This document shows positions 1-26,427 of a stretch of DNA of 26,427 nucleotides, piece by piece. Location of the stretch: positions 1 to 26,427 of IMG/VR virus record IMGVR_UViG_3300037440_000274; one strand, 5' to 3'. This DNA comes from a virus. Lineage: Duplodnaviria > Caudoviricetes. Both the position numbers and the translations under genes were made by a program. Each line of letters opens with the position of its first letter. The stretch's first letter is position 1. Below the pieces are notes generated by a model. That model did not search any database, was not told the DNA's origin, and saw only the letters and a program-made list of their open reading frames with translations.

Positions 1-633
1 TCGGAGGGCGGCTTGGATGCCGCCATGGAGGGCGCCCTCGCCTCATTCCGCCTGGAGATTCAGACCGGCGCGGAGTGGGATGCGACGACTCCGAACGCCG
101 CCGATGCGGAGCGGCAGATTGCGAGCCTGGCCCGCGCCTATGCGCCGCTGATTGCAGAGTCAGAGCCCGTGCTGGTCGAAGCGCTGCTCAAGGCCGCCGT
201 CGGCAACGGCTGGGAGTTGACGGGGACGCTGGACCTCTACACCAGCGCCGGCCATGTTGACGACCTGAAAACAGGCGCCTTGCCGCGACCCCACATGGCG
301 CAGACCGGAGCCTACGCGCTGCTGCTGGAGGCGAACGACCATCCGGTGCGGAGCGCGGGCATCACCTTCATCAAGCGCGTGCGCGCCGCAAAGCCGCAGC
401 CCGCGCCCATCCGCCGCGAGCACGACGTCCAGGTGGCGAAGCGCGTTGCGTTCTCCACCGCCCACGCCATCATCGAGGGTATGGAGCGTTTCGCGGATGG
501 GCCCCGGCGCGGAAGCCCGTACACGATCCCCGCCAACCCAATGTCCCTCATGTGCTCCCGGAAATACTGCCCCGCTTGGGGCACGGGATTTTGCCGGGAG
601 CACGAGCCCGCCCCGCCATCGAAGGAGGAATAG
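1..633 (+). CDS. PD-(D/E)XK nuclease superfamily (RecB/Cas4-like exonuclease), 5'-truncated by the window edge
   Basis: Frame is open from base 1. Motifs GTLDL...DDLKTG...QTGAYALL and a C-terminal Cys cluster CSRKYC-x5-FC. Confidence 0.8.
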   Translation, partial: SEGGLDAAMEGALASFRLEIQTGAEWDATTPNAADAERQIASLARAYAPLIAESEPVLVEALLKAAVGNGWELTGTLDLYTSAGHVDDLKTGALPRPHMAQTGAYALLLEANDHPVRSAGITFIKRVRAAKPQPAPIRREHDVQVAKRVAFSTAHAIIEGMERFADGPRRGSPYTIPANPMSLMCSRKYCPAWGTGFCREHEPAPPSKEE

Positions 634-634
634 A

Positions 635-1711
635 ATGGGCCTCATCAAAAACCGCGCACCGTCTTTGCGCGAGCGCGGAAAGATCAAGATCGGAATCAAA
701 GGCCAGACGCGCAAATCTCAGCAAGGCACCGAGTTCCAGCCGCCGCAGAAACTCGACCACTTCATCCTCACCACGATGGAGACGGGCGCGGATGGGAACT
801 TCGTCCCCGACTCCGAGCTCATGCAGTCCATCGCCGCGCGCACCGGGCAGGACGCCGCGAAGTTGACGCGCATTCCGGTGCAGCTGATGTTCAACGAGAT
901 CGAGCTGAATTTCGCCAGCCGCTACGCCTGCTACACCGGGCGTCTCTGGTGCTCTGGCGACGGCGAGACCGCGCAGCGCATGGGTCCGGACAACCGGATG
1001 CAGGCCGTGCCGTGTACCTGCGAGCGGATCGAACGCGGCTATACCGGCAAGGACAAGTGCAAAATCAACGGCAACCTCGCGGTGCTGATTGACGGCGCGC
1101 CGGGCATCGGCGGCGTATGGCGGTTCCGCACCACGTCGTTCAACTCAACCGACTCCTTGCTGGCGAGCATGGCCTTCATCTTTCGGATCGCCAGCGGAAA
1201 GCTCTCCGGCCTGCCGCTGGAGCTGGTCGTGACGCCGAAGAAAGTAGCCGACCCGCAAGGCAAACAGCAGACCGTGTACGTGGTGGGATTGGAGTATGCT
1301 GGCTCGATCAACGACCTGCGCTCCGCTGGAATCCAGATCGCGCGCGAGGAAACGGAAGCGCGCCTCCAGATCGAGACGATGGAAGTCCAGATGCGCCGCA
1401 TGTTCGCGCCCTCGCCCGACGCGGTGTTCGCGTCGGACGACCCTGAGGACGTGGCGGACGAGTTCTATCCAGACGCGCAAAGCGCCGGCCATGGCGGAGA
1501 CGCGCCGATCATCGTCGAGCCGGTGGACGAGGAAGACGAGGGCGCGCCAGCCCCGGTGCCAGGACAGCCCGTTGCCGACAAGCCCAAGCGCGGGCGCAAG
1601 CCCAAGGCCGCCCCCGCGCTGGCGCCGGAGCAACCCACCGCAACGCCCGCATCGGTGCCGCCGCCCGCGCCTATCGCGCAAGCCGCTCCCGTGCTGGGCG
1701 ACCCGTTCTGA
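635..1711 (+). CDS. phiC31 gp3-like (recombination directionality factor-like) protein, 358 aa
   Basis: ATG 635 follows AAGGAGG. N-terminal LRERGKIKIG...PQKLDHF, conserved Cys (WCSGDG, CTC, CK), GGVWRFRTTSFNS, and an acidic/Pro-rich disordered tail. Confidence 0.7.
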   Translation: MGLIKNRAPSLRERGKIKIGIKGQTRKSQQGTEFQPPQKLDHFILTTMETGADGNFVPDSELMQSIAARTGQDAAKLTRIPVQLMFNEIELNFASRYACYTGRLWCSGDGETAQRMGPDNRMQAVPCTCERIERGYTGKDKCKINGNLAVLIDGAPGIGGVWRFRTTSFNSTDSLLASMAFIFRIASGKLSGLPLELVVTPKKVADPQGKQQTVYVVGLEYAGSINDLRSAGIQIAREETEARLQIETMEVQMRRMFAPSPDAVFASDDPEDVADEFYPDAQSAGHGGDAPIIVEPVDEEDEGAPAPVPGQPVADKPKRGRKPKAAPALAPEQPTATPASVPPPAPIAQAAPVLGDPF

Positions 1712-1953
1712 TGCGCGTACAGAGCGTAGTCCCCGTAACATGGCGCGGGGCCAAGCCCGCGTCTCGCCGCATCCATTGGGCGACGACGGCCACGCGCACG
1801 GCCTGCAATCGCGCGATAGGCGATGGAGCGGGCTACGCGCACGGTGCGCTGGTGTCATGCAAGCAATGTGCGGCGTTCAACACGCGCGCCGCTCACCACA
1901 ACCAGCTGATCCGAGCCCAGCACAAGCCAGGCCGGAAGCCAAAGGAGAGATAG
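1711..1953 (+). CDS. Small putative Zn-binding hypothetical protein, 80 aa
   Basis: TGATG coupling to the upstream gene. H...TAC...CKQC pattern. Confidence 0.6.
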   Translation: MRVQSVVPVTWRGAKPASRRIHWATTATRTACNRAIGDGAGYAHGALVSCKQCAAFNTRAAHHNQLIRAQHKPGRKPKER

Positions 1954-1954
1954 C

Positions 1955-3643
1955 ATGCAACTGACGATCCGAAATTTCCGGGGCGTTTCCCATGCGGAAA
2001 TCACCCTGACCCCGCTCGCCCTGGTATGCGGGCCGAACGCGAGCGGCAAGTCCAGTATCGCCCAGGCGCTCGCCGCCCTGCTGTCCGGGCAGGTGTTGCC
2101 CCTGGAGGGACTGCGTAAGGCGGACGCGGCGATGCTCGTGCGCAGCGGCGGCGGCGCGTCGCAGATAGCGCTTGAGCGGAAAGACGAGCGCGGCGAGTCT
2201 CGCGCGGCCATCGCCTACCCGCAGGCCAAGCTGACCACGGAGGGCGCGGTTATCCTGTCGTCGCCCATCGCGTGCGGCCTGGAATCGTTGACGGAAATGG
2301 ACGCCAAGCAAGCGGCGTCCACCATGATCCGATACCTCAACGCGCAGCCCCGCCGCGAAGACCTGGACTCCGAGTTGACCAAGATCGGACTCAGCCCGGA
2401 GCACTGCGAAAAACTCTGGAACATGATCCAGGAGTCGGGATGGGATGGCGCGCACGCGCACGCCAAAGAGACGGGCGTAAAGTTCAAGGGCCAGTGGGAG
2501 GAGGCGACCGCGGGCGAGCGCTACGGCTCCAACAAAGCGGAGTCGTGGCTTCCCGCCGGCTGGGAAACCGACCTGACCGGCGCGTCGGAAACCAGCCTGC
2601 AAGCCGCCGTGACCCAGGCGCGCGAGTTCGCGGACGCGGCGGTGGCCACAACGGCCATCAGCGACGAGCGGCGACGCGAGTTGCAGAACGCAGCCAACCT
2701 CGTGGCCGTGCTGCGCCCCAAGCTGGCGGAGGCGCAGAAAGACGCGGACGCCGCCGCGCTGGCGCTCAAGGGTCTCGCGCAGAGCCGCGCAGAGATGCCC
2801 AAGCCCGTCGCGCAGGAACAGACCTGCCCGTGCCCCCACTGCGCAAAGCCCGTCGTGATTCGGGGCCAGGCGCTCCACGCTCCGGCAGGCGGAGACACCG
2901 AACAGGACGCCGCGCGGGCCAGGGCGTTGGCGGAGATTGACCAGCGCGTGCAAGAGTGGAACAAGGTCTATCAGCCGTTGCCGGAAGAGATTCGCCGGCT
3001 CACGGCAGACCTGGCGGTGGCGGAGCGGGCGGCCAAGGAACTGGCGGGCGCCAACGTCGGCGCCTCAGGCGGCGCAGACGCGGACGCGCTCGAACGGGCG
3101 CGGCGCGACGTGCAACGCGCGGAAGCCCGGCTATCCGCGCACAAGGCCAAGCTGCGCGCGGATACGCTGCATCGCAGCATCGCCCGCAATCAGGCCGTGG
3201 TCGCGCTGCTGGCGGCGGACGGACTGCGCCTGGGCAAGCTGCGCGGGGCGATCAAGGAGTTCAACGGCGCGCTGGCGCCGCTCTGCCAGACCGCGCAGTG
3301 GGGCGTCGTCTCTCTATCGGACGACCTGACCGCGTGGTACGATGGGCGTCCGTGGACGCTGCTTTCCGTGTCCGAGCGGATGCGCGTGCGGGTCACGCTG
3401 CAAGCGCGCATGGCCGTGATGGACGGGGCTCACGCGCTGGTGTTCGACGCCGCCGACACGCTGGATCGCGCGGGCCGCAACGGGCTGATGCGCCTGATTC
3501 GCAGCGTCGGAGTTCCCGCGCTGGTTTGCATGACCATCGTTCCCGCGCTCGGCCAACCCGACGCGCGAGCTCAAGCGCCCGTCCTCAAAGGCGAGGCGGG
3601 TCGCACGTACTGGGTCGAAGGCGGAACCGTGGAGGCGCTATGA
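1955..3643 (+). CDS. Rad50/SbcC/SMC-like ATPase with coiled coil and Zn-hook, 562 aa
   Basis: IRNFRG, Walker A GPNASGKS, coiled coils flanking CPHC, signature-like LSVSE, Walker B-like LVFDAADTLD. RBS AAGGAG. Confidence 0.85.
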   Translation: MQLTIRNFRGVSHAEITLTPLALVCGPNASGKSSIAQALAALLSGQVLPLEGLRKADAAMLVRSGGGASQIALERKDERGESRAAIAYPQAKLTTEGAVILSSPIACGLESLTEMDAKQAASTMIRYLNAQPRREDLDSELTKIGLSPEHCEKLWNMIQESGWDGAHAHAKETGVKFKGQWEEATAGERYGSNKAESWLPAGWETDLTGASETSLQAAVTQAREFADAAVATTAISDERRRELQNAANLVAVLRPKLAEAQKDADAAALALKGLAQSRAEMPKPVAQEQTCPCPHCAKPVVIRGQALHAPAGGDTEQDAARARALAEIDQRVQEWNKVYQPLPEEIRRLTADLAVAERAAKELAGANVGASGGADADALERARRDVQRAEARLSAHKAKLRADTLHRSIARNQAVVALLAADGLRLGKLRGAIKEFNGALAPLCQTAQWGVVSLSDDLTAWYDGRPWTLLSVSERMRVRVTLQARMAVMDGAHALVFDAADTLDRAGRNGLMRLIRSVGVPALVCMTIVPALGQPDARAQAPVLKGEAGRTYWVEGGTVEAL

Positions 3644-3861
3644 TCCCGGAACGGCGCAAGGGCCAGTCGAATAGTTGGCGCGTTTGTGCCGGATGCGCGC
3701 GGAGGGTGGGGCTTGCGCCTATGATGTTTCAACTTGCGCCCGGCCAAGCCGACGTTGAGCGCGGATCGGGAGGAGTCGTCCACGTGTGGAATCGCAGCGT
3801 TCCGGCCAAGGCAGGGTACTGCCTTGGCGTTTCCGACCGCCGCAAACAAAAGGAATCCTGA
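3640..3861 (+). CDS. Hypothetical protein with CxxC, 73 aa (MIPERRKG...)
   Basis: GGAGG RBS, ATGA overlap with the ATPase stop, TGATG coupling to the next gene. Confidence 0.55.
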   Translation: MIPERRKGQSNSWRVCAGCARRVGLAPMMFQLAPGQADVERGSGGVVHVWNRSVPAKAGYCLGVSDRRKQKES

Positions 3862-4031
3862 TGGACACCTTCTGGCACTGGCTTCAAATCTTCGGCGCGT
3901 TCTTCGCCGCTGGCGCGCTGGCGCTCGGCGCCCTGGCCGAGTGGGCGGCGTGGTTCAACCGGCGGCGCGCCATCCATGGCGAGCGAGCGAGAAAGCTGCG
4001 GTCCGACATCTACGCCGGGAGAAAACCATGA
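3861..4031 (+). CDS. Small single-TM membrane protein, 56 aa (MDTFWHWLQIFG...)
   Basis: AAGGA RBS, hydrophobic N-terminus followed by RRR, translationally coupled at both ends. Confidence 0.65.
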   Translation: MDTFWHWLQIFGAFFAAGALALGALAEWAAWFNRRRAIHGERARKLRSDIYAGRKP

Positions 4032-4197
4032 CACTCCGAGAACTGCTGACCGCCATCGTCGCGCACCGTCCCTCCTGCGCTCCGACCGCTGGCACGATTC
4101 GGTTTCTCTCTGCGGCGTGGATCCGGACGTGATCCGGGAAGAGCTCAAGCGCCGCTACCCATGGATGCGAGGAAAAGACGATGGAACCGATGCGTGA
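4028..4197 (+). pseudogene. Possibly frameshifted or internally deleted small gene
   Basis: The coupled start MTLRELLTAIVAH (4028) stops at 4132, while a protein-like C-terminus LLRSDRWHDSVSLCGVDPDVIREELKRRYPW lies in another frame ending at 4197. Confidence 0.35.
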
Positions 4198-4348
4198 CTC
4201 CGACTGCCCGCACCCGCAATGGCTGGTGAAGGGCCGCACGGACGATGGGCGCGTAATCAACGAGTGCATGGACTGCGGCCACGTCGAACACCTGGCGCCG
4301 GAGGATGCGGCGCTGTTTCGCAGCGAACCTGACGCCCCGGAGGGCTAG
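4181..4348 (+). CDS. Small Zn-ribbon protein, 55 aa (MEPMRDSDCPHPQW...ECMDCGH...RSEPDAPEG), not in the ORF track
   Basis: Translated by hand. GAGG RBS, CPH and CxxCGH motifs, stop immediately before ATG 4349. Confidence 0.65.
   Translation: MEPMRDSDCPHPQWLVKGRTDDGRVINECMDCGHVEHLAPEDAALFRSEPDAPEG
4319..4347 (+). repeat. 29-bp direct repeat, copy 1 (gene end plus RBS)
   Basis: CGCAGCGAACCTGACGCCCCGGAGGGCTA, 27/29 identical to 4652-4680. Confidence 0.9.
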
Positions 4349-4681
4349 ATGAATGCGACCATCCTTGTCCTGCTTATGCTTGCTGCTGGTGTCGTGCTCG
4401 TTGCAGTCGTCGCAGGCATGGCCGCCGCGCTCCGCACCTACAGCGACGATCACGGCTGGTGGTGCGGAGGGGACTGCGACTGTCGTTTGGCTATCAGCTC
4501 GGCCCAGCGCGAGCCTGAAACCTACGCTGAGCGGGTCTGTCGAGAGTACGATGAATGGAGATGGAGGGAGGAGCAATCCGCAGACACAAGGCGACTACAG
4601 TGGAACCATTTCAGTTGCAGATGGGATGAATGCCCGTTCCACAGCGGGCCGCGCAGCGAACTTGACGCCCAGGAGGGCTAA
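4349..4681 (+). CDS. N-terminal TM, Cys/Trp-rich protein with HGW-x5-CDC motif, 110 aa
   Basis: GGAGG 5 nt upstream, 25-aa hydrophobic stretch, ends RSELDAQEG within repeat copy 2. Confidence 0.55.
   Translation: MNATILVLLMLAAGVVLVAVVAGMAAALRTYSDDHGWWCGGDCDCRLAISSAQREPETYAERVCREYDEWRWREEQSADTRRLQWNHFSCRWDECPFHSGPRSELDAQEG
4652..4680 (+). repeat. 29-bp direct repeat, copy 2
   Basis: CGCAGCGAACTTGACGCCCAGGAGGGCTA. Confidence 0.9.
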
Positions 4682-4682
4682 C

Positions 4683-4877
4683 ATGGATGCGCCATCTATT
4701 GCCGCTATTGTTAGTGTCTGCGTTATCATCCTCGTCGCCGCCGCCATCTGCATTGTTATCTACTTCGGCGACCTTCTTCGATTCGAGTCCAGAAGTCACG
4801 GCTGGCTCTTCGCCCACAGTTGCGACTGCCAGAGTGACGCTCCGCACGACGCTCCGCACGACGCTCCGCGCGATTGA
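4683..4877 (+). CDS. Small TM protein, 64 aa, paralog of 4349-4681 (HGW-x5-CDC), overlapping the transglycosylase ORF
   Basis: GGAGG 6 nt upstream. MDAPSIAAIVSVCVIILVAAAICIVIYF TM segment, and HGWLFAHSCDC matches HGWWCGGDCDC. Confidence 0.45.
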   Translation: MDAPSIAAIVSVCVIILVAAAICIVIYFGDLLRFESRSHGWLFAHSCDCQSDAPHDAPHDAPRD

Positions 4878-5334
4878 AGCCGAGCACGGCCTGCCGGTGG
4901 GTATGCTCCGCGCCGTGTGGTCGCGCGAGTGCTCAATGCAGGACCCGTGTCCAGACGGCGATGCGGGCGAGCGCGGTCCGATGCAGGTCATGCCCAGGAC
5001 GGCGGGAGATATAAGCTGCGCCGATGGATGGGAGTCCGGGGCCGAGAATTTCCGGTGCGCGGCGATCTATCTGCGCAGCAGGGTCGAACGATGCGGCCCG
5101 CGCATGGAGGCGCTAGGAGCGTACAACGCTGGCAATCGGTGCCCACGATCTAGCTACGCTCAGGACGTGTACGGGCGGATGTTTTCATGGAGCCCAAAAT
5201 ACTCTGACGCCCTCCTTGGTCGGGTAGTGGTTACGGGTCAGCCCAGCAGCTTCATTCCTGCAAAAGTTCCACCTGGCCCAACTTCGCGTCCGTCGGACGC
5301 GCCGTTGGTTTGCGAGACGAGAAGCTCAAAATAA
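4687..5334 (+). CDS. Lytic transglycosylase (SLT family), probably exported
   Basis: HGLPVGMLRAVWSREC (catalytic Glu position), GPMQVMP and ALGAYNAG motifs. Signal-peptide-like MRHLLPLLLVSA and an S/T/P linker. Alternative in-frame GTG at 4834. Confidence 0.85.
   Translation: MRHLLPLLLVSALSSSSPPPSALLSTSATFFDSSPEVTAGSSPTVATARVTLRTTLRTTLRAIEAEHGLPVGMLRAVWSRECSMQDPCPDGDAGERGPMQVMPRTAGDISCADGWESGAENFRCAAIYLRSRVERCGPRMEALGAYNAGNRCPRSSYAQDVYGRMFSWSPKYSDALLGRVVVTGQPSSFIPAKVPPGPTSRPSDAPLVCETRSSK
4836..4871 (+). repeat. 3 x 12-bp tandem repeat GACGCTCCGCAC
   Basis: Read directly. Encodes TLRT repeats in the SLT frame and DAPH repeats in the overlapping frame. Confidence 0.9.
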
Positions 5335-6056
5335 TCCCCCGGTGTGACGACCAGCATTGGTGTAGCCAACACGGCGCTGGGGCGGATGTTGAGTGATGTG
5401 GATGGCCGCGCTTCAAAGTATGGAGCGCCATTGAAGTCTGCTCCATTTTTGGTCAGCCTCGCCCCATACGGGTTGTAGTCGCTGTTGATTTCAAATCGAA
5501 AGCCCGCTTGTAACTGGACGCGCGTTATTCCCGCCGGAACGGTCAGCCGGGTGGGGTTACCGCCCCCGATCTGAAGAATGTTGTCGGTGTCGTAAGTCGC
5601 CACCGTCCAGATGATCGCTGTTTCGACGCCGCTGCTTATATCTTGCCCGACGCTGAGGGTGGCGAGCGCGCCGCCCGTTTGCAGCGTGGCCACGTCCGCT
5701 TGCAGCGTGGCCACGTCCGCTTGCAGCGTGGCCACGTCCGCTTGCAGCGTGGCCACGTCCGTTTGCAGCGTGGCCACGTCCATTTGCGACACGACTTCAA
5801 CGTCGCGCCACGTCACGGTGTCTAGCCCCACCGTCGCGTCAATGCGGTAGCGGTCCACCGCCATGTAGGCGCGGAACGATCCGTCCGCGTTGCCCGTGAA
5901 GGGATTGGAAATCCCAACCGTCAGCGCGTAGTCGGAAAACAGCGATGCGTCGCCGCCGTCGGACTCGCGCCGGATGCGCACCGACGGCGAGGCGAGCACG
6001 CGAATGTCGCCGTCAACCTCAAGCGCGGCGAGCCCGTTGAAAACTCCGGCGGTCAT
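5238..6056 (-). CDS. Putative trimeric fibre/receptor-binding protein (virion-attachment N-domain, heptad stalk, beta-sandwich head), 272 aa
   Basis: N-terminal LFSD...SNPFTGNADGSF motif as seen in tailspike attachment domains, (DVATLQA/T)x5 coiled coil, and a C1q-like C-terminus (RLTVPAG...TPGDYFELLV). Confidence 0.7.
   Translation of the reverse strand: MTAGVFNGLAALEVDGDIRVLASPSVRIRRESDGGDASLFSDYALTVGISNPFTGNADGSFRAYMAVDRYRIDATVGLDTVTWRDVEVVSQMDVATLQTDVATLQADVATLQADVATLQADVATLQTGGALATLSVGQDISSGVETAIIWTVATYDTDNILQIGGGNPTRLTVPAGITRVQLQAGFRFEINSDYNPYGARLTKNGADFNGAPYFEARPSTSLNIRPSAVLATPMLVVTPGDYFELLVSQTNGASDGREVGPGGTFAGMKLLG
5677..5781 (-). repeat. 5 x 21-bp tandem repeat encoding coiled-coil heptads
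   Basis: G(C/T)TTGCAGCGTGGCCACGTCC x5 on the + strand. Confidence 0.95.
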
Positions 6057-6487
6057 TGTGCGGGCTCCGAAACGTCGCAGCCGACAGTGGCGAGTAGGTC
6101 GCGGCGGCGCTGGTACTCTGCCGCGCCGGTGTGCTGGATTGCGGCCTCCAGCGTCAGCCGATCATTGACCAGTTGCGCAATCGCCTCCGCCGCTTGGCGC
6201 GGAACGCCCGCACATTGCAGAGCGATTTGCGCGCGCGTGAACGCCTCCGCCGCTGCCGCTCCGATCAGCGCGTCAACCGCCGCCTCCATCGCCTCGCACT
6301 CGCGCACGTCGAAGGCCGCGCGCCCACCGTCGGACGAGCCTGCCGGCTCCGCGAACTCCGGCGCGGAACTGACGTTCCAGGGCCAGGATTGGCCCGAGCA
6401 CGAGGCAAGCGAAAAAAGCAGGGCGAGCACGGCAAGCTGCCAGCGGACAGCGCGGGCGAAGCCGCGCGTGAACAGTGGACGGATCAT
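6053..6487 (-). CDS. Lipoprotein, 144 aa (spanin-like position in the lysis cassette)
   Basis: GAGG RBS, MIRPLFTR...LAVLALLFSLAS-C lipobox, three further Cys, ATGA overlap with the next gene. Confidence 0.65.
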   Translation of the reverse strand: MIRPLFTRGFARAVRWQLAVLALLFSLASCSGQSWPWNVSSAPEFAEPAGSSDGGRAAFDVRECEAMEAAVDALIGAAAAEAFTRAQIALQCAGVPRQAAEAIAQLVNDRLTLEAAIQHTGAAEYQRRRDLLATVGCDVSEPAQ

Positions 6488-6501
6488 GGCGGACCTCGCT
6501 G

Positions 6502-6792
6502 TCAGTCGTTGTGCGGATCGTCCATCGCTGGTTGTGGCGGCGTGTCGTCTCCGCCGGGGAGCGGGCCGGTCGTGACCGCGCGCAGCGCGAGGTTCACCCC
6601 GACCAGGAGCATCGCCACCACGGCGTCCACGACCTCGCCGGGCACGTCCAGTCCCATGCGCGCGACGCCCCATGCGACGATCACGGTGAGGTTGGTTGTC
6701 ACCGTTTTGGTTCCGGGCGGCGGCGCATGACCCGTCGCCATCGCCTTGTATCCCTGGTACGCGGCCAGGGCGAGTTGCAGGACAGCGTTCAT
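6502..6792 (-). CDS. Putative holin, 96 aa
   Basis: GAGGGAG RBS, two hydrophobic segments ending NLALRAVTTGP, located downstream of the amidase. Confidence 0.6.
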   Translation of the reverse strand: MNAVLQLALAAYQGYKAMATGHAPPPGTKTVTTNLTVIVAWGVARMGLDVPGEVVDAVVAMLLVGVNLALRAVTTGPLPGGDDTPPQPAMDDPHND

Positions 6793-6794
6793 GC

Positions 6795-7052
6795 TCAACT
6801 CCCTCGAATGAAAGTCCACAACGCGACACCCGCGCCGGCCAGCATGGCCCAGCCGGTGACGAGTCCGTAGCGCCAGAACTCCAACGCGCGCAGCCGGCCC
6901 GAGTGATTGTTCAGCCGCTCCACAACATCCTCGCGGAGGCGGGACTGCTCCTGCTGGACGCCGCGCATCGCTTCTTCCAGGCGCGCGAGCGTTTGCCCTT
7001 GCTTTACCTGTTCGGCGCGCAGCTCGCGAACGTCCTGAAGCGTCGGCTCCAT
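6795..7052 (-). CDS. XhlA-like coiled-coil protein with C-terminal TM, 85 aa
   Basis: TGATG coupling to the amidase. Heptad pattern ending RLRALE, then one TM helix. Confidence 0.65.
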   Translation of the reverse strand: MEPTLQDVRELRAEQVKQGQTLARLEEAMRGVQQEQSRLREDVVERLNNHSGRLRALEFWRYGLVTGWAMLAGAGVALWTFIRGS

Positions 7053-7471
7053 CAGGCGCCACCCGCGCCCGCCCACCACGACCGCACGTCGAAGCCTGGG
7101 CATTCGGTTGCCGCCAAGTCGCGGTGCCCCATCACGGCGGCGCACGGCAGGGCGTAGAGCCCGCACAACCAGCGCAGCGTCACGGTCAAGGCGGAGATTT
7201 GCGCGGGCGTGAACAGGCCGCCCTCGCCCACCATGCAGATACCGAGCGTGTCATGGTTGTGGTCCTTGGCGTGCGCGCCTTGTTCCTCGTGCGGACGGCC
7301 GGCCTTGACCTCGCCGCTGCGCTCGATCACGTAATGGTAGCCCACGTCGCGCCAGCCGTTGCGTTCGACGTGGAACCGCTTGATCGCCTCCATACTGTCC
7401 AGCGGGCCGAAGTCCGGCACGGCCCCGAGCGCGGAGTGGTGGACGATGATGCGGTTGATCTTGCGGGTCAT
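7052..7471 (-). CDS. Endolysin: N-acetylmuramoyl-L-alanine amidase (Amidase_2, T7 lysozyme-like), 139 aa
   Basis: IIVHHS, GWRDVGYHY, GAHA, LGIC and GHRD...ECPG Zn-amidase motifs. AGGAG RBS. Confidence 0.93.
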   Translation of the reverse strand: MTRKINRIIVHHSALGAVPDFGPLDSMEAIKRFHVERNGWRDVGYHYVIERSGEVKAGRPHEEQGAHAKDHNHDTLGICMVGEGGLFTPAQISALTVTLRWLCGLYALPCAAVMGHRDLAATECPGFDVRSWWAGAGGA

Positions 7472-7506
7472 GGCGCAGGTCTCCTGTAGGGTTATAGCGC
7501 ATGCGG

Positions 7507-9735
7507 TTAGCGATGGTCAATCGCCTCGTACTCATACACGCCATCGCCGTTTTCCGTGACCTCGATCACCTGCAAGTCCTGCGCGGACTGCCCGCCCGTG
7601 TCGTCCTGAAGCCGATGGTGCGACAGCGTGAACACGTCCCCGGTGCGCAGCGCCTCGTCTTTAGCCCCGAGAGAGAAGCGGATGCGCCGCGTCACGGGCG
7701 CGCGGCGGTTGAGCAGCGCCTGCGCGCGGGCCACGGCTTTGGCCGTTTCCGCCGCGCCGATCCAGCGCGAGAAGACTTGCAACACGCGCGTGTCGCCGAA
7801 TCCATCGGCGGACTCGGCTTCCGCATCAATCTCTATGTGGACGGCGGAGAAGTTGATCTTGTCGTTCAGCGCGCCCGCCGGATTGATGATCCCGAAGTAG
7901 AACTCCACACGGCTGATGCGGCGTTGCGTCCAGTCCTCGCCGTTGTAGGTATCGGCCAGCACGTGCTCCGCATCGGTGAGCGCCGCCACGGGCGCGCGTC
8001 CCGCGTCCAGGATGCGCAGCTTGATTTCCTGGTCAATGTCGTCCCACCACAGATACATTTGCGTCTGCTGGACGATCTCATTGATTAACGTGCGCGCGCC
8101 GGTCGGAAAGGCAATGACCGCAGCGAGCGTGAATCCGGGCAGGAACGACGCGCCTTCGGATTGCCAATCCGTGTACGGGATGAATGCCGGATTGACGTTC
8201 GACACGTCTTGCAGCAAGTCGCGTATGATCTCCCACGGCGGGCCGGATAGTTCTTCTGCGTTCTGAAAGATTTCGCCTTCGGGATGCGGGTCCGCATTCG
8301 TGTTGTGCTGGGCGCGGGTCAGGCGGAAGGCGGGGACTTCGGTGTCGAGGATTTCGCAGATAGCGCTTGTATTAGATGATATAAAACGGCTATTGCCGAC
8401 AAGCTCCCATGTAGAGCCGTTCCAATGATAGCGTTGGAGTAGTTCATTTGTGCTTGCAATGAAAGCAACGTCTGTGTCTGAAAGGCGGGCGAGGGCGACG
8501 GAGCCTCCAAGGAATGCCACCGTCAGTCCGCTGCCGACAAGCTCCCATGTAGAGCCGTTCCAATGATAGCGCCGGAGGGAGTCGTTACCAGTATCAATGA
8601 AAGCAACGTCTGTGTCTGAAAGGCGGGCGAGGGCCGCGGGAAGCCCGACGCCGCTAATATTGAGTCCGCTGCCGACAAGCTCCCATGTAGAGCCGTTCCA
8701 ATGATAGCGCCGGAGGGAGTCGTTGATCCCATCAATGAATGCTATGTCTGTGTCTGAAAGGCGGGCGAGGGCTGGGATTCCCCCGGCTGCGTCAATCACA
8801 AAATCCGCGTTGATTTGAAACCAATCTATTCCGTTAAAATGATAGGTCCTAAGAGTTTTGCTATTTGTCTCAATGAAAACAACCCCATTAAACATCGTCG
8901 CATCAAACCCGACAACCTCCTGACCCACCGATGCAATCCCGCTTGCCGGATACTCCGCCGCCACCGCGCCCGGAGGCTCGATAGATACGACGGTCTGCCG
9001 ATCGTCAATCGCAAAACCCAGCCGCCCCGTGGTGCGCACCGGGAACGTCGCGCGGTCGTCGTCCGCCAGCTTGAGAATGTCCTTGCCGACGATCTTGACG
9101 CGCCCTTGCCCATCCGGCCCCTCCCATCCATCAATGATATAGGTGCGGCGGCGTAGGTTCGCCAGTACCTCCGCTTCCGTCCATGCGGGCTGACCCTCCG
9201 GCCCCACGGCGGGCTCCCAGGGCAGGTACCCGGTGTAGACGTGCATCAGGCGTCCGTTGTAGTGCGGGTTGCGCGCGCGCAGCTTGCCGAACAGGGTGCC
9301 GCGCTCGTACGGGTCGTACCCGTCTTCATCGGTTTGCGCGGCACCGGTAAGCCGCTCCGCCACGTACTTGTCCGCGCCGCGGTCATGGTGCGGCGCGTCG
9401 CGCATCGCCACACTGCACGTCGCGCGCTTGCCCAGGCTCTCGCCTGGATCAATCAGCGTCGGGTTCAGGTCCACGTCCACCAGCAGCGGATACGCATCTA
9501 TCGAGCGCGGCCATCCGTCAACTGGCTCGATGAAGCGGTAGACCTTGGCCTCCGGCGTGTAGTTGGCCGTGTCCTGGCAGGTGCCGAACGTGTTGTAGCA
9601 TTTGCGCACGCCCGTCCCGCCCAGCACGGCGGCGCACGGCGCGACGCTGTACGTCAACGCGCAGAAGTCAAGCTCCAGCTCAACCATGCGCACGAGACGG
9701 CGCCCGGAGCGGAGCTTTGCGGTATCGAAGGTCAC
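7507..9735 (-). CDS. Tail tip/hub protein with an internal repeat insert, 742 aa
   Basis: Second gene after the tape measure. N-terminal Cys cluster (FCAL...PCAA...KCYNTFGTC), ESLGKRA, ARNPHY and LWWDD motifs typical of siphovirus tail-tip proteins. Confidence 0.75.
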   Translation of the reverse strand: MTFDTAKLRSGRRLVRMVELELDFCALTYSVAPCAAVLGGTGVRKCYNTFGTCQDTANYTPEAKVYRFIEPVDGWPRSIDAYPLLVDVDLNPTLIDPGESLGKRATCSVAMRDAPHHDRGADKYVAERLTGAAQTDEDGYDPYERGTLFGKLRARNPHYNGRLMHVYTGYLPWEPAVGPEGQPAWTEAEVLANLRRRTYIIDGWEGPDGQGRVKIVGKDILKLADDDRATFPVRTTGRLGFAIDDRQTVVSIEPPGAVAAEYPASGIASVGQEVVGFDATMFNGVVFIETNSKTLRTYHFNGIDWFQINADFVIDAAGGIPALARLSDTDIAFIDGINDSLRRYHWNGSTWELVGSGLNISGVGLPAALARLSDTDVAFIDTGNDSLRRYHWNGSTWELVGSGLTVAFLGGSVALARLSDTDVAFIASTNELLQRYHWNGSTWELVGNSRFISSNTSAICEILDTEVPAFRLTRAQHNTNADPHPEGEIFQNAEELSGPPWEIIRDLLQDVSNVNPAFIPYTDWQSEGASFLPGFTLAAVIAFPTGARTLINEIVQQTQMYLWWDDIDQEIKLRILDAGRAPVAALTDAEHVLADTYNGEDWTQRRISRVEFYFGIINPAGALNDKINFSAVHIEIDAEAESADGFGDTRVLQVFSRWIGAAETAKAVARAQALLNRRAPVTRRIRFSLGAKDEALRTGDVFTLSHHRLQDDTGGQSAQDLQVIEVTENGDGVYEYEAIDHR
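8395..8772 (-). repeat. Approximately 3 near-identical 138-bp (46-aa) repeats, plus a diverged fourth extending to about 8905
   Basis: TCTGTGTCTGAAAGGCGGGCGAGGGC at 8471, 8609 and 8747 (period 138). Protein unit ALARLSDTD.AFI...RYHWNGSTWELVG. Confidence 0.95.
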
Positions 9736-9763
9736 TCGGAAAACCTCACTCGGAAAACCTCAC
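9732..9763. repeat. 14-bp tandem duplication spanning the stop, RBS and start between two tail genes
   Basis: TCACTCGGAAAACC x2 followed by TCAC. Confidence 0.9.
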
Positions 9764-10593
9764 GACAGTATCCCCGCTGCGTTGATGGTCAGCGCGCCCG
9801 TCACCGTGGACGTGTAGGACGATCCGGGTTGATCGGTGGCCCAAGCGTAGAGTACTTCGGCTTGCTCGATCCCCGCCGCGCCGTCCACGTCCTGGGCTGC
9901 GAAGAAGAAACCGAATTGCTCAATCTGTCGCAGCGTCGGTTCCCACTCCGCGCGAATCCACGCCGGGTCAAGGCCGCGCACGTTCAGCCGCAAGTCCGCG
10001 CCCTGCGATATGACCGTGCGCCCGGTGAACGCGCCGCGCTCCGCGCGCTCTGTCGCGTAGCGCACCGTGCGCGACCAGTATGGCGGCGTGAAGCCTGCGC
10101 CGATGGGCGACGGCAGGCGCAGCGCCTTGCCCAGGTGGATCACGCCGATGCTCACGGCCTCCGCGCTGAACACGCGCACGCGCCAGGCGCCGGCTTCCAC
10201 GTCGTCGAACAGGATCATCAGCGGGCTTGAGTCAGCCGGCATGAAATCCGACGACGCATCAACCCACGACGAGCCGCCGTCCGTGCTGTACTGCGCCTTG
10301 ACCGTCGCACCCCGCGCGTGCAGGTCGTGCGCGGCGATGCCCAGATAGTTCACCAGCGGCAGGCCGGGAACGATGCAACGCGCCCATTGCTCGCCTGCCG
10401 CGCCGGGCCGCCAGAAATCGTGCGTCAGCCCCTCCTTTGTCGCGTTGAGCACCGCGCCCCCGGCCTCAGCAGATGCGGTGACGGTTGCGCCCGCACGGCG
10501 GAAGATCGTGTCCACGCCGAACACGCCGGGATAGCGGGCGAACGGATCGCCGTCGCCCTGCAACTGTGTATTGTAGGCCAGGACAAGGCTCAT
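9760..10593 (-). CDS. Distal tail-type protein with a possible discoidin/galactose-binding-like domain, 277 aa
   Basis: Immediately follows the tape measure. Beta-rich, with TVTASAE, DFWRP, YLGIAAHDL and QYSTDGGSSW motifs. Confidence 0.6.
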   Translation of the reverse strand: MSLVLAYNTQLQGDGDPFARYPGVFGVDTIFRRAGATVTASAEAGGAVLNATKEGLTHDFWRPGAAGEQWARCIVPGLPLVNYLGIAAHDLHARGATVKAQYSTDGGSSWVDASSDFMPADSSPLMILFDDVEAGAWRVRVFSAEAVSIGVIHLGKALRLPSPIGAGFTPPYWSRTVRYATERAERGAFTGRTVISQGADLRLNVRGLDPAWIRAEWEPTLRQIEQFGFFFAAQDVDGAAGIEQAEVLYAWATDQPGSSYTSTVTGALTINAAGILS

Positions 10594-10633
10594 GCTATCA
10601 CCCCCGCCATTCGCGCCCGCGCGCGCACCCGCC

Positions 10634-13540
10634 TCATACGATCACCAGATGGAAAGTCGAATCGTCGCGCAGCTCGTCCCGTATCTGTTCGACCAGACCA
10701 CGCACCTGCCGGCGCGTGAACGTCGCGTTGTCGGAGCCGTTGAGCGTTACCGTCATGGTGCGCTCGCCACCTTCACCGCCGCGCGCAGTGACGGTCTCGC
10801 CCGTCTGCAACACGCCCAAGCCCTCGTCCGGCGCCATACCCGGCAGGCGCAGCAGGTCTTGGGGGCGCAACGGGCCGTCGCTGCCCTCGTGGAAAAGGCG
10901 GGGGAGCCCTGGGAAGATGATTCGGCTGTCGAATCCGCCTCCGCCTCCGCCTCCGCCGCCGAACGGGTTGAATTTGCGGATCACGTCAATGAGGGTCTGA
11001 ATGCTATCCCCAAGCCAGCGGAACACGTCCCGCAGCGCCTGCATTCCGTCCGCAAGAAAGCTCCCGACGTTGTTGAGCACGCGCATGACGCTGATGAGCG
11101 CGCCGATGATGAAAGTCAGCACGCGAATCACCGGGACCAGCACGGCGGCGATGATTTGCGCGAGAAACCGAATCAGCGGGCTCAACTCCACGAGAAGTAT
11201 CGCAAGCTCGCGCAGCAGCGGCTCCAGCGCCTCGAAAACCGGCTGAAAGATTTCGATCACGTCCAGAAGGATTGCACCCAGCGCCTCCACGATGGGGATC
11301 AACCCGCGCACGATGGGTTCTATCGCGGGGCCAAGCGCCTCAAAAATCGGAACCAGCACGTCGGCAATCACTTCGACCAGCGGCTCCAACATTTCGACCA
11401 GATTCTCCAGCGCCTCTTGCACCTTGGGGTTGTTCAGCGCGCGCTGGAACGCCGTGCCGATGATCGCGCTGAACCCCGACCGGATCAGGTTCACAACGCC
11501 GCTGAGCACGGACTTTGCGATGTTGCCGACCATTCGCCCAATCTCGCCCGGCGCAGCCGTCCCGCTCAGCACGTTGAACATGCGCAGCCAATCGCGCCCG
11601 AACCCGCGCGCGACGCCTTGTAGGAAGGTCAGTTCCTTCGCCTGCTTTCGAGACCATTCCAGGGACGGCGCGCTGTTTTCCGTCGCGCCCAGCACCGCGA
11701 AGCCCGCGTTTTCGGCGGCGTCCGCGAAGGTTTTGAAATGGAACTGGTTCTCTTCCAGGAGCCGCTTCTGTTCGCGCAGATACTCCACATAGGGCAGTGA
11801 GTTCTCCGTCGCGCCCAGCGCCGCGAAGCCCGCGCGCTCCGCCGCTTGAGTAAAGGTCAGCAACTTGTCGAACGCCTCGTCCGCGTCCTTCTGCATTTTC
11901 TTGAGCTTTGCGGATATGTCCTCCACAACGGGCGGAATCGTGCTCATGCCCCCGCCACCGCCGCCTTTGTCTCCCGACATTTTCTCTGCCGCCCGGCCCG
12001 CATCCTCCATGGCCGTCGCGGCCTTGCGGATGCCCTCGCGCTCCAGGTCTATGAGCTTGCCACGAAGCGAGTCCGCCATATCCTGCAAGCGATGGCCTTG
12101 TCCGACCAGGCCCATCACCTTCTGCGCGACCTCCACGGCGGCCAGTGCCAGTGCCAGCAACCGCTCGCGCAGCCACTCGATCACGTTGCGGATGAGGTCT
12201 GTGATAGCGTCGCCCCAGCCGACCCACACGGCGGTCAGCAGCCCGGCGGCTGCGATGGTCAGGCCAACCGGACCCGTCGCCACAACAAAGACGGCGGCCA
12301 GAACTTTGGAGAACAATCCAATCGCCAGCAGGATAGGGCCTGCGGCGGCGAACAGCGCGGCGATGGTTGCGGCGAAGCGCACAAATCCCGCATCCGCGTC
12401 GGAAATCCAGCGCACCGCCTGGGTAAACACATGCGCCGCCGTGGTGGCGAATTCCAAGATGCCGGACGATGCGACGGCGATAGCGAGCCCTTCAAGCGCG
12501 CTGCGCAGTTCCACCACGGCGCCTTTGAAGCCCTCCATCTGGACGCCTGCGATGCGGGCCGCGGTACCGCCGCTCTCCTCCATGCGCTCGGTGAACGTGC
12601 GCAGCGCAGCGCCACCCTGCGCCATGAGTTCGATCATCGCCGGGCCGGCGCGCTGGCCGAACATTCCCATCATGTCCGCCGCGTCCAGACCGGCGGCGCG
12701 CATGGCGTCCAGAATGTCGGGCAACGGCTTGATCTTGCCGGCGGCGTTGAACGCGCTCTGGCCCGCTTCCTCCAGCGCCTCGTTGATCTTCGACGTTGGA
12801 GTGATGAGTTCGGCAATCGCGCGTCGCAGCGACGTTCCCGCCATGGCGCCCTGTATGCCCGCGTTGCTTAGCAAGCCGACGGCGGACGAGGCCTGTTCGA
12901 CGCTCACACCGGCAGCGCGCGCCACGGGCGCCACGAACTTCATCGCCTGCCCGAGTTGCAGCACGTCTGTGTTGGCGGACGCGGCGGCTGCGGCGAGAAC
13001 GTCCGCCACGCGCCCGGACTCCGATGCGGCGATGCCGAAGCCCTGCATGATGTTCGACGCTATGTCCGCCGCCGCTCCAAGCTCAAGTTGACCGGCAGCC
13101 GCAAGGTTGAGCATCCCAGGCATGGCGGCGATGATTTCATTTGCGCCAAAGCCCGCGCGGGCCAGGAAGGCCATGCCGTCCGCCGCTTGACCGGCGGAGA
13201 ACACAGTCGTCGCGCCAAGCTCGCGCGCTTGGGCTTGGAGCGCATCGAAGTCGGAGCCCGTCGCGCCCGAGACGGCGCGCACCAGATTCATCCCTTGCTC
13301 AAAATCCCCCGCCGCTCCAAGGATAGCCTTGCCCATCAGAGCGATGGGCGCGGTCACGCCGATGGACAACACGCCGCCGATGCGCGTCATGTTGTCGCCG
13401 AACTTGTTCAGCCGCGCGGACAAGCTTTTGAAGCTCGTCTCCAGACCGCCAGCCGCGCGCTTCGCGCCCGCAATCCCGCGCTCAAGGCCCTGGTCGTCCG
13501 TGCGGAGTTCTAGGACTGCAGATCCAAGCGCTTCAGACAC
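10634..13540 (-). CDS. Tail tape measure protein (TP901 family core), 968 aa
   Basis: LGSAVLELRTD start, ARELGATTVFSA, AGIQGAMAGTSLR core, Ala/Gly-rich amphipathic repeats. GTG start with GAGG RBS. Confidence 0.95.
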   Translation of the reverse strand: MSEALGSAVLELRTDDQGLERGIAGAKRAAGGLETSFKSLSARLNKFGDNMTRIGGVLSIGVTAPIALMGKAILGAAGDFEQGMNLVRAVSGATGSDFDALQAQARELGATTVFSAGQAADGMAFLARAGFGANEIIAAMPGMLNLAAAGQLELGAAADIASNIMQGFGIAASESGRVADVLAAAAASANTDVLQLGQAMKFVAPVARAAGVSVEQASSAVGLLSNAGIQGAMAGTSLRRAIAELITPTSKINEALEEAGQSAFNAAGKIKPLPDILDAMRAAGLDAADMMGMFGQRAGPAMIELMAQGGAALRTFTERMEESGGTAARIAGVQMEGFKGAVVELRSALEGLAIAVASSGILEFATTAAHVFTQAVRWISDADAGFVRFAATIAALFAAAGPILLAIGLFSKVLAAVFVVATGPVGLTIAAAGLLTAVWVGWGDAITDLIRNVIEWLRERLLALALAAVEVAQKVMGLVGQGHRLQDMADSLRGKLIDLEREGIRKAATAMEDAGRAAEKMSGDKGGGGGGMSTIPPVVEDISAKLKKMQKDADEAFDKLLTFTQAAERAGFAALGATENSLPYVEYLREQKRLLEENQFHFKTFADAAENAGFAVLGATENSAPSLEWSRKQAKELTFLQGVARGFGRDWLRMFNVLSGTAAPGEIGRMVGNIAKSVLSGVVNLIRSGFSAIIGTAFQRALNNPKVQEALENLVEMLEPLVEVIADVLVPIFEALGPAIEPIVRGLIPIVEALGAILLDVIEIFQPVFEALEPLLRELAILLVELSPLIRFLAQIIAAVLVPVIRVLTFIIGALISVMRVLNNVGSFLADGMQALRDVFRWLGDSIQTLIDVIRKFNPFGGGGGGGGGFDSRIIFPGLPRLFHEGSDGPLRPQDLLRLPGMAPDEGLGVLQTGETVTARGGEGGERTMTVTLNGSDNATFTRRQVRGLVEQIRDELRDDSTFHLVIV

Positions 13541-13886
13541 GGGGTGCCTCTTGGGGCTTCTGCATCACGCCGATACCCATGGCGCGCAGCATTTCAGGTG
13601 TGGCCGGGCGAGCGCGGGCGCGGCCCCTGCCTCCTTGCGCGTCGCGCACCCATCCGCGCACGATGCGCTGCGCGGCGTCTTTCTTGAGCTGGCCGCTTCC
13701 GACCTGGACGACGCGCACAGCGGCCATGGACTCGCGCGCGATCAATCCCGGTATCGCCTCCAGGTACAAGCGCAGCACCCATCCCGGCAGGTCTAGCCAC
13801 GCTCCGGGATCGCCGCCGTAGAAGCGCTGGAGGCCGGGGACGACGTCGGCCCATTCTCCGGGGCGGACGGCTCGCCCCGCGCGTTG
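13533..13886 (-). CDS. Tail assembly chaperone C-terminal (gpT-like) segment, reached by -1 frameshift
   Basis: The -1 frame is open from the slippery site: QRAGRAVRPGEWADVVPGLQRFYGGDPGAWLDLPGWVLRLYLEAIP...APRV. Predicted fusion is about 218 aa. Confidence 0.8.
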   Translation of the reverse strand, partial: QRAGRAVRPGEWADVVPGLQRFYGGDPGAWLDLPGWVLRLYLEAIPGLIARESMAAVRVVQVGSGQLKKDAAQRIVRGWVRDAQGGRGRARARPATPEMLRAMGIGVMQKPQEAPRV

Positions 13887-14188
13887 AAAAAAGCGGCGAT
13901 GATCCGCATTCGAGCGCCGAACTTGACGCGCGTGGCCACGTCGTCCGGGAGCGGCAGGATGCGCGTGAAGATGGAGTCCATCCCGCTCTGCGCATCCGCG
14001 ATCTCCGCTTCCGTCGCGTCCGGCTTGTCGGACAGGGCCATCACGCGCTTGCCGGTCGTGCTCAAGCGGTGCTGGTCTTTGAGGCTGAAGTCGTCCATGT
14101 CCGCCAGCGGGTAGTCGTGCCCGTCAATGCGCACCACGTCGCGCGGCGTGTCGGTGTCCAGCGTCAGCAGCGTCTTGGGATCGGCCAT
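13793..14188 (-). CDS. Tail assembly chaperone (gpG-like), 131 aa (MADPKTLL...)
   Basis: GAGG RBS, lies between tail tube and tape measure, VRIDGHDYPL start motif. Confidence 0.8.
   Translation of the reverse strand: MADPKTLLTLDTDTPRDVVRIDGHDYPLADMDDFSLKDQHRLSTTGKRVMALSDKPDATEAEIADAQSGMDSIFTRILPLPDDVATRVKFGARMRIIAAFFNARGEPSAPENGPTSSPASSASTAAIPERG
13859..13892 (-). other. Programmed -1 ribosomal frameshift signal
   Basis: In-frame T TTT TTC heptamer (13892-13886), 6-nt spacer, then hairpin CGGGGCG-AGCCGTC-CGCCCCG (13879-13859). Confidence 0.8.
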
Positions 14189-14393
14189 GAGTTTCCTCTT
14201 CGCCTTGGGGGTTGTTGTCGGAGGGGTTGTCAGGTGGGTTGTCATGCGTCGTGATCGCAATCCCGAGATTGGCGCACAGACGCTCAAGCTCCGCGCGCTT
14301 TTCTTGCAGCGAACGGCGATGCGCGCGGAGCGCCGCCTTGTGTCCCGCTATTTCCGCCAGCAGGCGGGACACGGCATCAGGTGGCGAGCGCAT
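14124..14393 (-). CDS. Possible small coiled-coil protein between tail tube and chaperone (start uncertain)
   Basis: Fills a gap of about 190 bp. Heptad-like LLAEIAGHKAALRAHRRSLQEKRAELERL. Overlaps both neighbours and has no clear RBS. Confidence 0.4.
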   Translation of the reverse strand: MRSPPDAVSRLLAEIAGHKAALRAHRRSLQEKRAELERLCANLGIAITTHDNPPDNPSDNNPQGEEETHGRSQDAADAGHRHAARRGAH

Positions 14394-14979
14394 CTTGAGA
14401 GACGATGCGCCCGAACCGGAACTCGTCGGAGCTGGCGTTGATATCTTCCAGCAGAACCCATTCCATGTTGAGCATCGCCGGTTCGCCTTTCTGGAACGTC
14501 AGCTCGGTGGAGCCTTCCGGGCGGGCGCGCGGGAACTCGTACTGATTCTTCATCCCATCGCCGTAGGGCGAGACGCCGCGAATCAGCAGCGCGCGCTCCA
14601 CGACTTCCAACCCTTTGTAGAGCGCGACGGAACGATACCCCGCCACGCCCGCACTCGCCGCCACCTGCGACACGACGTTGAAGTTGAGGCGCTGACGGTA
14701 TTGCTCCAACGTCAGGTCCACCAGCGAGAAGGAGAGCATGTGACCCTCCTCCGTGCGGAAGCTCTTGAGGATTCCGGTGCTCCCAAGCCCGCGGAAGTCC
14801 TCCACGGTTTCCTCGTGAGTGATCGTCACGCCGTCTTCCGCGTACTCGCGCGAGCCGAGCGTCCCGACCAGCGTCCAATTCCCTCCGGGCGGGCTGGCGT
14901 CAACCGCAGGGAAGGCCTCGCCCACGGGCGCGACGTATACCTCCAGCGGCGCGGCGATGATCTCATACGGTGCGGACAT
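14377..14979 (-). CDS. Major tail (tube) protein, 200 aa (MSAPYEIIAAP...)
   Basis: GAGGG RBS. VYVAPVG...P...WTLVG...EDGVTI pattern of siphovirus tail tubes, and gene position. Confidence 0.85.
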   Translation of the reverse strand: MSAPYEIIAAPLEVYVAPVGEAFPAVDASPPGGNWTLVGTLGSREYAEDGVTITHEETVEDFRGLGSTGILKSFRTEEGHMLSFSLVDLTLEQYRQRLNFNVVSQVAASAGVAGYRSVALYKGLEVVERALLIRGVSPYGDGMKNQYEFPRARPEGSTELTFQKGEPAMLNMEWVLLEDINASSDEFRFGRIVSQDALAT

Positions 14980-14989
14980 GGTGCCCTCG

Positions 14990-15421
14990 CTATGCAGCCG
15001 CCAGCTCGCTGGACAGCACTTGATAGGATTCGAGGACGCCAGGCCACTGCGCGTCCCCGTCAATGAACGTGATGCTGGCGCCCGCCGGGCGAATCCAATG
15101 CACGAGTACGGCGGAAGCGGTGCGGCGCTGAACCGCTCTGAAGGCGCCCCTCAGGGCGCGTCGCACGCGGCCCGCCTCGTATGTGTTCTCGCCGTAGCAC
15201 AGGGCGTCAAGCCGCTGCGCCTGCAATTCAATCGTCCCGGTCGTGTATGACGGCTCCACGCCTCCGCTTTGCTTGAGCACCAGCGCCTTGCGCGGCATGG
15301 ACGCGGAGTCAGCCTGTGGCAGGCTCTCCCCGTACACGCGCGCGCCTACCAGCGCGGCCACGCTGGCGTCCGCCTTGGCTATGGCGATCACGGCGGCGAG
15401 CGCATCGGCAACGGCGGTCAT
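14990..15421 (-). CDS. Tail terminator/completion protein, 143 aa
   Basis: ADASVAALVGARVY motif, position directly before the tail tube, ATGA overlap. Confidence 0.75.
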   Translation of the reverse strand: MTAVADALAAVIAIAKADASVAALVGARVYGESLPQADSASMPRKALVLKQSGGVEPSYTTGTIELQAQRLDALCYGENTYEAGRVRRALRGAFRAVQRRTASAVLVHWIRPAGASITFIDGDAQWPGVLESYQVLSSELAAA

Positions 15422-15846
15422 GCGCCCTCTCTGTAGGCGGCGCGGATGTTCTCGGCCAGCGACGGGTAGATCGCATCGGCGGCTGGTCGCAAGTACGGCC
15501 GGGGCGGAATCGTCACCGATGCGGCGGAACGGAACTCGCCTCCGACCTGGAACGCGAGACGCGCGGCGCTCTTGGGGCGGATCGTTCCGCCAAGCTCGTG
15601 GATCAGCGCGTACACCACGTCTGCCGATCCCCATGTTCCGCGCACGCCGCGCCCGGCCACGCGCGCGAACTGAATGATCTTGATCGAGCCTTCCAGGATG
15701 CCGGTCTGATTCCGCCAAGCGTGATTGTTCTTCGCCTGGACGACGGTCTGCGACAGAGTGCGGTTGACGCCGGTGATCTGCGCTCGGCGCGCGCGCGCGA
15801 GCACCTTGGCGCCGTTCCACTCCAGTCTCGATCCGCGCTTCGCCAT
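15418..15846 (-). CDS. HK97 gp10-like/virion morphogenesis neck protein, 142 aa
   Basis: QTGILEGSI, YALIHELGG and IPPRPYLRPA motifs. Confidence 0.8.
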   Translation of the reverse strand: MAKRGSRLEWNGAKVLARARRAQITGVNRTLSQTVVQAKNNHAWRNQTGILEGSIKIIQFARVAGRGVRGTWGSADVVYALIHELGGTIRPKSAARLAFQVGGEFRSAASVTIPPRPYLRPAADAIYPSLAENIRAAYREGA

Positions 15847-16202
15847 CACGCCACCCTCAACACGCTGTACTCTGTGTGGTCGTGCTTGTGCTGCGGCGCT
15901 TCCAGCGCCAGCGGCCCCGCCCACAGCACGGCTCCAAGCCTGTCCTCCACGCGGGCGATCCGGTCAAGTTCCGTCAAGTCCGCGCCCAACGGGACGATCA
16001 TCCGCACGTCCTCCACCAGCTTGTCCCGGTCAACGTCCACTACATGCCGCCGTGCCCGAGACCAGACCCTGCATGGTATTGCCGCGGGCTGCTCAACCCA
16101 CGTCGGCGGATCGGGCTGCCCGTATGGATTGCTCGTCGCAGTCGTGTTGCGCTGGACAACCGCTCGCATCGTCATTTGCTGCCGCGCGAGGCCGCCGGCC
16201 AT
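15846..16202 (-). CDS. Head closure (head-tail joining) protein, 118 aa
   Basis: NPYGQP, IPCRV and GADLTELDRI motifs. Position and TGATG coupling. Confidence 0.7.
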   Translation of the reverse strand: MAGGLARQQMTMRAVVQRNTTATSNPYGQPDPPTWVEQPAAIPCRVWSRARRHVVDVDRDKLVEDVRMIVPLGADLTELDRIARVEDRLGAVLWAGPLALEAPQHKHDHTEYSVLRVA

Positions 16203-16729
16203 CAGAACAGCGGCGCTTGGCCGCCCCCCTTGAGCGGGAGCATGGCGGACTCGATCATCGCCGCGCGGTCTCCAATGTCCGTCGTCACGTCGCCATACTT
16301 CTCACTCTTGGCGCCGGTGAACTTGAGGGCGATCTTGACCAGCTCCAGTTGCACGCCCTTGCGCATCGTCAGGTCAACGTCCGGCTCGTACACGACCGTT
16401 ACCAGCGGCGCCCAGCATGTCGTCAGTCGAATCAGGCGCCGCCCCTCGTGGAGCGTGTAGTCGGCTTCGACCAACTCCGTCACGTCGCCCTCATAGCTCG
16501 ATTGCTCCGACACGCTGGTGATCGTGTCCGCGTTTCGCGGAAGCCAAAGCTCCCGCCCGTGCGGAACGTCGTTCCTGCCCAGCGCGTCGTACACCAGCGT
16601 CTGCGCTCCGACCGCTCCGACGGCGCCATTGATGCGCGCCTCCGCCGCGTCCATCAGGTCTTGCAGCCGCGCGTCCGCCAGGTCGGTTTCCAGGAAGCCG
16701 CGCAGCTCGGTTGGGGTCAGCAGGGCCAT
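16202..16729 (-). CDS. Head-tail adaptor/connector protein, 175 aa
   Basis: MALLTPTELRGFL...LQDLMDAAEARIN start and SEKYGDVT motif typical of gp6/gp15-like adaptors. Confidence 0.75.
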   Translation of the reverse strand: MALLTPTELRGFLETDLADARLQDLMDAAEARINGAVGAVGAQTLVYDALGRNDVPHGRELWLPRNADTITSVSEQSSYEGDVTELVEADYTLHEGRRLIRLTTCWAPLVTVVYEPDVDLTMRKGVQLELVKIALKFTGAKSEKYGDVTTDIGDRAAMIESAMLPLKGGGQAPLF

Positions 16730-16743
16730 GGGTCACGCCGCGC

Positions 16744-17079
16744 TCAGGATGCTTCGATCACGGCGAGTTCGACGTTGGCGGCGTCGTCCAGCGTGAACGT
16801 CACGTCGCCGTTCGGATCGTTGAACAGGCTTGGGGGAAACAGGCCGATGTAGCGCGTGTTGTTCGCCGCCACGGTCACGACTCGATCCTCCACGTCCTCG
16901 CCCGCGACGTTGCGGCTGATCGCGAAAGTCAGCACCACGTCCGATGCGCCGTTGACAACCTTGAGGATCGCGCGCCCGGAGTTTCGGAACGCGAACTGGT
17001 CATCCTCTGAAGTCGTCGTATCGTTCGACAGGTTCAGGCCCGCGCGGGTCACGCGCTGGGGAATCAGGCGGTCAATCAC
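16744..17079 (-). CDS. Beta-rich virion-associated hypothetical protein, 111 aa
   Basis: GTGA coupling, AAAGGGGG RBS, FRNSG...LKVVNG...VTVAA...IGLFP pattern. Confidence 0.65.
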   Translation of the reverse strand: MIDRLIPQRVTRAGLNLSNDTTTSEDDQFAFRNSGRAILKVVNGASDVVLTFAISRNVAGEDVEDRVVTVAANNTRYIGLFPPSLFNDPNGDVTFTLDDAANVELAVIEAS

Positions 17080-17315
17080 TTGTCACCCCCTTTCTTTTCG
17101 GACTTGTTCGAGGAAGGCTTCGCGGCCTTGTTCTCCGGGGCGGGCGCGGCCTTGACCTCCACGCCCGGAAGCGCGCCATCTTGCAGGCCCATGGCCTCGC
17201 CCTCGTCGTCGGGAATGTCGTGTCCGGGCGGGCCAACGTATACGCGCCCCGCCGGATCGCCGGGAAGGACGGCCTTGCCGCCGATGGTTTTCCACACGCC
17301 ATGCTTGAGCTTCAT
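17076..17315 (-). CDS. Small head-module protein, 79 aa (MKLKHGVW...APENK...)
   Basis: GAGG RBS and ATGA overlap. K/A/P-rich tail of the kind often seen in small post-capsid genes. Confidence 0.65.
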   Translation of the reverse strand: MKLKHGVWKTIGGKAVLPGDPAGRVYVGPPGHDIPDDEGEAMGLQDGALPGVEVKAAPAPENKAAKPSSNKSEKKGGDK

Positions 17316-17488
17316 GCCGGTTCCTCGGTCGGATAGAATCGCTGGCCCCATGCGGAGCCGTCGAAGATGAACTCGTGCCCGGTGTCGCGCTCGATGAACG
17401 TCGAGCCCGCAGGCACGTCGGTTGTCGGCTTGCTGTCGCTGGCCAATCCAACATACGCGTGCGGCGTTGCGATGCGCGAGGCGGTCAT
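17312..17488 (-). CDS. 58-aa virion-type protein (MTASRIATPHAYVGLASDSKPTTDVPAGSTFIERDTGHEFIFDGSAW...), not in the ORF track
   Basis: Translated by hand. AGGAG RBS, stop overlaps the next ATG, and a GL.SD.KP...GS.F.E.DTG..F.FDG..W fibre-type module. Confidence 0.75.
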   Translation of the reverse strand: MTASRIATPHAYVGLASDSKPTTDVPAGSTFIERDTGHEFIFDGSAWGQRFYPTEEPA

Positions 17489-17499
17489 GGGTTGCGCTC

Positions 17500-18330
17500 C
17501 TAGCTGTCGTCAACCGGCTGCGCGACGCTCAGCCCGGCGAGGGTGTGGTTGCCGATGAAGCGGACGGTCGAGGCCACGCGCAGCTTGCCCGCGACGAGCG
17601 TGTTGCTCTCCGATGCGAAGCGACAGGCGGTGACCATGCCGGTCGTGTTGGTCTCGCCAACGTCAATGAAGAAGTTCGCGGGATCGTCTCCGTTTTCCAG
17701 CACGCCGAACGTGCAATTCTCCACCAGCAGTCCGGTCTGGAATACGGGGGCGTACAGGCCGCGTTCGGCGCAGTAATAGAAGTAGCAGTCCTTGAACACC
17801 GTCTGCGAGATCGGATCGGCGCCACCGCTCCCGGTCAGGCGCGCCCCGGTCGTGGCGGACGCGAAGATGCAGTCAATGAACCGCGTGTCCACGTGCTGGA
17901 ACGCGGACTCGGGGTCCATCAGGAGTCCGTTGGCGCCGCCGGCCATGCGACACCCGGCGACGACGATGCGCCGCGTGTTGCCTGTGATCTTGAGGCCGGA
18001 GCCGGTGCCGCGCCCGCTCATGTTGAGGTTGATGAGGGTGATGTCGGACGCGCCGTTGATCGTGACCCCGCTTCCGTTCGGTGCCAGGCCAGTGATGCGC
18101 ACGGTTCCGCGCGCGCCCACTCCCACGATGTTGATCCCCGACTTGGTGCTTGGGATCACGATATCCTCGTCGTACTCGCCCCGCTGGAGGTACACGGTGT
18201 CGCCCGGCTGGGCCGCGTCAATCGCGGCTTGCGCGGTTCCCGCCACGTCCGCCACACGGCGTCGCCCGAACGGGTCCACCGGGCGCGGGACTCCGTCAAC
18301 GACGATCACTCCACCCTGGATCAGAGACAT
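17500..18330 (-). CDS. Right-handed beta-helix (pectin lyase-like) protein, 276 aa
   Basis: QAAIDAAQPGDTVYLQRGEYDEDIVI cap motif followed by repeated strands (FIDCIF, FKDCYF, VENCTF, VTACRF). GAGGTAGG RBS. Confidence 0.8.
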   Translation of the reverse strand: MSLIQGGVIVVDGVPRPVDPFGRRRVADVAGTAQAAIDAAQPGDTVYLQRGEYDEDIVIPSTKSGINIVGVGARGTVRITGLAPNGSGVTINGASDITLINLNMSGRGTGSGLKITGNTRRIVVAGCRMAGGANGLLMDPESAFQHVDTRFIDCIFASATTGARLTGSGGADPISQTVFKDCYFYYCAERGLYAPVFQTGLLVENCTFGVLENGDDPANFFIDVGETNTTGMVTACRFASESNTLVAGKLRVASTVRFIGNHTLAGLSVAQPVDDS

Positions 18331-18341
18331 GTCCTACCTCG

Positions 18342-18509
18342 CTAAGCCTTGGCCGCCGCGCCTTGCGGCGCCTTGGCTTGTGGAGAGTTCGCGCCGTACA
18401 CGTTGGCGCGCCAGAGCGCGGACGGCGAGGGTGCATCGCAGGCGGCGCACACGAGCGCCCCGTCTTTGAGCACATACGCCGCATGCTTGCAGTTGTCTTT
18501 GCCAGCCAT
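18342..18509 (-). CDS. Small Cys-containing protein, 55 aa (MAGKDNCKH...CAAC...)
   Basis: ATG 2 nt after the capsid stop and fills the gap exactly. CxH and CxxC motifs. Confidence 0.6.
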   Translation of the reverse strand: MAGKDNCKHAAYVLKDGALVCAACDAPSPSALWRANVYGANSPQAKAPQGAAAKA

Positions 18510-18511
18510 GG

Positions 18512-19834
18512 TTACAGCCCCGTCACGGTGCAGAAGGCCGCGCCGCGGAATCCGACCAGCGACCAGCGCGTGTCGGCCCGGATCGTGCGCTTGCCTTCCT
18601 TGAACTGGTCTCCGACGTATCCGATGTCCACGGTGATGCCGCGCCGCTCGAAAAGCGAAATCCAGGCGGGCATGAACGATCCGACGACGGCGGTTCCGGC
18701 GGTATCCGCGTCTTGCTCCACCACGGGCAGGCCCCAGATGCGAGCCGGACCCGCCTCGCTGGGGTGGCCCCAGATGTACAGGCCGTCCACGGTGCGCAGC
18801 AGGCGGATGTTCTGCCAGTCTGTGGAGTGGATCACCACATGCGTCGGGATCGCGCGGCCCGTGACGCGCACCAGCGTCATGGCCTTCATAATCGCGTCCG
18901 GCACCGGATCGCCGCCCTTGGCCTGGGTCTGAATCCCGGTGAACGCCTTGATCCCGCGCAGGTTGGGCGGCGTGTTGTTTCCCAGCAAGCATTGCAGGTC
19001 GAGACGCTGGCGGAGCCCGAAAGTCAGGCGGCTTTGCAGGTAGGAGCTGACCATCGCCACGTCCTCCAGTTGCTCGTCGGTGACGGGCACGGAGTCCGTG
19101 ATCTTCTCCACCGCCTGCGTGCGCTCGGTGAGCTGGAAGGTGGATTCCGCGAACGCCACACCTTCCGCCTTCTCGGCCGCGGCGTGCGTCCGCGTGGTCT
19201 CCTCCATGTACTTGATCGCCTCCTGGCCCGTGCGCGACACGGGGATGATATCCAGGAGTTGCACCGGGCGCGTCACGGCCTCGACAAATCCCGGCAGGCG
19301 CACGGACTCCGGCGCCCATCCGGCAGTCGTCTCGAACAGGGTCTTCATGCCGATGGTGTTGGGCGCACCCCCCTGAGCCAGGTAATCCGACGGAAAGAAG
19401 TCCTCGAACTTGATGCTCAGACCACCCTTGGCGCCGCGCTCGTGCCACGCCTTGAACAGCGCGTGCTCTTCGACTTGCTGCGCGATGGACTTGCGCTCGT
19501 GGCCGCGTCCGCCCTTGCCTCCGGGTTGGTCCACCGCGCCGGGGAGTGGGGGCCGGTTGCGCGACTGCGACAGCATGTCGTGCGCCTTCTGCGCGTCCAT
19601 CAGGGATTCGCGCTCCTTGCCGGCGGCGGACATCTCCGCGTTCTTGCGTCCGATGTAGTCCGCGATCTGCGCGGGCGTCTTTCCTTTGACCTCGGGATTG
19701 ACAGACTTCTCCGACGCGAGGCGGAACTCCATCCCGCCGTCGGCATTCTTCGCCGCATCAAAGATCGCCCCGACCTCGTTCTGAATCGAGATCAGCTTCT
19801 CGTCTGCGGCTTTCAGTTCGGTGATGGTGGGCAT
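18512..19834 (-). CDS. Major capsid protein, HK97 family, 440 aa
   Basis: N-terminal coiled-coil delta-like domain. AEGVAFAES, GNNTPPNLRGI, DGLYIWG and IWGLPVV motifs. Confidence 0.95.
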   Translation of the reverse strand: MPTITELKAADEKLISIQNEVGAIFDAAKNADGGMEFRLASEKSVNPEVKGKTPAQIADYIGRKNAEMSAAGKERESLMDAQKAHDMLSQSRNRPPLPGAVDQPGGKGGRGHERKSIAQQVEEHALFKAWHERGAKGGLSIKFEDFFPSDYLAQGGAPNTIGMKTLFETTAGWAPESVRLPGFVEAVTRPVQLLDIIPVSRTGQEAIKYMEETTRTHAAAEKAEGVAFAESTFQLTERTQAVEKITDSVPVTDEQLEDVAMVSSYLQSRLTFGLRQRLDLQCLLGNNTPPNLRGIKAFTGIQTQAKGGDPVPDAIMKAMTLVRVTGRAIPTHVVIHSTDWQNIRLLRTVDGLYIWGHPSEAGPARIWGLPVVEQDADTAGTAVVGSFMPAWISLFERRGITVDIGYVGDQFKEGKRTIRADTRWSLVGFRGAAFCTVTGL

Positions 19835-20001
19835 GGCGCCTCGGGATGCATGGGTTGCATCCGCGTTGACCAGGCGCCTGCGCCAAGTGCTGCGGAATGT
19901 GGTGCTTCTTACTTCACATCGTCAGTTCCGTCGCGCGGGTCACGACCCGCTCAATGCAACTCGTCACGGCGAGGATTGCACGAGGCAATCCAGTCTGTCA
20001 A
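19835..20001 (-). promoter_or_regulatory. Structured intergenic leader of the capsid gene, with a possible internal promoter
   Basis: 163-bp non-coding gap with several 5-7 bp stems. TTGACA (20001-19996) overlaps the protease stop, but the -10 match is poor. Confidence 0.5.
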
Positions 20002-20756
20002 GGGCTCGCCACGATGCGCCGCGCACGGCGATGAATGTCTTGCTGGCGCGTGTGCATGAAGTCCGCCAGCGCGCGCTCCGCCGCTGCGTCCGGCTCAGAT
20101 TTGACCGCCTCGTTCGCCGCCGCTTCGCACAGTTTGAGAAACGCGCCGATCTCTTGCGACAGCGCTTTGAGTTGCGCCACGCGCTCCGGGCTCAGCTTGC
20201 GGCCTTCTTCCGAGCGCAACTCCTTCAACTGTTCAGCGCGTCGGATCACGTCGCGCACGTCCGCGGTCACGGCCTCGATCTGCTCCGCGAACTGGCGGCC
20301 CTTCATCGCCAGCGTGCGCGTGCCCTCGCCCGCGCCGCGCAGCACCGGGCTTATCTCGTACACCTTGAGCGCCTTGAGGAACCGCACTTGACGCCCCTCG
20401 TGCTGGCCCTGGCTGCTGTCCAGGATGGAGAAGCCATAGCTCCACTCTTGCAGATTCGCGCCGGATTTGAGGTCGAATTTGAGCGCGGCGTGCCAGTCCT
20501 TCGCCGCCGCGACGCCCATGTTCAGGCGGAAATCCGCGAGCACGTCGTTACCGACCTCGCGGATGCGCGTGTTGCCGATGGGCACGTGTTGCCAGTCGTG
20601 GCCGGGAATCACCTGCGCAACCTGCGCGCCGAACGCGCCGGGCAGCGTCACGTCGTCGTCCTTGTCCACGACGTTCAGCGTGGCGATCACGGCGGAGCCC
20701 TCTCCGGCATCGGAAAGTTCCTTGACCCGCGCTGAGATCGGCTTGTAGTGAATCAT
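19998..20756 (-). CDS. Prohead maturation protease (HK97 gp4/U35 family), 252 aa
   Basis: VDKDDDVTLPGAF, GHDW (His), EWSYGF (Ser) and YEISPV motifs. Confidence 0.92.
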   Translation of the reverse strand: MIHYKPISARVKELSDAGEGSAVIATLNVVDKDDDVTLPGAFGAQVAQVIPGHDWQHVPIGNTRIREVGNDVLADFRLNMGVAAAKDWHAALKFDLKSGANLQEWSYGFSILDSSQGQHEGRQVRFLKALKVYEISPVLRGAGEGTRTLAMKGRQFAEQIEAVTADVRDVIRRAEQLKELRSEEGRKLSPERVAQLKALSQEIGAFLKLCEAAANEAVKSEPDAAAERALADFMHTRQQDIHRRARRIVASP

Positions 20757-20875
20757 AGCGGCTTGCGCATTGTGCGCGGCCAGCGCGGGCGGTTGTCAAG
20801 CCACGCGGCTCCGATGGTCAGCAGCACGCCGATGGAGACTCCCAGTAGGAGCGCGAATAGCGTGTTGGGGTCCAT
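20753..20875 (-). CDS. 40-aa single-TM peptide (MDPNTLFALLLGVSIGVLLTIGAAWLDNRPRWPRTMRKPL), not in the ORF track
   Basis: Translated by hand. TAATG overlap upstream and ATGA overlap with the protease start. Confidence 0.65.
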   Translation of the reverse strand: MDPNTLFALLLGVSIGVLLTIGAAWLDNRPRWPRTMRKPL

Positions 20876-21087
20876 TAGGATTCGCCTGGCCGCGCGAACG
20901 GGATGCTGTACGGGCGGATCACGCCGTCGTCTCCGAATACGACGGGCTCCCAGCGCAGCAGATTGATGCCCCCGCCGCGGATTACCGCGTTGAACAGGGC
21001 GAGGGACATGATCTCCATGTACGGGCCGTCCGCCGTCTTCATCACGCCGTCCGGCTCCCCGATCACCCTGAATCCGTACGTAGTCAT
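20875..21087 (-). CDS. Hypothetical protein, 70 aa (MTTYGFRVIG...)
   Basis: ATG 1 nt after the portal-MuF stop, GAGG RBS. Confidence 0.6.
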   Translation of the reverse strand: MTTYGFRVIGEPDGVMKTADGPYMEIMSLALFNAVIRGGGINLLRWEPVVFGDDGVIRPYSIPFARPGES

Positions 21088-21088
21088 T

Positions 21089-23224
21089 TCAGAACCTCGG
21101 GACAAAAGACCGCGTTCCGTTCGGATGCTCGTCTTCGGCCAGCCCTTCAACATCTTCGCCGCGAACGATGCTTTGATCCATTGCTATACAGAAATCATCC
21201 GACGTTGGCAAGCGCCCGTCGAACACGATGAACTCATTCGCCCCCGCCGCCCGCCCCTCGTGCAACACGGAGACGTTCTGCGCGAACTTAGTTTCCGTCC
21301 GCGCGATCACCAGCGATCGTATCTCCGGCGTGGACCACGGCCCGCGCTCCACGCCGGAGACGATGCGCTTTGCGAGCGCCGCCGCGCCCTCGCCCTCCGC
21401 GCGGCCTTCGACGATTGCGCGGAAAATCGCATCCGTCGTCTGCCGATCCAGGTCAATCAGCCCGGCGCGCCGCCCGCCCGTGATGATGATCGCGCGCGCC
21501 ACGGGATCGGGCAACCCTGTCGCAATCCCCAGGTCGAATCCTGCGGCGCGCAACGCAGTTGCGACCTCTTGTGCGGCGGTCAGGTAGTGCGCCTCCAGCA
21601 GCGGCGCCAGCGTCGGCATGGAACCTGATTCGCGCGCCGCTGCGGCGATGCGTCCGGCGATCACCGCGTCCTCGCCGACCTGCTTGAGCCCGCTGTCCTC
21701 CAGCACTTCCGTCGCTACGCGGGCGATCCAGGCGCCAAGCTCCGCGCGGAAGAACTTCGCCAAGCGCGGCGTGAGCGCGTTGGACAGCGCCACGAGTTGC
21801 GCGTCCATCATGCGCATGACGCGCACCTGCGCCAGCGTTGGCCGCGCGCGCGTCGCCCGCTCCGCCACCAGTTGCTCGCGCAGCGTCTCGTTCTCTTTGC
21901 GCTCCGGCGGGGGCAAGCCGCGTTGCTCTGCGGGCTCTTGCTCCAAGCGCGGAGATGGCGCCTGCCCGCGCGGCTCGGGGATGATTGCGATGCTGCGCAG
22001 GTACACGTCGTCGGTATCCAGCGTGTCAATGCCGATCTGCCGCTGCGCCTCTGCGACGGTGATGAAGCCGGCCAGGACGCCGCGCGCCATGCGCTCCACG
22101 ATCATCCCGCGATCCTCTTGCAGGGCCGCAACCTCGCTGGTATCGAACCGCACGCGCAGGCGGCCTTGGCCGGAGCCGCGAAACAGCGGGAGTAGCGAGC
22201 GCTGGATTTCAGCCGCCATGGAGGATTGTCGCGGCACGATGCCTTTCTGCCACGCCTGCTTTTCCAGTTCCTTCATGGTGGCGCCGACCTTGGTCTGCTC
22301 AAGGCCAGCGCTGAATCCGATCACGGCGGCGGGCACGCCGATCAACGCGCAGACCCGCTCTTCCGGCAGGTCGCGGATTGCGGATAGGTCCATCTCGTTG
22401 GGGGAGAAGGCGAGACGGTCAACGGTCACGGCGCGCGACGAGACAAAAGGCTTGCCGCGCCGCTCGCCGCCGGTCATGCTGATGAACCTTTCCGCCAGCG
22501 TTTTTCCTTGCTCAGGCTGAACCCCCTCGCCGTCCTTGGGGCTGATTATCACGCCGGGGATGCAGCCATTGCGCAGCAGGCTGGCGACGACGGTACACGC
22601 CTCCATGTCAATCCAGATTTCGCGCAGCGCCGCGCGGATCGGAGACAGCCCCTTGCGCGTGTTGCGCGGGTCAATGCCTTCGCGGAAATGCACAACGTCC
22701 TCCGGCTCCAGGCGCACCTGCGCGCGGCCACCGGGGCTGTACTCGTAATGGCTGATGAACTCCGACCCGTCGTCCGGCCAGCGCGGCTCCATCATCCAAT
22801 GCGGAACATACCAGAGCTCCGACGGGCCGATGCCCGAGCGTACGACGATCCAGTAGGCGTTGCCCGCGACGATGAGGCTGTACATCGTCGCCTGCAAAAG
22901 CTGATCTCCGGTGTAGCCCGGATTGGGGCGTTCCAGCAGCGCGCGCAGCGGGTGCGGCGTCGCGCTCCACTCGCCCTCGCCTTTCTCGCGCTCGATCACG
23001 AGCGGCGCTTCGGGCAGGACGCGCTGAATCCACTGGACGCAAGCCATGACGACGGATGCGTCAGTCGCGTCCCCAACTTTTCGAGCGTAGTCGAACGAGT
23101 CTCCGGCGACGAGGCGATCAAAGCCGGCGCCCGCAAATCCGCCCAGGAAGCGCATTCCTTCCATCGGATGCGCCATTACGTCCAGCTTTTTTTCCTCGCG
23201 CGCGCCCCAAGGCCAAAGCTTCAT
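21089..23224 (-). CDS. Portal protein (HK97 family) fused to a C-terminal MuF/SPP1 gp7-like head morphogenesis domain, about 711 aa
   Basis: Portal motifs LLERPNP, GNAYW, EDVVHFR, GLSPI and NGCIPGVII. MuF motifs RSLVIARTET and EHPNGTR. One uninterrupted ORF. ATGA overlap with terL (alternative start 23236). Confidence 0.9.
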   Translation of the reverse strand: MKLWPWGAREEKKLDVMAHPMEGMRFLGGFAGAGFDRLVAGDSFDYARKVGDATDASVVMACVQWIQRVLPEAPLVIEREKGEGEWSATPHPLRALLERPNPGYTGDQLLQATMYSLIVAGNAYWIVVRSGIGPSELWYVPHWMMEPRWPDDGSEFISHYEYSPGGRAQVRLEPEDVVHFREGIDPRNTRKGLSPIRAALREIWIDMEACTVVASLLRNGCIPGVIISPKDGEGVQPEQGKTLAERFISMTGGERRGKPFVSSRAVTVDRLAFSPNEMDLSAIRDLPEERVCALIGVPAAVIGFSAGLEQTKVGATMKELEKQAWQKGIVPRQSSMAAEIQRSLLPLFRGSGQGRLRVRFDTSEVAALQEDRGMIVERMARGVLAGFITVAEAQRQIGIDTLDTDDVYLRSIAIIPEPRGQAPSPRLEQEPAEQRGLPPPERKENETLREQLVAERATRARPTLAQVRVMRMMDAQLVALSNALTPRLAKFFRAELGAWIARVATEVLEDSGLKQVGEDAVIAGRIAAAARESGSMPTLAPLLEAHYLTAAQEVATALRAAGFDLGIATGLPDPVARAIIITGGRRAGLIDLDRQTTDAIFRAIVEGRAEGEGAAALAKRIVSGVERGPWSTPEIRSLVIARTETKFAQNVSVLHEGRAAGANEFIVFDGRLPTSDDFCIAMDQSIVRGEDVEGLAEDEHPNGTRSFVPRF

Positions 23225-24474
23225 TCGATCACCCATTCCACCCGCCTGCGTATCATCGGAGCGGCGCCGTATCGCACCGCATCCCAGCAGTGGTCGTTGC
23301 CCTCTTTGAGCACGGGTAGCACGTTATTGGTGAGTCTGTCCACCTTGTACGACCAGTGCTTCGCCTCATGGATCGCGCGCACACACCGCGGGTGGATCAC
23401 GATGCGCGGGCGCGAGCGCAGCCATGTCACGCCGTCCTCAACCGAGCCCGGCCATTTCGGAGCGGATTGGAAAGGCCAGCCTTCGCGGCGCATGTGTGAC
23501 GCCATCTCCGGGCGCGCGTTGTCGGAGCGTGTGACGTGTAGCCGCGCATCGGGCACTGCGGCGGCCATGCGCATGGGCATGTCTACGGTGTCGCAGCCGA
23601 CCTCCCAATACTCGTGCTCGATCATCAGCTCGCCGCCCGGCGTCAGCCAGAAGCGCACCAGCGTTGTGGGGTCGGGATGGAAGCCCCAATCGCAGCCCTG
23701 GTAGGGGCCATCCCAGGCGCCCTCGCCTTCCGTGATCGGGTCGAACTCGGCAACGCTCCACTTGCCGGAAAGCACCTGCGCATCCGAGCGCGTCAGGTAC
23801 GCGCCGCCCCAAACGTGCTCCGCTGTCTCGGGGTCCACGCGGTAGTCGTACTCCATCTCCGCGCGCAGCACGTCCGGGAACCATGGATTGTCGCGCCAGC
23901 TCACCGGGACGCAAACGCTGTCTGGAGGCGGCTCTGCGCCACGGAACAGCTTGTCAACCGGATCGTCCGGGCTGCGCGGATTCCACGGAAACCATAGCTC
24001 CGACCCCTCCATGCGGATCGTCGGGCGCAGCAGTTCCAGCGAGCGCGCACTGAGCGCCTGCGACTCCTCAATCAGCGCGACGTGGAATCCCTCAAGGCTC
24101 TTGATGGATTCAGCGGTGTGATTTTGCATCCCCTGGAAGATCACCAGCCCGTCGCCCGGCGTGCGAATCTCCGCGTCCATGCAGCCGAATTGCGAGCCCA
24201 CGCCCCGCGCTTGAATCTTGTCCTCAAGCAGCCGCTTGACAGACTCTTTGAGCGTGCGCTGAACCTCACGGATGCAAACCGCGCGCAGCCCCGGTTGCAG
24301 CAGCGCGCGCATGATTAGCATCTCGCCGAAAGCGTGACTCTTGGCGCTTCCACGCCCGCCGTATGCGCCTTTGTAGCGCGAGGGCTTGAGCAGGGGCGAG
24401 AATGCGCGCGGAATCTGGAATCGAGGAAACCCTTGCGGGGCGCCGCTGGCGGGTTTGCGGGCTGCGGCGCGCAT
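23221..24474 (-). CDS. terL: Terminase large subunit, PBSX/Terminase_3 type, 417 aa
   Basis: RYKGAYGGRGSAKSH Walker A, IKSLEG, LIEES Walker B, LRPTIR, WNP, GCDWG and NDHCWDAVRY. Confidence 0.97.
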   Translation of the reverse strand: MRAAARKPASGAPQGFPRFQIPRAFSPLLKPSRYKGAYGGRGSAKSHAFGEMLIMRALLQPGLRAVCIREVQRTLKESVKRLLEDKIQARGVGSQFGCMDAEIRTPGDGLVIFQGMQNHTAESIKSLEGFHVALIEESQALSARSLELLRPTIRMEGSELWFPWNPRSPDDPVDKLFRGAEPPPDSVCVPVSWRDNPWFPDVLRAEMEYDYRVDPETAEHVWGGAYLTRSDAQVLSGKWSVAEFDPITEGEGAWDGPYQGCDWGFHPDPTTLVRFWLTPGGELMIEHEYWEVGCDTVDMPMRMAAAVPDARLHVTRSDNARPEMASHMRREGWPFQSAPKWPGSVEDGVTWLRSRPRIVIHPRCVRAIHEAKHWSYKVDRLTNNVLPVLKEGNDHCWDAVRYGAAPMIRRRVEWVIE

Positions 24475-24475
24475 A

Positions 24476-24703
24476 TCAGTCTTGCGTGGCGGGCGACGGC
24501 TCTGGCGGCGGCGTTGCGGTCGGGCCGTTGGGAAGCCCGGCCCAATGCGTCACGGCGGGAGCGGGCTTGCCGGCATCGCACTCCCAGAACATTCCGCGCG
24601 AGGCGTGATTGAGGCGCGCAATCGCCAACGCATCGCCCGCGCACCACACCAGCACGCGCACGCCTGGATCGGGCAGGCTGTCGGAGACGCTATACCAGGT
24701 CAT
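24476..24703 (-). CDS. DUF551-like protein, 75 aa
   Basis: W.SVSDSLP...VLV...VTHW..LP..P signature. Confidence 0.75.
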   Translation of the reverse strand: MTWYSVSDSLPDPGVRVLVWCAGDALAIARLNHASRGMFWECDAGKPAPAVTHWAGLPNGPTATPPPEPSPATQD

Positions 24704-24833
24704 GCGCGGCCTCATGCGCGGTGGTGGTCCGCTTGCGCTTCTCGACCCGCCATTTGCGGCGGTCTGCGCGGCGTTGGTTGGATTGCGCAGCGCGACGATG
24801 GGCGCGGTTTTGCGGGGTGATTGATTGCAGCAC
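24690..24833 (-). CDS. Arg-rich 47-aa peptide (MLQSITPQNRAHRRAAQSNQRRADRRKWRVEKRKRTTTAHEAAHDLV), not in the ORF track
   Basis: Translated by hand. GTG lies 7 nt after AAAGGAGG, and the ORF fills the terS-DUF551 gap. Confidence 0.5.
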   Translation of the reverse strand: MLQSITPQNRAHRRAAQSNQRRADRRKWRVEKRKRTTTAHEAAHDLV

Positions 24834-24835
24834 GA

Positions 24836-25156
24836 TCAATCCTCCTTTGCAGGGTCAACGATTACGCACTCGATGCGTGTGAGGACGGGGCCGCCGCCGT
24901 CACCAGTCAGCTCAACCGACTGCGGGGGCCGGCCGTAGCCTCGATCCAGCAGGGCGTTCGCGGCTGCAACGCGCGCGGACTCCGACTCGCCCCGCTCCGC
25001 GATCTCGGCCAGGACGCGCAGAGCCAGCGGGGCGTGCTGCTTCGCCATCTCGCTGATGGTGTGCTTCTGTTCGGGCGTGGCGCGGCTCTTGGAGCCCTTG
25101 GGGCGCCCGCCTCCCGCGCGGAATCCGCCGCGTTTTGTTTTCGATTTGGTATCCAC
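24836..25156 (-). CDS. terS: Terminase small subunit, 106 aa
   Basis: GGRPKGS, RVAAANALLDRGYGRP and VELTGDGGGPV motifs. First gene of the late operon, GTG start with GGAG RBS. Confidence 0.8.
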   Translation of the reverse strand: MDTKSKTKRGGFRAGGGRPKGSKSRATPEQKHTISEMAKQHAPLALRVLAEIAERGESESARVAAANALLDRGYGRPPQSVELTGDGGGPVLTRIECVIVDPAKED

Positions 25157-25175
25157 GGATCGTCTCCATACTCCG

Positions 25176-25205
25176 ACCCTACCGTTCCATCCCGGCTGGC
25201 GTCAA
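25176..25205 (-). promoter_or_regulatory. Candidate late-operon promoter
   Basis: TTGACG-18 nt-TAGGGT on the - strand, about 20 bp upstream of terS. Confidence 0.45.
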
Positions 25206-25237
25206 GTCTCTCGGCTCGCAGTCTCTATCTCAATCAC

Positions 25238-25595
25238 GTTACGCTTTTTGCATACGATGCGAGCGTTGATTTCATTGAGGATGATTCGGTTTGATGTAAC
25301 ACGATTGTTACGCGACTCGCGCATACGCCTGTATTCATTAACTATGAATCTTGTAACGGCTACACCTGCGAAAAATACCATAGGTCTGACGCGCACGCGC
25401 GCGACGCACAGGCGCACGGGCGGGCGCGGGCACACATAGACCCCTTTATTATTATTATCTTATATAGATTGTTAGTTGTTGTTGTTGGGTCAGAGACTTG
25501 CGAGTAAACGCAGGCTGTAACGTGAGAGATTGATGGAAACATCTGCCGTGATTACAGTAACATAGATCGTAAACGGTGTAGAAACCAACCGTTAC
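25238..25595. other. Iteron-like GTAAC/GTTAC cluster around an AT-rich core (candidate origin or packaging site)
   Basis: Seven copies at 25238, 25296, 25307, 25353, 25517, 25557 and 25591. GC tract at 25388-25438 abuts a TTA/TTG tract at 25445-25487. Confidence 0.55.
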
Positions 25596-25659
25596 GGTAG
25601 AGATTGGATTTTGCGTGGCGATCCGGCGCATAGGGCCTAAACCACATGGATTGCGGGTA

Positions 25660-25689
25660 TTGACAGGGCGCCCCGCACCTGTGTAGTAT
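25660..25689 (+). promoter_or_regulatory. sigma70-type promoter
   Basis: TTGACA-18 nt-TAGTAT, followed by inverted repeat GTAGCCG/CGGCTAC (25690-25717) and a GGAGG RBS. Confidence 0.7.
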
Positions 25690-25743
25690 GTAGCCGCGTA
25701 GTAATCGCTCCGGCTACGAATCACGGCGAATCATGGAGGAAAA

Positions 25744-26256
25744 ATGCGGTTCGACAAGGTTTCTGAAATTCCCGCACGCCTGAAAGCCCGAGAGACGCGA
25801 CGTCTGGGCGGGAAATATCCCTACGCCGGCATGGCCGTCGGGGACGTGTATCGCATCCAGGGGGATCGCACTGCGGTAACACGCGCGAGGGTTGCGGCCT
25901 ACGCCTATTTCCGGCGCGCCGGCTGGCGGCGAACTATCGCGCAGACCAGGCAAGGCGCGGAGTATGTGTTGTACGTGGAGAGGCTTGCCGACCAGGGCGG
26001 GCGCCCGCCGCGGGACGACCATCCGATAGTGATAGGCTTGCACCGGAGCCCGGTGTTGCACGATCCGGACAGCTCGGCGCTGTACGTCAACATGCGCGTC
26101 GGGGCCGTGCTGACCAGGGCGGGGCTTCCCGGCCCATTGGCGCGAGCGGAAGCGGCGGCCAAGGAGACGGCGCGGCGCAAGGGGTGGGCGCTGCGATGCT
26201 CCATCAGCGTGGACATGTACGGCACGCGCACCCTCCGCATAGAGCGCCTGTCCTGA
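25744..26256 (+). CDS. Putative DNA-binding protein with two tandem KYP..M.VGD-type domains, 170 aa
   Basis: Strong RBS. Internal duplication YAGMAVGDV...RRAGW...LYVERLA / YVNMRVGAV...RRKGW...LRIERLS. Basic composition. Confidence 0.65.
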   Translation: MRFDKVSEIPARLKARETRRLGGKYPYAGMAVGDVYRIQGDRTAVTRARVAAYAYFRRAGWRRTIAQTRQGAEYVLYVERLADQGGRPPRDDHPIVIGLHRSPVLHDPDSSALYVNMRVGAVLTRAGLPGPLARAEAAAKETARRKGWALRCSISVDMYGTRTLRIERLS

Positions 26257-26313
26257 CCGCGCAGCGCATGGCATGGTCTGTGCAATAGACCCCCACCGCC
26301 CCTCACCAGCCAT

Positions 26314-26344
26314 GAAAAAAATCGTCCATGGCGTGATTTTTTTC
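26314..26344. repeat. 10-bp perfect inverted repeat (operator, UP element or weak terminator)
   Basis: GAAAAAAATC-11 nt-GATTTTTTTC directly upstream of a -35 box. Confidence 0.7.
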
Positions 26345-26345
26345 C

Positions 26346-26374
26346 TTGACACACACCAGGCGCTCGCGTACTCT
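26346..26374 (+). promoter_or_regulatory. sigma70-type early promoter
   Basis: TTGACA-17 nt-TACTCT with A/T tracts upstream. Confidence 0.75.
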
Positions 26375-26421
26375 ATAGATAGATAGAGATTGCAACACAC
26401 ACACCAGACGGAGAGACGACC

Positions 26422-26427
26422 ATGATT
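26422..26427 (+). CDS. Start of a downstream gene, truncated by the window edge
   Basis: GGAGAG RBS and ATG downstream of the promoter. Confidence 0.5.

Follow-up and report, generated by a model that had tools for sequence, protein, structure and literature searches.

A duplicated two-start cassette in the early arm of a tailed phage, in which small membrane proteins and the predicted export signal of a transglycosylase may share overlapping frames

The DNA analysed here (26,427 nt; hereafter the window) is the entire virus record IMGVR_UViG_3300037440_000274, from a tailed phage whose terminase finds its best match at 51% identity. The + strand up to 5334 carries recombination genes, ATPase genes and small ORFs, and the - strand carries the terminase-to-tail genes together with an amidase lysis cassette. 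The dual-frame locus forms the terminal part of the + strand arm, and this gene order supports its placement in the early arm, apart from the lysis genes. An assembly artefact was rejected on the basis of a Logan contig, possibly from the source sample, that is identical to window 3500-5708 with 0 differences. Between 3500 and 6100 we found no sigma-70-like promoter, and terminator-like sites were no commoner than in shuffled sequence. The last late gene (5238..6056, -; tail-fibre-like) converges on the locus, its 3' end overlapping the end of the transglycosylase gene by 97 nt (5238-5334), and the phage's own lysis cassette (6053..7471, -) comprises an amidase, two holin-like ORFs and a lipobox-bearing ORF. 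The latter (6053-6487, -) contains LAS-C, lies directly after the two holin-like genes and the amidase and has no Pfam or PHROG match; an inner-membrane spanin partner for it is not obvious. A 21-nt tandem repeat (5651-5808) encodes heptads in the tail-fibre-like gene, and three 138-nt repeats (8387-8772) lie in the long tail gene, within a stretch of lower G+C; an inverted 26-29 nt copy related to them sits in the amidase gene at about 7217-7245. A beta-helix protein (PF13229; 17500-18330, -) directly follows the major capsid gene, and the early cluster also contains a small ORF (3861-4031, +) with one hydrophobic segment, a basic tail and no family match.

The locus consists of two units 334 nt apart. 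Each is preceded by a copy of a 29-nt boundary repeat (4319-4347 and 4652-4680, both +; 93% alike), made up of the preceding ORF's 3' end and a ribosome-binding site, with the Shine-Dalgarno sequence GGAGG at 4339-4343 and 4672-4676. Two start codons 4 nt apart follow: ATG-A-ATG at 4349/4353 in unit 1, with GGAGG 5 and 9 bases upstream of the two starts, and ATG-G-ATG at 4683/4687 in unit 2, where the distances are 6 and 10 bases. The ORF upstream of unit 1 (4181..4348, +; 55 aa) has two Cys-rich motifs, a codon score of +0.48 bits per codon and a weak, below-cut-off match to DUF2387 (E 0.0072). Its last codons and stop form repeat copy 1, and the stop abuts ATG 4349. Because the repeat joins a gene 3' end to GGAGG, the protein that runs into its second copy ends with the same C-terminal peptide as ORF 4181-4348.

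The first frames of the two units encode single-pass membrane proteins, TM1 (4349..4681, +; 110 aa, helix about 5-25) and TM2 (4683..4877, +; 64 aa, helix about 6-26), each with one hydrophobic segment and an HGW-x5-CDC motif that follows it in TM1. The +1 frame of unit 2 (4687..5334, +) encodes a 215-aa protein with an SLT domain (PF01464), predicted to be an exported lytic transglycosylase. That of unit 1 (4353..4877, +) is open for 174 aa and comprises a signal-like N-terminus, the lipobox-like LVS-C, a middle section free of relatives and then TM2 in frame. Owing to the 334-nt spacing, the +1 frame of unit 1 coincides with that of TM2 and not with that of the SLT domain; the 174-aa ORF thus shares its frame and its end with the 64-aa TM2, a feature absent from an earlier note on this DNA. 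That note had described the paired starts behind one ribosome-binding site, the boundary repeats, the two membrane ORFs and the open +1 frames, and we confirmed the coordinates of each. The sequence features of the duplicated two-start cassette are real, although ATG-N-ATG on its own is not rare, being found at 7 of the 410 distinct Shine-Dalgarno-preceded starts in the window and the fetched loci, both units included. At 4838-4873, the junction between linker and SLT domain, a 12-nt unit occurs three times and is read in both frames; at the matching place a relative has a 9-nt repeat, as deduced from its protein P0004.

The 215-aa ORF is an SLT lytic transglycosylase by its Pfam match (31.3 bits against a cut-off of 21.3, residues 64-154), its catalytic Glu81 and its modelled fold, and its muralytic activity is predicted on these grounds. 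It has a hydrophobic N-terminus, a Ser/Pro linker, a domain at about 51-170 with Glu81 and six cysteines, and a 43-residue tail. Glu81 is invariant in 75/75 aligned rows and ends a predicted helix (73-82). In the structural model residues 51-170 form a block with pLDDT 84-98, compared with 50-66 outside it, and the best match among solved structures is Pseudomonas aeruginosa Slt (PDB 6fbt, E 5.5e-4). An exhaustive homologue search returned 657 proteins at E 0.001, and the closest relatives among the best 150 of these are small, Cys-rich SLTs; Cys111 and Cys124 are invariant in 21/21 rows. The three closest relatives among those 150 stop just after WSPK and lack the last 43 residues. This tail (window 5200-5334) shares part of its sequence with the converging tail-fibre-like gene, is poorly modelled and probably occurs in the window genome only.

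Export of the enzyme would depend on the +1 frame from ATG 4687. Among the 24 closest subfamily proteins, hand-picked by catalytic motif and including those of the window and P0157, 22 have a hydrophobic N-terminus, defined as a 10-residue stretch of mean hydropathy at least 2 within the first 60 residues. The core in the window SLT averages 2.64 over 10 residues and would be a short signal. The in-frame GTG at 4834..4836 (+) is a candidate alternative start, but no Shine-Dalgarno-like bases occur in the 18 nt before it. On these sequence criteria, and in agreement with the earlier note, the SLT is likely exported from ATG 4687 and not made without a signal from GTG 4834. A lipobox was present in only 2 of the 10 proteins checked, being confined to the unit-1 type and absent from unit 2, and so is not a conserved feature. 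Four distant SLT-like ORFs (L009, L023, L031 and L046) have a start codon just some 15 residues ahead of the catalytic Glu, lack the first helices and have no clear signal. Searches of viral contigs by peptide patterns found no SLT relatives, annotated phages gave two weak SLT matches only, and the subfamily was found in 2/88 genomes of the phylum of G001 and, in a second search that scored 9 candidates per genome, in 0/401 genomes of the phylum of G089. Scans with DNA patterns yielded mostly chance matches (one gave 0 matches, one gave 7 true SLT ORFs among 53, and in one all 8 of 8 were chance).

The membrane peptides are less well connected than the enzyme. The first 48 residues of TM1 match P0004, and the last 62 are free of relatives and end in repeat copy 2. 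The TM2 stop codon falls within the sequence for the first SLT-domain helix, a position matched in the relative that encodes P0004. Homology between TM1 and TM2 is weak by profile (E 0.0095). HGW-x5-CDC does not hold as a family motif: it is confined to TM1, TM2 and P0004, the related peptide P0159 has RGW and one Cys, and the peptide of the prophage locus L055 lacks the motif altogether. Its reading as an invariant metal site was rejected. All five peptides (5/5) lack Lys or Arg before the helix, and their tails are short or rich in Cys, His and Arg. By the charge rule alone, a C-in topology is likely for the TM2, P0159 and L055 peptides, and TM1 is ambiguous. Given this likely topology, it is improbable that the peptide's tail contacts and inhibits the enzyme across the membrane, and any contact between peptide and SLT would lie within the membrane. 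Searches of Pfam, PHROG and PADLOC assigned the peptides to no family with a useful score, and Atlas matches for TM1 and TM2 reached 0.82 or lower. No relatives of either were found in viral contigs by peptide patterns or in metagenome contigs, a search that did not return P0004's own contig, and neither TM1, the 174-aa ORF nor the locus DNA had matches among annotated phages. Beyond unit 1, our searches found no free-standing copy of the membrane ORF without an SLT.

Three other phage sequences show the same layout or allow it to be deduced. In P0157 (182 aa), the N-terminus encoded by unit 1's +1 frame is fused to an SLT whose core is identical to that of the window at 103/112 positions. P0004 (73 aa) represents the membrane frame, with a TM1-like start and the same last two residues as TM2. 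One DNA could encode both proteins in two frames along the full 73 codons, leaving 4 positions ambiguous when the stop is counted. P0004 and a C-terminal fragment, P0007, each come from a JGI contig of 3,166 nt and P0157 from a Logan contig, so that gene callers picked different frames. We infer that a close relative has a single unit, with P0004 and P0157 as its two frames. A second case is P0159, which shares 26 of its first 30 residues with TM2 (profile-search E 5.6). In a best-case back-translation, its +1 frame can spell 28/29 residues of the window SLT's N-terminus and also both SLT catalytic motifs at the correct spacing. The score of this frame was 44.2, compared with 21.1 +/- 5.6 for shuffles, none of which scored as high (0/150), and 62.9 for a positive control. 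The SLT encoded there would belong with the ordinary SLTs and not with the Cys-rich ones.

L055, a Mu-like prophage locus of which L056 is the same record, was found through SLT homology alone. Here one GGAGG is followed by overlapping GTG starts 2 nt apart, which open a 178-aa SLT and, in its -1 frame, a 70-aa membrane ORF that ends where the SLT domain begins. An in-frame ATG lies just before that domain. The module sits between gam and gemA, and a peptidase-like gene (below the Pfam cut-off) and a holin with three transmembrane segments lie elsewhere. The L055 peptide has no detectable homology to TM2 (E 0.052). The prophage also encodes, between a late activator-like ORF and the lysis genes, a membrane protein of 330 aa with several helices and a Pro-rich stretch that is repeated (L077 15396-16385, -). 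The overlap is thus visible in DNA at two loci, the window and L055, and the other two cases are a protein pair and a best-case back-translation. Among 21 distinct SLT-like ORFs with DNA, a -1 membrane ORF is present in 2 (the window and L055) and absent in 19. The closest subfamily members with DNA, L006 and L037, carry the SLT without a membrane partner, so the peptide is not required for the enzyme. Five more subfamily proteins, scattered over a tree of 27 rows from which P0024, P0028 and P0047 were left out for lack of the anchor motif, have N-termini resembling helix shadows. A score for a hidden -1 helix, calculated from protein sequence only, placed L055, P0008, P0083, P0157, P0019 and P0013 at the top of 52 proteins. 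P0012, whose DNA has no overlap, outscores the window's own SLT, and we treat this score as a lead only.

Unit 1 differs from these cases. The N-terminus of its 174-aa +1 ORF is the one fused to the SLT in P0157, but relatives are limited to its first 43 residues. The middle of about 65 residues has none in viral contigs searched by peptide patterns, in annotated phages or in protein families, would be open by chance with P 0.59-0.94 and has a codon score of -0.18 per codon. The 174-aa ORF is therefore likely a by-product in the window genome. The earlier proposal of a compact module using both frames holds at the SLT-bearing unit, but not for four functional products: as the +1 ORF of unit 1 contains no SLT and is no longer than chance would allow, three products (TM1, TM2 and the SLT) are likely. 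The window genome is likely a mosaic, in which a 334-nt insertion would have cut unit 1, with the relative's 5' end, from its SLT and brought in a second, P0159-like 5' end, giving TM1, TM2 and the SLT as they now stand.

We assessed constraint on the two frames by resampling synonymous codons over 20,000 rounds with the protein of one frame held fixed, under phage or uniform usage. With the membrane protein fixed, hydrophobic cores as strong as those of the +1 frames of units 1 and 2 were reached with P 0.0001 and 0.0002 under phage usage and 0.002 and 0.007 under uniform usage; with the +1 protein fixed, the membrane helix was reached with P at most 0.0004. Because the window units were chosen for these very traits, their P values are inflated, and more weight falls on L055 and the controls. 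In L055 the +1 core alone was not significant (P 0.09-0.15), and the joint P was 0.006-0.027. All of the unrelated membrane ORFs used as controls (10/10) had a +1 stop within 45 codons and P 0.13 or more. Of 13 Shine-Dalgarno-preceded membrane ORFs in 509,223 nt, the three linked to an SLT rank first; in this control ranking the scoring of unit 1 as closed arises solely from the stop codon that precedes ATG 4353. A T at the third position of a membrane-frame codon is a T at the second position of the +1 frame. Across codons 4-14, third positions hold T in 6/11 and 7/11 cases, compared with 0-3/11 in 22/22 control genes, and across codons 15-45 in 3/31 and 5/31, so that the enrichment falls exactly where the signal core sits.

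Other measures bear on the relative age of the frames. Codon scores are +0.16 and +0.19 for the membrane frame and -0.29 and -0.43 for the +1 frame, compared with +0.16 for the SLT core and an average of -0.64 for a pure -1 shadow; these values favour the membrane frame as the older. Differences between unit 1 and unit 2 are spread evenly over codon positions (8, 9 and 9 of 18). After the helix, the membrane frame keeps 9/18 residues between the units, 4 of them via different codons, and the +1 frame keeps 5/17. Relative to the single-unit relative, 3 of the 4 differences in codons 1-44 change a residue in each frame, with no purifying signal in either, and in codons 45-48, a boundary set post hoc, all 5 base changes are silent in the membrane frame.

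With moderate confidence, we interpret these observations as a dual-coded 5' module, in which one Shine-Dalgarno sequence would serve a membrane protein in the first frame and, in the +1 frame, the export signal and linker of an early-exported, non-lytic SLT. Other readings must be weighed against this. Only the SLT frame may now be selected, the enzyme having captured the +1 frame as its signal and left the membrane ORF as a relic that the Leu/Ser/Pro-rich signal and linker keep open. Such capture of N-terminal parts out of frame is known for E. coli genes (PMC8788219), subfamily SLTs exist without the peptide, the His and first Cys are lost in P0159, and when TM2 is compared with P0159 the +1 frame can be better conserved than the membrane frame (28/29 against 26/30). 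We nonetheless consider this explanation unlikely, as the membrane frame retains its own better-spaced start in the window and in L055, P0004 and P0159 begin with Met, and both the residues kept between the units and the membrane-silent changes near codon 45, post hoc as their boundary is, point to a frame that still matters. The converse, that the upstream starts serve the membrane genes only, would make the +1 signal a shadow of the helix and start a signal-less SLT from a downstream codon, such as GTG 4834 in the window or the internal ATG in L055. The genetic code itself makes hydrophobic codons yield much Ser, Cys, Leu and Pro when read in the +1 frame, the +1 codon scores are negative, and some distant relatives (L009, L031 and L046) have short N-termini. 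That reading is quite improbable when set against the lack of Shine-Dalgarno-like bases before 4834, the two diverged 5' ends, each of which is open and leads in frame into a near-identical SLT core, a hydrophobic core above the shadow null and all 10 control genes, and the hydrophobic N-termini of the hand-picked close relatives (22/24).

Two further readings concern function more than coding. A membrane protein and a muralytic enzyme are the usual lysis pairing, and endolysins with signal peptides or SAR anchors are described (PMC6116005); the module could then be a second lysis pair, a single-helix holin-like peptide with an exported endolysin that stays inactive until the membrane depolarises. 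We judge this very improbable, for the window already has an amidase and holin-like genes in its late arm, and the L055 prophage has its peptidase-like gene and holin away from the gam/gemA module. Least probable of all, and in our view hardly credible, is that all four products act, with the 174-aa ORF as a lipoprotein tethered by its C-terminal helix in the manner of a unimolecular spanin: this layout was found only in the window genome, the locus is in the early arm, and the middle of the ORF has the chance-level openness, negative codon score and absence of relatives described above.

Well-studied same-strand overlaps in tailed phages are mostly spanins. The resemblance of the dual-coded module to Rz/Rz1, suggested in the earlier note along with a different geometry and an early position, extends to the +1 overlap, but the module is not a spanin. 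In the two-component spanins of lambda (Rz/Rz1) and P2 (PMC6139136), as here, a membrane protein in the first frame overlaps an exported protein in the +1 frame of the same strand, and gene callers miss such pairs, as they did here by choosing different frames. Unlike in those spanins, a single ribosome-binding site here precedes both starts, which are 2-4 nt apart, and the second product is enzymatic, a lipobox being found in just one of the 5' types. The inner spanin subunit is N-in (PMC6139136), whereas the membrane protein here has neither a positive N-terminus nor a long helical periplasmic domain, and the module is outside the lysis cassette. A two-component spanin was rejected on the SLT domain, the lipobox count of 2/10, the absence of a basic N-terminus and helical periplasmic domain, and the distance from the lysis genes. 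The lambda S105/S107 holin and antiholin also arise as two products from neighbouring start codons, but those starts are in frame and the products near-identical (PMC6116005), whereas the starts in the window are out of frame and the products unrelated; a dual-start holin/antiholin was rejected on this point. A SAR or signal-peptide endolysin would be a late gene beside a holin, whereas this SLT lies in the early arm with a separate amidase cassette.

The enzyme shares with P. aeruginosa Slt (PF01464; PDB 6fbt) a Pfam match above cut-off, the invariant Glu81 and the fold, but it belongs to a small, Cys-rich phage subfamily of about 140-210 aa found among early genes, some members of which have a dual-coded N-terminus. 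ALT-ORF remodelled genes (PMC8788219) likewise take an N-terminal part, predicted to be disordered, from another ORF's alternative frame and join it to a normal domain. In the present case the donor ORF is intact at the same locus and the captured part is a putative export signal; the main text of that article uses neither 'signal peptide' nor 'transmembrane'. T4 Imm and Spackle (PMC7677548) are also early phage envelope products, one of them periplasmic, but Spackle inhibits lysozyme, whereas here the exported protein is itself the predicted muralytic enzyme. GndA, encoded within gnd, is likewise a same-strand, frameshifted and membrane-associated small protein, yet it lies inside a bacterial metabolic gene (PMC11230408), whereas the overlap here is a shared start region in a phage. 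Same-strand overlapping phage envelope genes are a kind already known; the architecture is unusual and recurring, and a search of titles and abstracts, with subscription papers mostly outside it, returned no description of this arrangement.

We are able to propose how the dual-coded module might work. One ribosome-binding site would serve two out-of-frame starts; of the ribosomes that finish the upstream gene, or that bind GGAGG, most would use the first ATG and fewer the second. The first start, with its 5-6 nt spacing and adjoining upstream stop, may outcompete the second (9-10 nt) and so keep the enzyme scarce. Initiation at the first would give a small single-pass inner-membrane peptide, and at the second a precursor for Sec export, which would fold as its six cysteines form disulfides after export and would then nick peptidoglycan. 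The membrane gene was presumably the older frame, and the SLT would have taken its signal from the +1 frame of that gene. As the SLT occurs without the peptide, the overlap may mainly serve to gain an export signal. The purpose of the module, for which the earlier note had suggested superinfection exclusion, wall remodelling or enzyme-inhibitor pairing, is the least supported step. The SLT genes of the window, L055, L006 and L037 are placed with early genes, and this, together with separate lysis genes, argues for a non-lytic role, in which the exported SLT would nick the host wall early in infection without lysis and so bring about an envelope change in the infected cell or lysogen. By analogy with T4 Imm, Spackle and similar early envelope proteins, superinfection exclusion is our first guess for this role, though a rather unlikely one.

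More generally, it is conceivable, if somewhat doubtful, that phages repeatedly build the export signals of early wall-cutting enzymes from the +1 frame of a small membrane gene, in up to eight subfamily members and in P0159, where the SLT would be of another type. Both proteins and one ribosome-binding site would be kept, the ratio of membrane regulator to periplasmic transglycosylase would be fixed, and the cassette would be swapped between SLT cores. If the dual-coded reading is true, two genes would overlap from their first codons onward, the choice of frame falling to a single ribosome-binding site, and an enzyme would have a concrete way to acquire an export signal from the shadow frame of a neighbour. 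Phage annotation should then contain a class of small membrane proteins that have been overlooked, as well as SLT calls that are too short. The locus also draws attention to early, exported, Cys-rich transglycosylases of phages as a group that has yet to be studied.
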